A stretch of DNA of 64,000 nucleotides from an uncultured Treponemataceae bacterium (lineage in GTDB: Bacteria; Spirochaetota; Spirochaetia; Treponematales; Rectinemataceae). Below the pieces are notes generated by a model. It made no database searches, was not told where the DNA came from, and saw nothing but the letters and a program-made list of their open reading frames with translations. The DNA lies in NCBI GenBank assembly GCA_964468155.1, contig CAYXUF010000002.1, positions 37,465-101,464 on the forward strand, in the 5' to 3' direction. Made by a program: the position numbers and the translations under genes. Below are positions 1-64,000 of the stretch, piece after piece; position 1 is the first letter of the stretch; each line of letters starts with the position of its first letter.

Positions 1-131
1 ACGATGATCACCAGGGGATAGGACCTCGGGTTGATGCCGATGCTCATGTCGGGAAAGGAGAGCGTCCCGATATAGAAAAGAAGGGAAACGGCCCCCGCGA
101 GGAGGCCGCAGATAACATCAATTCTGCCCAT
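1..131 (-). CDS. TctB-family small membrane subunit of a tripartite tricarboxylate transporter (5' part only; runs off the window)
   Basis: Own translation from the ATG at 131-129 gives MGRIDVICGLLAGAVSLLFYIGTLSFPDMSIGINPRSYPLVII, a hydrophobic TctB-like N-terminus. The start overlaps the stop of the upstream tctC-like gene by 1 nt (TAATG). Confidence 0.6.
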   Translation of the reverse strand, partial: MGRIDVICGLLAGAVSLLFYIGTLSFPDMSIGINPRSYPLVII

Positions 132-1105
132 TATTTATATTTGCTTCCCAGCTTGTTCGCTTTCACTACCTTCTCGTAGTAGTCATCTTCCTTCTGGATG
201 AGCTTCCTGAAGTCCTCTGTATTGCGGTAATCGAGGAGAAGTCCGGACTGGGCCGCGAGCTTGATGAACTCGGGGTCGGCCATCGCGGCCTTGAAGCCAT
301 CGTGCAGGATCTTGATCTTGGCGGGATCGGTGCCCTTGAGCGCCGCGATTCCCCTCCACTGACCCATGGCGAAATCGTAGCCGAGTTCCATGGCCGTCGG
401 GTAGTCGGGGAATTCCTTGAGGCGGCCTTCGGAGAAGACGCCGAGGCACTTGAGCTGGCCGGCCGCGAGCTGGGGCACGCCCTCGGGCGGTCCTACGGTG
501 ATCACGTCCACCTGCCCGGCTACGGCTGCCGTTACGGTGGGGGCTCCGCCCGCGTGCGGAACATGGTTGAACTTGACGCCGACGGCCGATTCGAAGGCCA
601 GGGCTATCATGTGAGTGCCGCCGCCGGCGCCCGCGTTGCCCAGATTGATCATGCCGGGGCGCTTCCTGGCGTCCTCGACGAGATCCTTGAGGTTCTTGTA
701 GGGCGAATTGGCGGGCGCGAGGAACCATACCGGCGCCATGACGACGTCGATGATGGGTTCGAAGCTGTTGGCGTTATAGGGCGTATTCTGCATGTGGGTA
801 ACCGTGATGGAAGGGGTCGCCCAGGCGACGAGGTAGTGGCCGTCGTTCTTCTTCGTCATCGCCTCCACGTAACCCGGAACCGCGGCGCCGCCCGGCTTGT
901 TGGTGACGAGAAGGGGGACGCCCAGATATTTCTGGATGACAGGCGAGAAGATGCGCACCATGAGGTCGGTCGCTCCGCCGGCTGCCCAGGGCACCATCAC
1001 TTCGAGCTCTCTTTCGGGGAATTTTCCCTTCACCTGCGCGCCTGCGCATATCGCGGCGAAAAGAAACACCGTTGCGATGCCGAGCGCCATTCTTTTCTTC
1101 TGCAT
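131..1105 (-). CDS. tctC: Tripartite tricarboxylate transporter substrate-binding protein (TctC/Bug family)
   Basis: ORF 131..1141. Signal peptide MQKKRMALGIATVFLFAAICAGAQ, then Bug-family sequence (PWAAGGATDL, VTNKPGGAA). Start trimmed to the ATG at 1105, which has GGAGG 6 nt upstream. Confidence 0.85.
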   Translation of the reverse strand: MQKKRMALGIATVFLFAAICAGAQVKGKFPERELEVMVPWAAGGATDLMVRIFSPVIQKYLGVPLLVTNKPGGAAVPGYVEAMTKKNDGHYLVAWATPSITVTHMQNTPYNANSFEPIIDVVMAPVWFLAPANSPYKNLKDLVEDARKRPGMINLGNAGAGGGTHMIALAFESAVGVKFNHVPHAGGAPTVTAAVAGQVDVITVGPPEGVPQLAAGQLKCLGVFSEGRLKEFPDYPTAMELGYDFAMGQWRGIAALKGTDPAKIKILHDGFKAAMADPEFIKLAAQSGLLLDYRNTEDFRKLIQKEDDYYEKVVKANKLGSKYK

Positions 1106-1161
1106 GTACTGCCTCCTCTCTTCTGACTCAATCTGCAACATTAAAGGGCCGGTAATCAGCC

Positions 1162-2271
1162 CTATAGTTCCATGATCCCAGGCCTTCTGAAAACATAGCC
1201 GTCTTTCTCCATCGTCAGCACGGGGAAAAGCGAGGGCTCGGACAGGATAACAGGACCCTTGGCCGTGGCGAGCATCGTGTCCTCGCTCTTCATGCCCGTT
1301 ATCGAGGGGTTCCAGGTGAAACCCTGGTTTTCCCTGATAATCTCCTTGGTGTTCGCCGTCACCTTGTAGTCGCGTCCGATATAGCCGATCGCCCCGCCCT
1401 GGTGGTGGAGCCTGTATTCCTCAGGGCAGCCCACCTCGGCATAGGCGCGCAGGGCGGCCTCATACACTTCGACAGCGGGCCTGCCGGGAATCGTCGCGGC
1501 CATCATGGCCGTATCGACATAGACATTGTCCTCATAGAGTTTTTTGAGGTCGGCAGGCAAAGTGCCGAACTGCACAAAGCGGGTTATCGAGACGATGAGG
1601 CCGCGTTTGCGGGAGTTGACGCTTATCATGGCCCGCTTTTCGATCTTCCTGTCCGTGGCAACAGGATGGCGGAACCGCGAAATCCTGTCGTCGGCGGCGC
1701 AGAAGGCCACGATAAAATCCATGCCATTCTTCCAGAGCCGCTCGGAGAGCCTGCCAACGACGGCCCTCTCCTCGTCGCCCGGCCGAATCGTCATGGCCGT
1801 CTCTTCAGCGATCCGGGCAGTATCGAGAGCCTGCTTGCGGTAGCGTTCCACTTCCCAAGGAGTGAGGGAGTAGCGCAGGGGATTGAGCTTGCCCGAGATG
1901 TCCACGGCTCCCGGAAAGGCGTGGTCTGCGCCGAGCCTGAGTCCGGCAAGCTTCGCCACGATCGCGGCTTCCTCATCCGCGTTCCAGGGGAAGCTGACGA
2001 TCTCGTAGCCCTGCTCCTCGAGGCGCTCCTCGTCCCGCATCCGCGGCGCTTCGATATTGGAGCAGACGATGTAAAGCCTGTCGGCCGTCACCAAGGCCCC
2101 CGCAACGCCCAGTTCGGTGGCGAGACCCACAAGGTTGTAGGCTCCTCCCGTAAGCCAGGAGAAATTGGCGCTCTTCTTGAGATAGACGGCGTCGAGGCCC
2201 CGCTGCGCAAGCAGTTCCCTCACCTGAACTCTTTTTATGGTAATCTCTTCAGGAATGAATTCAAACATCAC
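1162..2271 (-). CDS. M24-family metallopeptidase (Xaa-Pro peptidase/creatinase-like)
   Basis: 369-aa ORF with a creatinase-like N-domain and a pita-bread C-domain (HHQGGAIGY, GMKSEDT). Confidence 0.75.
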   Translation of the reverse strand: MMFEFIPEEITIKRVQVRELLAQRGLDAVYLKKSANFSWLTGGAYNLVGLATELGVAGALVTADRLYIVCSNIEAPRMRDEERLEEQGYEIVSFPWNADEEAAIVAKLAGLRLGADHAFPGAVDISGKLNPLRYSLTPWEVERYRKQALDTARIAEETAMTIRPGDEERAVVGRLSERLWKNGMDFIVAFCAADDRISRFRHPVATDRKIEKRAMISVNSRKRGLIVSITRFVQFGTLPADLKKLYEDNVYVDTAMMAATIPGRPAVEVYEAALRAYAEVGCPEEYRLHHQGGAIGYIGRDYKVTANTKEIIRENQGFTWNPSITGMKSEDTMLATAKGPVILSEPSLFPVLTMEKDGYVFRRPGIMEL

Positions 2272-2357
2272 GTCTCCTAAACGAGCTTCCTCGACGAGTT
2301 TCCTGGACCGGCACTCTGCCGAGGTTCCTTGCCGCGTGCCTTGCCGAGCGATTATTC

Positions 2358-2386
2358 TTGACAGATCGGCAATGATTTCGTAATCT
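2358..2386 (+). promoter_or_regulatory. Sigma-70-type promoter candidate for the epimerase gene
   Basis: TTGACA (2358-2363), 17-nt spacer, TAATCT (2381-2386), about 55 nt upstream of the GTG start at 2440. A short inverted repeat CTTAC-GTT-GTAAG follows. Confidence 0.4.
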
Positions 2387-2439
2387 TACGTTGTAAGACG
2401 TCTGTTGTCAAGCAAAATATTCGATGAAGGGGTGACGAA

Positions 2440-3462
2440 GTGCGCGTGCTCATCATAGGGGGAACAGGGAACATTTCGGCCGCATGCACCGACGAAGCCC
2501 TGAGGAAGGGCCATGAAGTCTTCCATCTCAACAGGGGAAGCAGGCCGGAAAAAGAAAAACCTGGCGTAAGGGTCCTCAAGGCCGACATCAGGGACAAGGC
2601 GGCGGTAAAAGCCGCCATCGGAACCCTAAGCTTCGATGCTGTCGTCCAGTTCCTCGCCTTCAGGCCCGAGCATGTAGAAGCCGACATGGAGATCTTCGGC
2701 GGCAGGACGAGTCAGTACGTCCTCATCTCCTCCTGTTCGGCCTACAAAAAGCCCTCGCTCACTCCTTATATAACGGAAGAAACCCCCCTCGAGAACCCAT
2801 TCTGGGAATACTCCAGGCTCAAGGCCGACTGCGAGCGGGTTCTTACCGAAAAGGCTGCGACGAAGGCCGAGGGCCGAGGCGTCGCCTCGTCCTTCCCCTG
2901 GACGATTGTGCGCCCCTCCCACACCTATGACGACGGCTGGATCCCCGGCTACTTCAAGTCGGCCTCCTGGGGCACAGCCTGGCGCATCACACAAGGCAGG
3001 GAACTGATCCTGCCCGGCGACGGTCAGTCGGTCTGGACCCTCACCCATGCCTCGGACTTTGCCGTGGGCCTCGTGGGCCTCCTCGGCAATCCGGCTGCCC
3101 TCTCGGAAGCCTTCCATATAACCTCCGACGAGCATCTCACCTGGGAAGCCATCCACATGATCATCGGAGAGGCTCTGGGCAAGGCGCCAAGGATGATCCG
3201 CATTCCCTCCGATTTCATCGCCCGCGTCAATCCCGAGCGCGGCGCAGGGCTTCTCGGCGACAAGGCGGTTTCCGTCATCTTCGACAACGCGAAGATTCGG
3301 CGCTTCGTGCCCGAGTTCGCCCCGAAAACGCGTTTCGCCGAAGGCATACGCCGCTCCCTCGCCTGGTACGACGCCCATCCCGAGCTGAAAGTGCCCGACG
3401 CCGGCATGAACGCCGAAATGGACGACATTTTGGAGCGCTGGCATGCCGCGATGCGAAAATAG
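2440..3462 (+). CDS. NAD-dependent epimerase/dehydratase (extended SDR)
   Basis: N-terminal Rossmann motif VLIIGGTGNIS in a 340-aa ORF. GTG start. Confidence 0.8.
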   Translation: MRVLIIGGTGNISAACTDEALRKGHEVFHLNRGSRPEKEKPGVRVLKADIRDKAAVKAAIGTLSFDAVVQFLAFRPEHVEADMEIFGGRTSQYVLISSCSAYKKPSLTPYITEETPLENPFWEYSRLKADCERVLTEKAATKAEGRGVASSFPWTIVRPSHTYDDGWIPGYFKSASWGTAWRITQGRELILPGDGQSVWTLTHASDFAVGLVGLLGNPAALSEAFHITSDEHLTWEAIHMIIGEALGKAPRMIRIPSDFIARVNPERGAGLLGDKAVSVIFDNAKIRRFVPEFAPKTRFAEGIRRSLAWYDAHPELKVPDAGMNAEMDDILERWHAAMRK

Positions 3463-3555
3463 CCGGCACTACTCCCATGTTTGATGCAAGAGTGTCCCTC
3501 ATGAGCGTTCATGTAGTATAAAGACCTGTATACGCTGGAATCATGAGGTAGGCAT

Positions 3556-4091
3556 ATGTCGGAAGAACAATCGCTCATTACTTTTGAGAATTCACAGATT
3601 CGCAGGCTCTTCGATGACATCGATGTCATCGCAGCGCTAACCGGAAGCCTCAACCCTCGCGATTATTGGTTTAAAATGAAGGTCAGGGTTAAATCCGAGG
3701 ATGGAATCGAACTGTCGACAATTTGTCGACAGTTGAAGATGAAGGCCGCCGATGGGAAAATGCGGAATACGGATGTGACCAATGTACAGGGTCTTCTGCG
3801 CATTATTCAATCCATTCCATCGCCGAAAGCCGAACCCTTTAAGCAGTGGTTGGCCAAAGTAGGCTACGAACGCATCCAGGACATGAGCGATCCGGCTCTC
3901 TCTCTCGATCGCGCGCGTGAATACTGGAAGCAGCACGGCAGGAGCGAAGTCTGCGCGATCACATGAGCGAGGCGGAACTGATTTTTACTGCGCTTGCGGA
4001 GCTTTCCACTCGTCAGATCGCTGAAAGCGTTATAGCTACGGGAATGGAAGAGAATGCCGAAGCAGGAAAAAAAGGAAGAAGGTCGACATGA
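3556..4091 (+). pseudogene. Decayed Bro-N / phage antirepressor-like gene (internal deletion plus frameshift)
   Basis: The 136-aa ORF carries the conserved IQSIPSPKAEPFKQWLAKVGYERI block and stops at 3964-3966. A second frame (3963..4091: MSEAELIFTALAELSTRQIAESVIATGMEENAEAGKKG) resembles the C-terminal tail of full-length family members, with the middle missing. GC is lower than the flanks by eye. Confidence 0.6.
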
Positions 4092-5194
4092 GTGCCTTGA
4101 TCTGGATAACGCAGGCTACAGGCAATCCGAGGTTCCCCTACCGGGTCGCCATCCTGCGCGAGGGCGAGGCTCAAGCCCTTTTCGCCGTCCGCGCCGCTGA
4201 CAAATGGCCGGGTCCGGGGGCCAGCATCTTCTGCGTCCGCGACGGCTCCACAGCCGACGAAGTGGACATCTTCGAGGAGGTGGAGCGCGTGCCCGTCATC
4301 GGCTACGAAGTCTTCGGGCGCAGGATTTCCGTCACCCTCGACAGGCCGGTGCGCAAGCGCTGCGAGTTCCTCGTTCTCGAAAAGTCCTACCGCGACCGCG
4401 AAGGCAGCTACGAGCAGATTTTCTTCCGTACCCAGGCTTCGATTGAAGCCCATAAGTCGCGGTCCAAGGTCTCCCTGCGCGCCGAGACCGACATGACGAT
4501 AGCCATCGATTCCGGCGAACGCTATGCCTGGAAATTCCCCGGGGCGACGACGATAAAGCGCAAGCTTCGTTCAGGCGACTATGCCTTCGTCGAGGCTGAC
4601 ACCGTCCTTGCCGTCGTGGAGCGCAAGAGCTACGACAACCTCCTGGGCGACATCGGAAGGATCGTCGTCCTCCACCAGAGCCTCCGCGAGCTCGCCGGCT
4701 ACCCGGCCGCGGCCGTCGTCATCGAAGCACGTTATGGCGACTTCATGGATCCGGTCCGACTCAAGGGGCGTTGGCCGGCCGGCCATTGCTGCCGCGTCCT
4801 GGGCGAACTCCAGGCGATGCATCCGACCCTGCCCTTCATCTTCGCGGGCACCCGGAAGGAAGCCAACATCTGGGTCTGGTCCTTCTTTAAAGCGGTTTCC
4901 AGAAAAGCTGCCCAGACCTCGTGCGATGAAGGTCTTTTCGCCGCCGAATCTCGCCCGCCCGATTTCTCCTCCGTTCCGGATCTCGAAGCCCGCGTCCTGT
5001 CCCTCATCGGCGCGACGCCCGATGGCCTCACCGCTCTTGCGCTCAAAGAAGCCCTCGGCGATGTCGACGCCGTCCTCCTGCGCCACAACCTTGCCAGACT
5101 AAAGGCGAGAGGCGCAGTGGCTTGCTCGTCCCGGGGTCCAAAAGCCAGGTGGCGAATTCTTACAAAACCGAGTCCGGATGCATTGACGATCTAA
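4088..5194 (+). CDS. ERCC4 (XPF/Mus81-type) nuclease-domain protein with an unknown N-terminal domain and a wHTH-like C-terminus
   Basis: Motifs AIDSGER (aa 139-145) and GDYAFVEADTVLAVVERKSYDNLLGD (aa 163-188) match the ERCC4 signature GDY...ERK...D. The ATG overlaps the stop of the Bro-N remnant (ATGA). Confidence 0.7.
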   Translation: MSALIWITQATGNPRFPYRVAILREGEAQALFAVRAADKWPGPGASIFCVRDGSTADEVDIFEEVERVPVIGYEVFGRRISVTLDRPVRKRCEFLVLEKSYRDREGSYEQIFFRTQASIEAHKSRSKVSLRAETDMTIAIDSGERYAWKFPGATTIKRKLRSGDYAFVEADTVLAVVERKSYDNLLGDIGRIVVLHQSLRELAGYPAAAVVIEARYGDFMDPVRLKGRWPAGHCCRVLGELQAMHPTLPFIFAGTRKEANIWVWSFFKAVSRKAAQTSCDEGLFAAESRPPDFSSVPDLEARVLSLIGATPDGLTALALKEALGDVDAVLLRHNLARLKARGAVACSSRGPKARWRILTKPSPDALTI

Positions 5195-5237
5195 TATCAT
5201 TTTGATATCATATGGATATCGATCACCCGATTGATCG
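5183..5237 (+). promoter_or_regulatory. Sigma-70-type promoter overlapped by three 11-bp-phased (A/G)ATATC repeats and a CGATCA/TGATCG inverted repeat
   Basis: TTGACG (5183-5188), 17 nt, TATCAT (5206-5211). Repeats AATATC 5193, GATATC 5204 and GATATC 5215 are spaced exactly 11 bp. Inverted repeat at 5220-5237. Confidence 0.45.
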
Positions 5238-5249
5238 AGGAGGATATCC

Positions 5250-6260
5250 ATGAATTACCCCTATTCCAAAGAAACCGTCATGAAAGCCAGAAACGGCATG
5301 GGCTTGATGCTCCTTTTCATAGCCCTCACGGTTCTGGGCGTGGCCGCCATCATTGTCGGCGGCATCACGCTGGACGACAACAGCCGGTCAGTGGCGGGAG
5401 TGATCCTGCTTGTCATCGGGGCAGTGTATTCCTGCCTCGCCTGGATTCCCTTCATGGGCCTCAAGATTCTCAAACCCCAGGAAGCTCTCGTCCTCACCCT
5501 CTTCGGCAAATACCAGGGCACGCTCAAGGGCGAAGGCTTCTACTTCGTCAATCCCTTTGTTTCGGCCATCAATCCGGCAGCGGGCGCAGGGATGGCGACA
5601 GCCACAGAGGACCAGAACCCTCCTATACAGACCGGTAAATCCGAAACCTCCGTCAAGATAAACCTGCCCAGAAAAACCATCTCGCTCAAATCCATGACCC
5701 TGAACAACAACAAGCAGAAGGTGAACGATGCCCTGGGCAATCCCGTGGAGATCGGCATCGTGGTGATCTGGCGCATCGTCAATTCCTCGATGGCCGTTTT
5801 CAACGTCGACAATTTCAAAGCCTTCCTCTCCATACAGTGCGACTCGTCCCTTCGCAATATCGCCCGGCTCTACCCCTACGATGTAGCCTCGGACGGCGAG
5901 GAGATGACGCTTCGCGGCTCCAGCCAGGAAGTGGCGGACAAGCTCAAGGCCGAGATTCAGTCGCGGGTGGAAATCGCTGGCATCGAGATACTGGAAGCGC
6001 GCATTACCCATCTGGCCTACGCCCCCGAAATCGCGGCCGTCATGCTGCAGCGGCAACAGGCTTCGGCCATCATCGACGCGCGCAAGATGATCGTGGACGG
6101 AGCCGTGGGCATGGTGGAAATGGCACTGGCCCGCCTGAGCGAAAACAAGGTCGTCGAGCTGGATGAGGAGCGCAAGGCCGCCATGGTGAGCAACCTTCTC
6201 GTGGTGCTCTGCGGCAACAAGGACGCCCAGCCGATCGTCAACTCCGGATCGATCTACTGA
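5250..6260 (+). CDS. SPFH/Band 7 (stomatin/prohibitin-like) membrane protein
   Basis: N-terminal TM helices followed by an SPFH core (LKILKPQEALVLTLFGKY, GFYFVNPF). GAGGAGG RBS before the ATG. Confidence 0.85.
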   Translation: MNYPYSKETVMKARNGMGLMLLFIALTVLGVAAIIVGGITLDDNSRSVAGVILLVIGAVYSCLAWIPFMGLKILKPQEALVLTLFGKYQGTLKGEGFYFVNPFVSAINPAAGAGMATATEDQNPPIQTGKSETSVKINLPRKTISLKSMTLNNNKQKVNDALGNPVEIGIVVIWRIVNSSMAVFNVDNFKAFLSIQCDSSLRNIARLYPYDVASDGEEMTLRGSSQEVADKLKAEIQSRVEIAGIEILEARITHLAYAPEIAAVMLQRQQASAIIDARKMIVDGAVGMVEMALARLSENKVVELDEERKAAMVSNLLVVLCGNKDAQPIVNSGSIY

Positions 6261-6265
6261 CACCC

Positions 6266-6463
6266 ATGGACGAAAAAAGCGAGAAAGACAAGAAGCAGAT
6301 CCTGCTGCGGCTGTCGCCTCAGCTGTGGCGGGATCTCGCCGCCTGGGCCGAGGACGATTTCCGCTCCATCAACGGGCAGATCGAGTATCTGCTGAGCGAA
6401 GCCGTACGCAGGCGGAAGAAGGCATCGGACGGCGGAGGAAAGGACGGCGGCGACCAGGCGTGA
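6266..6463 (+). CDS. Small ribbon-helix-helix (Arc/MetJ-like) DNA-binding protein
   Basis: 65-aa ORF starting 5 nt after the SPFH gene. KKQILLRLSPQLWRDLAAWAEDDFRSINGQIEYLL fits a beta-strand/helix/helix RHH pattern. Confidence 0.6.
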   Translation: MDEKSEKDKKQILLRLSPQLWRDLAAWAEDDFRSINGQIEYLLSEAVRRRKKASDGGGKDGGDQA

Positions 6464-6487
6464 TGACCTTGGGGATCGTACCGTGTC

Positions 6488-7435
6488 CTACACGTGGTTG
6501 CGCAGCATGAGTTCGGCAGGGTGGGGCGACAGATAGATCTGCCCTGCCAGGTAAGCCTCCTCGTACTTGCGGACGTAGTGCCTGATCATCGTCATGGGGA
6601 CAACGAGGGGAACGAGGTGGGCGCTGTACTGGCCTATCAGCTCGAGGAGCTCGGCCTTTTCGCCGGCACCCAGCTGCTTCTTGAAATAGCCCATTATATG
6701 CATGAGGACGTTGGCGTTCTTCTTCTCCGTTGCCTGCAGGGCCATGGCTTTCATGAAGAGGGCTTTGTAGCGCTCAATCAGCTCCCCGCGATCCATGCCC
6801 TTGGCCTGGCCGACGAGAGCGCCCAGCTCCCTGTAGATCGTCACCGAATGGGACATGATGAGAAGTTTATGGGCCGTATGGAATTCGACGAGGTCGCCGA
6901 TACCGGGCCTGGAAGCCAGGAAGTCCTCGAGCCGGGCATAGGCGAACACCCGCTCGATGAAGTTCTCCCGCAGGTCGGGATCGTTGAGGCGGCCTTCCTC
7001 CTCGACGGGGACTAAGGGGAAGCGGGCGGTGAATGCGGCGGCGAAGAGGCCGCGGCCCGATCTGCCGGGAGAGCCGTTTTCGTCGTACACCTTCACCCTG
7101 TGAAGACCCGAACTCGGCGAATCCTTCTTGAAGATAAAACCCCGCAAGCCCTCTCCGGCGAGGGATTCCACACGCCTGGCGCAATAGCCCAGCATCCGCT
7201 CCGTGAGGTCGGTCTTCGTCCTGTTCGTGACGAGCCTGGGGCTTTCGGGATCGCCTTCCAGGCGCATCGACTCGCGGGGTATGGAAAGGCCGCACTCCAC
7301 TTCCGGGCAGACGGGAAGAAACTCGAAAAAACGCCCCAGGGTATCAACGATGTAGCCGTCGCGCTTGTGCCCGCCATCGTAGCGCACGCTGTTTCCCAAA
7401 AGACAGGAGCTCACGCCCAGTTTGATCTTGTCCAT
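6488..7435 (-). CDS. DUF523 plus DUF1722 (YbbK/YbgA-like) fusion protein
   Basis: N-terminus GVSSCLLGNSVRYDGGHK with PVCPEVECGL (DUF523). The C-terminal half carries TAHKLLIMSHS, typical of DUF1722. Confidence 0.8.
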   Translation of the reverse strand: MDKIKLGVSSCLLGNSVRYDGGHKRDGYIVDTLGRFFEFLPVCPEVECGLSIPRESMRLEGDPESPRLVTNRTKTDLTERMLGYCARRVESLAGEGLRGFIFKKDSPSSGLHRVKVYDENGSPGRSGRGLFAAAFTARFPLVPVEEEGRLNDPDLRENFIERVFAYARLEDFLASRPGIGDLVEFHTAHKLLIMSHSVTIYRELGALVGQAKGMDRGELIERYKALFMKAMALQATEKKNANVLMHIMGYFKKQLGAGEKAELLELIGQYSAHLVPLVVPMTMIRHYVRKYEEAYLAGQIYLSPHPAELMLRNHV

Positions 7436-7493
7436 ATCTCCATCCTAGCGCCGGGCGCGAGCCTTGTCGATCTTTGCTTCACGGAAGCGGAGA

Positions 7494-9170
7494 TCACTTC
7501 GAGGGGGGAGGATTCATCCCTTCAGGAGGCATCAGGCCAGTGGGACGAGCCATACCTTCAGGGGGCGGCATCATGCCTGAGCCGTTGGGGCTACCGGGTC
7601 CGCCCATGCCAGGGCCGCCGGTGCCGAACCCCATGCCGAATATTTGCCCGCCAATCTGGGTGACGGGGCTTGAGGGCGTGAAGCTTACGACAGTACCTGT
7701 CGAGACAGTTCCTGTCGAGGCAACGATGCTGTATTCCTCGCCGGCTTTAAGCGCCGGGCTCGAGAACACGAGGGTTTGACAGGATGCCGGGATCGTCCAG
7801 GAGAATACCGTGGCGCCAGCCTTGTTTTTTATGATGAAAGCGCTGCCCTTGGCATAGCCGCCCGCGATGAGGACATTCTGGGTGCAGGCTTCGGCTGTCA
7901 GCCCGCTCGTCATGCCGCCAATACCGACAAGAGTGCCGCCCGTGATGGCGAAACTGTTCGTGTCGCAGTCGAAGGGACCCTCGGGGCCGCCCGTGCCGAT
8001 CGCCATAATGGTTCCGCCGGCTATGTTCAGAGTGCCGTTGGAATCGATGGCGTCGTTGGCGCTCGAGATGACATCGAGATCACCGCCCTTGATAACAATG
8101 GATGTACCCGCGTTGAGGCAGTCGTCTGCCGTCCTGACCCTGATCGTTCCGCCGCTGATGACGAGGTCCGATTTGGCTTCGATGCCCTCGGGGCTGCAGC
8201 TGACAGCCTTGCCCTCGGCATCTGTCTTTTCATAGGGCGTACCCGTTGTGGTGATATCGATAGTGCCACCGTTTATATAGACGTCGGGATTGGGGTCGTC
8301 GGCAGTGCTGGCTGTCGTCGCGTCCTCGTCGATGTCCCAACCCGCGGTGATGGCCTTGCCCACAGTCCTGATCGTGATGCCGCCGTCGTTGATCACGATC
8401 TGCCCCTTGCCGGGCGCGCTCTCGGTACCGTCAACCTTGATGCCCTTGCTCTCATCGTCGATGCCGGAGCCCGTGCCGACTATGTTCAGTTTTCCGCCGT
8501 CTAAGATAAAGCCCTGATCGGTGCGTATCCCGTCCCTCGTGGTGACGGTGACGTTGAGCGATCCACCACGTATACGCACGTACTCTTTCGCGTAGATGGC
8601 GTGCTTGTAGTTGCCCGTCACGTTCAGAGTCCCTTCGCCGCTGATGACAATCGCACCCTTGCCGCTCAGGGCGGCCTTTTCATCAAGTTCCTTTACTCTG
8701 CTTATGGTGTCGCTCAACGTGTTGATACTGTTCGCGGCCAGCACGATGTAGGCTTTCTTCTTTGACTGCAGATTGATGGCGGGCCCATTGTCGGCGTTTA
8801 TGGTAACGCCGTCGAGATAGAGCTGGTAGGGGCTGTCGCTTGCGACGCTCAGGGTTCCGGCGAGACTGCCTTCTAGCTTGTACGTGATGGCCGCGTTTGA
8901 TTTCGATGTTATCGCAATCCCGTAGGCTGTCTTGGCCACTGTCACTCCATCGACAATCGTTTCGCCACTGGCGACATCTGTGTCGCCCAACGTTGCCGAT
9001 GACAGATCGATGGATATAATCCTGTCGAAGACGAGGGACTCGACGATGTCGCCCGCGTCGTAGGCCATGGCGGTTGTGGTGGCTGCGGCACCCGCTGCGC
9101 CGGGAAGGCCCTGCGCGAAGGCGCTCATGCCGAGCATGACCGCCATTAGAACAGCCAGAAATTTTTTCAT
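7494..9170 (-). CDS. Secreted parallel beta-helix repeat protein, carbohydrate-binding Cthe_2159-like, with a Met/Pro/Gly-rich C-terminal tail
   Basis: Start trimmed to the ATG at 9170 (signal peptide MKKFLAVLMAVMLGMSAFAQG). Repeated GGT(I/L)x(I/V) turns. The tail is GMGFGTGGPGMGGPGSPNGSGMMPPPEGMARPTGLMPPEGMNPPPSK. Confidence 0.65.
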   Translation of the reverse strand: MKKFLAVLMAVMLGMSAFAQGLPGAAGAAATTTAMAYDAGDIVESLVFDRIISIDLSSATLGDTDVASGETIVDGVTVAKTAYGIAITSKSNAAITYKLEGSLAGTLSVASDSPYQLYLDGVTINADNGPAINLQSKKKAYIVLAANSINTLSDTISRVKELDEKAALSGKGAIVISGEGTLNVTGNYKHAIYAKEYVRIRGGSLNVTVTTRDGIRTDQGFILDGGKLNIVGTGSGIDDESKGIKVDGTESAPGKGQIVINDGGITIRTVGKAITAGWDIDEDATTASTADDPNPDVYINGGTIDITTTGTPYEKTDAEGKAVSCSPEGIEAKSDLVISGGTIRVRTADDCLNAGTSIVIKGGDLDVISSANDAIDSNGTLNIAGGTIMAIGTGGPEGPFDCDTNSFAITGGTLVGIGGMTSGLTAEACTQNVLIAGGYAKGSAFIIKNKAGATVFSWTIPASCQTLVFSSPALKAGEEYSIVASTGTVSTGTVVSFTPSSPVTQIGGQIFGMGFGTGGPGMGGPGSPNGSGMMPPPEGMARPTGLMPPEGMNPPPSK

Positions 9171-9361
9171 GCATTTCCCCTTATTCTCTGCCGAGCCTTT
9201 CGCCTCGGTTGGATATTTATTTATCAGTATAGCGAGGTGGAGCATTTCAAGGCTCTGAAAGACACGTGAAAGATTATTAACAAGCCGCGCTGAACCCGAG
9301 CTCCGCTGAACCCGAGCTGCGCTTGTGCGCGGGGGGGCGGGAGTGGTATCGTTATGCAGCC

Positions 9362-10756
9362 ATGGCCACACCCAGCGTAAAGAGAATACAGCCTATCACC
9401 AGTGCGCGGCCCATCCAGCACCTGGCCGAACCGCACGTGAGGCCAGGTGTCTTGAATTTTTTCAGACTCATTGCCCCCCTCTATATCCGCGCCGTTTTAG
9501 GTTTTCGATCGGTGAGCCTGCGCAATTCCGAACGTTTCGTGGATGCCTATGACGACTTCTTTGCCGGCAAGATCCGCCTTCTCATAGCCTTCCGGCATCC
9601 TTTCGGCGACGAGGCTCAGGTTATGGGCTACGCCATCGGAAGCCTCCTCGAGCGGGAAGCCCGCTCAAGGGGAATCGCATGGAAGCGCCAACCCCACGCC
9701 CATTTCATCCACGGCTATGAAGTGCCCCTCTGGGCAGGCGCCTTCGAGCGCTGGATCCTTCCTCGGGTGGGGGCTGTCCCCGTCTACCATACGAAATTCG
9801 ACGCGAAGAGCATCGAGAGGATTCGTTCCCTCGTCAAGGATGGGGAATACCCGATAGCCCTCGCGCCCGAAGGCCAGGTTTCCTATACAAGCGAGGGACT
9901 GCCCCGCCTCGAATCGGGGGCGGCGCAGATAGGCGCATGGTGCGTCCACGACCTCGCAAGGGAGGGGCGGCCCGAAAAGGTCGTCATCCTGCCGGTTTCC
10001 GTCCACCACCGCTGGGACGCGGACGCCGAAAAGCCCCTGGACGGGCTTATCGGCCGCATCGAGGCTGAATGCGGGGCGCCGCCCGCTTCCGGCGCCGCGT
10101 CTGTCGCGAGCCACTTCGAGCGGCTTTCGGCGGCCGCCGACGCCATCCTCGCTTCAGCCGAGCGCCATTACTCGCGGTTCTGCGGGGCGAGCCTGCCGAA
10201 GCCCGGCAGTTCGACGCGGGCCCAACGGCTCGAGGATTTGCGCGAGGCGGCGCTCCAGGCAGCCGAACGCGCACTAGGCCTCAAGCCCGACGGCGACGCC
10301 ATCCGGCGCGTCTACAAGATCCGCCAGACGGGCTGGGACAGGATTTTCCGCGATGACATCCCCGCCCCCGAGACCCTTCCAGGCCTCGAGCGAGGCCTTG
10401 CCGACCGCGCCGCGGGCGAGGCCTGGTACGCATCCCGCCACATGGAGCTTGTCGACCTCGCCTGGTACCTCGACTTCGACCGCCTCAGGAAAGATGACCC
10501 CCTGGAACTCTACATAGAGACAGCCCAAAACTACTGGGACCTCATCTCCCGCCTCAAGGGCGGCAACCTCTCCGACAGGATCGCCGTACGCGGCAAGCGA
10601 GCCATTCTCGTGGTCGGCGAACCCATCCCCGTCACCGAAAGGCTCGCGGCCTTCGGCTCGACACGGAAAGCCGCGATCGAGTCCCTGAACGAGGAACTGA
10701 AACGCTCCTTCATCGCCTGCATACAAGAAATTAGGGAGGATAGAAAAAATGGCTGA
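9362..10756 (+). CDS. PlsC-family (lysophospholipid/glycerol-3-phosphate-type) acyltransferase, long form
   Basis: Acyltransferase blocks FRHPFGDE (H..D catalytic block) and ALAPEGQVS (PEG block). Start placed at the ATG at 9362; the upstream part of ORF 9323.. is less likely coding. Confidence 0.7.
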   Translation: MATPSVKRIQPITSARPIQHLAEPHVRPGVLNFFRLIAPLYIRAVLGFRSVSLRNSERFVDAYDDFFAGKIRLLIAFRHPFGDEAQVMGYAIGSLLEREARSRGIAWKRQPHAHFIHGYEVPLWAGAFERWILPRVGAVPVYHTKFDAKSIERIRSLVKDGEYPIALAPEGQVSYTSEGLPRLESGAAQIGAWCVHDLAREGRPEKVVILPVSVHHRWDADAEKPLDGLIGRIEAECGAPPASGAASVASHFERLSAAADAILASAERHYSRFCGASLPKPGSSTRAQRLEDLREAALQAAERALGLKPDGDAIRRVYKIRQTGWDRIFRDDIPAPETLPGLERGLADRAAGEAWYASRHMELVDLAWYLDFDRLRKDDPLELYIETAQNYWDLISRLKGGNLSDRIAVRGKRAILVVGEPIPVTERLAAFGSTRKAAIESLNEELKRSFIACIQEIREDRKNG

Positions 10757-12146
10757 GAAAAAACTGCCCCTGCGCACAAAACTCGGGTACGGCGTCTGCG
10801 ACTTGGGCGGAAACCTCTTCTTCACCGTCGGGGCCTTCATCGTGATGAAATACCTCACCGACGTCGTGGGCCTCGAACCCTGGCTGGCCGGCCTTTCCCT
10901 CTCCGTCGGCCGCGTCTTCGACGCCTTCTCCGACCCCATCGTCGGCAGCCTCTCGGACCGCACGAAGACCCGCTTCGGCCGACGCAGGCCATATATGTTC
11001 GTGGGAGCCATCCTCCTCTTCGCGACGATGGCCTTTTTCTTCACCAATCCCCGGCTGAAGGACCAGAATGCCCTCTTCATCTGGGCTTCCGTCGGCTACA
11101 CCCTCCTCGCCGCCGTCGCCTACACCCTCGTCAACATTCCCTACTCCTCCCTCACCCCCGAGCTCACCCAGGACTACAACGAGCGCACCTCCCTGAACGG
11201 CTACCGCTTCACCTTCGCCATCGTGGGCACCCTCCTCGGCGCCGGCGCGGCCCTTCCCCTCATCTCGGCCGTCTCGGGCGCGGCCATTGTCGACAACCGC
11301 TGGGTCGGCGACCCGAGCAGGGGATACTCGGTGATGGGCATAGTCTTCGGCGCAGCCATGGCCATCACGGCCCTCATCACCGTATTCTCCGTGAAGGAAA
11401 CGACGGCCCACATCGAGCGCCCCAAGGCCGGCTTCAAGAACATTCTCAAGGATTATCTGTCCACCTTCACCAACAGGCCCTTCCTCCTCATCCTCTTTCC
11501 CTGGGTCCTGCAGATAGCGGGCGTCACCATCCTCTCCACCGTCCTCCAGTACTACTTCACCAACGTCCTGGGCCAGTCCGACAAGGTGACGATGGCCATG
11601 CTCATTCTCCTCGTCGTGGCCATAGCCTTTATCCCGGTCTGGACGGCGATTTCGAAGCGCATCGGCAAGAAGTGGAGCTTCGTCATAGGCATGCTCGAAA
11701 TCGCCGTCTCCGTCATGCTCATCTTCCTCGCCGGCCCCTCGGCTTCAATGACGACCCTCTACCTCCTCATCGCCGTCTGCGGCATAGGTTTCTCCACGGG
11801 CTACGCCCTCCCCTGGTCCATCATCCCCGACGCGATCGACTACGACTTCCTCAAGACGGGCCAAAACCGCGAGGGTCTGTATTACGGCATCTGGACCTTC
11901 GCCTCCAAGCTGGGACAGGCTCTGTCGGCCCTGATCATCGGCGCCCTCCTGAGCCTGACGAAGTATGATGGGACGATAGCCCTGCAGAATCCCGACGCCC
12001 AGCTCGTCATCCGCCTGCTTTTCGGCCCCATCGGCGCCTTCTTCTACGTGGCTGCGGCGGCCGTCCTCGTCTTCTATCCCATCACGGCAGAAAAGCACGC
12101 CGAAATCCGCAGGCAGATCGCCGAAAGGGATGCGGTCAAGGAATAG
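10749..12146 (+). CDS. GPH-family (glycoside-pentoside-hexuronide / MFSD2-like) cation symporter
   Basis: GYGVCDLGGNLFF and GRVFDAFSDPIVGSLSDRTKTRFGRRRPYM are GPH signatures; 12 TM-like segments. The start overlaps the acyltransferase stop by 8 nt. Confidence 0.8.
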   Translation: MAEKKLPLRTKLGYGVCDLGGNLFFTVGAFIVMKYLTDVVGLEPWLAGLSLSVGRVFDAFSDPIVGSLSDRTKTRFGRRRPYMFVGAILLFATMAFFFTNPRLKDQNALFIWASVGYTLLAAVAYTLVNIPYSSLTPELTQDYNERTSLNGYRFTFAIVGTLLGAGAALPLISAVSGAAIVDNRWVGDPSRGYSVMGIVFGAAMAITALITVFSVKETTAHIERPKAGFKNILKDYLSTFTNRPFLLILFPWVLQIAGVTILSTVLQYYFTNVLGQSDKVTMAMLILLVVAIAFIPVWTAISKRIGKKWSFVIGMLEIAVSVMLIFLAGPSASMTTLYLLIAVCGIGFSTGYALPWSIIPDAIDYDFLKTGQNREGLYYGIWTFASKLGQALSALIIGALLSLTKYDGTIALQNPDAQLVIRLLFGPIGAFFYVAAAAVLVFYPITAEKHAEIRRQIAERDAVKE

Positions 12147-12147
12147 C

Positions 12148-13314
12148 ATGGGCAACATCGTCTTCATCGGCCTCGTGAGCTTTTTCGCCGACCTCAGCGC
12201 CGAGATGGTCTACCCCCTCATCCCCCTCTACCTGACGGCGGTGTTCGGGGCCACCCCAGCCCTGGTCGGCCTGATCGAAGGCATAGCGGAGAGCCTCGCG
12301 AGCCTCCTCAAGGTGTTCTCGGGCTATGCCACCGACAAATACAGGAAGAAAAAGCCCATAGCCTTTTTCGGCTACGCCACAGGCCTCGTCTACAAGCTCG
12401 CCCTCATCCTCGCCGGCTCCTGGCTGGGCATTCTCGGGGCGAGAGTGATCGACCGCTTCGGCAAGGGCATCCGCACCACGCCCCGCGACGTCCTCGTCAG
12501 CGAAAGCAGCGATTCGGCCAAACTGGGCCACTCCTTCGGCCTGCACAAGGCTCTCGACATGGCGGGCTCGGCGGCGGGCATCCTCGCCGCCTACTTCATT
12601 CTGCGTGCAGGGAAGGGAAACTACGACTACAAGCGCATCTTTCTCCTGTCGGCCATCCCCGCCCTCCTTTCCCTCTTCATGTTCATCTTCATCAAGGAGA
12701 CGGGAAAGCCGCGTACGTCCAAGGCGCCCCTCCAGGTATTCAAGGGCATCAGGAACCTCGACGCGCGGCTCAAGCTCTACCTCGCCGTCGTCTTCATATT
12801 CACGCTCGGAAACTCCTCGAACACCTTCCTTCTCCTGAGGGCGCAGAATGTCGGCTTCGATTCGGCGACGGTCGTCCTCCTCTATTTCCTCTACAACGTC
12901 GTGTCCTCCCTTCTCGCCATCCCGCTGGGGAGGCTCTCGGACAGGCTGGGGCGGAAGCGCATCCTGGTGGGCGGTTACCTCACCTTCGCGATTGTGTACG
13001 GGGCCTTCGCCTGGGCGCCGAACAAGGCTGCCGTCATAGGGGCCTTTGCCCTCTACGGCCTCTTCACGGCGATGACGGCGGGCGTCGAGCGCGCCTTCAT
13101 CGCGGAGATCGCGCCTACGGATCTTAAAGGGACTATGCTCGGCCTGCATTCGACGATCGTGGGCATAGCCCTCCTGCCGGCGAGCGTCATCGCGGGCCTC
13201 CTGTGGAGCGCCTTCGGGCCTGTGGCGCCCTTCGCCCTGGGGGCGAGTCTCTCCATGGCGGCAGCCCTCATTCTCGGTTTCGGGCTGAAAAGACCCTCCT
13301 CTGTTTCGATTTGA
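12148..13314 (+). CDS. MFS transporter
   Basis: 12-TM pattern and an MFS loop motif GRLSDRLGRKRIL. The ATG lies 1 nt after the upstream stop. Confidence 0.8.
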   Translation: MGNIVFIGLVSFFADLSAEMVYPLIPLYLTAVFGATPALVGLIEGIAESLASLLKVFSGYATDKYRKKKPIAFFGYATGLVYKLALILAGSWLGILGARVIDRFGKGIRTTPRDVLVSESSDSAKLGHSFGLHKALDMAGSAAGILAAYFILRAGKGNYDYKRIFLLSAIPALLSLFMFIFIKETGKPRTSKAPLQVFKGIRNLDARLKLYLAVVFIFTLGNSSNTFLLLRAQNVGFDSATVVLLYFLYNVVSSLLAIPLGRLSDRLGRKRILVGGYLTFAIVYGAFAWAPNKAAVIGAFALYGLFTAMTAGVERAFIAEIAPTDLKGTMLGLHSTIVGIALLPASVIAGLLWSAFGPVAPFALGASLSMAAALILGFGLKRPSSVSI

Positions 13315-13448
13315 AACAAAAAACCGTCCCTGCATAAAAGCCCTGTTTCTCCCCGAAACGGAGGGAAGGACAGGGTTCTGCCTCACAAATATAACGCTGC
13401 TATTTATTGCATATAAAGAAATTAGCCTTCCTTTTCCGCATCGATTTT

Positions 13449-13464
13449 TGGCACGCTTTTTGCA
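13449..13464 (+). promoter_or_regulatory. Sigma-54 (-24/-12) promoter candidate upstream of tandem hsp20 genes
   Basis: TGGCACGCTTTTTGCA matches TGGCAC-N5-TTGCA with correct GG-to-GC spacing, about 50 nt upstream of the hsp20 ATG. The inverted repeat TTTGAAC-N6-GTTCAAA (13473-13492) lies between promoter and RBS. Confidence 0.5.
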
Positions 13465-13515
13465 TGATTGTTTTTGAACCTTAGCGTTCAAAACCATTCC
13501 ACAAGGAGGTATGCC

Positions 13516-13974
13516 ATGGAACTTGTACCCTGGAACCGGAATGTCCCCCACGATCTTTGGGACGCATTCGATGATCTGCGCAGCGAGATGGAGCGCTCCT
13601 TTGGAGGCTTCCGCCTTCCCGACGCCACGGGGCTCCTCGACAGAACAGGCTCGCCCGCCATCGACGTCATCGAAACCAGCGACGAGATACTCGTCATGGC
13701 CGATCTGCCCGGCATCAGCAAGGAAGATCTCGAGCTGAACCTCGCCGGCACCCTGCTCACGATCAAGGGCAGCAAGAAGAACGAACAGAACTCCGACAAG
13801 CGCAGAATTTTCCGCAAGGAAACCTGGGCGGGCAGCTTCGCGAGGACGATAGAGCTTCCGGCCAACATTGACAGCGAAAAAGTGGATGCCCAGCTCAAGG
13901 ACGGAGTATTGTCCGTGCACATCAGCAAGCGTGAGGAAGCCAAGACCAAGGCGATTTCGGTAAGGGTTGGGTGA
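13516..13974 (+). CDS. Hsp20/alpha-crystallin small heat-shock protein
   Basis: AAGGAGG RBS and the ATG at 13516. Alpha-crystallin domain (PAIDVIETSDEILVMADLPG ... DGVLSVHISK). Confidence 0.9.
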   Translation: MELVPWNRNVPHDLWDAFDDLRSEMERSFGGFRLPDATGLLDRTGSPAIDVIETSDEILVMADLPGISKEDLELNLAGTLLTIKGSKKNEQNSDKRRIFRKETWAGSFARTIELPANIDSEKVDAQLKDGVLSVHISKREEAKTKAISVRVG

Positions 13975-13985
13975 GGAGGAAGACG

Positions 13986-14336
13986 ATGAACAAGAATGCC
14001 GTTTCAACCAATGAAAGGATGCTCATTCCGGCCTGTTCCATCGACGAGGATGTCGGCGTGGTCACCCTCAAGCTCGAAATGCCCGGTGTCGCCAAGGAAG
14101 GGCTGGAAGTGAGCGTGGAGGCGAACACCCTCACCATTGAAGGGCGCAGGACAGCGAATCATCCTTCAGGCGACTGGCTGCTCCGCGAAAGGCCCGTCGG
14201 CAGCTACAGGAAGGTGTTCACGATCGACGAAACCATCGACAGGGAAAAGATCGAAGCCCTGCTCGCCGACGGGATACTCACCGTCAAGCTCCACATCCAG
14301 GAGGCGGCCAAGCCGCGCAGGATAGCGATCAATTGA
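13986..14336 (+). CDS. Hsp20/alpha-crystallin small heat-shock protein (second, shorter paralogue)
   Basis: GGAGG RBS and the ATG at 13986. Alpha-crystallin pattern VVTLKLEMPGV ... DGILTVKLH. Confidence 0.85.
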   Translation: MNKNAVSTNERMLIPACSIDEDVGVVTLKLEMPGVAKEGLEVSVEANTLTIEGRRTANHPSGDWLLRERPVGSYRKVFTIDETIDREKIEALLADGILTVKLHIQEAAKPRRIAIN

Positions 14337-14348
14337 GAACGGATGCGG

Positions 14349-15575
14349 TCATCGGCCATAGGCAAGGCTGATGACCGCTCCTGTCTCCCTTTCGAGATTT
14401 CCCGCATCGCAATCGATAATCTTCATCTCTTGCCTGCCCAGAACCTCTATATCCTTCATGCCCGACCCTGTAAGCATCACGACAACCCGCGCCCGGGATG
14501 GAATCGCTCCCGAAGCGGCAAGCCTGCGCAGGGCGGGCAGGGTCGTGGCCGTGCCGGGCTCGACGAAGAAACCGGATCGGGCGCAGAGAGCCTGGGCTTC
14601 CAGTATCTCCTCTTCCGTCGCGACCTCCGCGAGCCAGCCGAATTCCAGGGCTTTGTCGAGGATTTCCTCGCCCCCGGGCGGCCGGCCCGAGGTCAGGGCC
14701 TCGGCGATAGTCGTAAAATCCCTGAACGGCACGATCTCCCTGCTCCCCTTCCTGATGGCGCTCGCCACGGGGCTGTTCGCCGCAGCCTGGGCGATGACCA
14801 TGCGAGGGAGCCGCGAAATAAGGCCAGCGGAGCGAAGCTCGCGAAAGCCCTTGAAGATGCCGCGGACATGGCCGCAGGCCGATGTCGGCACGACGATGAA
14901 ATCGGGGGCCTCGCCGCCGAGATTCTCGAAGAGCTCGAAGGCTTCCATCGTGTAGCCCTCAACCCGTATCGGTCCATTGCCGGAGACGATGCGAAGACCC
15001 AGTTTGGAGGCGAGCCCCAGAACCCTCATCTTGATGTCGGCGTAATCGGCGCCGCCCACGCGGACGATGGTCGCCCCATGGACGGCCATGGAAAGGACTT
15101 TTTCGCGGGGGACAAAGGCGGGCAGAAAGACGATGACCCCGAGGCCGGCCCGCGCCCCGTAGGCCGCCATGGACTGGCCCATGTTGCCCGTGGAGATGGT
15201 GGCGGTGATCCGTTCTCCCCGCTCGACGGCCATAATGGAGCAGGCGATCGAGCCCCTGTCCTTGAAGCTCCAGGAGGGATTCGCCGTCTCGTTCTTGAGG
15301 AGGAGGTTTTCCACTCCGGCGTACGCTTTCAGGGAAGGTCCGGCATCGACGAGAGGGGTCGAGCCTTCGCCGAGGGAGAGTTCGGGATGGGTCCCCTCGA
15401 AGGGCATGAACTCGGCGAAGCGGTCCCAGATTCGCTCACCTGGCCGTGGACGGGCTTTCTCGATGCCCGGAAGGACGACTTCGAGCGATTCGCCGTTGTC
15501 GGCAAATTCCTCGAGCCTTTCGAAGGGGTATTCGATGCCGCTCAGGGTCGATCGGAGAAAAGGAGCCTTTTTCAT
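14349..15575 (-). CDS. Threonine-synthase-like PLP-dependent enzyme (tryptophan-synthase beta superfamily)
   Basis: PLP-lysine motif NPSWSFKDRGS and glycine loop TSACGH. Start trimmed to the ATG at 15575 (MKKAPFLRS), 8 nt below the rSAM stop. Confidence 0.8.
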   Translation of the reverse strand: MKKAPFLRSTLSGIEYPFERLEEFADNGESLEVVLPGIEKARPRPGERIWDRFAEFMPFEGTHPELSLGEGSTPLVDAGPSLKAYAGVENLLLKNETANPSWSFKDRGSIACSIMAVERGERITATISTGNMGQSMAAYGARAGLGVIVFLPAFVPREKVLSMAVHGATIVRVGGADYADIKMRVLGLASKLGLRIVSGNGPIRVEGYTMEAFELFENLGGEAPDFIVVPTSACGHVRGIFKGFRELRSAGLISRLPRMVIAQAAANSPVASAIRKGSREIVPFRDFTTIAEALTSGRPPGGEEILDKALEFGWLAEVATEEEILEAQALCARSGFFVEPGTATTLPALRRLAASGAIPSRARVVVMLTGSGMKDIEVLGRQEMKIIDCDAGNLERETGAVISLAYGR

Positions 15576-15582
15576 CGTTCCA

Positions 15583-17916
15583 TCATACCACGACGAGGCC
15601 CGAGGCAAGGAGCTCGGCCATGGCAGCCGCAGGCAATCCGAGACGGGCTTCCAGTTCGGCGTAGGGTATTCCCGACAGCGAAAGCTCGGGGGACGAGAGG
15701 AGGCTGGCGGCCGCTTCAGCCGCAGCCATGAGCGGAAGCTCGATCGAATAGCGCTCGCCGCGGCAGGTCCAGACCAGGGAGGAGGCGCCACGTTCAGCCG
15801 CCGAGCCCTGACCGGCTTTGGTCAGCATCGGCCGGCCGGCGACCCAGTGCGCCCGCCCTTTCGGGGAAGGCGGCTCGCTGTCGAGCGCCACTTCAGCCTT
15901 GGCGATGAGGGATTCCACATGGTCGAAAGCGATCGAAGCCTTGGGCGTACCGCGGCCGAACCAGGCCGCAACCGGTTTTTCCAGATTGACGCCCTCCATC
16001 CAGGCGGCCAGGGCGGCCGCGAGGGGAGCGTCGAACCGATCAAAAAGCTTTTCGCCCTCGAAGGAGAGGTCGTTGTTGGCGAAGCGCCATTCCCTGTCCA
16101 AGGGCTTGAGCTCGGGGCGCTTGCCATCCCTCCATTCCCTGTGCATGCGCGAATGCCGCGTGAGGACAAAGCGGTGCCAGAATGCCGAATCGACGAGCCC
16201 CGAGGCGAAAAGCTGGCGGCAGAACTCGGCCGAGTCGACAATGTCGGAAACTCTCTGCCCCGGGAAGCCGTAGATGAGGTAGGCGTGCACCAGGAGGCCG
16301 GCCCTCTTCATAGCCACGAGAGTGCGGACCAGGCTCGCAAGGTCGAAACCCTTGTCGGTCATGGCGAGGCCGCGCTCGGTGGCTATCTCGATGCCCCCGG
16401 AGACGGCGACAAGGCCCGAGGCGGCTAGGAACTCGCATCGGCCTTGGGTCCAGGAGGCGTCGAAGCGGACATTGCCCCAGAAGGAAAATGGCCTGGCGCC
16501 TTTCGCCGCCCGCTCGCGGTTGGCGCGGGCGAAGGCAAGGAGGGAGGCCATGGGCATGGCTTCGTCGACGAAATGGATGCCGTAGAGCCCCGTCCGCGCG
16601 CTGGCCGTGTCGGCTGCGGCGAGGAGGCCTTCTATCTTTGTCGGCGCGAAATCCGCCACGTATTCAAGCTCCGTATCGCAGAAAGAGCAGCGGCGCCAGT
16701 AGCAGCCGTGCGCGAGGCTGTATTTCAGCCAGGGCGTGTCCGACCAGAGCCGGTGCATGGGGTTTTCCGAGTCCACGATCCGCAGATAGTCGCCGAAATC
16801 AGCGCTCCGGTAATCGGGGAACACCCCCTTCACCGCCTCGCGCTCGAGCGCCTCGAAACGACGCTCATCAGCGCAGTCCGCGACAAGGCGGCGCGGCCCT
16901 TCCTCGAGGCGCGCCGAATCGCCCACGGGGAATCCCGCCACGATGAGAGCACCGTCGCTTCGGCGGAACATCGTCCTGTACAGGGATTCCTGGCCGCCCT
17001 CCATGATGGAGGCGAGGCTTCCATAGCCGGCGTCGAAGGAAAGGTAGTCACAGAAGTCGAATATGCCTGTATCGCGGAGGCCGCGGAGCTCGGTGGAGAC
17101 ATAGCCGCCGCCGAAGACGATGCGCGGTCGCCGAACCTCGCCAGAAGCCTCGAAAAAGGCCTTGCGTACGGCTTGGGCGCAGGCCAGGGCGCCCAGGAGG
17201 CAGCCGGGGAAGGGTATGGTGACGAGGACAAGATCGATGGCCGCGCCCGGGCCTGCGCCCGCACCAACCTCCTTCAGCCGCGCCGACCAGAACTCATCCA
17301 GCATGGGTGAGTAGAACTCGTTCATAAGCCAGGAATTGGCCAGGCTTGCGCGAACCTCGCCGAAGTCGGCACGGCTCGATGCCAGGCGCTCGGCGTAGCG
17401 CACGGTTCCAAAGGCCGGATCAAGGCTGTAGGCGATGAAGTCGCCCAGATCGTCCAGGATCTTTGTCGCAAGGGATCGCGCCTCGTCGGGGCCGATCCGC
17501 CCGTCCCTTTCCGCGAGGAAGGCTTCGGCGCGGGCGCCACGCGGCAGCTCGACTGCCGAGGCGAGCCGGTGGGCCATCGCGGGATCCCTCCCGGCGAGAA
17601 AACCCACGATGCCGTCGATCCACTCGATGTAGAGAGGTTCGTAGGAGAGATAGCGCTCGACCTGCAGCCTATCGGCCGTTTCGGGGCCTTTGCCCAGAGC
17701 CGCGCGCGCGTCGGAAAACAGCTTCGCAAGCCCCGCCCGCGAGAAGATTCTTCGGTAAAGCCCGATGGAATGGTCATAGGCCTCAGCCGAGGCCTCAGCC
17801 GAGGCCACGGCATCTGCTTGTATGCCCCTGCCGCGCAGGAAGGCCTCGAGGTTATATACAGCCGGGTAGGGAGCGTTGAGCTGGGTAAAGGGAGGCTGGA
17901 TCAGTATCGCTCTCAC
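15583..17916 (-). CDS. Large radical SAM protein with a class-B-like (B12-binding-type) N-terminal region
   Basis: Cys triad GCYWRRCSFCD at aa 405-413 (16678-16704), which is CX4CX2C rather than the canonical CX3CX2C. N-terminus MRAILIQPPF..NAPYP is typical of B12-rSAM N-domains. 777 aa. Confidence 0.8.
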   Translation of the reverse strand: MRAILIQPPFTQLNAPYPAVYNLEAFLRGRGIQADAVASAEASAEAYDHSIGLYRRIFSRAGLAKLFSDARAALGKGPETADRLQVERYLSYEPLYIEWIDGIVGFLAGRDPAMAHRLASAVELPRGARAEAFLAERDGRIGPDEARSLATKILDDLGDFIAYSLDPAFGTVRYAERLASSRADFGEVRASLANSWLMNEFYSPMLDEFWSARLKEVGAGAGPGAAIDLVLVTIPFPGCLLGALACAQAVRKAFFEASGEVRRPRIVFGGGYVSTELRGLRDTGIFDFCDYLSFDAGYGSLASIMEGGQESLYRTMFRRSDGALIVAGFPVGDSARLEEGPRRLVADCADERRFEALEREAVKGVFPDYRSADFGDYLRIVDSENPMHRLWSDTPWLKYSLAHGCYWRRCSFCDTELEYVADFAPTKIEGLLAAADTASARTGLYGIHFVDEAMPMASLLAFARANRERAAKGARPFSFWGNVRFDASWTQGRCEFLAASGLVAVSGGIEIATERGLAMTDKGFDLASLVRTLVAMKRAGLLVHAYLIYGFPGQRVSDIVDSAEFCRQLFASGLVDSAFWHRFVLTRHSRMHREWRDGKRPELKPLDREWRFANNDLSFEGEKLFDRFDAPLAAALAAWMEGVNLEKPVAAWFGRGTPKASIAFDHVESLIAKAEVALDSEPPSPKGRAHWVAGRPMLTKAGQGSAAERGASSLVWTCRGERYSIELPLMAAAEAAASLLSSPELSLSGIPYAELEARLGLPAAAMAELLASGLVVV

Positions 17917-18569
17917 CGCATGCCCTCGACGATGCCCTCGATCTTAGCGACATAGACGGAGCGGTTTTCGGGGGAAAAATCCTTGTCGCCGAAGCCCATC
18001 ACGACGCGCGGCGCGGCCTTGGATTCCTTTGTCATCGCCGCGACGATCTTGTCCGGTTTTGTGTCGCCCGACACCGTCACGAAGGCAGCGGCGGGAAGCC
18101 TGCCCCTGTTGAGCCTCAGCCAGGTTCTCACCGGTGGGCAGAGGCTCCACGACCAGACGGGGCTGAGCACGATGACCCTTCCATATTCAGCGGGGTCCTT
18201 CGTCGGGGGCTGGATGGGGCTTGCTATGCCGAAAGTCCCCTGATAACCGGACTTCATGAAGCTGAACAAGCCCTTCGGCCTGGCGTTTTTCTCAACGATC
18301 GCCTCGATGTCGGCCCCGAAAAGAAGGGCGAGATCCTCGGCCACCCTCTTTGTCGCGCTCCCTTGTGAATAATAGACGACGAGAGTCCGCGCGCCTCCCT
18401 CCTCCGGCCGCAGCGAATCCGTTATCGCGGGCATTTCCCTTCCCGCCGCGCTTGGAGCCGATACGAGGTCGGGAGCGCCTTCCTTGGCCGAAGAGGCGCA
18501 GCCCCAGGCGAGCAAGAGCCCCGCCACGATCGATAGGGCGAATACAAAGTGCTTAAGGTTTTTTTTCAT
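17913..18569 (-). CDS. Flavodoxin-like lipoprotein
   Basis: Lipobox LLLAWGC after MKKNLKHFVFALSIVAG. Flavodoxin-like core TLVVYYSQGSATKRVAEDLA. Its stop overlaps the rSAM start by 4 nt. Confidence 0.65.
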   Translation of the reverse strand: MKKNLKHFVFALSIVAGLLLAWGCASSAKEGAPDLVSAPSAAGREMPAITDSLRPEEGGARTLVVYYSQGSATKRVAEDLALLFGADIEAIVEKNARPKGLFSFMKSGYQGTFGIASPIQPPTKDPAEYGRVIVLSPVWSWSLCPPVRTWLRLNRGRLPAAAFVTVSGDTKPDKIVAAMTKESKAAPRVVMGFGDKDFSPENRSVYVAKIEGIVEGMR

Positions 18570-18593
18570 CGTCTTCCTTCAATTTCCTCGGCT

Positions 18594-19046
18594 TCAGCCG
18601 AATTTTCTGCGCATGAACTTCCTGTATGGCGCCTTGAACCAGGGGATGCCGTTGAAGATGTCGCCCCAGAGATCGTAGTAGTCGCGCTGACCCACAATCC
18701 TGCCGTCCTTGTGGAGGCTGAGCACGGTGGAACCGTAAATGGGCGTGCTCGGGAACTTCTTGAACATCATCGTCATCGTCCACTGGAGGAATATGGTGCT
18801 TCCTTCCCGGGCGACGGCGTGGATATCCATTCTCAGTTCCTGGCATCGTTCCGTAAGCCTCTCGCAGAGGGCCTTGAACTCCTCTATGCCCTCGATGCGC
18901 TGGATGGAGTCCTGGAAGACGATGTCGGGATGGTAGTAGGGGTAGATGTGGGACCAGTCGGGCTTGCCCTGGGTGTTGTAGGTTTTCGACCAGAGCGCCC
19001 TGACCATGTCGGTGGTGAGGAAAAGTATACCATCAGCTTCGTTCAT
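18594..19046 (-). CDS. NTF2/SnoaL-like fold protein
   Basis: 150-aa ORF with a SnoaL-like pattern (DIVFQDSIQRIEGIEEFKALCERL). First gene of the minus-strand operon. Confidence 0.6.
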   Translation of the reverse strand: MNEADGILFLTTDMVRALWSKTYNTQGKPDWSHIYPYYHPDIVFQDSIQRIEGIEEFKALCERLTERCQELRMDIHAVAREGSTIFLQWTMTMMFKKFPSTPIYGSTVLSLHKDGRIVGQRDYYDLWGDIFNGIPWFKAPYRKFMRRKFG

Positions 19047-19110
19047 CGCCCTATCCTAGCACGGGCCCTTGCCAGAACAAAGCGATTTCTATATATTCAG
19101 CGCATTGGTT

Positions 19111-19128
19111 TTACCAACATGTTGGTAA
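19111..19128. promoter_or_regulatory. Perfect 18-bp palindrome; likely TetR operator in a divergent promoter region
   Basis: TTACCAACATGTTGGTAA lies 25 nt upstream of the TetR ATG and 65 nt from the divergent NTF2 gene start. Confidence 0.6.
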
Positions 19129-19152
19129 GTTTAATGGAGCGACACGACAAGG

Positions 19153-19763
19153 ATGAAGAAAGAGAGCCTTTCCCAGGACCGCCTCCTCAAAGCCGCGGAG
19201 CTTCTCTTCTCGAAGCGCGGCTTTGCCGCCGTCACCCTGCGTGACATAACGAACAGCCTCGGACTCACCCATGCGGCGCTTTATTACCATTTTCCCGGCG
19301 GCAAGGAAGAGCTCTTCATCGCGGTGACGCGCCAGAGCATCCTGCGGCATGGCCAAGCCCTTGCGAGCATTCTCGAGGACGCCTGCTGCGACATCCGCTC
19401 CCAGCTGCACAGTGTGGCCGAATGGTTCATCGCGCAGCCGCCCCTCGACCTCATACGGATGTCCCAGTCGGACATGCCCGTGCTCAAACCCGAAGAAGCC
19501 CGGCGCCTGATGGATCTCATGCAGGGAGAAATCCTGCTTCGGCTGCAGCTGGCTTTGCACAAAGCCGATGAGGACAACTTCATCCGCTGCGAAAACCCGG
19601 CTCTCGTCGGAGGCGCCCTCGTAGGAATGATCGAAAGCTTCCATTCAATGCCCGAATTCGCCGTCAGGAAGTCGCGTACCGACATGGCGAAAGAGATGAT
19701 CGATATTGTACTCCGCGGTCTTGAATACCGCGGATTTGAAAAGAAACACATTGTGGAGGAATC

Positions 19764-19767
<4 letters not shown>
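19153..19767 (+). CDS. TetR/AcrR-family transcriptional regulator
   Basis: N-terminal HTH LLKAAELLFSKRGFAAVTLRDITNSLGLTHAALYYHF. Confidence 0.9.
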
Positions 19768-20441
<674 letters not shown>

Positions 20442-20443
20442 CG

Positions 20444-21865
20444 ATGCTCACACTTAAAATAGCCCTGCGCACCCTGATGCGCAGAAAGGGCAGGGCGGCC
20501 CTCATCGGCGTCCTCGTCGCCTTCGGCACCTTCCTCATCGTCTTTGGAACCACCTTCACTTCCTCGACGAGCGAAGCCTCCCGCGCCTCCATCATCGACA
20601 ATTTCACCGGCGACTTCATCATCTACTCGGAACGATCGAAGGAGCTGCCTTCACCCTTCGCCTTCCAGACCCCCCTGCCCAACATCCAGAACCTGGACGC
20701 CATCACCAACTTCCTCGCCACAGTTCCAGAGGTTGAGGCCTATGTTCCCTACTCCCAGAACTACGCCATCATCCAGGTGGAGCGAGGCGGCAAGAAGGTG
20801 GACCTTCCCTTCATATTCTACGCCGTCGATCCGCCCCTCTACCGCTCGATATTCAAGAACGCGGCCATGACCTCGGGCAGCTTTTTCGGCGTGGGTGCGA
20901 GCAAGGCGGCGGCCTGGGACGAATCCCGGGGTGTCATCATCAGCGAATACCAGAACGAGCAGTATACAAAAAACTACGGCGTCACCCTTTCCACGGGGGA
21001 ATCCGTCACCGTTCTGGGCGTCACCGAAGGGGGCGTCAATACCGTGCCCTCGCGCCTCGTCGGCACCTTCGAGCCCGAGCACTACAAGAACGTTTTCGAC
21101 TACATCAATTTCGTTGACGCGGCCACATTCTCCCAACTCTACAATTTCACCGGCGTCGAAGCCCTCCCCGACAGCTTCAACGCGGGCCTGGAAGCGGCTT
21201 CCCTCTCCGAGGACGCCCTCTTCGATCTCGCCCTGGACGAAAATTTCGGCAAGTTCGACTTGAGCAGCCTTAAATCCGAAGCGGTATCGGGCTTCACCAT
21301 GCTGGCCGTCACGCTGAAGGATCACAACTCCCTCGACAGCGTGCTCGCCCAGGTGCGAGCCGAAGGCGAAACGCTCGGCATCAAGGCGGCGAGCTGGAAG
21401 GAAGCTTCGGGCTTCTACGCCACCATCTCCTCTGCCCTCCAGGCCTTTATCGTCGTCGCCACGGCCCTCATCTTCCTCGTCGTCACCCTCATCTTCACCA
21501 ACACCCTCATCATCAACGTCGTCGAGCGCACCGCGGAAATCGGCACGATGCGCGCTCTCGGTACGGACAAGTCCTTCATACGGGGACTCTTCCTCACCGA
21601 AACCCTCATCCTCAACCTTACGGCGGCCCTTGTCGCGATGCTGGTGTCGCTCATCGCGATGCTTTTCCTTTCGAAATCGGGAATACCCCTTCCCGACACG
21701 ATCTCTCAGTTCCTCGTGGGCGGGGGCAGGCTGCCGCTCCAGATCAGGATCATGCCCTTCATTCAGGCGATTGTCGTGGTGGCCGTCGTATCGGTGCTCG
21801 CCACCCTCTACCCCGTGGCCGTCGCCACCTCGATCACGCCGCTCAAGGCGATGAGCGACAAATAA
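20444..21865 (+). CDS. ABC transporter permease, FtsX/MacB-type
   Basis: N-terminal TM, a large periplasmic domain and a C-terminal FtsX 3-TM bundle with ERTAEIGTMRALG. Confidence 0.85.
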   Translation: MLTLKIALRTLMRRKGRAALIGVLVAFGTFLIVFGTTFTSSTSEASRASIIDNFTGDFIIYSERSKELPSPFAFQTPLPNIQNLDAITNFLATVPEVEAYVPYSQNYAIIQVERGGKKVDLPFIFYAVDPPLYRSIFKNAAMTSGSFFGVGASKAAAWDESRGVIISEYQNEQYTKNYGVTLSTGESVTVLGVTEGGVNTVPSRLVGTFEPEHYKNVFDYINFVDAATFSQLYNFTGVEALPDSFNAGLEAASLSEDALFDLALDENFGKFDLSSLKSEAVSGFTMLAVTLKDHNSLDSVLAQVRAEGETLGIKAASWKEASGFYATISSALQAFIVVATALIFLVVTLIFTNTLIINVVERTAEIGTMRALGTDKSFIRGLFLTETLILNLTAALVAMLVSLIAMLFLSKSGIPLPDTISQFLVGGGRLPLQIRIMPFIQAIVVVAVVSVLATLYPVAVATSITPLKAMSDK

Positions 21866-21881
21866 GGAAGGTTGGCACTAT

Positions 21882-23207
21882 ATGGAACACTTTATCGGCA
21901 TCGCCCTCAAAAATATCTTCCGCCAGAAAAAGCGGAGTTTCACCCTTGGCGTCAACTACGCCATCGTCACCCTCATACTCACCCTCCTCTTCGCCTTCTC
22001 CCAGGGCGCCAAGGTGAATATCTTCAACAGCCTCACCAAGGCCTCGGCCGGCCACATCACGATAACCGGCCGCTTCGCCAAGGACAACCGCATCTACGGC
22101 GGCATACAGAAGACGAGCGAAATTATCGCCATCGTCGACAGGACCCTGGGCCCCGAGGTCACCGTTCTGCCCCGTTACCAGGTGCAGTCGGCCCTCTACT
22201 TCGGCGGCCTTTCCAAGCGCCTCTCCTTTGTGGGCATCGACACTGATAAGGACCTCACTATCCGCGAGCAGCTCAAATTTGCCGCGGGGAGCTGGGAGGC
22301 CTACGCTGAGGATCCCAACGGTCTCATCGTGCCGGCGGCCACGGCGGAATACTTCGGCTTCGTCGAGGGCGACGAGGTGGTCGTTTCGAGCCGGACGCGA
22401 TTCGGCGCCTTCAACACGGGCATCATGAAAATCCGCGGCATCTACACATCGGACAACTTTTTCGCCCAGGGCTCCATGTACACGCATTTCGAATTCCTCA
22501 GGGCTCTCGACCTCGCCGAAATAGATGCCTCCACAAGCCTCTATGTCTATTTTCCCAAGCTCAACGACGTGGCGGGCAAACGCGACGCCCTCTCGACAGC
22601 CCTTCTTGCTGCCGGTTTCGAGCCCTCCAATCCCAAGGACTCGAGCGAGGCCATAGCGGCCGTCTCCGCGGCCAGCACGAAATATGAAGAAGACAAGGAA
22701 GGCAGAGACCGCGTGATGCTCAAGCTCACCACGATCGACGAAGCCCTGGGAATCGTGGGCACCGTCCTCACGGCCGTAACCGCCGTGGGCGCCCTCATCG
22801 CCGCCGTCATGCTCTTCGTCATCGCCGTTTCCATCTTCATCAACCTCAAGATGAGCATCAACGAGCGTCTCAGGGAGATCGGCACGATGCGCGCCATGGG
22901 CGTCGAGTCGGGCGGCGTCACCTCCCTTTTCGTCTTCGAAAGCGTCCTCCTCGCCCTCATCTTCTCGGCGATCGGTGCGGGCATCGCCATCCTCATCTCA
23001 GCACTGTTCCGCTACCTCATCGTCCTTCCCGCGGGGGGAAACCTTGGCCTCTTCCTGGATTCGGGCCATCTCGTCCTCATACCCCGCATCATCGATGTGG
23101 CCGCCATCATCGCCATCATCGCCTTTTTCTCGGTCGTATTCTCGTATTTCCCGGCGCGTCGCGGGGGGAAGATTCCTCCCGTCGTCGCTCTTACAAAGCT
23201 TTTTTAA
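21882..23207 (+). CDS. ABC transporter permease, FtsX/MacB-type (second)
   Basis: Same architecture as the first permease; ERLREIGTMRAMG motif. Confidence 0.85.
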   Translation: MEHFIGIALKNIFRQKKRSFTLGVNYAIVTLILTLLFAFSQGAKVNIFNSLTKASAGHITITGRFAKDNRIYGGIQKTSEIIAIVDRTLGPEVTVLPRYQVQSALYFGGLSKRLSFVGIDTDKDLTIREQLKFAAGSWEAYAEDPNGLIVPAATAEYFGFVEGDEVVVSSRTRFGAFNTGIMKIRGIYTSDNFFAQGSMYTHFEFLRALDLAEIDASTSLYVYFPKLNDVAGKRDALSTALLAAGFEPSNPKDSSEAIAAVSAASTKYEEDKEGRDRVMLKLTTIDEALGIVGTVLTAVTAVGALIAAVMLFVIAVSIFINLKMSINERLREIGTMRAMGVESGGVTSLFVFESVLLALIFSAIGAGIAILISALFRYLIVLPAGGNLGLFLDSGHLVLIPRIIDVAAIIAIIAFFSVVFSYFPARRGGKIPPVVALTKLF

Positions 23208-23232
23208 GAAAAAATTTATTGGAGGTTATTTA

Positions 23233-24060
23233 ATGAACGATAGAAAGCGCATAACGTTGAACACGAATGGATATTGCGGAGCCGCGCGCAGAGTCGCGAC
23301 CCTGCTTTTCACAGCCATTATCTTTTTCGCTGCGGTGGCCGCGGCCGGCGCCCAGGCGGCCAAGAGCAGCGATCCCAAGGCCGTCACGATAATCAAGAAC
23401 CTCGAAGCCAAGCAGGATCTCACCGGCCTCGACGTCACCAACCTCTTCACCATCGTGCAGAAAAAAGAGGGCGAATCGGACCGCGTCCTCCAGATCAAGA
23501 TATTCAGGCGCGACGCCGCCGATACCTTCACCCTCGTGTTCCAGTTCCCCGACAGCGAGAAGGGCAAGGGCTACTACCGCAGCAAGGACGACCTCTACCT
23601 CTACCTGCCGACAACCCGCGAATTCGTCTACCGCAACCGGAAAGACGACGTGGGCTCCACCGACATCAGGGCCGACCTCTTCGGAAAGCCCCAAACCCTC
23701 CAGCAGTATTGGGTGAATCTCGCCGGCACGGCCACCGTGTCCAAGTGGGAAACCGACGTTATCCGACTCGACGCCCGCCAGCTGGATGTATCCTACCCTG
23801 TCCAGAAATGGTACGTGCGCAAGACCGACGGTCTCCCCGTCAAGCAGGAGAGCTATTCGGCCTCGGAAACCCTTTTGCGCACCACCTACTATCTCGACTA
23901 TAAGGAAGTGTCAGCGGGCAAGTTCATCTTCACCAAGCTCCTCGCCCAGGACGAACTGCAGAAGGGCCAGAAGACCTTCCTCACGAACGAGGGGATTTCG
24001 GTGGCGAAGATCAAGGACTACACCTTCTCCAAGGCTTTTCTCGAGGAGCAGTCCCGATAA
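23233..24060 (+). CDS. Secreted LolA-like (outer-membrane lipoprotein-sorting-like) protein
   Basis: Start at the ATG at 23233 after GGAGG. Signal sequence, then a beta-rich protein resembling LolA-like proteins found beside MacB-type transporters. The family call rests on recall only. Confidence 0.5.
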   Translation: MNDRKRITLNTNGYCGAARRVATLLFTAIIFFAAVAAAGAQAAKSSDPKAVTIIKNLEAKQDLTGLDVTNLFTIVQKKEGESDRVLQIKIFRRDAADTFTLVFQFPDSEKGKGYYRSKDDLYLYLPTTREFVYRNRKDDVGSTDIRADLFGKPQTLQQYWVNLAGTATVSKWETDVIRLDARQLDVSYPVQKWYVRKTDGLPVKQESYSASETLLRTTYYLDYKEVSAGKFIFTKLLAQDELQKGQKTFLTNEGISVAKIKDYTFSKAFLEEQSR

Positions 24061-24075
24061 GGGAAGGATGAACGT

Positions 24076-25356
24076 ATGAAACGTACGACAATATCGCTCA
24101 TCGCGACCCTGGCCGCGGTGGCCTTCCTCCTGGCCGGTCCAGTATTCTCGGGCCGGGGCCAGGTCGCTGCCCAGGAATCGGGGGGTGCCGACGCGGCCGC
24201 CTACGACCCCTTCGACATCTCGGCCTTCGACTCGGGCGTCGGCGAAGCCACGGCGCCCGAAAACGCACAACGCGTCGAATTTCTTTTCGGTGGCAGCTTC
24301 CTGCCTTCGGCGAGCGCCAGCGCCACGAGCGGTTTTAAAGGTTATGCGGCATCGTCTTCGATCTCAGGCAAGCTGTTCGGCAAGGTAAGCCTCGAGAACT
24401 ATGGTTCGCTCTACATTTCCTACAGCCTTTCCCAGCAGTTTCTGCAGAGCGCAGGCGGCGATGCCCCCGTCCTCCCCGGCAAGAGCCTTAGCAGCCCGAC
24501 ATTCACCCTCAGCGAGCTCTACTATTCATTCGATCTGGGCAAGGTTCTCTTCGCCCGCCTCGGCAACCAGCTCATCGCCTGGGGGCCCTCCAAAATCTGG
24601 AGCGCCGTCGATTTCATCAACCTTGAAAAGGCCGACGCCTTCCAGGGCCTCGACCTTCGCGTCGGCAAGCCCGGGCTTCGCGTCCACCTGCCCATGGAAT
24701 CGTCCAACCTCTTCGCCTTCGCGGATTTTTCCGGAACTGTAAAATCAGGCGTCGTACAGGACATCGTCGATTCGGTGAATATGGGATTCCGCTACGATGT
24801 AAGCCTGGCGGGATTCGAGCTGGGCCTCACCACCTACCTCGGCGCAGGTCTCCAGGGCCGCGGCGGCTTCGATTTCTCGGGCCGCGCCCTCGGTTCGACC
24901 ATCTACGGCGAAGTGGCTGTCCTGCCCGCCTACGATGCCTATGATTTTTCCTGGTCGGCTTCGGCAGGCGTGGAAAGGAAGTTAGGCGATCTCAAGAAAG
25001 TGACGGCTTCGGCCGAGTTCTTCTACAATTCGCTCGGTGCGGACGACGAGAGCGGCTATCCCGCCCTGGTCATCGCCAAGACTTTCTCGCCCACCTATGT
25101 CGGAAAGTACTATGGCTATTTCGGCCTCAGCTGGGACGATCTCTTTTCGCCCGATCTCTCCACTTCCCTATCGCTGCTCGCCAACCTGTCGGACGGATCG
25201 GTGCAGGCCCGTCTCAGCGAGAGCGTGGCGCTCAGGGGCCTACCCCCCTTCTCGGTGATAGTGGGCTGGACGGGAGGAGGCGAGAAAAAGGCTTTCACCT
25301 ACTATTCAGGCAACGGCAGCCTTTCCTTGACCCTTCAATCGAGGTTTGAGTTCTAG
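24076..25356 (+). CDS. Putative outer-membrane beta-barrel protein
   Basis: Signal peptide MKRTTISLIATLAAVAFLLAG, alternating beta-strand pattern, and a C-terminal SRFEF ending in Phe. Confidence 0.5.
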   Translation: MKRTTISLIATLAAVAFLLAGPVFSGRGQVAAQESGGADAAAYDPFDISAFDSGVGEATAPENAQRVEFLFGGSFLPSASASATSGFKGYAASSSISGKLFGKVSLENYGSLYISYSLSQQFLQSAGGDAPVLPGKSLSSPTFTLSELYYSFDLGKVLFARLGNQLIAWGPSKIWSAVDFINLEKADAFQGLDLRVGKPGLRVHLPMESSNLFAFADFSGTVKSGVVQDIVDSVNMGFRYDVSLAGFELGLTTYLGAGLQGRGGFDFSGRALGSTIYGEVAVLPAYDAYDFSWSASAGVERKLGDLKKVTASAEFFYNSLGADDESGYPALVIAKTFSPTYVGKYYGYFGLSWDDLFSPDLSTSLSLLANLSDGSVQARLSESVALRGLPPFSVIVGWTGGGEKKAFTYYSGNGSLSLTLQSRFEF

Positions 25357-25358
25357 CC

Positions 25359-25934
25359 TCACTTGGCGAAGGCTACTTCCCCCGCCTCGAGTTTCACGTG
25401 CTTCGATGTGAAGTTGTCAGACCGGCCATAGGCGACGATCAGCCTGAGGGCGGGCCAGGCCGTGTAGGGCGCGGCGGGCAGGGAATACTCGAGGATGGTG
25501 GAGCCGTTCGCCTCGCGCGCCGCCTGGCTGCGCAGAAGCTTCGACGCGTTTTCCTTGTGGCTGAAACCCGCCCCCGTCTGCTCGCTGATAGCTGCTGTTC
25601 CCTTGTCGACATAGGCCAGCACCATGAAGGAACCGTTCATCTTGAGAGAACCCAGGCCTACGGCTACCCAGCCTGTGGTCGGGGCTTCCAGGGCGACGAA
25701 AAGCGTCGATGCGTCGGCCGAAAGGGAGAGGGAGAGCTTCATGTCCTTGAGCGTGCCCTGAAAGGAATACTCGCCAGCCCCGATTACGCCGTCGGCCACG
25801 GGGACGAGGGCTGAAGCCTTTAGAGGTGGATGAGCCTGCCCAGCGGGCTGTGCGATAGCGGGACCAACCATGGCGAAGAGAAGGAACAAGGCCGCGGCAG
25901 CGGCAACGAGGATTTTTTTTTCTTTCATACGCAT
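25359..25934 (-). CDS. Secreted DOMON-like domain protein
   Basis: Signal peptide plus a beta-sandwich-like sequence (GWVAVGLGS, MVLAYV). Lies immediately downstream of a ferric-reductase-like membrane protein gene. Confidence 0.55.
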   Translation of the reverse strand: MRMKEKKILVAAAAALFLLFAMVGPAIAQPAGQAHPPLKASALVPVADGVIGAGEYSFQGTLKDMKLSLSLSADASTLFVALEAPTTGWVAVGLGSLKMNGSFMVLAYVDKGTAAISEQTGAGFSHKENASKLLRSQAAREANGSTILEYSLPAAPYTAWPALRLIVAYGRSDNFTSKHVKLEAGEVAFAK

Positions 25935-25942
25935 ACTCTCCT

Positions 25943-26590
25943 TTACTTTTTCGCAGTGGTACCGGCAGTGCGGCCCTTTATCCTGTAACGCAGATACATG
26001 CCAAGCGAAATCAGCATCCAGACGATCATCACGACAAAACCGACAGGATTCGCCGCGAAGTCCGAACTCGAGGCGAGAAGGACGTGGATGAGAAGCAAGG
26101 GAGCTATCAGGAGGGTGATGTTGTGCAGAGCCCGCGACTTTTTATAGTCCAGCCCCGTCTTTCCATACACCCACGCCTTCAGCTTTTTAAGAAACTCCAG
26201 CTTCATCCAGAAGGTTGTTGCCATAAAAAGCACGGTGAAGAGGATAACCACCGTGAGCAGGATCAGCGCCATCAGCCCGAACAGAGCCTGGGGCGATTCG
26301 ACGTCCAGCCCCACTATCGCTTTCGAGATCCTGTGCGCCGCGGCGATCACCGCGATGACGATGGGCAGGGTCGAATGGAAACGCAAAAGGGCCTTCTGGC
26401 CAACAGCCTTTATCGCCCAGGCTGGCCTGGCCGCCAGGATGAACTGATTGCAGAGAAAGACGAAGGCGGCGACGCCGAGGGCCACCGAGAGCCCGTAGAG
26501 GTTGATTGGCCATCCCAGGGTGCCGAGGTAGAAGGCCAAAGGAACGAGGGGCGATAGAAAATACGCGATATAAAAACCGGCTTTGTTCAT
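25943..26590 (-). CDS. Ferric-reductase-like transmembrane (di-haem cytochrome b-type) protein
   Basis: Six-TM-like protein with conserved His in TM helices (LRFHSTLP, AAHRISK, LHNITL, LLIHVLL). Confidence 0.6.
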   Translation of the reverse strand: MNKAGFYIAYFLSPLVPLAFYLGTLGWPINLYGLSVALGVAAFVFLCNQFILAARPAWAIKAVGQKALLRFHSTLPIVIAVIAAAHRISKAIVGLDVESPQALFGLMALILLTVVILFTVLFMATTFWMKLEFLKKLKAWVYGKTGLDYKKSRALHNITLLIAPLLLIHVLLASSSDFAANPVGFVVMIVWMLISLGMYLRYRIKGRTAGTTAKK

Positions 26591-26649
26591 TTAATTCCTC
26601 CTCGGAATTAAGGACGCCTTAAGCCAACACTTGGAGAACAGTATACTAT

Positions 26650-26688
26650 AAAAAAGGGCTGTCTGCCAAAACCCGGCGAACAGCCCTC
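26650..26688 (-). terminator. Intrinsic terminator downstream of the NCS2 permease gene
   Basis: The minus strand reads GGGCTGT-loop-ACAGCCC followed by TTTTTTAT. Confidence 0.6.
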
Positions 26689-26725
26689 GTATAAAATGTT
26701 GTTTAGTATTTATCAAGTACTTCTT

Positions 26726-28045
26726 TCAAGCCTTCTTCCGCCCGATCGAGAGCATGAGGTTCATGACGATGCCCACCACGGCGGCCGTGGCGATGGCGGG
26801 AAGCTGCATGCCGAAGGCGGGGATCATCCCGTTCGGGAAACCATAGGAGCCGCCCAGGCCCACCACGAGGATGACGGCGATCACCGCCAGGTTGCGCGAG
26901 TCGAAGAGATCCACCTTTTTGTTGATCATGATCGCCACACCCTGGGCGCCGATGACGCCGAAGAGGTAGATGCACGCGCCGTTGATAACCGAGCCCGGCA
27001 CCGACCGTATCGCGTTGGACAGGGGCTGGATAAAGGAGAGGACTATGGCCATGATGGCCGCCCCGCCCAGCACTTTTACCGAAAAGTTTTTCGTGATGGC
27101 CATGGTGGAGATGTTCTCGCCGTAGTTCGTGCCCGCCGGACCGCCGAAGAGGGAGGCCACGATGTCGCCGATGCCGTCGCCCACAAGGTTGAGGCCGAGC
27201 TTGTCGGCGATCTTGTATTCCTTCTTGCCCTTGCGTTTCGCGAGGTCGTTGACGTAGATATCCAGCTGGAAGAGGTGGGCCGTCGATTCGGGGATGGTCG
27301 CTATGGCGATGGGCATGATGGCTGCCACGGCCACCCAGTTGGGCATGGGCAGGGTGAAGTGCGGCAGTTCGACGACGGTGCCCGTCCAGATCGCGGCGAA
27401 GTCGACGAGGCCGAGGGGGATGGCCACGACGTAGCCCACGAGGATGCCGAAGAGGATGGGCAACTGGCCGGCGACGCCCTTCAGGTACACCGAGAAGCCG
27501 ATCGTGGCGAAGAGGGTGACGAGGGCGGCGATCCAGGCCTTGTCGTTCGCCTGTCCGCCCGAGAAGCCCGCCGCGCTGGTGATCGCCACGCCCGCAAGCG
27601 AGATTCCGATGACCATGGCTATCGAGCCCGTCACCGTGGCCGGCAGCACCTTCTCGATCACTTCCATGCCGAAGCGGCTGACGATGAGCCCCGCCACGAC
27701 GGAGACCAGGCCCGACATGATGATGCCCCACTGGGCCTGCGAGATGAGGGCATCGGGAGCCGTCTGCCCGAAGGAAGCGCCGGTGATGCTGACGATCGCC
27801 GCGATGTAGGAGAAGCTCGACCCGTAGTAGAGGGGAATCTTTCCCCGCGTTATGAAGAGGAAGGCGAGGGTCGCGAATCCGCTCGCGAAGATCGTGGTCG
27901 AGATATGGAAGCCCGTCAGGAGGGCGACCGTGACCGTGGCCGGAAACATGACGAGGAGCTGCTGAAAAGCGAACACTATCAGCTTTCCCGTAGACGGCGT
28001 CTCGTCCGGTAGATACCCAAACACCTTTTCCGCTGGCTTTGCCAT
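26726..28045 (-). CDS. NCS2-family nucleobase (uracil/xanthine-type) permease
   Basis: LIVFAFQQLLVMFPATV and the typical NCS2 TM pattern. Start trimmed to the ATG at 28045 (MAKPAEK), preceded by GGAGGAAGG. Confidence 0.9.
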   Translation of the reverse strand: MAKPAEKVFGYLPDETPSTGKLIVFAFQQLLVMFPATVTVALLTGFHISTTIFASGFATLAFLFITRGKIPLYYGSSFSYIAAIVSITGASFGQTAPDALISQAQWGIIMSGLVSVVAGLIVSRFGMEVIEKVLPATVTGSIAMVIGISLAGVAITSAAGFSGGQANDKAWIAALVTLFATIGFSVYLKGVAGQLPILFGILVGYVVAIPLGLVDFAAIWTGTVVELPHFTLPMPNWVAVAAIMPIAIATIPESTAHLFQLDIYVNDLAKRKGKKEYKIADKLGLNLVGDGIGDIVASLFGGPAGTNYGENISTMAITKNFSVKVLGGAAIMAIVLSFIQPLSNAIRSVPGSVINGACIYLFGVIGAQGVAIMINKKVDLFDSRNLAVIAVILVVGLGGSYGFPNGMIPAFGMQLPAIATAAVVGIVMNLMLSIGRKKA

Positions 28046-28247
28046 TCCACCTTCCTCCTTGTGTCCCTCTCGGGCCAAATTTTCTTATAGTACTTGAATG
28101 GCGCAAACGGGAAAAGTGCGCACGCCCCCAGAATGTGGATATTTATGCTTTTTTTATCTCATGGAGCGCCATTCGTGAAAGGGGAACAGCCGTGTACAAA
28201 ATTGAGCCCTGAGGCTATGATCGGGGTATCATCCTCAAGGAGACACA

Positions 28248-28817
28248 ATGGCCCTACTCAAACAGATTGAAACTCGCAGAGCCTACAGAGCCCTCGATAC
28301 AAAACCCATAGCCCAGGATATTCTCCTTCGCCTCGCCGAGGCCGCGACCTTCGCTCCCTCCTGCAACAACAACCAGCCTTGGCGCATCGTCACCGTGGTC
28401 GAGCCAGCCAGGCTCGAAGCGCTCAAGGCTTCGCTCACCCCCGGCAACTACTGGGCCAGGAAGGCCCCCGCCATCGCCGCCTTTGTTACCCAGCTCGACT
28501 GGGACGCCCGCCTCGACGCTGGCCGCGACTACGCCCTTTTCGACCTCGGCCAGGCAGCCATGGCCTACCAGCTCCAGGCTGTGGAGGAAGGCCTCCATGC
28601 CCACCCCATCGCCGGCTTCAACCCCGCTGTCGCCAAGGAAGCCCTGGGCATCCCCGAAACGGCCATCCTCGAAACCCTCATCATACTCGGCTGGCCTGGC
28701 GATCCTTCCGGCTTGAACGAAAGGCATCAAGCCGGGGAAAAGGCTCCCCGCTCCAGAAAACCCCTGGAGGATGTCGCCGCCTTCGACGCCTGGAGCGACA
28801 GGCTCCTCCCGCATTGA
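28248..28817 (+). CDS. Nitroreductase-family protein
   Basis: RRAYRALD ... APSCNNNQPWR motif. Confidence 0.85.
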   Translation: MALLKQIETRRAYRALDTKPIAQDILLRLAEAATFAPSCNNNQPWRIVTVVEPARLEALKASLTPGNYWARKAPAIAAFVTQLDWDARLDAGRDYALFDLGQAAMAYQLQAVEEGLHAHPIAGFNPAVAKEALGIPETAILETLIILGWPGDPSGLNERHQAGEKAPRSRKPLEDVAAFDAWSDRLLPH

Positions 28818-28823
28818 TATAGA

Positions 28824-31502
28824 ATGAAGAAGTCAGCGCTCCAGAAGGTCTATAAATCGGCGATCGGGACTTTGAGTTTTTCCGCGGAGCTGCGCAAGAT
28901 GCGGCGCGAGCTGAACGCCACGATAGACCTCCCCGAAGCCATAGCCCTGACGCCCGCTTCCCACGCCCTCGGCGTCAACCGCTGGTTCAAGCGTCGACGC
29001 ATCTCCATCGCCGAATCCTACCTCATGGTGATCTCGGAGCTCGAATCCAGGCAGTCGCGACCCAGGCTCGAGGCTCTCCGCGTCCTCATGGAGGCTTCAT
29101 TCCATTCCAAGAGCCTCGGCATGCCCCTCAACACGGCACGGGTGCAGATGGCCCTCATGAAGGAAGCCGTCAAGAACAGGCAGAACAAGCGCAGACAGCT
29201 CGAGCTTCTCCACGATTTTTCCATTTCCACCTATGGCCAGCAACAGGTTATCAGGAGGCTTTGCGACGAGCTCAACATAGCCATCCTCCCCGAAAAGGGC
29301 ACGCGGCTCGAGGATTTTTCCTATGGCTGGGACGATCATGTCCACGACACGGCCACCTCGGGACGCAAGAACCCCACCCAGCTCATCGTCGACGCCTTTA
29401 TAAAGGGCATTTCCGAAATCACCGTCGCCTACGGATCGGCAGCCGACCTCCCCATGATGGAGGAGGCCCTGGAAGCGGGCAGAATCGCCGGAATTCGCGT
29501 CCATCTCGGCCTCGAATTCAGCATGACCCTGAAAGAAAGCCGTTTCCACTTTATGGCCGTCCTTCCGCCGATGAGAACGCCCGAAGAAGCCGGCTCGTTC
29601 TTCCGCAAAAACGCCGAAGTCCTCGGCCAGTTCCTCTCCGATCTGGAGAAAAACCAGGCCAGCAGACTTGGCGCCGTGCGCGAGGTCCTGCGCGAATTCA
29701 ACGCCGTGGCCCTTGAAAGCTTGAACCGGGGCTATCCGGACGAAGCCTTGTACAGGATACCGGCGCTTACGTTTGAGGCCCTGAACGCCTTCATCCCCAC
29801 GATGAGCATCAACCGCATGCACCTGGCCGAATTCCTCTACAGCCTCGCCCGGCCCGTCATGCTCAACAGGCTGGCCCTCCTCAAGGTGCGGAAGAGCAAG
29901 GCCCAGGACGACCTGAAGCGCGGGCGCTGCACCAAAGCCGAATTCCGCGCCGCCGAGGAAGCGTTCTCGACCCTCAGAAAGGCATTCAGGGAGATGTCGC
30001 CCGACAGCCTCCTCCTGCAGTATTTCAGCGGACCGGCCCTGATAGACTACCAGTCGGCCTTCGACGATATAAAGGCCGTAAAAGCGATGCTGTCCGCGGC
30101 TGGCTGCAAGCTCAAGATCCTCCACCCCCTCGAATACGGCATCGACAAGGCCGTCGAGGCGCTGTCGGACTGCCGCGGACTCATCGACATCATCGAGCTG
30201 TACAACATACAGGATTGCCTCCAGAGAAATCCCGATGAAGTTATGCGCTTCGCCCGTTTCGTCAACGGCATGAACGAAAGCGCACAACGTGACGGAGGAC
30301 CGGCGTTTCTTTCCGTATGCGGAAGCGACTCGACGGGAAGGCATCCGAAGATTCCCGGCATGGGCTTCATGCGCGAAAACAACATTATGGGCGCCAAAAA
30401 AGCCGATTTCCTCTCGAGGCATGTCTCGCTTCCGCCTTTCGTGTCGGCCATGATCGCCGCGGGAGACAAGCCCGTACAGGAAACCGACGCCAAGGCAGTG
30501 CCGCCCATCGTCTGCCTCGGCAAAACATCCGAAGGCGAGGCCGAAAGCCCTCAGGGCGAAAACGCCTACATACCCCCGCGCAGGGCATGGCGCTATCTCA
30601 ATCCCTCGCTGAAAAACGCCGTCTTCACGGTCATCGGATTCCTCGTCGCCGACAACTACATCGGATCGGCCTACGCCCTCCTCTGGCTCGGCATAACGGG
30701 CTTCCGCACCAGCATCGCCGACCTCGTTGCCAGCCGCGGCGGCCGCCTAAGCGAATGGCGGCTCAAGAGCATCAATTTCGACAACGTAGCCCAGGCCCTG
30801 TTCTGGACGGGATTTTCGGTGCCCATACTCGGCTTTGTGAAGTCCAATTTCGACATCGTATGGCCCTGGGCTCAAGACAGCATGTTCTTCAATCTGGCAA
30901 AGTTTTTCGTGATCTCCTTCGCCAACGGGCTGTATCTCGCGGCGCACAACACCCTGCGAGGCTTCGAAAAGAACGTTATTCGCGCCAATTTTTTCCGCTC
31001 CATCATCGCCTGGCCCTTCGCCGCTCTCTTCGCCCCTCTGGGCAACATGATAGGCATTCCCAGCATCGTGCAGACAAAGATATGGTCGGACTTCGTCGCC
31101 GGCTTTATCGAGGGCGGAGGAAAGTACAGGAATCTGCTGAAGCTGCGAAAACAGAATATTGAAGACATTATTCCCAGGATTCTCGAAAAAAAAGGCGAGG
31201 AAAAGCTCATCGCCATCCTCGACATACTCTACCTCTACCGCGAGGAACCGCGCACCCAGAGCTCCCTCATCTCCCTCTTCGAACTCTCGAAGTTCCCCGT
31301 CTCGGCCTTATGGGACGACAAGGGCAAGCCGCCCGAGCGGCCCCTGCGCGATCTTCTCGGCGTCCTCGAGGCGCCCGGCCTCGACGACGAGCTCACCGAT
31401 TTCATATTGACCCGCTATGATGAGGAAATGGCCTCGGACCTCATAGACCTCGTCGCCGACACCCTCTCGCCCATGCGGAGTTGGCTGGCATCAAGGTCCT
31501 GA
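28824..31502 (+). CDS. Large conserved-looking hypothetical protein: about 590-aa soluble N-terminal part plus a multi-TM C-terminal part
   Basis: 892-aa uninterrupted ORF with native GC, starting 6 nt after the nitroreductase stop. Hydrophobic segments lie at about aa 600-760. I recognise no family. Confidence 0.7.
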   Translation: MKKSALQKVYKSAIGTLSFSAELRKMRRELNATIDLPEAIALTPASHALGVNRWFKRRRISIAESYLMVISELESRQSRPRLEALRVLMEASFHSKSLGMPLNTARVQMALMKEAVKNRQNKRRQLELLHDFSISTYGQQQVIRRLCDELNIAILPEKGTRLEDFSYGWDDHVHDTATSGRKNPTQLIVDAFIKGISEITVAYGSAADLPMMEEALEAGRIAGIRVHLGLEFSMTLKESRFHFMAVLPPMRTPEEAGSFFRKNAEVLGQFLSDLEKNQASRLGAVREVLREFNAVALESLNRGYPDEALYRIPALTFEALNAFIPTMSINRMHLAEFLYSLARPVMLNRLALLKVRKSKAQDDLKRGRCTKAEFRAAEEAFSTLRKAFREMSPDSLLLQYFSGPALIDYQSAFDDIKAVKAMLSAAGCKLKILHPLEYGIDKAVEALSDCRGLIDIIELYNIQDCLQRNPDEVMRFARFVNGMNESAQRDGGPAFLSVCGSDSTGRHPKIPGMGFMRENNIMGAKKADFLSRHVSLPPFVSAMIAAGDKPVQETDAKAVPPIVCLGKTSEGEAESPQGENAYIPPRRAWRYLNPSLKNAVFTVIGFLVADNYIGSAYALLWLGITGFRTSIADLVASRGGRLSEWRLKSINFDNVAQALFWTGFSVPILGFVKSNFDIVWPWAQDSMFFNLAKFFVISFANGLYLAAHNTLRGFEKNVIRANFFRSIIAWPFAALFAPLGNMIGIPSIVQTKIWSDFVAGFIEGGGKYRNLLKLRKQNIEDIIPRILEKKGEEKLIAILDILYLYREEPRTQSSLISLFELSKFPVSALWDDKGKPPERPLRDLLGVLEAPGLDDELTDFILTRYDEEMASDLIDLVADTLSPMRSWLASRS

Positions 31503-31577
31503 ACGGCGGCTTTTTTGTTTCGGGGAATAAAAAGGCCGCCCCCGAGGGCAGCCTCTTGTTTCAGCATTGAGCTACTA

Positions 31578-31655
31578 TCAGGCGCCGTAAACCCCATCGA
31601 TGATCTCGCAATTCTTGGCGGCGAGGGTCTTGTCCACCCAGGAGCGGTCGGCCAT
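31578..31655 (-). pseudogene. Remnant copy of the 3' end of the RraA-family gene (25 codons plus stop)
   Basis: Translates as MADRSWVDKTLAAKNCEIIDGVYGA, compared with ...TADRSWVDKTLAAKNCEIIDAVYCK at the end of gene 34001..34699. 59 bp are identical (31595-31653 = 34018-34076). Confidence 0.75.
31595..31653. repeat. Direct repeat, left copy (59 bp perfect)
   Basis: Identical to 34018-34076 at an offset of 2423 bp. Weaker similarity extends through the stop codon and terminator hairpin (about 31541-31594 versus 33961-34017). Confidence 0.9.
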
Positions 31656-31676
31656 CGCGCAGCGCCAGAAAAGACT

Positions 31677-31711
31677 GGGAAGGCGCCATCCCGAAGGAGT
31701 GGCGCCTTCCC
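31677..31711 (-). terminator. Intrinsic terminator downstream of the MBL-fold gene
   Basis: GGGAAGGCGCCA / TGGCGCCTTCCC 12-bp stem, followed on the minus strand by AGTCTTTTCT. Confidence 0.6.
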
Positions 31712-31736
31712 GAAAGCAAGGGGGTCGACTCCCTTG

Positions 31737-33929
31737 TTATTGCACCTTTTTAAACGTATCCATAACGTTGGCGCTCACCAGGATATCGCTGTTCTTGTCC
31801 ATCGTGACGGTATAGGTCGTTCCTGCCTTGAGCGTGGCAAGGACAGCCTCCGCTTCCGCCTTGGAATTAAAGGGCTTTGTGCGGTTTATCTCGTACCAGC
31901 CCGCGCCGCGGATTGACTCAACGGGGCCGTTCTTTTGGCCAGTTGTGATATTGCCCGTGTAGCCGTCCTGGACATGCATGCTTATCTGGAGGAACCACTT
32001 GTCGGGATCGTGCACATAGCCGTCGCGGGTAACCGTAAAACCTAAACCCAAATTTGCGCCTTCGTTGGTGTAAACGCCGTTCAGCAAGGGATTGGGGTTC
32101 TCAAGGATGTCGAAGCCGTGCAGCAGCTTGCCGCCATCAACCAGTGTGATGGTATACTGACCGCCTTCGCGCTTCCAAGGACCGGCCGCTTCCATGGTAA
32201 CCCGCCCGGGAGTCGCCGTCTGGACATTCATCACCTTCACGGTTCCGTCGGGATACGTCACCGAAATTCTAGGATCGGCTTTAAACTTGACCGCGTACTC
32301 CTCATATACCTGACACTCCTGGCGCCGCTCCATGAAGTTGTACCACCCTTCGAAGCCTCGGTTCATAGCGTCGAGGAAGGGAATATTGGCTACTTCCGAA
32401 GCCTTATGGATTTCATTCATCGGGTAGTGCGCGTTATGCTGAGGCAGATTGTAGTCTATGTTAACGTTCTGCTGCAGGTATCTCAGGCTGGCGACATAGG
32501 CGTTGCGCAAAAAGCCCGAACTTGGGTTAGCGACGGTGCCGATGCCACCCATATAGCCGAAGATGATGGGCTTGTTTTGTTGGTCTTTCGGGGTCACTTC
32601 AAAGAGGAAGGTGCCAGTGCCGACGGTGTGACCAGGGGTGATCATGGGGTAGATCCGGATACCGCCGAAGTCCATCCACTTTTCCCACTCGTAATATTTG
32701 TCGATGGTGCTGATAATCGCGGTTTCCGTGAGAGTTCCGCCGATTTCGGGAAAGCCGTACGCGGCATAGCCTTCGACTTCCTCTTTGGTCGAATATACAA
32801 CAGGGTCTTTGCCGGCGTTGCATAGCATCTGGTAGAACTCAAGAAACGCAGCGTAATGATCGAAATGCCCATGGCTTATCAGAAGATATTTGACATCACG
32901 AGGGTCCATACCCATTTTTTCAATCGCGAGGTAATACTGGTATGCGCGGCCGGGATTGCCAAAATCCAGCATAGCCAGGCCGGTATCCGTCTTTAATAGG
33001 TAGTTGGCCGTATCAAAGTCGCCGAGAAAGTACAATCTTTCCGGAACGATGGCAAAAGGCTTTGTGTATCCGGTCCAGGATCCACTGCTGCGGGGGTCGT
33101 TCATGATATAATCAGCATCGGGGAAAGGGCTGTATAGAGACATGGTTTCGTAGGTCGACAAGAGGTGTTTATCCGCGACCGAAGTCTGGGGAGTAATGTA
33201 GTAAATCTCCATGGCTTGAGCGGAATGCGCCTGTTTATAATTCTTGTCAAAGACAACAACCACCATCTGGCGGTCCTTGGTCAAAGAATACTTTCCGTTG
33301 GTCTTCTGAGTTACCGGCACATCGGCCAGGGTCTTTGCAGCGATCTGTTTGGTCGAAGTGTTCAGCTCATAGACCCTTAATCCATTATTCAGAAGATAGG
33401 TCTCCTCAAAGCTGTTGGTATCGCCCACCACGATCTTATCGGGGGTCTTATCCAGAATCCAGCCGGCCGCCATGAGCTGGCCAGCTTCGCCGTTCACGGG
33501 GGATAACTCCTGTCCGTACTTCATGGTGTCGAACCAGGTGCTAGAATTGAGGCTGAACAGCTTTTTGAACCGGATGACCTCGCCCGCGGAATTATAGCAG
33601 ATGTCAATGAAGGCGCCGCTAGTGACCCTCAGGCCCGAATTTTTGTCTGTCAGCAAATATATTTCGGACTTCTCCAGAGTTTTGGAGGTCAGAGCGACTT
33701 GGCCCTGTGCGGTAATGGCATCGATGCTGATGCTGTTGCCGGTCACGACAGGATCAGAGATAGCATAACCTAGCTTGGAATACGCACTACTCATACTTGC
33801 GTCGCCGGTCGCTGATGCATTTGCGGACAATACCAGACACATTAAAACTGACAGCGCGAGAGCCAGTCTGCATTTACCCAGTGTCCATGTTGTCCTGCGA
33901 TGCTGGCGTTCACATTTCCTGTGGTTCAT
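31737..33929 (-). CDS. Secreted multidomain MBL-fold metallo-hydrolase
   Basis: HxHxDH motif in LLISHGHFDHY plus a downstream TPGHTVG. Signal-like N-terminus. AAGGAGG RBS 9 nt before the ATG at 33929. GC is clearly lower than the flanks by eye. Confidence 0.85.
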   Translation of the reverse strand: MNHRKCERQHRRTTWTLGKCRLALALSVLMCLVLSANASATGDASMSSAYSKLGYAISDPVVTGNSISIDAITAQGQVALTSKTLEKSEIYLLTDKNSGLRVTSGAFIDICYNSAGEVIRFKKLFSLNSSTWFDTMKYGQELSPVNGEAGQLMAAGWILDKTPDKIVVGDTNSFEETYLLNNGLRVYELNTSTKQIAAKTLADVPVTQKTNGKYSLTKDRQMVVVVFDKNYKQAHSAQAMEIYYITPQTSVADKHLLSTYETMSLYSPFPDADYIMNDPRSSGSWTGYTKPFAIVPERLYFLGDFDTANYLLKTDTGLAMLDFGNPGRAYQYYLAIEKMGMDPRDVKYLLISHGHFDHYAAFLEFYQMLCNAGKDPVVYSTKEEVEGYAAYGFPEIGGTLTETAIISTIDKYYEWEKWMDFGGIRIYPMITPGHTVGTGTFLFEVTPKDQQNKPIIFGYMGGIGTVANPSSGFLRNAYVASLRYLQQNVNIDYNLPQHNAHYPMNEIHKASEVANIPFLDAMNRGFEGWYNFMERRQECQVYEEYAVKFKADPRISVTYPDGTVKVMNVQTATPGRVTMEAAGPWKREGGQYTITLVDGGKLLHGFDILENPNPLLNGVYTNEGANLGLGFTVTRDGYVHDPDKWFLQISMHVQDGYTGNITTGQKNGPVESIRGAGWYEINRTKPFNSKAEAEAVLATLKAGTTYTVTMDKNSDILVSANVMDTFKKVQ

Positions 33930-33957
33930 AGTCTTCTGCCTCCTTTCTAGAGTTTTC

Positions 33958-33990
33958 TAAAAGGGCCGCCCTTTAAGGCAGCCCGGCTTT
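33958..33990 (-). terminator. Terminator-like hairpin downstream of the RraA-family gene
   Basis: The minus strand reads GGGCTGCC-TTAAAG-GGCGGCCC (one G-U pair) followed by TTTTAG. Confidence 0.45.
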
Positions 33991-34000
33991 AACGAATCAG

Positions 34001-34699
34001 TCACTTGCAGTAGACGGCATCGATGATCTCGCAATTCTTGGCGGCGAGGGTCTTGTCCACCCAGGAGCGGTCGGCCGTGCCGTTCGCTGCGGCGGTCACC
34101 TTGGCCGCGTCGTTGGCCGAGAATTTGCCCGCGACAGCCAGTATCTCGGCCGCGTCCCGCCTGGGGATCACGATGACGCCGTCGGCGTCTCCCAGGATGA
34201 TGTCGCCCGGCTCAATCTGGATGCCGCCGCAGGAAATGGGAACGTTCACTTCGCCAGGGCCTTCCTTGTAAGGCCCGCCCGGCGTCGTCCCTGTCCCGTA
34301 GACCGGGGTGTCCATCTTCGAGATCGCGTCGATGTCGCGTATCGGGCCGTCGAAAACGAGGCCGGTTACGCCCTTGTAGCGGGCGTAGGTCAGGATGATC
34401 TCGCCCACGAGGGACTGGCTGCGGTCCCCGCCGTTCGACACGATGATCACGTCGCCGGGGCCAGCCATGTTGAGGGCTTTATGGATCATGAGGTTGTCGC
34501 CGGGCCTCGCCTTCACCGTCAGGGCGACGCCCGCCATGATCGGCGCGGCAGGGGAAGAGAGAAGCTTGATCTGCGAGGAGAGGGCGCAAAGCCTGCCCAT
34601 GCAGTCGGCTACATTGGCCGGCGGAAGGGATTTGAACGCTTCCACCAGCTCGGGCGCGGGAAGATCCCGCTTCAAGAATACTCTGAATCCTACGGACAT
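34001..34699 (-). CDS. RraA-family protein (RNase E regulator A / HMG-CHA aldolase-like fold)
   Basis: ANVADCMGR, GDNLMIHKA, GDVIIVSNGG and GDADGVIVIP are typical RraA/aldolase blocks. Confidence 0.85.
   Translation of the reverse strand: MSVGFRVFLKRDLPAPELVEAFKSLPPANVADCMGRLCALSSQIKLLSSPAAPIMAGVALTVKARPGDNLMIHKALNMAGPGDVIIVSNGGDRSQSLVGEIILTYARYKGVTGLVFDGPIRDIDAISKMDTPVYGTGTTPGGPYKEGPGEVNVPISCGGIQIEPGDIILGDADGVIVIPRRDAAEILAVAGKFSANDAAKVTAAANGTADRSWVDKTLAAKNCEIIDAVYCK
34018..34076. repeat. Direct repeat, right copy (59 bp perfect), inside the intact RraA-family gene
   Basis: Identical to 31595-31653. Confidence 0.9.
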
Positions 34700-34736
34700 A
34701 ATCGCTCCTCTTCCTTATCTCAGACGCTTCGTCTTT

Positions 34737-35714
34737 TCAGACGCTTTGTTTCAAGTATTGGCCGTTCACGAGCACCTTGGGCGATAGCGGTCGGCCATCG
34801 CGCACAGCAAGGATGTTTTCCAGGCAGATATCGACCATATCTATGCTCATATCGGCCGTGTTCCCGCCCACATGCGGGGTCATCACCACATTATCCAGAT
34901 TTCTTAAGGGGCTGCCGGGCGCCAAGGGTTCGGAATCGAAGACATCGAGCCCGGCTCCGGCGATGCGCTTTTCGGCGAGAGCCTCGGCGAGGGCCGCGGA
35001 ATCGATGATCTCGCCCCTGGCTGTATTGATTAAAATAGCATTCGCCTTCATGAGGCCGATTTCCCGCCGGCCGATCAGGCCGCGCGTGCTGTCGAGAAGG
35101 GGAAGGTGAAGGCTGACGATATCGGCGCCGGCCATCACTTCGTCGAGCTCGCGATAGCTGAGGCCCAGTTCGTTTTCCGTCGATAAGGGCAGGCGGAATG
35201 CGTCGTAATATATCACCTCCGCCCCAAAGGCCTGAACCTTTTTCGCCACCTGCCTGCCGATAGCGCCGCAGCCGACGAGGCCTACCGTTTTGCCTTTTAT
35301 CATGAAGGAATTGTCGATGAACTGTTCCTTCTCCCAGCGGCCCTGCGCCATTCCTTCGTGCAGCTTGACCAGGTTGCGGTAGAGGGCGAGCATGAGGAGG
35401 AGAGCAAGCTCGGATACGGGCGTCGAATTGGCCCCGGGCGCTATGGCCACGGGGATGCCGCGCTCGCCGGCCGCCACGACGTCCACCTTGTCGAATCCCA
35501 CGCCCCAGCGCTGTATAAGCCTGAGCCTGGGCATCGCCTCGATGGCCGGCCTTTTCATGGCGAGAACGCGCAAAATCACATATTCCACATCGGCAAGCCG
35601 GTCGAATTCGCTTTCGCCGCCGATATTCACGACCCTCATAGCCCCTTGCAGACGCTTTTCGAGCAAGGGTCGCACATCGGCGCCATAGGGGCCGACTAGG
35701 GCGATCTTCTCCAT
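34737..35714 (-). CDS. D-isomer-specific 2-hydroxyacid dehydrogenase (phosphoglycerate-dehydrogenase-like)
   Basis: NAD motif GLVGCGAIGRQVAKK plus the catalytic NTARG..ID and TPHVGG blocks. Start 35714 (MEKIALVG); 35726 is an alternative. Confidence 0.85.
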   Translation of the reverse strand: MEKIALVGPYGADVRPLLEKRLQGAMRVVNIGGESEFDRLADVEYVILRVLAMKRPAIEAMPRLRLIQRWGVGFDKVDVVAAGERGIPVAIAPGANSTPVSELALLLMLALYRNLVKLHEGMAQGRWEKEQFIDNSFMIKGKTVGLVGCGAIGRQVAKKVQAFGAEVIYYDAFRLPLSTENELGLSYRELDEVMAGADIVSLHLPLLDSTRGLIGRREIGLMKANAILINTARGEIIDSAALAEALAEKRIAGAGLDVFDSEPLAPGSPLRNLDNVVMTPHVGGNTADMSIDMVDICLENILAVRDGRPLSPKVLVNGQYLKQSV

Positions 35715-35797
35715 GGGAAACTCCATTCCCGGCGGGACCCGCCCGCGAGCATCCGGCATTCCGGCATGCGAGCGGCTCCCGCCAGAGGCAGAAACTA

Positions 35798-36775
35798 TTA
35801 TTGCTTGCTCAGGGGAATGAGATCCTTCACCACGGTGCCGTAGTCATCCCATACCTTGGTGTAGCCTTTCACGTCCATATAGCGGATCTGGAGACCGAGC
35901 TTGGCCATGGCAGACTTCACTTCCTCGGTTTCCAGCGCCGTTTTCATGGCTGAAGAAAGCTTCTCGACGATTTCCATGGGGGTTCCGGCCGGAGCCAGAT
36001 AGCCTCGCCACGAACCGCCGAGGAGTTTGATACCCTGGGATTCAAAGGTCTTTACGCCAGGAAGGAAGGGGCTTTCTTCGCTGTCCATCACGCCAAGCAC
36101 GCGGATATCGCCCGACTTGAGCTGGGAAAGCACGTCGCCGACGTTGCCGACATAGGCATCGATCTTCTTGCCGAGAAGCGCGGTCATCGCGGTGCCCGCT
36201 CCGTCGAAATGGACGATGGCGAACTGAGCTCCGGTGAGCTGCTGAAGCTGGAGAATGGTGAAATGGTCGCCCGTCTGCAGACCTGTGGTGGATACGGTGA
36301 TCTTTTTAGGCCTAGCCTTGGCATCGTCGAGGAGATCCTTGACGGTCTTGTAGGGGCTGTCGGCCTTGACCGCCAGAACGCCGGCGTCCAGAACCTGGAG
36401 GCCGATGGGCTGGAAATCGTCTTTCTTGTAGGTAGCCTTGCGGTCGGCGTCCATGATCGAAACCATGATTCCGGGGAGGCTCGCCAGGCCGAAGGTATAA
36501 CCGTCGGGCTTAGCCTGTGATACCATCGTATAGGCTAGCTGGCCAGAGGCACCCGGTTTGTTGAGCACTTCTACTTTAGTTCCCAGAACCTTTTCCATGC
36601 CACCAGCGAGAATGCGGGCGCCGGCGTCCGAGCTTCCGCCCGCCGAGAATCCGACGACCAGGGTAATCGCCTTGTTTTTAGCCGGGTAAGCCTGAGCGCC
36701 AACCGAAGCGGCTGCCATGCACAGACACGCCACCAATAGAATCGCGGCGTACTTTCGGAACGATGAGAGTTTCAT
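35798..36775 (-). CDS. tctC: Tripartite tricarboxylate transporter substrate-binding protein (TctC/Bug)
   Basis: Signal peptide plus the Bug-family block FSAGGSSDAGARI..NKPGASG. Confidence 0.9.
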   Translation of the reverse strand: MKLSSFRKYAAILLVACLCMAAASVGAQAYPAKNKAITLVVGFSAGGSSDAGARILAGGMEKVLGTKVEVLNKPGASGQLAYTMVSQAKPDGYTFGLASLPGIMVSIMDADRKATYKKDDFQPIGLQVLDAGVLAVKADSPYKTVKDLLDDAKARPKKITVSTTGLQTGDHFTILQLQQLTGAQFAIVHFDGAGTAMTALLGKKIDAYVGNVGDVLSQLKSGDIRVLGVMDSEESPFLPGVKTFESQGIKLLGGSWRGYLAPAGTPMEIVEKLSSAMKTALETEEVKSAMAKLGLQIRYMDVKGYTKVWDDYGTVVKDLIPLSKQ

Positions 36776-36787
36776 GGAATCCTCCTT

Positions 36788-38299
36788 CTATTTTCCATCG
36801 CTTCCGCTGCCCAATTTAGCTCTCCGGGAGCCCAGAAAAACCTTGAGTGCGGAAGTGACGAGCACGAGCAATGAAACGATGAGCAGCGCGGCGGCCAGGG
36901 GGCTCGAGAACAGGATGGAGAAATCGCCTTGCGACATCTCCATGGATCGCCTCAGGGAGCGTTCCATCGTCGGGCCCAAAATCAGGGTGAGGATCATCGG
37001 AGCCAAGGGAAAGTCGAATTTCTTGAGTACATATCCAAGAATCCCGAAAAGCAGCATGATGAACACGTCGAACACCGAGTTCTCCCCGCCATAAGCCCCG
37101 ATCACCATGAAAGCCAGAATCACGGCGAAAAGTATGGAATAGGGAATCTTGAGCAGCTTTACCCAAATCCCGACGAGGGGCAGGTTGAGGATCAGCAGTA
37201 TCACGTTGCCGATGAAGAAGCTGGCGATGACGCCCCACACGAGCTGGGGATTTTCCCTGAACAGGAAAGGTCCCGGGATGAGCCCGTTCATGAGGAAGGC
37301 GCCCATCAAAACGGCCACCGTGGGCGAGGCAGGAATCCCGAGGGTGAAAAGAGGTATGAGGGCTCCGTTGGCGTGGGCGTTGTTCGCCGTCTCGGGTCCC
37401 GCCACGCCCTCCACAGCCCCTTCGCCGAAGCGCTCGGGATGCTTGGAAATCTTCTTTTCCATCGAGTACGACATGAAGGAAGCCATCGATCCCGTCATGC
37501 CGGGAATCAGGCCGAGCAAAGTGCCGAGGAAAGATCCTCGAACGATGGGCCCAGCCGAATCCTTGACCTCTTCCTTGGAGGGCTTGAGCGAGCCCACTTT
37601 GGCGCTCTTCGTGGCATCGAGAGCCTCCTCGGCGTTTTCGAGGATATCGGAGAGGCCGAAGAGGCCCATTATCACGGGGACGAAGTTGAGGCCATCCATC
37701 AGCTCCATCCTTCCGAAGGTGAAGCGAGGGGCTCCCCGCACCGGATCCATGCCCACCATGGCCAGGAGAAGGCCCACTATGCCCATCATCACCGCCTTCA
37801 CCATGGACTTGCCGGCCAAACCCATCATGAGTGAAATGCCGAGAACCATGAGAGCGAAGAATTCCACGGGACCGAATTCGAGGGCGAGCTTGGTGAGGGG
37901 ACCGGCCAGGAAGACAAGGGCTATCGTCGCGAAAAGCCCGCCGATGAAGGAACCTATCGCCGCGATGCTCAAGGCCGCGCCGGCGCGCCCTTTCAGCGCC
38001 ATCTTGTGCCCATCGATGCAGGTTATCGCCGAGGCCGCCTCGCCCGGCACGTTGAGCAATATGCTGGTAATCGTGCCGCCGTATTGAGTGCCATAAAATA
38101 TCGCGGTGAGCATGATTATCGCACCCGTGGGCTCAAGCCGCGCGGTGAGGGGAATGAGGAGGGCCGTGCCCGCCGCCGGTCCGATTCCGGGCAGAACGCC
38201 TATCAGGGTACCGAAGGCGCTTCCAAGGAAAGCGTAAAGCAGATTGCCCGGAGAAAGGGCAACAGAAAAACCCATCAACAGATCGCCAAGAGCATCCAT
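36788..38299 (-). CDS. tctA: Tripartite tricarboxylate transporter large permease (TctA)
   Basis: 503-aa polytopic membrane protein. GVLPGIGPAAGTALLIP and YGGTITSILLNVPGEAAS are TctA signatures. Confidence 0.9.
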   Translation of the reverse strand: MDALGDLLMGFSVALSPGNLLYAFLGSAFGTLIGVLPGIGPAAGTALLIPLTARLEPTGAIIMLTAIFYGTQYGGTITSILLNVPGEAASAITCIDGHKMALKGRAGAALSIAAIGSFIGGLFATIALVFLAGPLTKLALEFGPVEFFALMVLGISLMMGLAGKSMVKAVMMGIVGLLLAMVGMDPVRGAPRFTFGRMELMDGLNFVPVIMGLFGLSDILENAEEALDATKSAKVGSLKPSKEEVKDSAGPIVRGSFLGTLLGLIPGMTGSMASFMSYSMEKKISKHPERFGEGAVEGVAGPETANNAHANGALIPLFTLGIPASPTVAVLMGAFLMNGLIPGPFLFRENPQLVWGVIASFFIGNVILLILNLPLVGIWVKLLKIPYSILFAVILAFMVIGAYGGENSVFDVFIMLLFGILGYVLKKFDFPLAPMILTLILGPTMERSLRRSMEMSQGDFSILFSSPLAAALLIVSLLVLVTSALKVFLGSRRAKLGSGSDGK

Positions 38300-38311
38300 G
38301 GCCTACCTCCC

Positions 38312-38800
38312 TTAAAGCCCAATGCCGGCAAGGAAAGGAATGGCCGACTGAGGCAGCTGCACATCGAGCAGCATCGTGAAGACGCGAAAAAGACCAAAGC
38401 TCCCGATAGCCGCGATCACCAACGTCGTGCCTATTTTTACTCGCCCAAGAACGATGAGGAGGAAAATCATGAAGGCAAACATGGGCAGCTGAAACCCGAG
38501 CGGTTCCATGAGGACGATCATGAAGCACAAGGCGCCCACTATGGACAGGAGCCTGAGCAGGCCGCCCCCTCGCGGGAAAAGCGTATCGTTTTCTTTCTTG
38601 TCCCCGGTTTTAGGAGCGCTTCTGAAAGTCTGGAAAAGCCAAATGGCCGAAAGCAGGGCAAGGATAAGGCTTAGCCAAAAAGGAAAAAATCCCGGACCCG
38701 GACCTATCGATGAGTAATACTCCATCGACCACGACGCGACCATCACCGTCACTGAAAAAGCGAGAAATGCTATGCCGGCGATAAGGCTGGATTTCCGCAT
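38312..38800 (-). CDS. tctB: Tripartite tricarboxylate transporter small permease (TctB)
   Basis: 162-aa, 4-TM protein directly upstream of tctA. GPGPGFFPFWL motif. Confidence 0.75.
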   Translation of the reverse strand: MRKSSLIAGIAFLAFSVTVMVASWSMEYYSSIGPGPGFFPFWLSLILALLSAIWLFQTFRSAPKTGDKKENDTLFPRGGGLLRLLSIVGALCFMIVLMEPLGFQLPMFAFMIFLLIVLGRVKIGTTLVIAAIGSFGLFRVFTMLLDVQLPQSAIPFLAGIGL

Positions 38801-38964
38801 TATTACCTCTCTTATCGATTAAAAACTATCTATTGTTTCCGTGTACTATATTTTGTTACATACAGTAAAACACTCATCTACTAATCTGTCAACTGTTTTT
38901 TATAAAACTCCAATCTCCGTAGGATGAGATGAATATGCGTGCTTCGATTAAAAGGGAATAGAAA

Positions 38965-39738
38965 CTATAGCCTGCCCAAGCGCTCCGAAATTGAAGCCGC
39001 CGCGCGGCACACTTCAAGAATGAGCGCCTCGATCTTCGCGTCGAAACGCTCGTTGGAACCAGCCACGGAAATCGCGGCCACCACTTCGCGAGAAGCGTCG
39101 AAAACGGGAGCCGCTACCGAAGACACCCCCATCTCGCGTTCATTGCGGGAAACCGCATAGCCCTGGGTACGAACCTTATTGAACTCTTCCATTAGCTGTG
39201 ACGGCGACACGGACTCGCCCCTCACATAGCGCACTTCACCCAAACCCGCTACCAGCGCCGATAGCTCGTCATCGGGCATGGCCGCGGCCAGAACCTTGCC
39301 GACGCCCATGTGGAGCGGCAGCCTGCGGCCTATGGGCAGCACGTACCGGAGCGGATGGATGCCTTCGACGCGCTGCACGACGACACGGAAATCGCCGATA
39401 CGGACAAAGAGGGAAGCGGTCTCCTGGGAGGCGGCCGCGAGTTCCTGGAGGACGGGCAGTGCAACCCTGGAAAGCTCGTTGCTCATCAAATAGGAATAGG
39501 CGAGGGGAAGGACGATAGGACCGAGCAAATAGCGATTATGGAGCCTTTCCGCGTAACCGTAGCGCTCGAGCACGGCCAAGAGCCTCTGCACCGTGGGTTT
39601 CTGCAGCTGGGCCTTGGCGCTTATCTCGGTGAGGGTGAGCGATCTTCCCGTCTCCTCCAGGATAGTGAGAAGACTGAGCGCCCTTTCGAGCGAGCGATTG
39701 CGGCTGCTTTCTCTTTCGTCGATATCCACCATTTTCAT
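38965..39738 (-). CDS. IclR-family transcriptional regulator
   Basis: N-terminal wHTH (SLERALSLLTILEETGRSLTLTEISAKAQLQKPTVQRLL) and a C-terminal IclR effector domain. Confidence 0.9.
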   Translation of the reverse strand: MKMVDIDERESSRNRSLERALSLLTILEETGRSLTLTEISAKAQLQKPTVQRLLAVLERYGYAERLHNRYLLGPIVLPLAYSYLMSNELSRVALPVLQELAAASQETASLFVRIGDFRVVVQRVEGIHPLRYVLPIGRRLPLHMGVGKVLAAAMPDDELSALVAGLGEVRYVRGESVSPSQLMEEFNKVRTQGYAVSRNEREMGVSSVAAPVFDASREVVAAISVAGSNERFDAKIEALILEVCRAAASISERLGRL

Positions 39739-39806
39739 GATGATATCCTAAGTCTCAGGATCGATGATAGTATCTAGCTGTTTCACGCTTTATTGAGGAG
39801 CCACCG

Positions 39807-41018
39807 ATGGGCAACGAAAAGGAATACCGCGTCTACGCGTCGCGATGGCTCGTCCTCGGCGCCTACATGCTCGCCAACATGACGATCCAGATCCTCTGGA
39901 TCAGCTACGCGCCCGTGACGACCCAGTCCAGCCTCTTCTACGGCGTTTCGGAGCTGCGGATAGGCTTCTTCTCGATGGCCTTCATGCTCGTCTTCATACC
40001 CATGTCCATCCCGATCTCCTGGCTCATCGACAAGTTCGGCTGCAAGCCGGTCGTCGCGGCCGGAGCCATAGTCACCGGAATCTGCGGCATCCTGCGCGGC
40101 GTCGCCGGCGCCAATTTCGGCTTCGCGATCGCCATGACCATCGGCATGGCCGCCGCCCAGCCCGTCTTCCTCAACTCATGGACCAAGGTTTCGGCCCTGT
40201 GGTTCCCCTCGAACGAGCGGGCCACGGCGGTCGGCCTCCTCACCCTCGCCAACCTCCTCGGCGCGGCGGTCGGCCAGGTCCTCACCACCATCCTCACCGA
40301 GACCATGTCGATCCCGGCGGTCCAGCTCTATTACGGCATCGCGGCCTCGGCCGCGGCGCTGCTCTTTCTCCTCATCGCGCGCGAAAAGCCGACGACCCCG
40401 CCCGACGCGTCCGCCGAATCGGAGCGGGCCCTCATGCTCGACGGGCTTAAGAGCGCCCTCGCGCTCAAGTCCTTCAGGCGATATCTCGTCATGGCGTTTA
40501 TCGGATTGGGAATTTTCAACGGCGTGACCACATGGATCGAAGGCATCGTGCGCCCGAGAGGCTTCGATTCGAAGCAGGCAGGCATCGCCATCGCCGTCAT
40601 GCTGATCGCGGGCATTCTCGGCGCCGTCGTCATGCCCGCACTCTCGGACAAAAAAGGAAGGCGCAAGCCCTACATCATCGCGGGCCTTCTGGGAGGCATC
40701 CCTGGCATCGTGGGACTCGCCCTCGCCCCAACCTTCCCCCTTCTCCTCGTCTCCAGCTTCGTCCTCGGTTTTTTCCTCGTCTCGGTGAATCCCATCGGCA
40801 CCCAGTATGCTTCCGAAACCGCCCTGCCCACGCCGGAAGGCACCTCGAACGGCCTTATCTCCCTCGCGGGGCAGATCTCTGTTGTCCTCGTTTACGCCAT
40901 GGAGCCGCTGCGCAAGGCGACGGGCTCCTACGTGTTCCCCCTGCTTGTTTTCGCCGCCCTGCTCGCGATGAGCGCGGCGCTCGCCACGACGCTCACGGAA
41001 AGTCGAAAGGATCGATAA
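39807..41018 (+). CDS. MFS transporter
   Basis: 403 aa, 12-TM pattern, DKKGRRKP loop. Confidence 0.85.
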   Translation: MGNEKEYRVYASRWLVLGAYMLANMTIQILWISYAPVTTQSSLFYGVSELRIGFFSMAFMLVFIPMSIPISWLIDKFGCKPVVAAGAIVTGICGILRGVAGANFGFAIAMTIGMAAAQPVFLNSWTKVSALWFPSNERATAVGLLTLANLLGAAVGQVLTTILTETMSIPAVQLYYGIAASAAALLFLLIAREKPTTPPDASAESERALMLDGLKSALALKSFRRYLVMAFIGLGIFNGVTTWIEGIVRPRGFDSKQAGIAIAVMLIAGILGAVVMPALSDKKGRRKPYIIAGLLGGIPGIVGLALAPTFPLLLVSSFVLGFFLVSVNPIGTQYASETALPTPEGTSNGLISLAGQISVVLVYAMEPLRKATGSYVFPLLVFAALLAMSAALATTLTESRKDR

Positions 41019-41083
41019 CCGGGTCTTTCGAGGCAACAGTTCTGCGGCAATTCCGAGGCGGCTTCCCGAGGCACGAAAAAGTC

Positions 41084-41229
41084 TTGCTTTTATGAAAATG
41101 CGATGGTAAACTATTCCATACTGCGGGGGAGCCGATGCCTCCGCATTCATGGGTCCAGCCCTTTCCGGCTGGAGGTATTCGGAATGGTCGGGCCGCCATT
41201 CAACTCCAATGTTGAATGGCGGCTTTTTT
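41084..41229 (+). ncRNA. Candidate about 110-nt structured RNA (promoter, three-stem core, strong intrinsic terminator); identity unknown
   Basis: TTGCTT (41084-41089), 17 nt, TAAACT (41107-41112). Stems TGCGGGGG/CCTCCGCA and CCAGCC/GGCTGG are enclosed by ATTCC..GGAAT. Terminator GCCGCCATTCAAC-TCCAAT-GTTGAATGGCGGC plus TTTTTT (41192-41229). It may instead be just the MFS gene terminator. Confidence 0.3.
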
Positions 41230-41395
41230 ATATAGTCGCCAGAAGGAGCGACCCGGCCGCTTGGCGAATTCATTCACCACAAGACATTCTCAACACATGG
41301 ACTTCATGATGCTTAACCGATCCTTTCGGCGTGTTCTGGATTTACCAGACACGATCGGTTCTTCAGTGCATTTCTATCAATAAAGGAGGAATCGT

Positions 41396-41548
41396 ATGGA
41401 AGAAAAGAAATCTGGCACCGCGGCTCCCAAACCCCAGCCCAAGGGACCCTCGAAACGCGAGTCAGTGATCACCGCCGTGGTAGCCGTCGTGTTTGTCGTT
41501 GGAGTCGTCATCATCGCTCTCGTGCAAAAGGCCAACGGGGCTTTCTAG
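41396..41548 (+). CDS. Small (50-aa) single-TM membrane protein; not on the ORF track
   Basis: AAAGGAGG RBS 6 nt before the ATG. Translates as MEEKKSGTAAPKPQPKGPSKRESVITAVVAVVFVVGVVIIALVQKANGAF: a basic N-terminus followed by one TM helix. Confidence 0.45.
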   Translation: MEEKKSGTAAPKPQPKGPSKRESVITAVVAVVFVVGVVIIALVQKANGAF

Positions 41549-43134
41549 CCCTTCAGGCACTGCTTGGCCGCAAGCCTCCCCGTCATTATGGCGGTGGGGC
41601 CTCCGGCGGGGCTGTACACCCACTTGCCGGCCGCGTAGACGTCGGGCAGAGATGTCTTCACCGAGTCAGCCATGCGGAACATGCTCGTCACCGCCGGTAT
41701 CTCCTGCTCGAAAGACCAGCCGACGATGGAACCCTCGGAACTCCCCGCCCGCTCGAGTATGGACAGGGGCGAGAAGGAGAAGCTGAACAGCATCCTGTCC
41801 TTGAGTCCGGGGTAGACGCTCGACGAGATAACCTCGATGAATTCCTCTTCCACCATGTGCTTGAACGCCTCGTACCAGCCGGCGGCCTTGATCCTCCGGG
41901 TCAGTTCAAAGCTGAAGAGGGCGCTGATGATGATGCCCGTCTTTCCGGCCGGAGCCGCGTCGGGGTCGCGCAGGGCGGGAATGGAAATCTCGAAGGTGTT
42001 GTACCTGCAGAACCTGCGCAGCCAGGCGCGGATCTCATCCTGCCGGACAGAATCCCAGCGCCCGAGAATATCCTTCAACTCCGCTATGTGGATCTGCCCC
42101 AGGCCCTTCCTGTCGGGCGTATAGAAAAGGTGCCCGCTCGCGATCTTCCCGAAAGCTTCGGGCGGAAGATCCACGCCCAGGAACACTGAGTACACCGACT
42201 CGGCTCCCTTGCTCCCGAGGATTTTTTCCTTGCGCTCGACGAACGTTGCGCGATCTCGCTTTTTTGTGCCGGCGAAATCGCTCATCGCATACAGGGCCTT
42301 CATGTCCCCCGCCCATATCATCGTATTGTAGTGATAGACCTCGCCCGATGTGTCGGTGAGCAGCTTGGCGTTTGGATCCACTTTTGTTATCTCGGTATCG
42401 AGGCGCACTTCGCCGCCGCGTTCCCGTATGGCGTCCACTAGCTTCTGGATAAACGCGCCCACCCCTCCCTTGGGATAGACATAGTCGTTGTACAGGGCGA
42501 AATAGCTCAGGGCGAAAAACACCGGAGTCTTTCGGAAAAAGTGCTGGCCGATTATGTCTTTCAGCGACTGGTTGGAGGCGAGCTCATCCAGGCGCTCCTC
42601 GAAGGGCGTGTCCATCCTGGAAATCCGGTACAGGGTCCTCATCAGTTTTACGAGCCATGCGGCGAGCGAAGGCACCAGGATAAGGATGTTCTTCTTTTTT
42701 TTGGCAAAGAGGGGGCTGTCGACACCATAAAGAGTTTTCATGTTCCCGATGATGGCGTGGATAGCCTCGATTATCCTGTCCACGTCCCCTTCGCTTCCCG
42801 GATAAAGCTTCTTGAGCATATCGGCGTAGGTGTTGAGGCCTTCCTCTCCCTCGATGCGGATGATCGAGTCCTCGATACCCAGGGTTATCGGATTGGGAAG
42901 AAGCTCGATGCCGAGGGCGAATTCCTTGATCATGGGCTTCACCAGGCCCGCGTTCACCAGCGCCCGCGCCCCGCCCTCGAAACGGAAACCCTCCCGCGTA
43001 AAGGAATTCATCAGCCCGCCGCAATGCTCGTTCTTCTCGATGAGAAGGACATCCTTGCCCTTCTGCGCGAGGCTCAGGGCGGCCGTGAGCCCCGCTATGC
43101 CGCCTCCGACCACGATGATATCTTTATGTGTCAC
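41545..43134 (-). CDS. CrtI/phytoene-desaturase-family FAD-dependent oxidoreductase
   Basis: N-terminal dinucleotide fold DIIVVGGGIAGLTAALSLAQKGKDVLLIEKNEHCGG; 529 aa. Confidence 0.85.
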   Translation of the reverse strand: MTHKDIIVVGGGIAGLTAALSLAQKGKDVLLIEKNEHCGGLMNSFTREGFRFEGGARALVNAGLVKPMIKEFALGIELLPNPITLGIEDSIIRIEGEEGLNTYADMLKKLYPGSEGDVDRIIEAIHAIIGNMKTLYGVDSPLFAKKKKNILILVPSLAAWLVKLMRTLYRISRMDTPFEERLDELASNQSLKDIIGQHFFRKTPVFFALSYFALYNDYVYPKGGVGAFIQKLVDAIRERGGEVRLDTEITKVDPNAKLLTDTSGEVYHYNTMIWAGDMKALYAMSDFAGTKKRDRATFVERKEKILGSKGAESVYSVFLGVDLPPEAFGKIASGHLFYTPDRKGLGQIHIAELKDILGRWDSVRQDEIRAWLRRFCRYNTFEISIPALRDPDAAPAGKTGIIISALFSFELTRRIKAAGWYEAFKHMVEEEFIEVISSSVYPGLKDRMLFSFSFSPLSILERAGSSEGSIVGWSFEQEIPAVTSMFRMADSVKTSLPDVYAAGKWVYSPAGGPTAIMTGRLAAKQCLKG

Positions 43135-44036
43135 AGCCTTACCCCTTTACGGTCGAGCAGCGCTATCGTCCTTGCCCACAAAGCCCGGGCGGCTTCCATG
43201 TCGCGCGCGGGAGGGGCCAGTTCCTCTTCCTTCGTCAGATGGAAAAACCTGTCGCTCGTCCGCGACAGCGCCGTTGAAGCCCCGAGGTAATAGAGAGCCT
43301 CGGCGGATAGTTCGGGAGTCGCGGAGCGCGCGTCGATGATGTTTTTTTTGTACCATTGGTACACTTTGCCGTTGTCCTTTCCCGTCCCGGTACGCACCAT
43401 GCCCGGATGCATGGCGTTGATGGTAACGTTATACGATTCCAGTTCCCCGGCGAAGATATGCATCGAAAGAAGTTGGGCGAGCTTGCCGGCCCCGTAGGCC
43501 TTGAGCCCCGAGTACCTGTTCCTCTCCCATTGGAGGTCGTCCAGATCGAGCCCCCACACCGCGAATCGGTATCCCTCGGAGCCGACGAAGATAATCCTCC
43601 CCCTCCTGTCACGGTCAAACTTGGGCATCAACATCTTCGTGATGACGAAGGGAGCGAGGTAGTGGAGGGCGAAATTGGCCTCAAGGCCGTCGGCTGTCTC
43701 GTGGCGGGTTTCGAGGTGGATTCCCGCGTTGTGGATCAGCGCGTCGATCGGCTCTTCCAGCTCGGCAAGGTAGCGCCCCGCGCGCTGCATCTCCTCGAGC
43801 GAGGACAGGTCGGCGACAAAGTATTCCGCCTGAACCTTGAAGGCCTCGGCGATTTCCGCGCAGACGCGCTCGGATTTTTCTTTATTCCTGTTGATCAGGA
43901 GGAGCCGCGCGCCCATGGAAGCGTACTTTCGCGCCGCGTACAGGCCTATGCCCGAGGTAGCCCCCGTGATCGCCACCAGCCTGCCGCCAAAGGGGTCCGC
44001 GCAGCGCTCGGGCTCTTCCTTCATGTTTTTGAGCAT
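43131..44036 (-). CDS. SDR-family oxidoreductase
   Basis: TGATSGIG cofactor motif, NAG, and YxxxK (YGAGKLA). Start chosen at MLKNMKEEP (44036). The longer ORF (to 44315) would overrun the divergent gene start. The stop overlaps the CrtI-like start by 4 nt. Confidence 0.75.
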   Translation of the reverse strand: MLKNMKEEPERCADPFGGRLVAITGATSGIGLYAARKYASMGARLLLINRNKEKSERVCAEIAEAFKVQAEYFVADLSSLEEMQRAGRYLAELEEPIDALIHNAGIHLETRHETADGLEANFALHYLAPFVITKMLMPKFDRDRRGRIIFVGSEGYRFAVWGLDLDDLQWERNRYSGLKAYGAGKLAQLLSMHIFAGELESYNVTINAMHPGMVRTGTGKDNGKVYQWYKKNIIDARSATPELSAEALYYLGASTALSRTSDRFFHLTKEEELAPPARDMEAARALWARTIALLDRKGVRL

Positions 44037-44211
44037 CGCGCTGATGTTCGACCATTTGTACTGAGGCCAATATCGCCTGATCGCCGGGTTGATGATGCGC
44101 CACTCCTTATATCGAGTTTTGGCATTATAGCAGTGCTTTCCCGGCCGGGCAATCTGGCATCCGCCGCAGGCTCCGCGCGATGATCGCGGCTCTTGTGCGA
44201 GGTCGGGGAAT

Positions 44212-44829
44212 ATGCTCCTAATGTCGATCATGAAGACCAAATATGTCCTTATCGGCTTCCTGGTTCTCATGGGCGGGTTGATCGCCTTCGCGATCTTCTT
44301 TCCGCTGCAGTTCATCGCCCTCCTGAACCGGCCAGCCCTGCACAGCCACGCGCTGTTCGTTCATATCGCTGCCGCCACCCTCTTTTTCGCCAACGCGGTG
44401 GTGGGAATGATATGGGAAAGGCGCAGCCTGGCCGCTGGCGGCAAGGAAGCGATTCTCCATACCTACAACACCGTAGCCTGGATAGATGCCCGCTTTTCCT
44501 CTCCCCTCATCATCCTCTCGCTGCTCTCGGGCCTCATGCTCGCCTTCATCATGGGAGACCTGTGGCGCATCGGCTGGCTGTCCGCGGGATTTATCCTGTT
44601 TATGCTTTCGGGACTTATCTGGATCGTCAGCGACATCCCCACCCAGTACAAGGTCAAGCGCCTCATGGCTGGCCTCGACGCTGCCGACCGGGATCTCCCC
44701 GATGAGCTTATTCGTCTTTTAAAATTACGCTGGTGGATCAGCCTGGGTGGCGTGGCTCCCCTGGTGGCGGTTTTCGCCCTGATGGTCTACAAGCCCGCGA
44801 TGCCGGCCATGGCTGCCCTGTTCCGCTGA
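44212..44829 (+). CDS. Integral membrane protein (DUF2269-like, 4-5 TM)
   Basis: Hydrophobic 205-aa ORF. The start is uncertain (44212, 44221 or 44230). Confidence 0.5.
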   Translation: MLLMSIMKTKYVLIGFLVLMGGLIAFAIFFPLQFIALLNRPALHSHALFVHIAAATLFFANAVVGMIWERRSLAAGGKEAILHTYNTVAWIDARFSSPLIILSLLSGLMLAFIMGDLWRIGWLSAGFILFMLSGLIWIVSDIPTQYKVKRLMAGLDAADRDLPDELIRLLKLRWWISLGGVAPLVAVFALMVYKPAMPAMAALFR

Positions 44830-44846
44830 GAGGTTTCAAAGGAAAA

Positions 44847-44880
44847 GGGGCTGTCTGCTTACGTTAAGCAGGCAGCCCCT
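44847..44880. terminator. Bidirectional terminator hairpin between convergent genes
   Basis: GGGGCTGTCTGCTTA-CG-TTAAGCAGGCAGCCCC, flanked by A-run and T-rich sequence. Confidence 0.65.
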
Positions 44881-44926
44881 TGTTGCAAGGATCACATATT
44901 TTACATAGTCGACATGACGGCGCGCC

Positions 44927-46984
44927 TTACTTCGCTGCGTTCAGGCCGGCGATGCGGCCAAAGGTGAAGATATCGGCGATCGCGTTGCCGCCCAGGCGGT
45001 TGCCCGCGTGGATGCCGCCCGTCACTTCGCCCGCGGCCCAGAGGCCCGGGATAGGATTGCCCTTCGTGTCGATCACGCGAGCCTCGGTGTCGATGAGGAC
45101 GCCGCCCATGGTGTGGTGGAGGGAGGATTTTCGGGGGCTGATGGCCAGGCCCAGCTCGGGATCGGCCTCGACGGCGGCCAGATCGATGGCGCCGGCGATG
45201 ACGCCCTTGCCGAATTCCGTGTCCTTCTGCTCGGCCACAAACTTGTTGTATTTTTCGATCGTCGCGCGCAGGGAGGCTTCGGTGAAGGCGGGGGCGCTGC
45301 CTGCAGCGGGCTTGGCCGAAGCGGCCGCAAGCTCGGCCAGGGTATTGCCCCACCAGATATGTCCGCCCTCGACCATGGCGGCGACGCTCTTGTAGGTAAC
45401 GCCCTTGAGCATCACTTCGGGCTTGTTGACCGCCCCCCGTCCGGCGTAGATGATATAGAAAACCCCGTTATCGAGCTTGAGCGATGCCTTCGCGAGCACG
45501 TCGCGCTCGGCGTATTCATCCACGAAGCGATTGCCCTTTCCGTCGATCCAAATCTGCTCGGCGGCATCGCCCCAGATTCCGTCCGTCATCGTGCCCTTGG
45601 TGGGCGAGGAAGAAGGCATCATCTGGGCCACTTCCATGCCAAAGAGCTGGCTGCCAAGCTTCTCGGCCATCACGATACCGTCGCCGGTATTCGTGCCCAT
45701 GTTGGTGGAAAGAGTTTTATCGGAGAGATCCTTGCCCCAATACTTGTCGTACTTTTTCACCATGGCGGGATTCGCGCAGTAGCCGCCCGAAGCGAGGACC
45801 ACGCCTTTTGCCGCGTTGATGGTGATCTGGGTACCATCGGCCTGGACGGCCTTGGCGCCGACGACTTTCCCCTTGGCTCCGGTGAGGAGTTCCGTGCCGC
45901 GAGTCTCGGTGTAAATCTTCACGCCGAACTCATTCGCCTTCTTCTCCAGCTGCGGGATACGATCGGCGCCGGACATGAAGCTGTGCGTGCGGGGCCACAT
46001 GGCGCCAAGGACGGTGGAAAGGCCCGTCTGTCCGCCGTAGTTGGACCTTGCGCCATACTGCGCCTTGAGTCCGAGGCTATCCATCCACTTCAGGCTGTCG
46101 AGGGCGCTTTCCGCCAGTTTGCGTGCGAGCTCGATCCTGGGAGCGATCCAGCTGCCGTCGTCCATCTTCCTCAGGCCGCCTGAGTAAATGTGCCACATAT
46201 GGAGGGCGATGGAATCGAAGCCCGGCATGTCGACGCCGAGGGTCTTGTCCTTGTTCGCGGCATAGAAAGCCTTGATATCGGCCTTCAGCTGTTCAAGAAC
46301 AGGTTTCCACTCGGGATACCTGTCGAACATCAGGCTCGGGTCGGCCGGATCGAGTGCCAAATACGCGTCCATCGACGACTTCTGAGCCTTGGTCAGCTTC
46401 ATCGTCGACTGGGCTTCGGGATCGACCGCGTTGTACGCGGCTCCCGCCATCATGGTGTTTCCGCCAATGACCGAACCCTTCTCGATGAGGATAACTTTCG
46501 CGCCCGTCTGGGCCGCGCTGAGAGCCGCGCTGAGGCCCGCTCCGCCCGCTCCGATGACGAGAACGTCGGTGTTCCAGGTCTGGGGAGCTTTCGGGGTACG
46601 CTTGACTTCCTTGGCCTTCAGCGCCGCGACATCGAATCCGGCTTTCTTGGCCGCGTCGGCCACCGCGTTCTTTATGCCGTTGCTGGCGAGAGTAGCTCCG
46701 GTGACGGAGTCCACCTTGAGGCTCTGTGTTTCGACGATGCGGGCGGGAATCCGCTCCATCGCGACCTTGGCCACGATGGGGGTTTCCTTGGAAGCAAGAA
46801 TGTTTACCGAGGCGATCCTTGCGGCGACAACTTCTATCTGAACCTTGATCGGTCCCTGCATACCTCTGGCGCTGCCCTCATAACTGCCATCCACCGGAGC
46901 GGCAACCTTGGTGGCGTCCGATGCGCAGCCAAAGATGGCGAGTACCATCAGCAGAATCACAACTCCGGGAATCAACCTTTTCAT
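44927..46984 (-). CDS. Extracytosolic flavocytochrome-c-type FAD reductase (fumarate/urocanate-reductase-like) lipoprotein with an N-terminal FMN-binding domain
   Basis: Start at 46984 (MKRLIPGVVILLMVLAIFGC lipobox). FMN_bind flavinylation motif DSVTGATLAS, FAD fold VLVIGAGGAGLSAAL, and a C-terminal GNRLGGNA block. Confidence 0.85.
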   Translation of the reverse strand: MKRLIPGVVILLMVLAIFGCASDATKVAAPVDGSYEGSARGMQGPIKVQIEVVAARIASVNILASKETPIVAKVAMERIPARIVETQSLKVDSVTGATLASNGIKNAVADAAKKAGFDVAALKAKEVKRTPKAPQTWNTDVLVIGAGGAGLSAALSAAQTGAKVILIEKGSVIGGNTMMAGAAYNAVDPEAQSTMKLTKAQKSSMDAYLALDPADPSLMFDRYPEWKPVLEQLKADIKAFYAANKDKTLGVDMPGFDSIALHMWHIYSGGLRKMDDGSWIAPRIELARKLAESALDSLKWMDSLGLKAQYGARSNYGGQTGLSTVLGAMWPRTHSFMSGADRIPQLEKKANEFGVKIYTETRGTELLTGAKGKVVGAKAVQADGTQITINAAKGVVLASGGYCANPAMVKKYDKYWGKDLSDKTLSTNMGTNTGDGIVMAEKLGSQLFGMEVAQMMPSSSPTKGTMTDGIWGDAAEQIWIDGKGNRFVDEYAERDVLAKASLKLDNGVFYIIYAGRGAVNKPEVMLKGVTYKSVAAMVEGGHIWWGNTLAELAAASAKPAAGSAPAFTEASLRATIEKYNKFVAEQKDTEFGKGVIAGAIDLAAVEADPELGLAISPRKSSLHHTMGGVLIDTEARVIDTKGNPIPGLWAAGEVTGGIHAGNRLGGNAIADIFTFGRIAGLNAAK

Positions 46985-47228
46985 CACACATCCTCCTGAG
47001 CGAATAGAATTTTTATCAGGATATCCGACAGGCCAACCGAGAGTCAATTTTAAAACCGAATAATTCGTTATTTTTTTATAAATACTAATATATATATATT
47101 ACCACGTATGTTTTTCGCAGCAGTCTGTCATATAAAAGGAGTTCTTTCCCGTTGACAAATAATCATTTTTATATCTATATGAAGTGATCCATTTACCACA
47201 ACCCCGGTTTTCTGCAAAGGAGCACCAC

Positions 47229-47639
47229 GTGAAGCGCAAAATCACAATCCTTCGGGCAACAGCAGCTATGCTGTCATTTTTCCTGCTCTTTACCCTCGGT
47301 TCCTGCGTATCCAACAACAACCTCGCCAAAGGCCAGTTCACGCCCGGCAGATACTCGGCAACAGCAGAGGGGTTCCACGGCCCCGTAACGGTGAACATCA
47401 CGGTCGACGCCAAAAAAATCATCGAAGTAAAGGCCGAAGGCAACTCGGAAACCCCGGGTATTGGGACAATGGCACTGGAAGAGCTTCCTCCTCTCATGCT
47501 CAAAGCCCAGACATCCGAGGTCGATGGCATCTCGGGGGCTACCTACACCAGCAACGCAGTCAAGCTGGCCGCCGGCCAGGCCCTCGCACAGGCCACGGGC
47601 AAGGGCGCCGATCTGCTGACCAAGAAAAACGGCCTATAG
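47229..47639 (+). CDS. FMN-binding-domain lipoprotein
   Basis: GTG start after AAGGAG. Lipobox FTLGSC. Flavinylation-type motif DGISGATYTS. Confidence 0.7.
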   Translation: MKRKITILRATAAMLSFFLLFTLGSCVSNNNLAKGQFTPGRYSATAEGFHGPVTVNITVDAKKIIEVKAEGNSETPGIGTMALEELPPLMLKAQTSEVDGISGATYTSNAVKLAAGQALAQATGKGADLLTKKNGL

Positions 47640-47684
47640 GCGCCAACGACGAAGAGATTCCCCCCTCGTCGGCCAAGCCGTAAA

Positions 47685-48605
47685 CTATACGATGCAAAGA
47701 CCAGTGACAGGATCGCAGCTCCCGCTGGCAGCGCATGCTTCGATGAAGTATCCGTTGCCCGCGGCCACCCTCCGGATCTGACGGGAATCCTCCAGCTCTC
47801 GCAGCCGCGCATCCAGTTCCTCTTCAGAGAACTCGAAATTCGTCACAAGCTCCACGATAGCGGCGCGACCGTAGCGTTTCAAATAGTCCATTATCGCCGT
47901 GCCGGTTTTTTCCGGAGCCCGGTCGATCAACGCCCCCTTGCTCAACGAGGCGATCACGGCGCGGATCGAAGCATAGCTCTGGTAGCCGCGAATGAGGGCT
48001 TCCTTATCCTGAAATCTCACGAGGAGGGTTGGGAAACCCCTGACCCCATACCGGGCGGTGATGGCCAGATCATCGTGGAAGGCCTTTTCGGCCCTGCCGT
48101 CTTCAAGAGCTTTCAGGAAGCCCTCGAGATCAAGCCCAACCTCGCTGGCCAGCTCAATGAGCACTTCCCGCAAGCCCGTTTCCCTGCCTTCGGCAGCGTT
48201 GGCTTCCCTCATTCTTCGGAGATATCGGTCCGCCAGTTCCGGGCTGCTTATCTGGGCCGCCTTGTAGGCTATGTTCTGGGGATAGGTGGAATAAGAACCT
48301 TCCGAAAACAGGCGAAAACCATCGACCTCAACAGGCATGCCGTGGCGGGCTGAAGCCTCCCGATAGTGGCGTGCGATCTGCGCGTTGGCTTCTTCTGGAT
48401 CGCCGCCGATGCCGTTGCGGCCGTCACGGAAGTCCCGTATGTCTTTGACTAGTCCGCCCATGACATAGTCGATTTTCAGCTGGGGCCCATACCAGCTTTC
48501 AAGCTTGCGTAGAATGGGCTCGATTCCCCAACACCATGTGCAGACGGGATCGGTGAAGGCCACCAGCACCAGGGGGGCCGGCTCAATATTCTTCGGACTT
48601 GTCAT
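47685..48605 (-). CDS. DsbA-family thioredoxin-fold protein
   Basis: CxxC motif in FTDPVCTWCWG. 306 aa with a C-terminal extension ending in a Cys-rich tail (ACAASGSCDPVTGLC). Confidence 0.7.
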   Translation of the reverse strand: MTSPKNIEPAPLVLVAFTDPVCTWCWGIEPILRKLESWYGPQLKIDYVMGGLVKDIRDFRDGRNGIGGDPEEANAQIARHYREASARHGMPVEVDGFRLFSEGSYSTYPQNIAYKAAQISSPELADRYLRRMREANAAEGRETGLREVLIELASEVGLDLEGFLKALEDGRAEKAFHDDLAITARYGVRGFPTLLVRFQDKEALIRGYQSYASIRAVIASLSKGALIDRAPEKTGTAIMDYLKRYGRAAIVELVTNFEFSEEELDARLRELEDSRQIRRVAAGNGYFIEACAASGSCDPVTGLCIV

Positions 48606-48714
48606 AATTGAATGCTCCTTGGTTCAAGGCAATTCTCCTCCACCAAAGCGCGGAGAAGAAGGAATTGGTGAATGTATAATATCCGAAGATGCTAAGGCAA
48701 AATACCCGTCTGCC

Positions 48715-49791
48715 CTACGTTCTCTTCCTGCCCGGCAGCAGCCATGGGGGCAGGGCGATCCTGAAACCTTCCTTGCCGCGGAGCCACAGGACGAGGTTCT
48801 GCAGCACGATGAAAATGCACAGCATGAGCCCGCTCGCTATCGCCTGGAAGTTGGAGTTGACGCCAGCCGCGCGGATCAGTTCGTTGATCGTCAGGAGGGT
48901 CAGCGCGCCGATGGGCGAGCCGATCAGATTCCCCACCCCGCCCGAGAGCATGGTGCCGCCGATGATGGAGCCGGCGATCGCCTTCATCTCGAATCCCGAC
49001 GCGTTGCCGATATTGCCCGCGCCCGTCGTCATGATGAAGACGAAGCCCGCCACGCCCGAGAGCAGCCCGCAGAGAGCGTAGGAGAGGAATTTCGTCTTCT
49101 TCACGTTGATGCCCAGCATCAGCGCGCTCTGGCTGTTGCCGCCTACGGCGTAGAGGTTGCGCCCGAACCGCGACCAATGCATGAGGACGGCGAGCAAGGT
49201 TATCAACGCCGCGACCACCAGGGTTCCCGGCTTGACCGCGAGGGGGATAAAATTTCCAAGCTGGTTCGTGGTGCCAAGCCAGGGCAGCACGATCTCGAAA
49301 TCCCTGAGGCGCACGAAAGCAGCCATGGTCACATTGAGCGGATCCTTGTGGATGATCGTCAGGAGGCCGTTGGCGAGGTACATGCCCGCGAGGGTGATAA
49401 TGAAAGGCTGGATCTCCAGATAGGCGATGAGGAATCCCTGAAGGAAGCCGAACGCTATTCCTATGCCCAAAGCCAGAAGCATCGCGCCCCCGACGCTCCC
49501 CGATTCCGACTCCAGGTACACGGCGCAACACATGGTGACGAGACCCGTCACCGCGCCGACGGAGATATCGATGCCGCCCCCGATCATGACGATGCTCAAG
49601 GCGAGAGTCAGGATGATAAGAGGGGCGTTCAGGCTGAACAGGTCGAAGAAAGTCTGGTACTGCAGGAAACTGTTCGGGTAACGAAGGATGGCGAACCCGT
49701 ACATCAGCACGAATATGGCCGACGCAATGGCGAACAAAAGATTCGAGTTCGATATCGCTTCTCTTCGCTTTATCTTTTTCATTGTTTCCAC
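48715..49791 (-). CDS. Sugar ABC transporter permease (YjfF-like)
   Basis: Ribose/galactofuranose-type permease pattern (GGIDISVGAV). Confidence 0.85.
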   Translation of the reverse strand: METMKKIKRREAISNSNLLFAIASAIFVLMYGFAILRYPNSFLQYQTFFDLFSLNAPLIILTLALSIVMIGGGIDISVGAVTGLVTMCCAVYLESESGSVGGAMLLALGIGIAFGFLQGFLIAYLEIQPFIITLAGMYLANGLLTIIHKDPLNVTMAAFVRLRDFEIVLPWLGTTNQLGNFIPLAVKPGTLVVAALITLLAVLMHWSRFGRNLYAVGGNSQSALMLGINVKKTKFLSYALCGLLSGVAGFVFIMTTGAGNIGNASGFEMKAIAGSIIGGTMLSGGVGNLIGSPIGALTLLTINELIRAAGVNSNFQAIASGLMLCIFIVLQNLVLWLRGKEGFRIALPPWLLPGRKRT

Positions 49792-49792
49792 G

Positions 49793-50842
49793 CTAGGCTT
49801 CTTTCGCGCCGAACTTGGCCTGCGCGCGCATTTTGGCCTTGGCGACGAAGGCCCTGAGCACCGGCGACGATACCACCATGAGTATGATGATAAAGACCGC
49901 CTTGAAGGCCTTGATCGCTTCCGGGTTCACGTCGAGCCTCAACAAGGTCCGGTTGAGAACCTCGATGGTGTAGGCGCCGATGACTGAGCCTATTACGCTG
50001 AACTTGCCTCCGCTCAGCGCGTTGCCGCCGATCGCCACCGCGAGGATCGCGTCCATCTCGCAGTACTTGAGCAGATTGACGCTGTCGTGGCGGCCGGCCT
50101 TGGTGACGGCGATAAAACCGGCGACAGCCGTGCAGACGCCGAGAATCATGTAGGTGAGCAGCTTGATCCTCACCGGGTTGATGCCGTTGAGACGGGCGGC
50201 CTTCGGATTGGTTCCCACCGACTCGGCATAAAGCTTGAGATTCGTGGTTTTGAGAAGGATGGAGAAGAGGATAATGAAAATGAGGGTCAGGATGATTGGC
50301 GTCTGCAGGGGAATTCCCGGAATTACGCTGCCGATCTGTCCGGTGAGCTTGTTCGCCAGCACGGGGGATAGCCTGCCATCGATCAGGAAGGCTATGGATC
50401 TGCCCGCCGTGAACAGGATGAGGGTAGCCACCATCGGCTGGACGCTGAAGACGGCAACCAGCATGCCGTTGAAGGCGCCGATGGCAATCCCGATGATGCA
50501 GCTCGCGATGAAGGCCACGAAGATAGTCATCCAGGTAATTCCTCCGGCGCTCGCTCCGGCGCCCAGGAGTATCCGGACAAAGACGCTGGAGGTGATCGTC
50601 GCCGCCACGCCTACGCTTATGTCCTGGCCGCCCGAGGAAGAGGTTACCAGGGTCATGCCGATCGACAGGATCACCAGTTCCGAAGCGCCGAACAGAATAT
50701 TCGGGATGTTCCCGTACAGGGCTCCGTTGATGAGCGAAACGCTGAAGTAATCCGCTCCCTTTATCAGGTTGATCAGTATAAGGATCGCCAGCACGGAGAG
50801 GGGGAGAAGAACCTGGAGTCCCTGGGCTTTCGTCCTAGCCAT
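49793..50842 (-). CDS. Sugar ABC transporter permease (YtfT-like)
   Basis: Same family (GGQDISVGV). Stop lies 1 nt from the next start. Confidence 0.85.
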   Translation of the reverse strand: MARTKAQGLQVLLPLSVLAILILINLIKGADYFSVSLINGALYGNIPNILFGASELVILSIGMTLVTSSSGGQDISVGVAATITSSVFVRILLGAGASAGGITWMTIFVAFIASCIIGIAIGAFNGMLVAVFSVQPMVATLILFTAGRSIAFLIDGRLSPVLANKLTGQIGSVIPGIPLQTPIILTLIFIILFSILLKTTNLKLYAESVGTNPKAARLNGINPVRIKLLTYMILGVCTAVAGFIAVTKAGRHDSVNLLKYCEMDAILAVAIGGNALSGGKFSVIGSVIGAYTIEVLNRTLLRLDVNPEAIKAFKAVFIIILMVVSSPVLRAFVAKAKMRAQAKFGAKEA

Positions 50843-52346
50843 TGCCGTTGCCTCCCCCCGCGATGACGCGCATGACCAGGCCTTCCGTCAAGGTGTCGCC
50901 GGAGAGCTCGCCCACGATCGTCCTATCCTTCATGACGATGAGGCGAGAGCAGGTACGGAGCATCTCCTCGATCTCGGATGAAATGAAGGTCACGCTCACT
51001 CCCTCTTCGGCGAGCCTGAGCACCAGCTTCTGTATCTCCACCTTGGTGCCGACGTCTATGCCCCTTGTCGGTTCGTCGAGAATCAGGTACTCGGGGTGGG
51101 TGAGCAGCCAACGGGCCAGGATTACCTTCTGCTGGTTGCCGCCCGAGAGGGACTTGATGGGCGTGCTGGAGGACGGCGTCTTGATGTTCAGGGCCTTTAT
51201 GTACTCATCGGCGAAAGCCTCGGCCTGCTTCCGCGAAAAGGGCCTGAAAAAGCCTTTCATCACCTGCAATGCCAAGATGATGTTATCGCGGACGGAGAGG
51301 TCGGCGATGATGCCGTCGCCCTTGCGATCCTCGGGAAGATAGCCGATCCCCAGCTTCATCGCCTGCAGGGGCTCGCTGATCCTTACTTTTTTCCCCTTCA
51401 TCCTGATCTCGCCGCCCGTCACCTTGTCCGCCGCGTAGATAGCCCTGACGCTCTCGCTGCGCCCGGAGCCGAGGAGGCCGGTGAACCCGTTCACTTCGCC
51501 TTTCCGTATGGAGAAGTCGAAGGGTCTCACTCCCGCGGCGCTCGAAAGCCCCGCCGCCTCCAGCACGGGCTCCGCGTCGTCCTGCGCCAAGGTTTCGCGC
51601 TTCTTCAGCTGCGAGACATCGTCCAGCGCCTTGCCCATCATTTTCGAGACGAGCTCGAATTGGGGCAGCGCGGCCGCCTCGTATTCGCCGATGAACTCCC
51701 CGTTGCGCAGGACAGTGATCCTGTCGCTGATCTCGTAGACCTGATCCAGAAAGTGGGTCACGAAGACGATCCCCACACCCCGCGACTTCAATTCGCGCAT
51801 CAGCGAGAACAGTTTCTGCACCTCGTCCGTGTCCAGCGATGAGGTCGGCTCGTCAAGGATGAGGATCTTGCATTCCATATCGACAGCGCGGGCGATCGCG
51901 ATCATCTGCTGGACGGCGAGCGAGCAGCTCGAGAGCTGCTGGGTCGGCCTCGCGGGTATGCCGAGCGATTCGAGGAGCCCTGCTGTTTTTTCCTTCATCA
52001 GCCGCCAGCCCACGAATGCTCGCCGGCCCCTGCCGATAAACATGTTCTCCGCAACGGTCAGATTGGGGCAGAGCGCAATTTCCTGGTAGACGGTGCCGAC
52101 GCCGAATTCCTGGGCGTCCTGGGGCGACCTGAAATGGATAGACTTTCCTTCGATCACGATCTGTCCGGCGTCCTTTTCATAGACACCGGTCATCACCTTG
52201 ATCAGGGTGGACTTTCCGGCCCCGTTTTCGCCCATGAGGGCATGCACTTCGCCCTTTCTGAGCGTGAAGCCCACGTCATGCAGAGCCCTGACTCCGGGAA
52301 AGGATTTGGATATGCCCCGCATCTCCAGCACATTCTGCGCCTGCAA
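50835..52346 (-). CDS. Sugar ABC transporter ATP-binding protein with duplicated ATPase domains (YtfR-like)
   Basis: Walker A GENGAGKST, signature LSGGNQQK, two NBDs, 503 aa. Confidence 0.9.
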   Translation of the reverse strand: MQAQNVLEMRGISKSFPGVRALHDVGFTLRKGEVHALMGENGAGKSTLIKVMTGVYEKDAGQIVIEGKSIHFRSPQDAQEFGVGTVYQEIALCPNLTVAENMFIGRGRRAFVGWRLMKEKTAGLLESLGIPARPTQQLSSCSLAVQQMIAIARAVDMECKILILDEPTSSLDTDEVQKLFSLMRELKSRGVGIVFVTHFLDQVYEISDRITVLRNGEFIGEYEAAALPQFELVSKMMGKALDDVSQLKKRETLAQDDAEPVLEAAGLSSAAGVRPFDFSIRKGEVNGFTGLLGSGRSESVRAIYAADKVTGGEIRMKGKKVRISEPLQAMKLGIGYLPEDRKGDGIIADLSVRDNIILALQVMKGFFRPFSRKQAEAFADEYIKALNIKTPSSSTPIKSLSGGNQQKVILARWLLTHPEYLILDEPTRGIDVGTKVEIQKLVLRLAEEGVSVTFISSEIEEMLRTCSRLIVMKDRTIVGELSGDTLTEGLVMRVIAGGGNGNG

Positions 52347-52377
52347 TTGAACCTCTCTCGATGCATCGCCTTAAGAC

Positions 52378-52425
52378 CGCGCATGGCGCGGCTCCGGACC
52401 TAAGCCGGACGCCGCGCCATGCGCG
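52378..52425 (-). other. Long GC-rich intercistronic hairpin between the binding-protein and ATPase genes
   Basis: CGCGCATGGCGCGGC TCCGG ... CCGGA C GCCGCGCCATGCGCG forms a stem of about 20 bp. No U-tract follows on the transcribed strand. Confidence 0.5.
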
Positions 52426-52452
52426 CTGCACAGTAAAATTCAGTTCGGAACC

Positions 52453-53445
52453 TTACTTTGTGATCACGCCTTTGCCGGGATCGGCATTGATGCCCTTATT
52501 GAGGATGATATCATCGGTGATCGACGCCGTGTCGGCAAAAATCTCTTTCTGATAGACGATTCCCGTGGTGATTTTCTTGCCTGACTCGAGGGTCTTGATC
52601 CAGGTGGAAATTTCAGCCGCCTGGCGGGGGCTGCACTGGATGTCGCAGTCCCAGTAGCCTGCCTGCACGTTGCGCAGCGCGAAGCGGTTAAAGTCGAAGC
52701 CAATCACCTTGACCTTGCCGTTCTTGCCGTGGGTGATGCCGGCAGCCTCAAGCGCCTGCACGGCGCCCTGGGCCATGCCGTCGTTCTCGGCATAGATGAC
52801 GTTGAAATCCTTGCCCGACGTTATCGCAGCTTCGACAACCTTGCGCGCTTCCTCGGGGCTCCAGCTGTCTCCTCCGGTTCCGTCAGCCACGATCTTGAGC
52901 TTGCCGGCGTCGCGAGCCTTGAGCAATGCTCCGGAGCGGCCCAATTCGGCCGCTGAACCCAGCTGGCCACGGATGAGAATCACGTTGAAGGCGGGCAGTT
53001 TCTGGCTCAACAGCCAATTTACCGCCGTCGCTCCTTCGGTGGCCATATCGGAGACGAGGGCCGCCATGTAGTTCGAGGCGTCCGTCTGGATGAGGCGGTC
53101 GAAGAGGAACACTGTCACGCCGGCGGTCTTCGCCGACTTCAGCACGTTGTCCCATCCGGAAGCGTTCGCCGCCGAGATCAGCAGGTACTTCACGCCGTCA
53201 CGGATGTAGCCCTGGGCCGCCGCTATCTGCTCGCTGTTGTCGCCCGTGTTGGTCTGCTTCGCGTCGTAGCCGTTGGCCTTCGAGAAGACATTGTTCATGT
53301 CCTCGACGTTGGCCTGTCGGTAACCGGATTCTTCGGGGGGCAAATTCACGATGCCCACCTTGATCGCCGGAGCGGCGATCGCGACACCGACCACCGCCAG
53401 CAATAGCACGAGAACTGTCACGATTTTTTTCGCTCGACTTGCCAT
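52453..53445 (-). CDS. Sugar ABC transporter periplasmic binding protein (YtfQ/RbsB-like)
   Basis: Signal peptide plus a type-I periplasmic binding fold (VGIVNLPPEE, ISAANASGW). Confidence 0.85.
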   Translation of the reverse strand: MASRAKKIVTVLVLLLAVVGVAIAAPAIKVGIVNLPPEESGYRQANVEDMNNVFSKANGYDAKQTNTGDNSEQIAAAQGYIRDGVKYLLISAANASGWDNVLKSAKTAGVTVFLFDRLIQTDASNYMAALVSDMATEGATAVNWLLSQKLPAFNVILIRGQLGSAAELGRSGALLKARDAGKLKIVADGTGGDSWSPEEARKVVEAAITSGKDFNVIYAENDGMAQGAVQALEAAGITHGKNGKVKVIGFDFNRFALRNVQAGYWDCDIQCSPRQAAEISTWIKTLESGKKITTGIVYQKEIFADTASITDDIILNKGINADPGKGVITK

Positions 53446-53519
53446 TCCGCACCTCCATTGACTCCGCTACGTCTACGCTTAGGGGAGCGGCAACGCCGCC
53501 TATCCATCGGATTTTTTGT

Positions 53520-53568
53520 AGCGTGTACGTACACGCTGATTGTATTGCTCACTTTTCTATTTTGTCAA
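53520..53568 (-). promoter_or_regulatory. Sigma-70-type promoter with an overlapping 18-bp perfect palindrome (operator) for the sugar ABC operon
   Basis: The minus strand reads TTGACA (53568-53563), 18 nt, TACAAT (53544-53539), then AGCGTGTACGTACACGCT (53537-53520). Confidence 0.5.
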
Positions 53569-53713
53569 CTTTTATTTTCGCAGAGTCGAAGCCGCGTTAA
53601 AACAGGCCTATCCACATCAGCGGGAATATGGTTCTGCGCTAGTTGGGTCGGTCTTATTGAATGGTTCTGGCTTTGAATAAAAATATATCGATGAGTGGAG
53701 TGAAACTGGACTA

Positions 53714-53883
53714 TGGGCCCACCTGGACTTGAACCAGGGACCAACGGATTATGAGAGGAGGACAGCTCGCATCCCTAGACATCTATAGTAATATCCAGAA
53801 TCGATTTATTGGAAGAGTCGGTATCCCAAGAAATCCACACAAAGCTGGAGAAATATCTAAGTATTCTACAAGTTTTTCTACAA
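53714..53883 (-). repeat. Island-boundary repeat, copy 1: tRNA(CAU) 3' half plus about 125 bp island arm
   Basis: The reverse complement reads CTCATAA-TCCGT-TGGTC-CCTGG-TTCAAGT-CCAGG-TGGGCCC-A (anticodon loop, stem, variable loop, T-arm, acceptor strand, discriminator). There is no matching 5' half. About 80% identical to 56745-56914, with a 33-bp perfect core (53723-53755). Confidence 0.7.
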
Positions 53884-54038
53884 GAGCCACCTCTTTTGTA
53901 GACTTTTTTAATCTATTTTCTGCAATTTGCTCGCTTCAAAGATGTGGAATTCCCCCGGTTTGCAGATTTTGCTTGACAATTATAACGATCAAATTTAACA
54001 TTAAGCGTAATGAATATACTTTCTTAAAGGAGCTTAAA

Positions 54039-54971
54039 ATGCTTAGGAAAAAACCTGCTCTTATCTTTATGGTTCTCCTGGCTACAGTTGTTTATATAGC
54101 TCCTGTCTTTTCTCAGGATGCTGTTGCGATAACAGATGTTCCATTCGCTACATACCTCTCTAGGGTACAACCTAACTTGATGTTTCAGATACTCAACAGG
54201 GCAGCGGTTGAGTTTGGCAAAGAAAAACTGAAGGGTACTGTCTATGAGGGTTTGCCGGTATTGTCCCGTCAATCCATAACCTGGGCGGGCTTCCGCGGTC
54301 CGAGCGACTTTTTGAGCCTTCCTGCTGGCAATTTGACAATCGACACCATTTCGAAAATTTATCGCTATAGCAACACTGTTCAGGCCTTGAAATTGAATGG
54401 CAAACAGATTGTTGAGTGGCTTGAGTTTTCAGCAGGGACTTATAATCAGATCGATCCAGACAAAGCTGAAGACCAGCAATTGATCAATTACAAATTTGAT
54501 AGTCACCTTATGGATCATTGGTGGGATATCACCTATCAGTACGACGTTACAAAACCTCTGGGCAGCAGGGTCGTATATGCGAAATACCAAGGTAAGCCAC
54601 TCGTGGAAGATATGGCTTTTATCGTCATGACAGATAATTACCGAGCCGGCGGCGGCGGCGGATTACCCAATGCAGTTCCTGCAAATATTGTCATGAAATG
54701 GGATGTAAATTTCAGGACAGTAGTTGCCGATTATCTCAAATCCGTATCAGGCAAAATGCCTGAACTAGTTATCAACTGGTCTATCAAGCCCGTTAAGACC
54801 AAGGGAAAAGTGCTTTTAAAAACTGGAGACCAGTGGGGCGTACCGGTCATAGATTATATGGAAATAGCCGCCAAGTTGAAGCTCGAACCAGTCGATCATA
54901 TTCAGTACTTTGGAACCGATGATGTCTGGGGATTGTTTGAGATTGATCTCTCGAAGGTGGCTACGCCATAA
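54039..54971 (+). CDS. Secreted stand-alone 5'-nucleotidase C-terminal (substrate-binding) domain protein
   Basis: Start trimmed to the ATG at 54039 (AAAGGAG RBS; signal peptide MLRKKPALIFMVLLATVVYIAPVFS). TDNYRAGGGGGLP is the UshA/CpdB C-domain motif. No metallophosphatase N-domain is present. Confidence 0.75.
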   Translation: MLRKKPALIFMVLLATVVYIAPVFSQDAVAITDVPFATYLSRVQPNLMFQILNRAAVEFGKEKLKGTVYEGLPVLSRQSITWAGFRGPSDFLSLPAGNLTIDTISKIYRYSNTVQALKLNGKQIVEWLEFSAGTYNQIDPDKAEDQQLINYKFDSHLMDHWWDITYQYDVTKPLGSRVVYAKYQGKPLVEDMAFIVMTDNYRAGGGGGLPNAVPANIVMKWDVNFRTVVADYLKSVSGKMPELVINWSIKPVKTKGKVLLKTGDQWGVPVIDYMEIAAKLKLEPVDHIQYFGTDDVWGLFEIDLSKVATP

Positions 54972-55080
54972 ATTGCCCAGCAATTTCCAAAGAAGCTCTA
55001 TGAAGTTTTAAAGACTTCGGATGCAGCACTCTCGTTGTGAGGCGGGGGTGCTGTTTTAATTGAACAAGGAGCAAATAGGA

Positions 55081-56628
55081 ATGAAAACATCAAATTATAA
55101 CCGATACGCAATTTTTATTGTTCTCTTTTCGGTACTTGTATTTTCTGGCGTCGCTCAAGATCAGCCTTTTTTAAATTTGAAGCCAAGACAGATTGTGCTT
55201 ACATATCAAAACAACCCTCAAACAAACATCACCATTACCTGGCGAACCGATCAAAAAGGAGAAAAGTCAATCGCGCTATTTTCTCCCGCCTCTGGAGCAG
55301 AGATTCAGGAGTATGCACAACAAGAAGCCGAAACCTATACTTTCAAAGAGACGAAGGCCTGGATACACTCCGTTGAGTTGACGAATCTAGTTCCTGAGAA
55401 GACCTATTGGGTTATTCTCCAGACCGATGATCAGAAAAGCAAAAAATTCAGTTTTAGGACAGCCTCTAACCAACCACGCAATATAACTTTTGTAATGGGC
55501 GCCGACGCTCAACATCTGCGCACGGAGATGCCAATTATTCGCCAAGTCATTAGTGGGGTCGCTAAAGAGAACCCCGATTTCTTTGTGTATTCTGGCGATT
55601 TTGTCAATGCCGAACTGAGTGAGTATGAATGGGATTTGTTTTTCGATCTTGCGGACGAGTTATTGATAACCGACGAAGGAAGAAGGATACCTATCGTTCC
55701 AGCTATTGGCAACCACGAAGTAGTCAATGGTTACGGCGGTAACCAAACACTTGCTCCTTTTTATTTTCAGAGATTTAAACTACCCGAGCCTAAGAATTAC
55801 TATTCGATTCTATATAGCCAAGACCTGCTAATTATTTCCCTTGATTCCAACCATTCATCTCCCGTAGCTGGAGTTCAGGCTGCCTGGCTCGCACAGACGC
55901 TAGAGAGATATAAGGATGCCAAGTGGAAGATCGTTCACTATCACGATGGTGCATGGTGGGGGAATGAAAGCATGTATGTGAATATGCGCGCTTTCTGGAT
56001 ACCACTATTCGAAAAATACGGTGTCACGCTTGTACATAATGGCCACTCGCATTCGTATAAAAGAACTGCTCAGATAAGCAATATTGGATCGTATTCAAAA
56101 GAGATAGATAAAATTGTCGTGGATGGTTTAGCAAAAGCAAAAAAGGATTTCGATCCTACAAAGAAATATGCACCGCCATTACAACGGAATCTGATGAAAT
56201 TGTCGCGTGGCGACTGGCAGTCTACAGGGTTTTCTTCCTTATTCGAAGGTTTGAAGGAAATGGTCTATATGCTGTCCCTCTATGTGATTCAATCAGGCGA
56301 AGTAACAAAAGAGAAAGTGTACGATCAAATGAGTACTACCAAGCTATACTCAGATTATTGGGCTCAAGTTCTTTCACCGGACAATAAAAGCCAATTGATT
56401 GATAAGACTGCGGGTATTGTCTATCTCACAGGAGGTGGATTGGGTGCCACGATGGATGCGCAAAGCCCCAATGCAGAAAGATGGTGGATAGAAGAAACAA
56501 AATCAGAATATCACTACCGAAAAGTGACGCTGGATCTGTTGAGTGGCGAATTACAGATAGAGCCGAAGTTCTACGATCCGATAAGGAATACATGGGAAAA
56601 CAAGGATGTGATAAGGATACAAAAATAA
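55081..56628 (+). CDS. Secreted purple-acid-phosphatase-like metallophosphoesterase
   Basis: Signal peptide, an Fn3-like PAP N-domain (ITWRT), then GDF..N, GNHE and VHNGHSHSY metallophosphatase blocks. AAGGAG RBS before the ATG at 55081. Confidence 0.8.
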   Translation: MKTSNYNRYAIFIVLFSVLVFSGVAQDQPFLNLKPRQIVLTYQNNPQTNITITWRTDQKGEKSIALFSPASGAEIQEYAQQEAETYTFKETKAWIHSVELTNLVPEKTYWVILQTDDQKSKKFSFRTASNQPRNITFVMGADAQHLRTEMPIIRQVISGVAKENPDFFVYSGDFVNAELSEYEWDLFFDLADELLITDEGRRIPIVPAIGNHEVVNGYGGNQTLAPFYFQRFKLPEPKNYYSILYSQDLLIISLDSNHSSPVAGVQAAWLAQTLERYKDAKWKIVHYHDGAWWGNESMYVNMRAFWIPLFEKYGVTLVHNGHSHSYKRTAQISNIGSYSKEIDKIVVDGLAKAKKDFDPTKKYAPPLQRNLMKLSRGDWQSTGFSSLFEGLKEMVYMLSLYVIQSGEVTKEKVYDQMSTTKLYSDYWAQVLSPDNKSQLIDKTAGIVYLTGGGLGATMDAQSPNAERWWIEETKSEYHYRKVTLDLLSGELQIEPKFYDPIRNTWENKDVIRIQK

Positions 56629-56744
56629 AGTTGATAGGTTTATCCTGCGAAGCTGTCTAGATTTCTGTCTACTGACAGTCACTGGAATTCGTTTCAGGTG
56701 TTTTTGCACTAAAATATAAGTGCTTTTCTCATAAACAATTACTA

Positions 56745-56914
56745 TGAGCCCTGCTGGACTTGAACCAGGGACCAACGGATTATGAGCGGAGGACAACTCA
56801 CTCCCTTATATACATATAGTAATATCCAGATTCGATTTATTGGAAGAGTGTGCATCCAAAGAAATCCGTATAAAGCTTGCGATATATCTAAGTATTCTAC
56901 AAGTTCTTCTACAG
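56745..56914 (-). repeat. Island repeat, copy 2: tRNA(CAU) 3'-half-like sequence plus arm
   Basis: The 33-bp core 56754-56786 is identical to copy 1. The acceptor-proximal 9 nt differ (TGAGCCCTG versus TGGGCCCAC) and would break T-stem pairing. Confidence 0.7.
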
Positions 56915-57066
56915 ATGTGGCGCACCCCATCTACTATCTGAGGTGGAAATATTAGGAAGAGACTTTATGCATCCAGTAGGTTAGCTCGGTGTTTTCCCAC
57001 GAATAATGGCGAAATGCGAAATAAATGGTTTCAATCTTCATGTTAGAAATCCCTATTATAGATCAA

Positions 57067-58182
57067 CTAGCATGAGTGCATGATGGGAAGAGAGCGTTTC
57101 AAATCATTAAGGTAGGAATTGTGAGGATGCAACTTCTCATGCTGGAGCCGGCCAAGCACGATCGCGGGTGCAATACCGCATTCTTGCGCAAAGTGCTCTA
57201 TCGATTCGCGTGTAAAATTATCGCCTTTACGGGTAAAAGACTCCCACGCTACATCTGGTATGAGAAAACTCCTTGAAAAAGCATCCGCTTCCTTTTCGAT
57301 TTCACTTTGAGGCCCGTCTGATTCTATAAAGAGCTTCACACTCCCATGGTGGATAATGTGTGCGGCTTCATGAAAGAAAGAGAACCAGAAGATATCCTCT
57401 GTCTTCCCCTTGCAGGAGAAGACCATGAGGGGACGATCTTTGGAGAGCCATCGCACCGCGCCATTCACGTGAGCACCTTTTATAAGAGGTACAAAGGCAA
57501 CTCGAACGCCGCATGAACCACATAAGTTGATTAAAGAATTAACAATGTCTGTCGTTTCTAGCCGAGTAAGTTCCTTGGCTTCTTGGATTACTTTCTTGAA
57601 GCGGCCTTTATCGAAGGGAGGGCATTCCAGCTTCAGCGCTTCGAGCTCCGCTTTTCGGAGATAGGTAGCCAGTGAGAAACTATCAGAACTATGTTTTTGA
57701 GAATCCCGTAGCGTAGCTTCGAGGTTCATTTTCCCCCAGATAGCTTCCCAATCATCTGGCCCATTAACGCCGAAGTAAGTAAGTAAACAATCAAGAATCA
57801 ACTCTGGTCGGTGCCTCTCAGGAAGCCAGCCTTTATTCATCATGTCACGAATGCAGGAAAAGTTTTTAAGCCAAGGAACAAGACTTGTGAGCCTCTCGGC
57901 TTCCTTGAGCCGTGCTACTGACTCATCATACTCCCTTTGACGGTTGTTCCAAAATGCAGCGGAGACACCGAAGACTCGTTCGAGCTGGATAGCCGTATCG
58001 GGGGTTATGGCGGTCTTCCCCTTAAGGATTTCATTGATAGTCTTTCGCGGCCTACCAATGCGCTCACATAGTTCCGCCTGCGTCATTCGTCGCTCTTCGA
58101 GAAGTTCTGCGAGTGTATCACCAGGAAGGCTTACGATTTCTGGATTGTACTCGTTAGAAAATTCATTCGTCATGATAGTCAA
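57067..58182 (-). CDS. HigA-like XRE-HTH antitoxin fused to an ImmA/IrrE (M78) zinc metallopeptidase domain
   Basis: HTH MTQAELCERIGRPRKTINEILKGKTAITPDTAIQLERVFG. HExxH motif in FFHEAAHIIHH with a downstream E (EKEAD). Overlaps the toxin gene stop. Confidence 0.85.
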   Translation of the reverse strand: MTIMTNEFSNEYNPEIVSLPGDTLAELLEERRMTQAELCERIGRPRKTINEILKGKTAITPDTAIQLERVFGVSAAFWNNRQREYDESVARLKEAERLTSLVPWLKNFSCIRDMMNKGWLPERHRPELILDCLLTYFGVNGPDDWEAIWGKMNLEATLRDSQKHSSDSFSLATYLRKAELEALKLECPPFDKGRFKKVIQEAKELTRLETTDIVNSLINLCGSCGVRVAFVPLIKGAHVNGAVRWLSKDRPLMVFSCKGKTEDIFWFSFFHEAAHIIHHGSVKLFIESDGPQSEIEKEADAFSRSFLIPDVAWESFTRKGDNFTRESIEHFAQECGIAPAIVLGRLQHEKLHPHNSYLNDLKRSLPIMHSC

Positions 58183-58468
58183 TCACCTCAAGGATGAGAA
58201 CTGCGGTCACCTTTTCTAATTCAAGATGGCCATTTATTGTAAGTGGAACAGGGTTCCCAAGTGGACGATACACAAGTCGATATGGCTCTTCGATATGACA
58301 ACCCCACGTACCTGCTCGGTTCGCTTTTAAGATATGGTGCTTCCCCGGCAACAATACTAGGTCAGCCATAGAAGGAGCTGCTTTCATGTCGTCGAGCCTC
58401 AACTTAAGCTTTCCGGTTGCTTTACCACAACGCTTCCGTATAGAACCATTATCATAGCTGATGTCCAT
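58163..58468 (-). CDS. HigB-like (plasmid maintenance killer protein family) toxin
   Basis: 101 aa. LRLDDMKAAPSMADLVLLPGKHHILKANRAGTWGCHIEEPYRLVY fits the HigB-like toxin pattern. The toxin-first gene order is typical of HigBA. Confidence 0.7.
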   Translation of the reverse strand: MDISYDNGSIRKRCGKATGKLKLRLDDMKAAPSMADLVLLPGKHHILKANRAGTWGCHIEEPYRLVYRPLGNPVPLTINGHLELEKVTAVLILEVIDYHDE

Positions 58469-58509
58469 CTTGTCAAGAGATTTATTAACCCAATGGGTTA
58501 ATAAATCAT

Positions 58510-61500
58510 CTACTCCTTTTGTTTTGTAAAATACTGTTGGACAAGTTCTTGAGCATGTATAGAGAGTTCTCCCGATTCCTCAGTAGTAATTAGCCTGCTA
58601 GGGAAGTTCTTTTCGTACCATCGCTGCTTCTCCTCCCAGTGGGCACGATACTTATCTTGCTCCAATAGTCCAAGATGCTCCCAGTAGTACTCCTGGCCAT
58701 GCCACAAAATGGTGAAGTCAGGAAGATAGAAAGAACCGTCGCGGGCATATAGGGGCTTTTCGTACCAAAATGGGATTTCTCGGTCAAAGAGCATATTTGC
58801 GATGATCACTTCTGACTTAGAGCGAACCATGACATTTGCAAGGCTTCGATGGATACGATATTTCTCGAGAAAGCCCTCAACACGAAGTGCTGCAAGCTCG
58901 TTAGGAACAATGTGCACACCAAAAAGTGAAGAGTTAATGGATTCAAGATGCGAGCTTTCAGGTCGATACATCTTGAGAAGAGGGCCGATATCGCCTTCGA
59001 TGAGAACTGTCGAATGGCGCGTAGCTCTAGTTAAGCCAGTATACAGAAGCTCGGGAGAAAGTAAGGCAGGCTTCTTGGGGATAACAAAGTATACTTGGCA
59101 AAATTCACTCCCTTGAGCCTTATGGACGGATATCGCATAAGCGAGCTCAAGATTGTCCTCAGGCTTTTCACTTTTCTTATCGTAATTGACGGCAAGATGC
59201 TCTTTGCGCGAGAACTTGACCGCGAAACGTTCAAATTTAAAACGCGGCCATAACCATTTGCTCGCCTCATAACCGACAGGTTCCACCATGCCAAGTTCAC
59301 CATTGAAAACATTGACTTTTTCTTGGTTTCGAGTTCGCCAATTGAATGCCATGATTGGCTCACTTTTCCCTCGATTACGGATCTGTATCACTTTATCGAA
59401 GATCGTAATACCGCCTATTGTACCAAGGCGCTTAATATTTCGCGATTGTGCTGCCGACTGGAGTGCAAGATTGAGCGGATTTGTGCCGTAATCCTCATTG
59501 CGATAAGGCGAAAGGACCTGCTGGTAGAGAGGATCAGGAGTTTCTCTCCCTTGAGACCATGCAGCCTTCCAGAGCTCCCAAGGCTTATCAGAGTCGAACT
59601 CTTTCCCTGTTTCTTCCTGCATATCTGCGACTATTTGGGCGAGAAGCTTTTCTTGAAGATCTTGGCCATTTTTCCAGTAAATAACACGTAAATCCTTATC
59701 TACCACTCCGTCAGGAGGCAAATCCTGAAGCCGTTGGAAGAAAAGCTCCGCCGCAAGGCAGTCGTCTTCGCTCTTGTCATTCTGGTTTGATTTTCGCTTG
59801 AAGAGTTCAGCTAGATCGAGAATACCTGTCCCGCAGTCGTTTACACGGTTCTCAAGCTGGCGCAGGTTAATGGAAAGCTCTCCGACATTCTCTACAAGGT
59901 CTCTCTTGAGCCACGCGATGAGATCCGCAAAAATTCGACCTCGCCCTATCGGTGGCAATTGATTTGGATCGCCAACCAGAATGAGACGCTGTACAGCATT
60001 CCAGTTAATTGCTCGAACTAGGCAGGCGAAGAGAGAGAGATCAAGCATAGATGATTCGTCGATAATGAAAGTGGAGATCCCTTCTTCTTTCTTCCCTCCG
60101 TTGCGGCGATAGGTCATGTTTTCGCGGAGCCATCCGCGTTTAGCCAGAAATGAATGGATAGTAAGCGCTTCCTTGCCAGTTTTATCCCTCATCCTATCGG
60201 CGGCCTTGCCCGTTGGCGCGAGTAGGCAGAAACTCGTACCTTGGCCATGGGCTTTCTCGATCGCCTTGATAATTGACTCGACAACCGTCGTCTTACCTGT
60301 CCCTGCGCCACCACAAATCACGGCAACAGGCTTTCGGAAGACTTGATCGCAGATTGAAGCCTGAGCCTCGATCGCTTTCGCGTAGTCAGCGGCAGCATTG
60401 CGCGCTAGAGAACAATCCTGTTTGGTGAGGTAAGCGATCCAGTCAATCGGCCTAAGTGGTGATTTAAATGTAATGTCAGGTAATCCTGCAAGCGCTTTGA
60501 GTTGCCTTTCCACATCGCGCTCGTCTTCGAACACTTCACGAAGATAGAGGTAATCCCGGTCGTTATATCTAGTAAAAACCAGAGCCTGCTCGAGACTTTT
60601 CTTGTCGACGCTCAAATAGCGTTCTGAAAACATCGTTTTCTTCCATTCCGGCTGGAGACTAAGCCTACGGTTGACTTCCTGGAGTACAACTCCTGAAGGG
60701 CGGAAGCTGTGCTTGGTTTCTCTCTTGAGAGCTTCGACGAGTAGGGCTCTGAGTCGTCGCCAGTCGTCGAGTTCCCAGTCATCAACACGACCAATACTAG
60801 GAGAGGGATAGAGACCATGCTCTACCTTGCTGTAAGAAATGCGGTCATCAGGGCCGGAGCCCTCGTATTGCTCGGCAAGGATGAAGGGGTTCCCCTCTAT
60901 CTCTTGAAGCGAAGCCTCTACACTCCAATCTGAGCGCTCTTTGGATAGAATAGTCTCGAACTGTTCCTTTAAAAGGTCAAAACGTGGAAATATACCCGAG
61001 AGAAGCCTACGTTCATCATCGTCCTTCAACTTCCAAGTTCGCTGTACTTTAGATGCGTCCTTTTCAGAAATACTCCAGGGAGTCTGAGCTCCAGGATTTT
61101 CATTAAGCCATTCTACTACTGCGTTCTTGAACTCGACCTCATGTCCTTGCGCAGTCGCTTCCTTGAATCGGACAATACCCTCCCCAAGGCCAAGCATATC
61201 GAGAATCCGGCCAAAGCCTGGATAGAGCCCCCTGCTAGACCATAGTTCTGCAAGAAGTCCATTAAGCCATTCAAGTCGATGCGTCCAATTCTCCGAACTG
61301 TCATGGAGTTCGTCCCGAAGATAAGTAGCCACTTCAATGAAACGCTCAATAATAGAGAGAGCGTCGTCATCAGAAAGCTGCCTTGAAGCATACTTGAAGT
61401 TTCTCTCGTTATCCGGAAAAACAGCCAGTCGTTCAAGTACGTCTGGACGATCATTGTATAGATGATACGGAATTCGAAAGCCTTGGTTGGCGTAGTCCAT

Positions 61501-62106
61501 AGTAACCGGGCGTTCCCACACGAAGCCACCATACTTATCGATATCAGACTGAGGGAGATTGGGATAATGGTAGAGTTCGCCGACCACCGAAATTCGGCTA
61601 ACACCTATAAGGATGTAATGTTTGCTGTCTTCAGATGAAAATGGATTGCTGTAGTTGGCATATAGAAATAATAGGCTTTTACCGATTTCTACAGCATCGA
61701 AATGTGCCTTCACTGCCTCCAAACGTTTTTTCGCGTCGTAGTTTCCATCAGTCTTGACGGCTTCGTCATACATAGCCTCGTAGGGCCATGTACATACAGT
61801 ATAGGGAGGGACATCCCATAAAACGCGTTCCCCGCCAGTAAAGAAATCTGGTGGATCATCGAACATGGTCGCCGGTTCAGGATCGAAGGCATGCGCACTG
61901 AACCCACAAGTGACATCCTGTGTTAGGAGGGCTATGCGTTGTCCAGCGACGCTTGCCTCCCAAGAGCTGTTCTTTCCCTTCGCTATCTTATCACCAGGAT
62001 AGGAATGGGCTCCCTGACAATGGGTATTACATGCGGGATTACGACAGATGCAGCCATTCCAACCGTTGTCGTGCCATGCAACTCTTGCTGAAATGTGTAT
62101 CGCCAT
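58510..62106 (-). CDS. 1198-aa fusion: unknown Cys-containing N-terminal region (aa 1-590), RecD/TraA-like SF1 helicase (aa 590-1040), Vsr/DUF559-like PD-(D/E)xK nuclease (aa 1085-1160)
   Basis: Walker A GGAGTGKTT (K605), Walker B FIIDESSM, LVGDPNQLPPIG, SVHKAQGSEF and YTGLTRAT. The C-terminal SKSE(1099)...LPD(1130)F...YWE(1143)H resembles Vsr-like endonuclease motifs. The N-terminus is ARVAWHDNGWNGCICRNPACNTHC. Confidence 0.85.
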   Translation of the reverse strand: MAIHISARVAWHDNGWNGCICRNPACNTHCQGAHSYPGDKIAKGKNSSWEASVAGQRIALLTQDVTCGFSAHAFDPEPATMFDDPPDFFTGGERVLWDVPPYTVCTWPYEAMYDEAVKTDGNYDAKKRLEAVKAHFDAVEIGKSLLFLYANYSNPFSSEDSKHYILIGVSRISVVGELYHYPNLPQSDIDKYGGFVWERPVTMDYANQGFRIPYHLYNDRPDVLERLAVFPDNERNFKYASRQLSDDDALSIIERFIEVATYLRDELHDSSENWTHRLEWLNGLLAELWSSRGLYPGFGRILDMLGLGEGIVRFKEATAQGHEVEFKNAVVEWLNENPGAQTPWSISEKDASKVQRTWKLKDDDERRLLSGIFPRFDLLKEQFETILSKERSDWSVEASLQEIEGNPFILAEQYEGSGPDDRISYSKVEHGLYPSPSIGRVDDWELDDWRRLRALLVEALKRETKHSFRPSGVVLQEVNRRLSLQPEWKKTMFSERYLSVDKKSLEQALVFTRYNDRDYLYLREVFEDERDVERQLKALAGLPDITFKSPLRPIDWIAYLTKQDCSLARNAAADYAKAIEAQASICDQVFRKPVAVICGGAGTGKTTVVESIIKAIEKAHGQGTSFCLLAPTGKAADRMRDKTGKEALTIHSFLAKRGWLRENMTYRRNGGKKEEGISTFIIDESSMLDLSLFACLVRAINWNAVQRLILVGDPNQLPPIGRGRIFADLIAWLKRDLVENVGELSINLRQLENRVNDCGTGILDLAELFKRKSNQNDKSEDDCLAAELFFQRLQDLPPDGVVDKDLRVIYWKNGQDLQEKLLAQIVADMQEETGKEFDSDKPWELWKAAWSQGRETPDPLYQQVLSPYRNEDYGTNPLNLALQSAAQSRNIKRLGTIGGITIFDKVIQIRNRGKSEPIMAFNWRTRNQEKVNVFNGELGMVEPVGYEASKWLWPRFKFERFAVKFSRKEHLAVNYDKKSEKPEDNLELAYAISVHKAQGSEFCQVYFVIPKKPALLSPELLYTGLTRATRHSTVLIEGDIGPLLKMYRPESSHLESINSSLFGVHIVPNELAALRVEGFLEKYRIHRSLANVMVRSKSEVIIANMLFDREIPFWYEKPLYARDGSFYLPDFTILWHGQEYYWEHLGLLEQDKYRAHWEEKQRWYEKNFPSRLITTEESGELSIHAQELVQQYFTKQKE

Positions 62107-62431
62107 TTTATGATCCTTTATATAGTTATCTAAGAATAGAGTACCCTAATCTATTTGTGACAACAAGCTAGGATATCCACTTTTAACCGCAATATACTCC
62201 TTAACGCTTACCATTGGTCGCGTGTCTGATATTATTACGAGTTACACCTATATAGTAGCCTCTCCCCGATTCAATAGACCAATGGCTTTTTCTGGAACAG
62301 CTTTAACAGCCATCCTCTATTAAAATTTGCATTCCCGTACCTTCCTCTCCTCCAATTACCGATTACTCACGATTTCGAGGGTTGTTTGTGGCGGACTTTA
62401 TATTAGTCAGGTATGAAATTGGAGGGTCCAG

Positions 62432-62671
62432 ATGGAAGGGAAAGAGACTTGGCATCTGTTAAACGTCGAGGAAGCAGCTAGATTTCTTGGGATAGCCATC
62501 CCGACGTTACTACAAAAGAGGCCCGACGTTCCACGCATTCATATTGGCAGACGGGTCCTATTCGATCCTCGCGACCTCGAGGAGTATATTCGCGCCCATC
62601 GAAGCGTTGCTTCGAAAGCCGACAGTTCCACGAATAGCCGAATCAGAACCAATGAGGCTGAATCAGCCTAA
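62432..62671 (+). CDS. Excisionase-family (MerR-like) helix-turn-helix protein
   Basis: LLNVEEAARFLGIAIPTLLQKRPDVPRIHIGRRVLFDPRDLEEYI matches the Xis/AlpA-type HTH pattern. Confidence 0.7.
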   Translation: MEGKETWHLLNVEEAARFLGIAIPTLLQKRPDVPRIHIGRRVLFDPRDLEEYIRAHRSVASKADSSTNSRIRTNEAESA

Positions 62672-62718
62672 GGAGGGTATATGCCGTAGCTAAGATTGAA
62701 GAATTGGGAGGTCAAGCA

Positions 62719-63192
62719 ATGATTTGGGATGGGAACTTGGAACAATCGTCACGCCAGGATGCCTCTAGTGAGGGGGTGACCCAGAGACTGACACAGCTCA
62801 GGGAGAAGAAAGGAGCTGAGGGGAGTTCCATCTCAAACTCGCAACATAGGGTTTCTGACAGGCTACTTGCAGTAACGTGCAGTGACGCCGGGTTTGTCAG
62901 ACAGGGGATATCTGTAGAGCAAGTAATCGAATACTTGGAGACACAGAGCTTCCCTGAGTTAATCCGCCTTCATGAGGATTCTATAGAATCCTCGATCAGG
63001 CGGCTCCCAACGCAGAAGGAGAACCGGAATCCCACCGGTCTTCTCTGGAGCGGGGAGAGGCGCATAGCTTCTAGACGTATAAGAACTCTCTGTCTGAAGA
63101 AGAAAACTACCGAGACTATTATTCCTACTACCGCCACCACCACCGCCCGAGGGATATCTCTCCCCACAAGACCAACAAGACCACAAGACTAG
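62719..63192 (+). CDS. Hypothetical protein with a Thr/Pro-rich C-terminus
   Basis: GGGAGG RBS 7 nt before the ATG at 62719. I recognise no family. Confidence 0.4.
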   Translation: MIWDGNLEQSSRQDASSEGVTQRLTQLREKKGAEGSSISNSQHRVSDRLLAVTCSDAGFVRQGISVEQVIEYLETQSFPELIRLHEDSIESSIRRLPTQKENRNPTGLLWSGERRIASRRIRTLCLKKKTTETIIPTTATTTARGISLPTRPTRPQD

Positions 63193-63259
63193 ATGACCGT
63201 GTTCCTAACCCCCTCCGGTGGTGATTTCACCATCGGAGGGATTCTTTTGGAGGCATGTT

Positions 63260-64000
63260 ATGAAAGCATCAGATTGCCGTCACTCCCAGAAGTCAGGCAG
63301 AAAGAGCCATGTTCATAAAGGAAAAGAGAAGCTTGAGACCCTTCTGAAGGAACATCGGTCAGGAGGAGCCAGTAATGTTCAAGCCGCTCCCCTCCAGGGG
63401 TTCTTATATACGAGGTTCCCGGCGCTAGACCTCCTTACGGGCGGGAAGGGCCTTCCATATGGTACTTCCGTAGTCTGCTATGGTGAGTCAGGTTTTGGCG
63501 TAACTACTCTGCTCCTTACGCTCGCTCGATCCGTCGTTTTCAACACAGGGAAGACTGTTCACTTCTTTGATGGACAAGATGGCTTTCGCACAGCAGAAAT
63601 GATGGGTCTCTTTGAAAAGCCCCTCAATGTTTCCAGCCAATTCGTCTATAAGCGACTCGGGCGCGTCTCTGATCTGGTCGGCGTAATGGATGACTTCTTC
63701 TCTTCAAATGATGAGCTCGCGATCATAGATGGGCTCGATTTCCTCTCAACGCTCTCAGGTGATGAGCGCCCTTGCACCACGAGTCCTGAACTATCCGGGT
63801 CGGTCGATGGGCTCTATGCTCATGTCTTCAAATGGATCCGCGCCCGACTACTTGAGACTGGAAAGATTGTCGTGATAAGTACGAGCTTACGTAATCAATC
63901 TAGCGCCCATTCTTCCGGCACATGCGAATTGGTTCCTGCCTGCCCTAGTGTTATGAAGTACCTTGCGACAATTCAATGCAGGTTGATCAAGAATCTATCG
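63260..64000 (+). CDS. RecA/KaiC-like ATPase-fold protein with a lysine-less P-loop (5' part; runs off the window; not on the ORF track)
   Basis: Own translation: GGAGG, 6 nt, ATG. FPALDLLTGGKGLPYGTSVVCYGESGFGVTTLLLTLA resembles the RecA L..GG.P.G....YG..GSGKTT block but has V in place of K. Walker-B-like ELAIIDGLD. Confidence 0.55.
   Translation, partial: MKASDCRHSQKSGRKSHVHKGKEKLETLLKEHRSGGASNVQAAPLQGFLYTRFPALDLLTGGKGLPYGTSVVCYGESGFGVTTLLLTLARSVVFNTGKTVHFFDGQDGFRTAEMMGLFEKPLNVSSQFVYKRLGRVSDLVGVMDDFFSSNDELAIIDGLDFLSTLSGDERPCTTSPELSGSVDGLYAHVFKWIRARLLETGKIVVISTSLRNQSSAHSSGTCELVPACPSVMKYLATIQCRLIKNLS

Follow-up and report, generated by a model that had tools for sequence, protein, structure and literature searches.

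Paired tRNA-Ile2 half repeats as probable attR-type sites of a composite genomic island in an uncultured spirochaete

What does it mean when two direct repeats, each opening with half of a tRNA gene, lie at and just beyond the point where the base composition of a bacterial contig changes? The window analyzed here is a stretch of 64,000 nucleotides from an uncultured spirochaete, corresponding to positions 37465-101464 of contig C2 in a metagenome-assembled genome (MAG) of 2.55 Mb and 115 contigs. GC content stays at 0.59-0.61 until 53 kb and ranges over 0.41-0.51 in the remainder of the window from 54 kb on, and the fall, from about 59% to about 43% at 53713, coincides exactly with the first tRNA half, as a sequence-only reading of the window had stated. 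We propose that the repeats are, very probably, attR-type sites belonging to a composite, or accreted, genomic island that measures about 28 kb and occupies the single tRNA-Ile2(CAU) gene detected in this genome. The sequence-only reading had interpreted them as attL/attR-type scars of related elements. Their att-type character and the relatedness of the elements are supported, but both sites appear to be of the attR type, composed of a core and a P arm, with the attL at the intact tRNA gene.

A repeat search groups the two copies into one family of 173-nt direct repeats at 53710-53882 and 56741-56913, with a spacing of 3031 bp and 86% identity (BLASTN E = 3e-52), in agreement with the earlier description of two repeats of about 170 bp, the second lying 3031 bp further in. 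On the minus strand, a tRNA(CAU) 3' half opens each copy, again as described. On that strand the first copy reads CTCATAA-TCCGT-TGGTC-CCTGG-TTCAAGT-CCAGG-TGGGCCC-A and ends at 53714; it is devoid of a 5' half, and ARAGORN found no tRNA in the 64-kb window. The perfect core of 33 bp common to both copies (CTGGACTTGAACCAGGGACCAACGGATTATGAG) is present as reported, and so is the deviation at the acceptor-proximal end of the second copy, where CCAGC-AGGGCTC in place of CCAGG-TGGGCCC is the only difference in the tRNA half. The adjoining sequence of about 125 bp, put at about 80% similarity from inspection, measures 82% identity between the two arms. That the repeats might be a dispersed family, a caveat raised in the sequence-only reading, is countered by their number: the tRNA half occurs three times in the 2.55-Mb assembly, in the two copies and the intact gene, and the adjoining arm occurs twice.

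The two tRNA halves differ in kind. The outer att core (53712-53755, minus strand) is a displaced tRNA-Ile2(CAU) 3' half, running from the anticodon loop to the discriminator A at 53714 plus 2 nt; it forms the left edge of the island and agrees with the intact tRNA's 3' half in 44 of 44 positions. The inner core (56745-56786, minus strand) matches the intact half at 41 of 44 positions and is a hybrid, its T-arm being chimeric: CCTGG, the 5' strand, is of the host type, while the 3' strand and acceptor are of the type found in two related genomes, G115 and G021, as judged from an alignment (A1) of ten intact tRNA-Ile2 genes of related genomes and the attR fragment of G115. All three substitutions fall within the last 13 nt, and two of them match the state of the variant-II tRNA.

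Where, then, is the intact gene? As the sequence-only reading anticipated for both the tRNA and the integrase, they lie beyond 64 kb. Contig C2 runs on for 17.6 kb past the window (positions from 64001 onward equal the L001 coordinate plus 64000), and its distal end consists of a P' arm, the 44-nt core and 12 nt unique to the 5' half of the tRNA. The last 55 nt of C2 match, without a difference, the first 55 nt of contig C38, in which the intact tRNA(CAU) sits on the minus strand; the join depends on this 55-nt overlap of contig ends in a MAG. The intact tDNA and both fragments (53714 and 56745) are all on the minus strand, in direct orientation. The resemblance to tRNA-Ile2 genes such as ileX, pointed out in the earlier reading, is borne out by 84-85% identity to Escherichia coli genes annotated as tRNA-Ile. 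Two further CAU tRNAs in the genome have sequences different from this one, and the genome encodes TilS (TIGR02432, 169 bits, above cut-off). Judged by these sequence features, the target of the island would be a lysidine-dependent tRNA-Ile2 with a CAU anticodon.

Next to this tRNA lies an intact tyrosine integrase of 450 aa (L001:16145-17497, minus strand; PF00589, E = 7e-15), in whose translation one can read the R, HxxR, H and Y motifs. Its gene starts about 110 bp away from the tRNA's 3' end and has the same reading direction. Of 401 genomes of the order, 148 contain homologues, the best of them with at most 49% identity over the whole protein. At 23 of the 29 best homologue loci a tRNA gene of varied identity is found within the flanks of about 1.5 kb, placed as at this locus, and the spacer between tRNA and integrase carries a doublet of 9-13 nt at a spacing of 12-13 nt in six of ten homologue loci.

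Doublets of this kind also characterize the arms of the island described here. The P arm of the outer module (module A), an element-derived attR arm at 53756-53885 on the plus strand, contains the invariant block TCGATTTATTGGAAGAGT and the near-palindrome GATTTATTGG-N14-CCAAGAAATC, and it ends in putative arm-type integrase sites, TTCTACAAG at 53864 and 53876. The P arm of the inner module (module B; 56787-56916, plus strand) carries TTCTACAAG at 56895 and TTCTACAG at 56907. A third TTCTACAR doublet, at 81517/81529 and hence beyond the window, lies in the P' arm between the integrase gene and the tRNA. The doublet at 12-bp spacing is confined to these three att arms, the motif having a genome-wide frequency of 0.045 per kb, and the doublets lie about 110 nt on either side of the anticodon-loop position. 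This arrangement is reminiscent of lambda-type heterobivalent integrases, which share with the system described here the PF00589 catalytic domain with its R, HxxR, H and Y residues, short motifs repeated about 110 bp on either side of the core in P and P' arms, and an excisionase-like gene of the HTH_17 family within the element. Unlike in lambda-type integrases, the Pfam search recognized no arm-binding N-terminal domain in this integrase, and the binding sites proposed here are deduced from sequence.

In the direction of the tRNA (minus strand), the locus thus consists of the intact tRNA, the P' arm, the integrase, module B, the P arm of B and the inner hybrid core, followed by module A, the P arm of A, the displaced 3' half of the original tRNA and the host flank. 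Each 173-bp repeat would consist of the tRNA 3' half needed by an element for rebuilding the gene and, after it, an arm of about 130 bp that ends in the putative integrase-binding doublet. We propose recombination between attP and the tRNA gene, carried out by a heterobivalent tyrosine integrase and located most likely in or close to the anticodon loop; it would have taken place twice, with two related elements, in this host or an earlier one. Two successive integrations in this host and the arrival of a ready-made composite are indistinguishable from each other.

Module A spans 3 kb (53.7-56.7 kb) and encodes two secreted phosphatase-type genes and nothing else. The first (54039-54971, plus strand) specifies a secreted protein with a 5'-nucleotidase C-terminal domain (PF02872, E = 6e-20), of which the NCBIfam models for 2',3'-cyclic-nucleotide phosphodiesterase/nucleotidase cover the C-terminal part only; the second (55081-56628, plus strand) specifies a purple-acid-phosphatase-like metallophosphoesterase (PF16656 and PF00149). 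The absence of a recombinase from this module, pointed out in the sequence-only reading, agrees with the Pfam search, and Pfam and NCBIfam together revealed no integration or transfer genes in its two open reading frames. An 89% identical homologue of the second gene occurs in the same two-gene order in an unrelated metagenome contig, where the cassette stands alone as a low-GC patch free of att sequences. Between the cargo and the inner scar lies a 112-nt spacer (56633-56744), the expected place of an integrase-side (P') arm of module A. The spacer does not resemble module B's P' arm significantly (z = 0.7), nor is it a significant match to the host flank, of which it could have been a diverged copy as in G115 (z = 0.8). 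A pair of motifs, GTCTAGAT and GTCTACTG, at 12-nt spacing and about 70 nt from the inner core, was considered as a relic of a P' arm and dropped as unsupported, since shuffled or control sequences are just as close to the P' arm of B as the 112-nt region as a whole. Module A may be a CIME-like accreted remnant, an integrase-less partner of B; its distal core and P arm are clear and its proximal core is present in the inner scar, and with a single recognizable arm it may fall short of the full definition of a CIME.

Module B measures about 25 kb; on it lie the integrase, an excisionase-like gene, a type I restriction-modification system, a SIR2-HerA pair, PDC-S68 and a toxin-antitoxin pair. Its part in the window (56917-64000) continues for the further 17.6 kb that lead to the integrase and the tRNA. 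Pfam and PADLOC searches identified an antitoxin-like HTH-M78 gene (57067-58182) and, weakly, a HigB-like gene (58163-58468), both on the minus strand. They are followed by a PDC-S68 helicase of 1198 aa (58510-62106, minus strand), which matches the PADLOC family end to end, and by a candidate excisionase, or recombination directionality factor (62432-62671, plus strand; PF12728 HTH_17, E = 4e-7, above the curated cut-off). Beyond the window, the module encodes a second tyrosine recombinase, an ankyrin-repeat protein, HsdM, a Bro-N protein, HsdS, SIR2, the HerA-type ATPase paired with it, HsdR and the integrase (L001). The main open reading frames have no Pfam match to a type IV secretion system or a relaxase, several being without annotation; we therefore do not classify module B as an ICE or an IME.

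Related genomes place the arms in a wider context. The arm has five copies in total across genome, metagenome and viral collections, and in three of the five it abuts a tRNA half in the same register. One of these is in G115, a genome of another genus, where an intact tRNA is followed by 3.65 kb of low-GC DNA without an integrase and then by the arm and a tRNA half. An hsdM fragment in G115 was rejected as a link to module B because identity is only 23%. Twice the arm occurs elsewhere without any part of a tRNA, namely between mfd and a hydrolase gene in G225 and in the metagenome contig Ga0172375_10213224; no direct repeat partner of the G225 arm was found within 40 kb. The viral contigs searched contained no arm, and a degenerate form of the doublet pattern gave nothing but AT-rich matches at chance level in them. 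An empty site was not found: the only other genome of the genus and the closest family members are without an orthologue of the left-flank gene (none in G001, G021, G010, G115 or G011), these relatives being too distant, and in none of the genomes searched is the left flank adjacent to the tRNA. G006 was discarded as an empty site, given that its flank homologue and tRNA are 17 kb apart with genes of normal GC between them.

Could a simpler history account for the locus? A single integration, followed by local duplication of the attR end and later insertion of the phosphatase cassette between the copies, would suit the fact that module A comprises little beyond a cassette that also stands alone elsewhere, and that no P' arm is recognizable in it. 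Yet the arms in this genome are as far apart from each other (82% identity) as from the arm in another genus (81-84%; 81% for the arm of module A), while the outer fragment matches the intact tRNA half without a single difference; this fits two related elements and not a local duplication. Likewise, the clustered, variant-II-like substitutions of the inner fragment indicate a different ancestry and not decay after duplication. We consider the single integration very unlikely. Just as little probability attaches to the idea that the segment of about 125 bp is an independent element, such as a small RNA, a promoter or operator or a miniature repeat, that merely sits beside the tRNA fragments and is no att arm. 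The two copies without a tRNA part could be read in this way, as could the invariant 18-mer and the near-palindrome, and in module A the segment lies upstream of the cassette promoter. A structured RNA can be set aside, however, as an Rfam search of the arm gave no match at E <= 1 and the consensus fold of the five copies is weak (-5.9 kcal/mol), with one of 20 pairs compensatory. Five copies across all collections are few for an independent element, and every tRNA-linked copy ends in the doublet that is also found beside the integrase gene; the shared register with the tRNA half in three of the five further argues for an att arm.

The least probable of these alternatives is an artefact of assembly or binning, in which a low-GC segment of another organism was joined through conserved tRNA sequence. 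The genome is a MAG of many contigs, tRNA-Ile2 is up to 100% identical between families of the order, and an independent Logan contig ends at 53710, right at the boundary; a contig of the left flank occurs, for one, in sequencing run SRR30464860. Against this, C2 reads through both inner junctions and combines about 91 kb of host-type DNA with the 28-kb island; the exact repeat is shorter (44 nt) than the overlap of the contig ends (55 nt), and the end of C2 also takes in the 12 nt specific to the tRNA 5' half; and the att anatomy is coherent, since doublets occupy the arms on either side and the integrase lies beside the tRNA.

For a composite island with two attR-type sites, the chimeric inner scar has consequences for excision. 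Recombination of attL with the outer attR, the only route by which module A may move, and then together with B, would be predicted to restore a perfect tRNA-Ile2 gene. Excision of B alone through the inner scar would instead leave a tRNA-Ile2 that is mismatched at A7.A66 and C49.C65 and has a G2.U71 wobble; these pairs were read directly from the sequence because the minimum-free-energy fold of the tRNA is not a cloverleaf. We also entertain, as an unlikely possibility, that module A and the 3.65-kb island of G115 are not decayed remnants and represent a cassette-like class whose sole recombination site is a P arm plus a tRNA half, captured and shuffled in trans by integrases of the B type, so that cargo would be exchanged at a tRNA gene in an integron-like manner. 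The mismatched scar would in addition penalize excision of B alone, by damaging the single detected tRNA-Ile2 gene, and would force helper and cassette to travel jointly.

How does this composite island compare with known systems? Islands bounded by a tDNA and its displaced fragment are well described (PMC4383910), as are CIMEs and accretion (PMC5704250). Like the Islander islands, the one described here has a tDNA that was regenerated and, in direct orientation to it, a 3' fragment that was displaced, with a tyrosine integrase adjoining the tDNA; by sequence, tDNA and fragment would share one replicon, and the anticodon loop is where the identity block begins, which is also the case for the anticodon-centred class of sites (PMC4383910). 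Unlike a tandem array in that scheme, which requires an integrase and a fragment for each member, module A contributes a fragment and encodes no recombinase. The closest system appears to be the CIME-ICE/IME accretion related to ICESt1/ICESt3 of Streptococcus thermophilus (Pavlovic et al. 2004 and Bellanger et al. 2011, as covered in PMC5704250). As presented there, a module that lacks an integrase and is bounded by att sites at both ends shares the 3' end of one target gene with a relative that has an integrase; the two form a tandem in which a hybrid att site separates the modules, and composite or partial excision is predicted, much as proposed for the present locus. In contrast to those elements, module A has a P arm only, with no attL-type arm detectable, module B shows no conjugation or relaxase genes among its main open reading frames, and the whole is found at tRNA-Ile2 of a spirochaete host. 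CGI48 at tRNA-Trp of Shewanella putrefaciens (PMC8978831) is likewise a composite island at a tRNA gene with a toxin-antitoxin system; it differs in element family, target tRNA and architecture, and its components were shown experimentally, whereas the present island is known from sequence.

What is the relevance of this island? It is a tRNA-inserted mobile island of a well-known kind, real but ordinary, and it leaves the current understanding of tRNA-targeting islands unchanged. With its boundaries and architecture now fixed, this 28-kb defence island of an uncultured spirochaete lineage gives context to the defence and toxin-antitoxin genes of the window. In addition, the locus provides a defined att set, comprising the core, both arms and the candidate motif TTCTACAR, for an integrase family that is widespread in spirochaetes and in which each member targets a different tRNA. 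As a natural marker, the chimeric inner scar could serve to map the crossover, and it suggests that partial excision may come at a cost to tRNA-Ile2.

The direct repeats that a sequence-only reading had placed at the edge of the island are real: a repeat search of the window found copies of 173 nt at 53710-53882 and 56741-56913, 86% identical and spaced by 3031 (BLASTN, E = 3e-52). The minus strand of the first copy has the sequence CTCATAA-TCCGT-TGGTC-CCTGG-TTCAAGT-CCAGG-TGGGCCC-A, terminating at 53714; as claimed, this is a tRNA 3' half without a 5' half, and ARAGORN reports no tRNA gene in the window. The GC drop at this copy is likewise confirmed, from 0.59-0.61 up to 53 kb to 0.41-0.51 from 54 kb on. 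A Logan contig of SRR30464860 ends exactly at 53710, which we count as neutral evidence. Elsewhere in the window, a 70-nt direct repeat (31584-31653 and 34007-34076, 94% identical, no tRNA involved) brackets a 2.4-kb segment, another small repeat-bracketed cassette.

The predicted intact tRNA and integrase both lie beyond 64 kb. In the source assembly (2.55 Mb, 115 contigs, 58.5% GC), the window corresponds to C2:37465-101464, and contig C2 extends 17.6 kb further, with GC staying low, with some variation, up to its end. ARAGORN finds no tRNA on C2 and a tRNA(CAU) at c[2,75] of contig C38. The final 55 nt of C2 are the initial 55 nt of C38 and take in the 44-nt repeat together with 12 nt unique to the tRNA 5' half; this overlap places the intact gene at window-equivalent 81609-81682, minus strand. 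Its 84-85% identity to E. coli genes annotated as tRNA-Ile, together with two further CAU tRNAs of different sequence and a TilS gene scoring above the curated cut-off, identifies the target as tRNA-Ile2, in line with the original guess. Identity with the intact gene sets in at the first anticodon-loop nucleotide and covers 44/44 positions of the outer core at 53.7 kb (frag1) and 41/44 of the inner core at 56.7 kb (frag2); an arm of roughly 130 bp, the P arm, extends past each. Further genomes of the order also contain additional, incomplete copies of the tRNA-Ile2 3' half, on the same strand as the intact gene and at distances of 0.13 to 51 kb from it (G018 C5:1109323-1160518; G030 C1:524258-526114; G027 C61:9611-9813); these copies suggest that this tRNA is a hotspot where integration recurs and small remnants are frequent.

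Contig extension and family search place a 450-aa tyrosine integrase (PF00589, E = 7e-15) beside the intact tRNA, at 16145-17497 of L001, the sequence past the window. Its ORF has the orientation of the tRNA and begins some 110 bp from that gene's 3' end, and its R, HxxR, H and Y motifs are readable. Within the order, 148 of 401 genomes encode homologues, which are at most 49% identical over the whole protein. Among the 29 best homologous loci, 23 have a tRNA gene placed as here within the fetched flanks (~1.5 kb), variously Cys, Phe, Leu, Lys, Thr, Gln, Tyr, Arg or CAU. The integrase belongs to a family targeting tRNA genes.

Doublets of TTCTACAR spaced 12 bp occur at 53864/53876, at 56895/56907 and, in the stretch separating the integrase start codon from the tRNA, at 81517/81529. 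All three share one orientation, and each is some 110 nt away from the position of the anticodon loop; the motif's background in the genome is 0.045 per kb. Analogous doublets with 12-13 nt spacing are present in the tRNA-integrase spacer of 6 of 10 homologous loci. We regard them as putative arm-type integrase sites. On that reading, the earlier proposal of attL/attR-type scars holds as far as att sites are concerned, but both repeats would be attR-type (core plus P arm), with attL at the intact tRNA. Spacers at five homologous integrase loci (L033, L037, L038, L040, L041) carry tandem 9-13 nt doublets spaced 12-13 nt, whose sequence changes between loci, three resembling TTnCTnACA; arm-type sites may change in step with the integrase. 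The doublet in the P' arm, between the integrase gene and the tRNA (window-equivalent 81495-81540; L001:17495-17540), precedes the integrase start codon by about 20 nt and adjoins the Shine-Dalgarno sequence, so integrase binding at this putative site could autoregulate the enzyme's own expression.

What is the nature of the P arm? Searches of the order, species-representative genomes, metagenome contigs and viral contigs returned only three other copies, one of them truncated, on a metagenome contig. In G115, deposited as a Spirochaetes bacterium MAG, an intact tRNA-Ile2 gene is followed by a low-GC, integrase-less stretch of 3.65 kb, an arm and a tRNA half, a layout that closely parallels module A, the ~3-kb part between the repeats (53.7-56.7 kb). 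The direct repeat of this G115 island (L023:10369-14200, contig C189) reaches ~100 bp past the tRNA 3' end, into a diverged duplicate of the host sequence downstream; among the island's cargo are a truncated hsdM and an ORF of 566 aa. The G225 arm (L015:1495-1642 = C16:63986-64127), between the mfd 3' end and a serine-hydrolase gene, is solitary: it includes nothing of a tRNA, GC does not change there, a matching repeat is absent within 40 kb, and its similarity ends at the anticodon-loop position. The host's arms share 82% identity, and each is 81-84% identical to that of G115; they therefore represent separate lineages rather than a recent local duplication. No RNA family or conserved fold explains the arm as a structured RNA. 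Within it, at 53800-53850 and 56831-56881, are a near-palindrome, GATTTATTGG-N14-CCAAGAAATC, and AATCGATTTATTG, one mismatch from the IHF consensus, WATCAANNNNTTR; both are candidate sites for an excisionase or nucleoid protein.

An alignment of ten intact tRNA-Ile2 genes from related genomes and the G115 attR fragment defined two variants: I (this host and most others; T-stem CCTGG/CCAGG, acceptor 3' strand TGGGCCC) and II (G115 and G021; GCTGG/CCAGC, AGGGCCC). In frag2 the 5' strand is variant I, and the 3' strand and acceptor are variant-II-like (CCAGC-AGGGCTC). Its three differences all fall within the last 13 nt, a clustering that rules out random decay; frag2 may reflect either an imperfect tRNA copy in the attP of module A or formation of the scar in a previous host whose tRNA was of variant II. 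We favor a crossover at the anticodon loop, given the start of the identity block, the symmetry with which the doublets are placed and the G225 arm junction; an exchange in the T-loop would instead account for the chimeric T-arm. Whichever site is correct, the sequences predict that excision of module B (the ~25-kb, integrase-bearing part) alone via frag2 would yield a tRNA mismatched at A7.A66 and C49.C65, with a wobble pair at G2.U71, and that excision of both modules via frag1 would restore the native gene.

Module A, already noted in the sequence-only reading to lack a recombinase, encodes only two proteins, one secreted and with a 5'-nucleotidase C-domain, the other a purple-acid-phosphatase-like metallophosphoesterase. 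The same pair recurs, with 89% identity in the phosphatase-like protein, on an unrelated 344-kb contig (L063:7000-13000; ENA ERZ21831265 ctg81815l), in a 40-49% GC patch within about 57% GC DNA beside defence genes. Homology there is confined to the promoter and two genes, with neither tRNA nor arm present; SNF2, HicAB, TIR and HTH-M78 genes are neighbors, with no recombinase nearby. Module B holds an HTH-M78 gene and a weak HigB-like partner, a PDC-S68 helicase and an HTH_17 excisionase-like gene, and also carries an ankyrin-repeat protein and a type I R-M operon (L001:6203-16038, window-equivalent 70203-80038; hsdM, Bro-N/PDC-S13, hsdS, SIR2, HerA, hsdR) in which SIR2-HerA and the Bro-N/PDC-S13 gene are nested. 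No conjugation or relaxase genes were recognized in module B. Its second, Xer-like tyrosine recombinase (318 aa; L001:1583-2539, window-equivalent 65583-66539) could be part of a nested element or act in resolution or inversion; the flanking ORFs match no family.

Sequential integration here and the arrival of a ready-made composite lead to the same final layout, and no empty site was found among the related genomes, all too distant. The tRNA-proximal 112 nt of module A match neither the P' arm of module B nor the host flank; the module is therefore CIME-like, resembling a CIME while falling short of the full definition (PMC5704250). Islands integrated at tRNA genes and the accretion of integrase-less modules are already known (PMC4383910, PMC5704250), and the repeats are an example of this phenomenon, a tRNA-integrated island with an accreted integrase-less module.

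Follow-up and report, generated by a model that had tools for sequence, protein, structure and literature searches.

A PDC-S68 helicase-nuclease gene beside a HigB-like/HTH-M78 gene pair on an island of an uncultured Treponemataceae bacterium

We analyzed a 64,000-nucleotide stretch of DNA from an uncultured Treponemataceae bacterium (here named the window) and closely examined three genes at positions 57067 to 62106. They are probably two independent, already catalogued cargo modules located next to each other in the terminal part of an integrative island, namely, a gene for a helicase-nuclease and a gene pair resembling a HigB/HigA toxin-antitoxin cassette. A sequence-only reading of the same DNA had proposed an undescribed three-gene defense or island-maintenance system. 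This proposal is not supported, since the helicase-nuclease matches the PADLOC candidate family PDC-S68 over its full length and the pair accompanies a helicase gene of this family in only 1/102 other loci. ORF calling placed three ORFs, all co-oriented on the minus strand, in this interval:

58510..62106, minus strand: gene for the helicase-nuclease, 1198 aa, assigned to PADLOC candidate family PDC-S68.
58163..58468, minus strand: gene for a HigB-like (RelE-superfamily) toxin, 101 aa, assigned from HigB/GraT profile matches and gene order.
57067..58182, minus strand: gene for a HigA-type HTH fused to an M78 (ImmA/IrrE) metallopeptidase (here called HTH-M78), longest ORF 371 aa, with matches to HigA and M78 models.

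The stop codon of the helicase gene is separated from the ATG of the toxin gene by 41 nt, and the toxin gene overlaps the HTH-M78 gene by 20 nt if the longest ORF (371 aa) is taken. Judged by its homologues, the latter probably starts at the ATG at 58173, giving a protein of 368 aa as in the homologues and an overlap of 11 nt. The three ORFs, their spacing and all motifs quoted in the sequence-only reading agreed with our analysis, with each motif present once and at the residues given there. In the 1198-aa protein, these are the helicase motifs GGAGTGKTT (residues 599-607, including K605), IIDESSM (681-687), VGDPNQLPPIG (711-721), VHKAQGSEF (994-1002) and YTGLTRAT (1022-1029) and the nuclease motifs SKSE (1096-1099, including E1099), LPDF (1128-1131, including D1130) and YWEH (1141-1144); in the peptidase protein, the motif is HEAAH (271-275). 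K605, E1099, D1130, E1143 and H1144 are invariant in 35 homologues of the 1198-aa protein, as are H271, E272, H275 and E296 in 35 peptidase homologues.

The genes lie in a low-GC island, as had been noticed before, with a GC content of 0.41-0.51 from ~53.5 kb to the end of the window versus ~0.59 elsewhere. The description of this island as tRNA linked stood in part: ARAGORN and Rfam called no tRNA, including at either copy of the tRNA-like repeat, and what is present are tRNA-like 3' fragments within a direct repeat of ~90 nt, whose copies at 53.7 kb and 56.7 kb align over ~90 nt. As judged by eye, each copy contains an apparent tRNA part from the anticodon loop to the 3' end, with a CAT anticodon:

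56745..56786, minus strand: tRNA-like 3' fragment (CAT anticodon loop to acceptor end), inside the ~90-nt direct repeat.
53714-53755: second copy of the fragment, with 3 mismatches to the copy at 56745-56786.

A pattern search found these 2 copies versus 0.00 expected, and the copy at 56745-56786 probably marks the att-type boundary of the three-gene island unit. The distance from the HTH-M78 stop codon to this boundary is ~280 nt, and the sole ORF there encodes 62 aa without a PADLOC match. The island is an integrative element and harbors an excisionase-like HTH_17 gene.

The 1198-aa protein matched the PADLOC model PDLC05066 with an E value of 0 (1638.6 bits; residues 1-1192 aligned to positions 1-1200 of 1202), and the other HMMs of the same family gave E values of 1.1e-209 (PDLC05065) and 5.7e-175 (PDLC05064). 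By these profile matches, the protein is a member of PDC-S68 from end to end. PDC-S68 belongs to a set of 145 "phage defence candidates" (PDCs) of one or several genes, which a guilt-by-embedding screen picked because they are nested within loci of BREX, DISARM or (type I) RM systems (Payne et al. 2024, bioRxiv 10.1101/2024.01.29.577857). PDCs are described as untested, and the majority still awaited validation in 2026. PADLOC classes PDC-S68 as single-gene. A full-text literature search for "PDC-S68" gave no match, nor does the name occur in the supplements of Payne et al.; by this search, neither a phenotype nor a mechanism nor an analysis of the domains of the family is in print. Homology searches yielded 567 homologues at E<=1e-10, and the family was found in at least 573 species genomes with a patchy distribution over bacteria and archaea.

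Profile searches and structure prediction with AF2 divide the protein into the following parts:

61387..62106, minus strand: N-terminal alpha/beta domain (residues 1-240), family specific, with C21, C30, C67, R8, W11 and W197 invariant in the alignment.
60367..61386, minus strand: RecD2 N-terminal HHH-like helical module plus a probable winged-helix element (residues ~241-580).
59002..60369, minus strand: SF1B (RecD2-like) helicase motor (residues ~580-1035).
58513..58851, minus strand: predicted PD-(D/E)xK-fold nuclease domain (residues ~1086-1198), from AF2 and Foldseek.

The helicase core, previously read as RecD/TraA-type SF1, was confirmed as RecD-type SF1B by Pfam matches (AAA_19, 3.5e-33; AAA_30, 7e-29; UvrD_C_2, 9.4e-12; SH3_13, weak) and by its best PDB sequence relatives, which are RecD2 3e1s (2e-21), RecD, Dda and Pif1. 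The motor harbors Walker A (K605), DESS, motif III, an SH3-like insert and motifs V and VI; Walker A, Walker B and motifs III, V and VI are invariant among homologues. The description of the N-terminal 590 aa as an orphan half proved overstated, as residues ~250/325-580 match the RecD2 N-terminal region and the orphan part is limited to residues 1-240. Positions 98-462 of the NCBIfam RecD2 model align to residues 325-732, and Foldseek against BFVD ranked a RecD2 HHH-domain protein first (E=3.3e-3, probability 1.0, 291 aligned columns). Winged-helix proteins matched with probabilities of 0.6-0.9 in PDB Foldseek searches, and the Pfam model HHH_RecD2 gave a weak match (0.04) in the region of residues ~241-580.

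The AF2 model of residues 1-580 has a mean pLDDT of 91. For the N-terminal domain (residues 1-240), no Pfam match was found in 76 members, no PDB profile match, and no PDB fold match at E<=1e-3 (best 2p5d, E=0.05, probability 0.77). The domain is carried by 592 representatives and was collinear with this helicase architecture in 32/32 carriers inspected, which were drawn from the top 150 with lengths of 700-1000 aa or >1240 aa and the shortest matches left out. We take it to be a putative sensor or targeting domain.

At the C terminus, the top Foldseek PDB matches were nearly all PD-(D/E)xK proteins (Bax1, the R2 endonuclease RLE, DrdV, NucS, Can2 and Hjc), with probabilities of 0.9-1.0 and E values of 1.4e-3 to 0.1. 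The AF2 core has a pLDDT of 94-97, and K1097, E1099, D1130, E1143, H1144 and K1160 are invariant. Because no Foldseek match reaches E<=1e-3, the predicted restriction-endonuclease-like nuclease fold has good but not overwhelming support. Such a fold retains the nuclease part of the earlier "Vsr/DUF559-like" assignment, but not the family: the C-terminal 143 aa gave no Pfam match at E<=10, including the DUF559 and Vsr models, no Vsr entry was among the top 50 Foldseek matches, and the E...PDF...E pattern resembles DUF559 by eye only. The nuclease domain recurs in neighboring genes of the loci L057 and L039 and in PDC-S69 (1.1e-4).

We then considered the genomic neighborhood of the family. Immediate neighbors in 82 loci included TmtA, BrxC, PglX, type II methyltransferases, DruE, AriA/GajA-like ATPases and BrxL, with the Pfam families ResIII, N6_N4_Mtase, DUF6079, Eco57I, Type ISP, MZB, SAVED and AIPR. 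Family members thus keep no constant partner and are surrounded by genes of BREX, RM, Druantia, CBASS and the like, in agreement with the way in which PDCs were defined. For example, the PDC-S68 gene is located between BrxC and PglX in L096 and has a type III-like RM system on one side and CBASS on the other in L081, and plasmid-borne copies adjoin type ISP and type I RM systems. In the window, the PDC-S68 gene is not embedded in a host defense system.

A defense role is the best reading for the helicase-nuclease, and we infer an anti-phage phenotype. It is very improbable that the protein serves mobilization or replication of the island as a TraA/TraI/RecD-like enzyme or acts as a housekeeping repair helicase. 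Such functions would fit the location on an integrative element with an HTH_17 gene, the occurrence of PDC-S68 genes on plasmids and proviral contigs as well, and the weak similarity of part of the protein to the helicase portion of TraA/TraI models. However, the TraA/TraI match spans the P-loop only (residues 587-730), scores 67 bits against a cutoff of 590 and comes without a relaxase domain; on these grounds, identity with TraA/TraI relaxase-helicases was rejected. Furthermore, relaxase and T4SS families are absent from the 25 commonest Pfam families of the neighbors, so that the mobilization context named as a refutation in the sequence-only reading was not seen among them. Both plasmids examined (n=2) are non-mobilizable, and the patchy occurrence inside BREX or RM loci likewise argues against this function.

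The helicase-nuclease combines in a single polypeptide the Cys-containing N-terminal domain, the RecD2-type helical module, the SF1B (5'->3') motor and the PD-(D/E)xK nuclease. The N-terminal domain may respond to some property of incoming DNA or to a signal of infection, upon which the motor would translocate 5'->3' on one strand. The tethered nuclease would cut the translocated strand, so that foreign DNA would be degraded processively, in the manner of RecB, AddAB and Dna2-type enzymes.

The second module belongs to an already known kind of gene pair, as the architecture of HigB with an Xre-peptidase (COG2856/M78) was seen in silico in 2009, according to a later paper that cites that work. 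The previous assignment of a HigB-like toxin and a HigA-type HTH fused to an ImmA/IrrE HExxH peptidase agrees with a toxin family profile and with matches above the HigA and M78 cutoffs. For the 101-aa protein, HigB similarity is marginal in single-sequence searches, where the matches to NCBIfam RelE_StbE (TIGR02385; 1e-4, 22.7 bits versus a cutoff of 27.9) and to the Pfam HigB-like family PF05015 (0.011, 16.6 bits versus a 27-bit cutoff) both fall below the cutoff. A profile built from 6 sequences of the toxin family had HigB or GraT as all six of its best PDB matches (E=7e-4 to 1.5e-3), and a cluster mate of the protein is named "proteic killer suppression protein." Conserved His and C-terminal D-Y-H residues of the HigB type are retained in the small protein, and we equate them with the catalytic residues of HigB. 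The gene encoding this protein directly precedes and overlaps the HTH-M78 gene in the window and in 6/6 other contexts.

The HTH-M78 protein, for which 1214 homologues were found, exceeds the cutoff of the NCBIfam model antidote_HigA (TIGR02607; 58.5 versus 47.7 bits, residues 20-88) and that of Pfam Peptidase_M78 (PF06114; 26.0 bits versus a 22-bit cutoff). Its HTH matched HTH_3 (1e-11) and, in the PDB, HigA and VapI (1e-8 to 2e-6).

Inspection of the gap upstream of the toxin gene revealed a putative regulatory site:

58481..58505, no strand: perfect 27-bp palindrome with 13-bp arms, predicted operator of the HigA-type HTH in the 41-nt gap.

The core of the palindrome, TTAACC-N5-GGTTAA, was read from the sequence at 58485-58501. 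It is the single match in the window versus 0.07 expected, with no second copy in the window, e.g., upstream of the helicase gene. Among pair loci whose upstream DNA could be inspected, the core precedes the small gene by 10-23 nt in the window and in 5/5 loci checked, in three of them between -35 and -10 elements. It occurs in 8 pair-carrying loci versus 1/84 helicase loci. A conserved operator of its own, as predicted here, argues for the pair being an autonomous cassette.

The pair would accordingly function as an autonomous, autoregulated HigB/HigA-HTH::M78 cassette, with the HTH binding the palindrome at the promoter of the cassette and the fusion protein neutralizing HigB, a presumed ribosome-dependent RNase. 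The HExxH peptidase, which is intact, probably inactivates the HTH/antitoxin part on a stress or infection signal. HigB would thereby be freed, and the cassette would cause addiction or abortive infection in the way of PD-λ-2.

The pair could also be mainly a transcriptional controller of adjacent defense genes, comparable to an R-M C-protein or CapH/CapP, and not an addiction or abortive-infection system; in the window, it would then be a leftover or have nothing to regulate downstream. In 5/8 distinct contexts, the pair indeed abuts ResIII and N6_N4_Mtase genes, and in L085 and L089/L090 a distance of 3-5 nt separates the HTH-M78 stop codon from the start of the methyltransferase gene, which would thus be transcribed from the operator-controlled promoter of the pair. 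PADLOC matches to capP (2.9e-8) and capH (2.1e-5) point in the same direction. Still, we regard this role as unlikely. The pair stands alone amid housekeeping genes in L091, and L093 carries it at the same place in the hut operon as L089 but lacks the RM genes, a pattern that fits a selfish cassette. Moreover, the HigB-type His and D-Y-H residues would be needless in a pure regulator, and no gene follows the pair before the island boundary in the window.

Analysis of the linkage between the two modules was performed from both sides. A near-full-length helicase homologue lies beside the pair in 1/102 other loci, L094, i.e., with the window in 2 of ~100 genomes, and the PDC-S68 gene was absent from all six pair contexts examined from the HTH-M78 side. 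The co-occurrence check suggested in the sequence-only reading thus found no conserved linkage of the three genes. In L094, the whole block forms one collinear 5.0-kb alignment with the window at 74.9% nucleotide identity, although the island is a different one and lies beside a different tRNA; the gap between helicase and toxin genes is 52 nt there. Since this adjacency persisted through substantial divergence, it could have a local function.

Together with the co-orientation and short gaps of the genes and the recurrence of HTH and M78 proteins in defense loci (L081 and L096), the L094 block would suit a true three-gene system. In such a system, the activity of the helicase-nuclease (e.g., an ssDNA product) would trigger the M78 peptidase, and HigB, set free by destruction of the HigA part, would provide a second layer of defense by abortive infection. 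We consider this quite unlikely given the rarity of the linkage on either side, the single-gene class in PADLOC, and an operator/promoter that belongs to the pair and has no counterpart near the helicase start. Close relatives also differ in their surroundings: two others (79-82% amino acid identity) have different neighbors, and L081 and L094 share 88% nucleotide identity until 12 nt before the helicase stop codon and then carry different cargo.

Two side-by-side modules remain our preferred reading, and each was compared with known systems. The window protein shows no sequence-level difference from PDC-S68, whose members are likewise single-gene; these are embedded in BREX/RM loci, whereas the window copy lies on an island bounded by tRNA fragments, beside a toxin-antitoxin cassette. 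RecD2/RecD (PDB 3e1s and 1w36_D) share the motor motifs, the SH3-like insert and the HHH-type N-terminal module, but the window protein adds the 240-aa N-terminal domain and the C-terminal nuclease, and its context is defense, not repair. Orthology to RecD2/RecD was rejected with scores of 255.7 versus a cutoff of 500 for TIGR01448 and 186.5 versus 310 bits for TIGR01447. Hhe, Nhi/AbiO and Hna also unite helicase and nuclease in one polypeptide in defense islands, with a helicase clade and domain order unlike those of the 1198-aa protein. No Hhe or Hna match was found in PADLOC at E<=0.01, and identity with Nhi/AbiO was rejected, as the PADLOC matches (4.3e-4/6.6e-5) cover residues ~581-716 only, i.e., the P-loop level.

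For the pair, the closest comparison is PD-λ-2, a validated system in which a small HigB-type gene comes first and overlaps an HTH-peptidase fusion; the fusion protein B is the toxic component, the HigB-like A is the rescuer, and a C component resembling a P4 antitoxin is needed for defense (Vassallo et al. 2022, PMC9519451). Our assignment of toxin and antitoxin could thus be the wrong way round. The window pair shares the gene order and almost the full length of the B component (PD-Lambda-2_B, 1.1e-26; residues 17-350 to positions 57-377 of 402), much weaker than in the L081 pair, a true PD-λ-2 member used as a control (A, 1.3e-41; B, 1.8e-127). PD-Lambda-2_A matched neither the small protein of the window nor three of its homologues even at E<=10, and the C component was not found in the ~280 nt after the HTH-M78 stop codon. 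Membership in PD-λ-2 was therefore rejected, and the window pair is related only.

Features shared with HigBA/Xre-COG2856 systems are the toxin gene in first position, an HTH above the HigA cutoff and a toxin profile matching HigB/GraT. Canonical HigA has ~100 aa without a peptidase, whereas in the family of the window pair ~270 extra residues with an intact HExxH are invariantly attached. ImmR/ImmA, DdrO/IrrE and CapH/CapP likewise combine an Xre-type HTH with an M78 HExxH peptidase, but there the repressor and protease are separate and lack a RelE-type partner, whereas in the window pair HTH and M78 are joined in a single chain, which invariably has a HigB-like gene as its companion.

The proposal of the sequence-only reading, that the three genes of the low-GC island form an undescribed three-gene system, is not supported by our analysis: the large protein belongs to the PADLOC family PDC-S68, and the other two form a common HigB/Xre-M78 cassette. 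The three co-oriented minus-strand ORFs (1198, 101, and 371 amino acids [aa]) are present, and with two neighboring genes the region reads as follows:

57067..58182, minus strand, HTH-M78 gene (371 aa, longest ORF)
58163..58468, minus strand, HigB-like gene (101 aa, ORF)
58510..62106, minus strand, helicase-nuclease gene (1198 aa, ORF)
62432-62671, opposite strand to the helicase gene and upstream of it, excisionase-type HTH_17 gene
63.2 kb to the window end, opposite strand to the helicase gene, AAA_25-like ORF (weak match) running off the window

The helicase gene and the 101-aa gene are separated by a gap of 41 nt, and the 101-aa and 371-aa genes overlap by 20 nt if the longest ORF is taken. 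More probably, the overlap is 11 nt and the HTH-M78 gene starts at ATG 58173, since M4 is near-invariant in the homologues and the close homologue at L094, the locus of one of the closest helicase relatives, has 368 aa. Each of the eight motifs quoted for the helicase and the nuclease occurs once, as does the peptidase motif HEAAH, all at the residue numbers first assigned to them, and family alignments showed their key residues to be invariant in both proteins.

The low-GC island was confirmed, with the GC content falling from ~0.59 to 0.41-0.51 from ~53.5 kb to the window end. Its tRNA link holds in part. No tRNA was found by ARAGORN in the whole window or by Rfam at 53-64 kb and 56.70-56.86 kb, and an intact tRNA is absent from the window, but a ~90-nt direct repeat with tRNA-like fragments occurs in two minus-strand copies (53690-53800 and 56721-56831). 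Each copy ends in a stretch that by eye resembles a tRNA from the CAT anticodon loop to the 3' end (53714-53755 and 56745-56786; three mismatches; 0.00 matches expected by chance). Between the repeats lies a low-GC segment of 3 kb, and they mark where the next unit starts; this arrangement suggests att-type remnants, left by two island units that integrated in tandem into a single tRNA site. On this reading the three genes lie ~280 nt from the boundary of the second unit, at its low-coordinate end, and the HTH_17 and AAA_25-like genes, on the opposite side of that unit, are consistent with an integrative mobile element. The first unit (53751-56628) carries two apparently secreted phosphoesterase-type genes unrelated to the finding, one with a 5'-nucleotidase C-terminal domain and the other of the purple-acid-phosphatase/metallophosphatase type. 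A promoter and terminator scan of 56.8-62.7 kb gave counts not above those of shuffled controls, and the best promoter-like match was discounted because it straddles the toxin ATG.

The helicase-nuclease matched the PDC-S68 model PDLC05066 from end to end (E = 0, 1638.6 bits; residues 1-1192 against positions 1-1200 of 1202). PDCs are 145 "phage defence candidates" drawn from genes embedded in BREX, DISARM, and type I restriction-modification (RM) loci; their authors call them untested (Payne et al., bioRxiv 10.1101/2024.01.29.577857), and according to a 2026 survey validation is still missing for most of them. The name PDC-S68 was not found by full-text search of the literature or in the supplements of the PDC paper. 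The family is very widespread and conserved at full length, with 567 proteins at E ≤ 1e-10 and members in at least 573 species genomes of bacteria and archaea; full-length members also occur on 22 plasmids and ~15 IMG/VR contigs. The window helicase itself had no exact entry in the contig index. The public JGI calls of its closest homologues (L081 10001 and L094 4604; 1114 aa) are N-terminally truncated, and both ORFs extend upstream to MSIHISARVAWHDNGWNG, giving ~1198 aa.

To our analysis the family owes its first domain dissection. Residues ~580-1035, with Pfam matches to AAA_19, AAA_30, and UvrD_C_2, are by sequence assigned to an SF1B helicase core, in agreement with the original call; the best solved relatives are Deinococcus radiodurans RecD2, E. 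coli RecD, Dda, and Pif1. Orthology to RecD2 or RecD was rejected because the scores lie far below the NCBIfam cutoffs. The N-terminal half, described at first as an orphan, is so only in its first 240 residues, and the region from ~250/325 to 580 aligns with the N-terminal part of RecD2. In the AlphaFold2 model of residues 1-580 (pLDDT 91.1), the best BFVD match of this region was a RecD2 HHH-domain protein (E = 3.3e-3, probability 1.0, 291 columns). Foldseek of residues 1-580 against the PDB gave no match at E ≤ 1e-3, and winged-helix matches were also seen. Pfam yielded nothing significant for the N-terminal half and the C-terminal 143 aa, the sole match being HHH_RecD2 at 0.04.

Residues 1-240 are the only truly unassigned part of PDC-S68: they are confidently modeled, match no known fold, and contain three invariant cysteines (C21, C30, and C67) besides the invariant R8, W11, and W197. 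Their profile had no matches among PDB sequences, and Pfam on 76 diverse N-terminal domains returned noise alone (eight members hit Minor_capsid_1, none better than 0.0056, and one hit EVE at 0.19). A PUA/EVE-like fold, weakly suggested by PDB 2p5d (E = 0.05), presumably an EVE-type protein, was not adopted. The domain was found in 592 of 1.84 billion representative proteins searched, and no other architecture was met: all 32 hits inspected from the top 150 (proteins of 700-1000 aa or longer than 1240 aa) were collinear with the helicase.

For the C-terminal ~115 residues (core pLDDT 94-97), the top Foldseek matches were almost all PD-(D/E)xK nucleases (Bax1, R2 endonuclease, DrdV, NucS, Can2, and Hjc; probability 0.9-1.0). 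The nuclease fold proposed for this end stands in its broader sense; the narrower Vsr/DUF559 label, with no Pfam match at E ≤ 10, was not confirmed. A second copy of the domain lies in a neighboring gene at two other helicase loci (L057, 15081-15374; L039, 15271-15558), and PADLOC PDC-S69 shares it (1.1e-4), which marks it as a mobile domain.

The surroundings of the family were surveyed in 80 genome loci with 10-kb flanks and in the closest metagenomic relatives. PADLOC identified TmtA, BrxC, PglX, type II methyltransferases, DruE, AriA/GajA-type ATPases, mad genes, and BrxL among the adjoining genes, and Pfam identified ResIII, N6_N4_Mtase, DUF6079 (BrxC), Eco57I, Type ISP, DEAD/MZB, SAVED, AIPR, and HipA. 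A co-oriented neighbor lies within 150 nt upstream of the helicase in 45 of 72 cases and downstream in 31 of 73, which is the "embedded" pattern. In L096, for example, the helicase is inserted in a BREX locus (BrxA-BrxB-BrxC-[helicase]-PglX-...-PglZ); in L081 it follows a type III-like RM system and precedes CBASS, and in L083 it adjoins YjiT/YjiV-like genes. These defense-gene neighbors independently reproduce the basis on which PADLOC lists PDC-S68. They also argue against a role in mobilization, a reading that we rejected since relaxase and T4SS families are missing from the commonest neighbor families and the plasmids examined, from Paracoccus and Bartonella, where the helicase lies beside type ISP and type I RM systems, are both non-mobilizable. 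Two further genes were noted in the survey. A conserved ~135-aa gene lies directly upstream of the helicase in L081 (9338-9745), L083 (304-711), and L094 (~4007-4348); its L081 and L083 versions are 77% identical, neither Pfam nor PADLOC recognizes it, and it was found neither in the window nor in the 80 genome loci. In L096, a 338-aa HTH_3+M78 protein (14461-15477) is encoded between PglX and PglZ; it shows no detectable resemblance to the HTH-M78 protein of the window, and no toxin gene precedes it.

The domain calls for the pair were largely borne out. The 371-aa protein reached the NCBIfam HigA equivalog cutoff and the Pfam M78 (ImmA/IrrE) cutoff and matched HigA structures; H271, E272, H275, and E296 are invariant in its family, and it has over 1200 homologues of equal length, most of them named "HigA family addiction module antidote." The 101-aa protein alone shows marginal RelE/HigB likeness, and the six best PDB hits of a six-member profile were HigB and GraT (7e-4 to 1.5e-3). 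Its invariant H45 falls opposite the histidine of KLHPLKGDR in an alignment with Proteus HigB, and a second invariant histidine, H99, lies at the C terminus, inside D-Y-H in the window protein; we take both to correspond to HigB catalytic residues. In six of six independent contexts, a gene of 101-111 aa lies directly upstream of the HTH-M78 homologue and overlaps it, and this architecture is already known.

The 41-nt gap harbors a perfect 27-bp palindrome with the core TTAACC-N5-GGTTAA. Both in the window and at the five pair loci that were checked, this core precedes the small gene by 10-23 nt; the palindrome occupies the following sites:

58481-58505, window
4666-4682, L085
4669-4685, L087
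1667-1683, L090
5633-5649, L091
5586-5602, L093

The palindrome is kept upstream of every pair examined, though the proteins are only 38-57% identical, and at three of these loci it lies between a TTGACA/TTGATT -35 and a TAATAT -10 element. A single copy is present in the window (0.07 expected), and the palindrome was found in 8 pair-carrying loci versus 1 of 84 helicase loci; no copy is found upstream of the helicase gene. That one helicase locus (L048, 15290-15306) has no detectable pair homologue, and ~0.08 copies are expected by chance in 1.4 Mb. The sequence is likely a HigA-type operator. Its conservation at the pair and absence upstream of the helicase lead us to regard the pair as a self-contained unit of transcription, presumably autoregulated.

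Linkage of the three genes was likewise not upheld, as the pair occurs in only 1 of 102 other near-full-length helicase loci (L094), and other close helicase relatives (79-82% identity) have different neighbors. Pair homologues also exist without the helicase, in or beside ResIII/N6_N4_Mtase systems (L085, a JGI contig, L087, and L089/L090) or alone (L091 and L093). At one insertion point in a histidine-utilization operon, between the amidohydrolase and FTCD_C genes, L089/L090 carry the pair with N6_N4_Mtase and ResIII, and L093 carries the pair alone. From ResIII across the methyltransferase and into the helicase gene, the nucleotide sequences of L094 and L081 are 88% identical; the match breaks off 12 nt short of the helicase stop codon, and past that junction L094 has the window-type pair, whereas L081 has CBASS and PD-λ-2 AB. 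Defense cargo was thus swapped at one point, the end of the helicase gene. In both loci, the last cargo before the tRNA-derived boundary is a HigB/HTH-M78-type pair.

These observations leave a small probability that the three genes are one functional system. In its favor, a 5.0-kb block (window 62117..57086) is collinear with L094 at 74.9% nucleotide identity, in a different island beside an intact tRNA of another type, so the adjacency outlived considerable divergence at least once. We weigh the block as co-inherited neighboring cargo rather than a functional unit. It is quite improbable that it represents a recently assembled two-layer system, in which PDC-S68, equipped at residues 1-240 with a Cys-containing sensor of a fold not seen before, would attack phage DNA, and the resulting single-stranded DNA or damage would activate M78 to cut its own HigA domain and free HigB as an abortive back-up. 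If true, this would directly link a nuclease-helicase effector to a protease-gated toxin–antitoxin module.

With the helicase and the cassette as separate modules, the established domain identities and defense-island context of the former lead us to infer that its N-terminal domain picks a target or senses infection, that the SF1B motor travels 5'→3' on one strand, and that the PD-(D/E)xK domain cuts the translocated strand, resulting in processive destruction of invading DNA. In the cassette, the HTH would bind the conserved palindrome and repress the operon, and the fusion protein would neutralize the HigB-type RNase. On a signal, the peptidase may inactivate the HTH/antitoxin part and free the toxin, leading to island stabilization or abortive infection. 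Residual interest lies in the 240-aa domain, the operator, and the single recurrence of the block. The domain would be the obvious place for self/non-self or trigger logic if PDC-S68 is validated as a defense protein, and the newly noted TTAACC-N5-GGTTAA offers a testable handle on the regulation of peptidase-fused antitoxins.

Among known systems, PD-λ-2 has a related pair as its A and B components; there B was toxic on its own, A relieved the toxicity, and defense also depended on a third gene, C (PMC9519451). The window HTH-M78 protein matches B at 1.1e-26, but no PD-Lambda-2_A model picks up the small protein, even with the threshold relaxed to E ≤ 10; for comparison, the L081 proteins, a genuine PD-λ-2 pair, give 1e-41 (A) and 1.8e-127 (B). 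No C-component candidate was found for the window pair, and its membership in PD-λ-2 was rejected on the A and C components. By analogy with PD-λ-2, the toxin and antitoxin roles of the pair could be reversed. The helicase is a candidate PADLOC defense protein beside a common toxin-antitoxin-type cassette, and both kinds are known.
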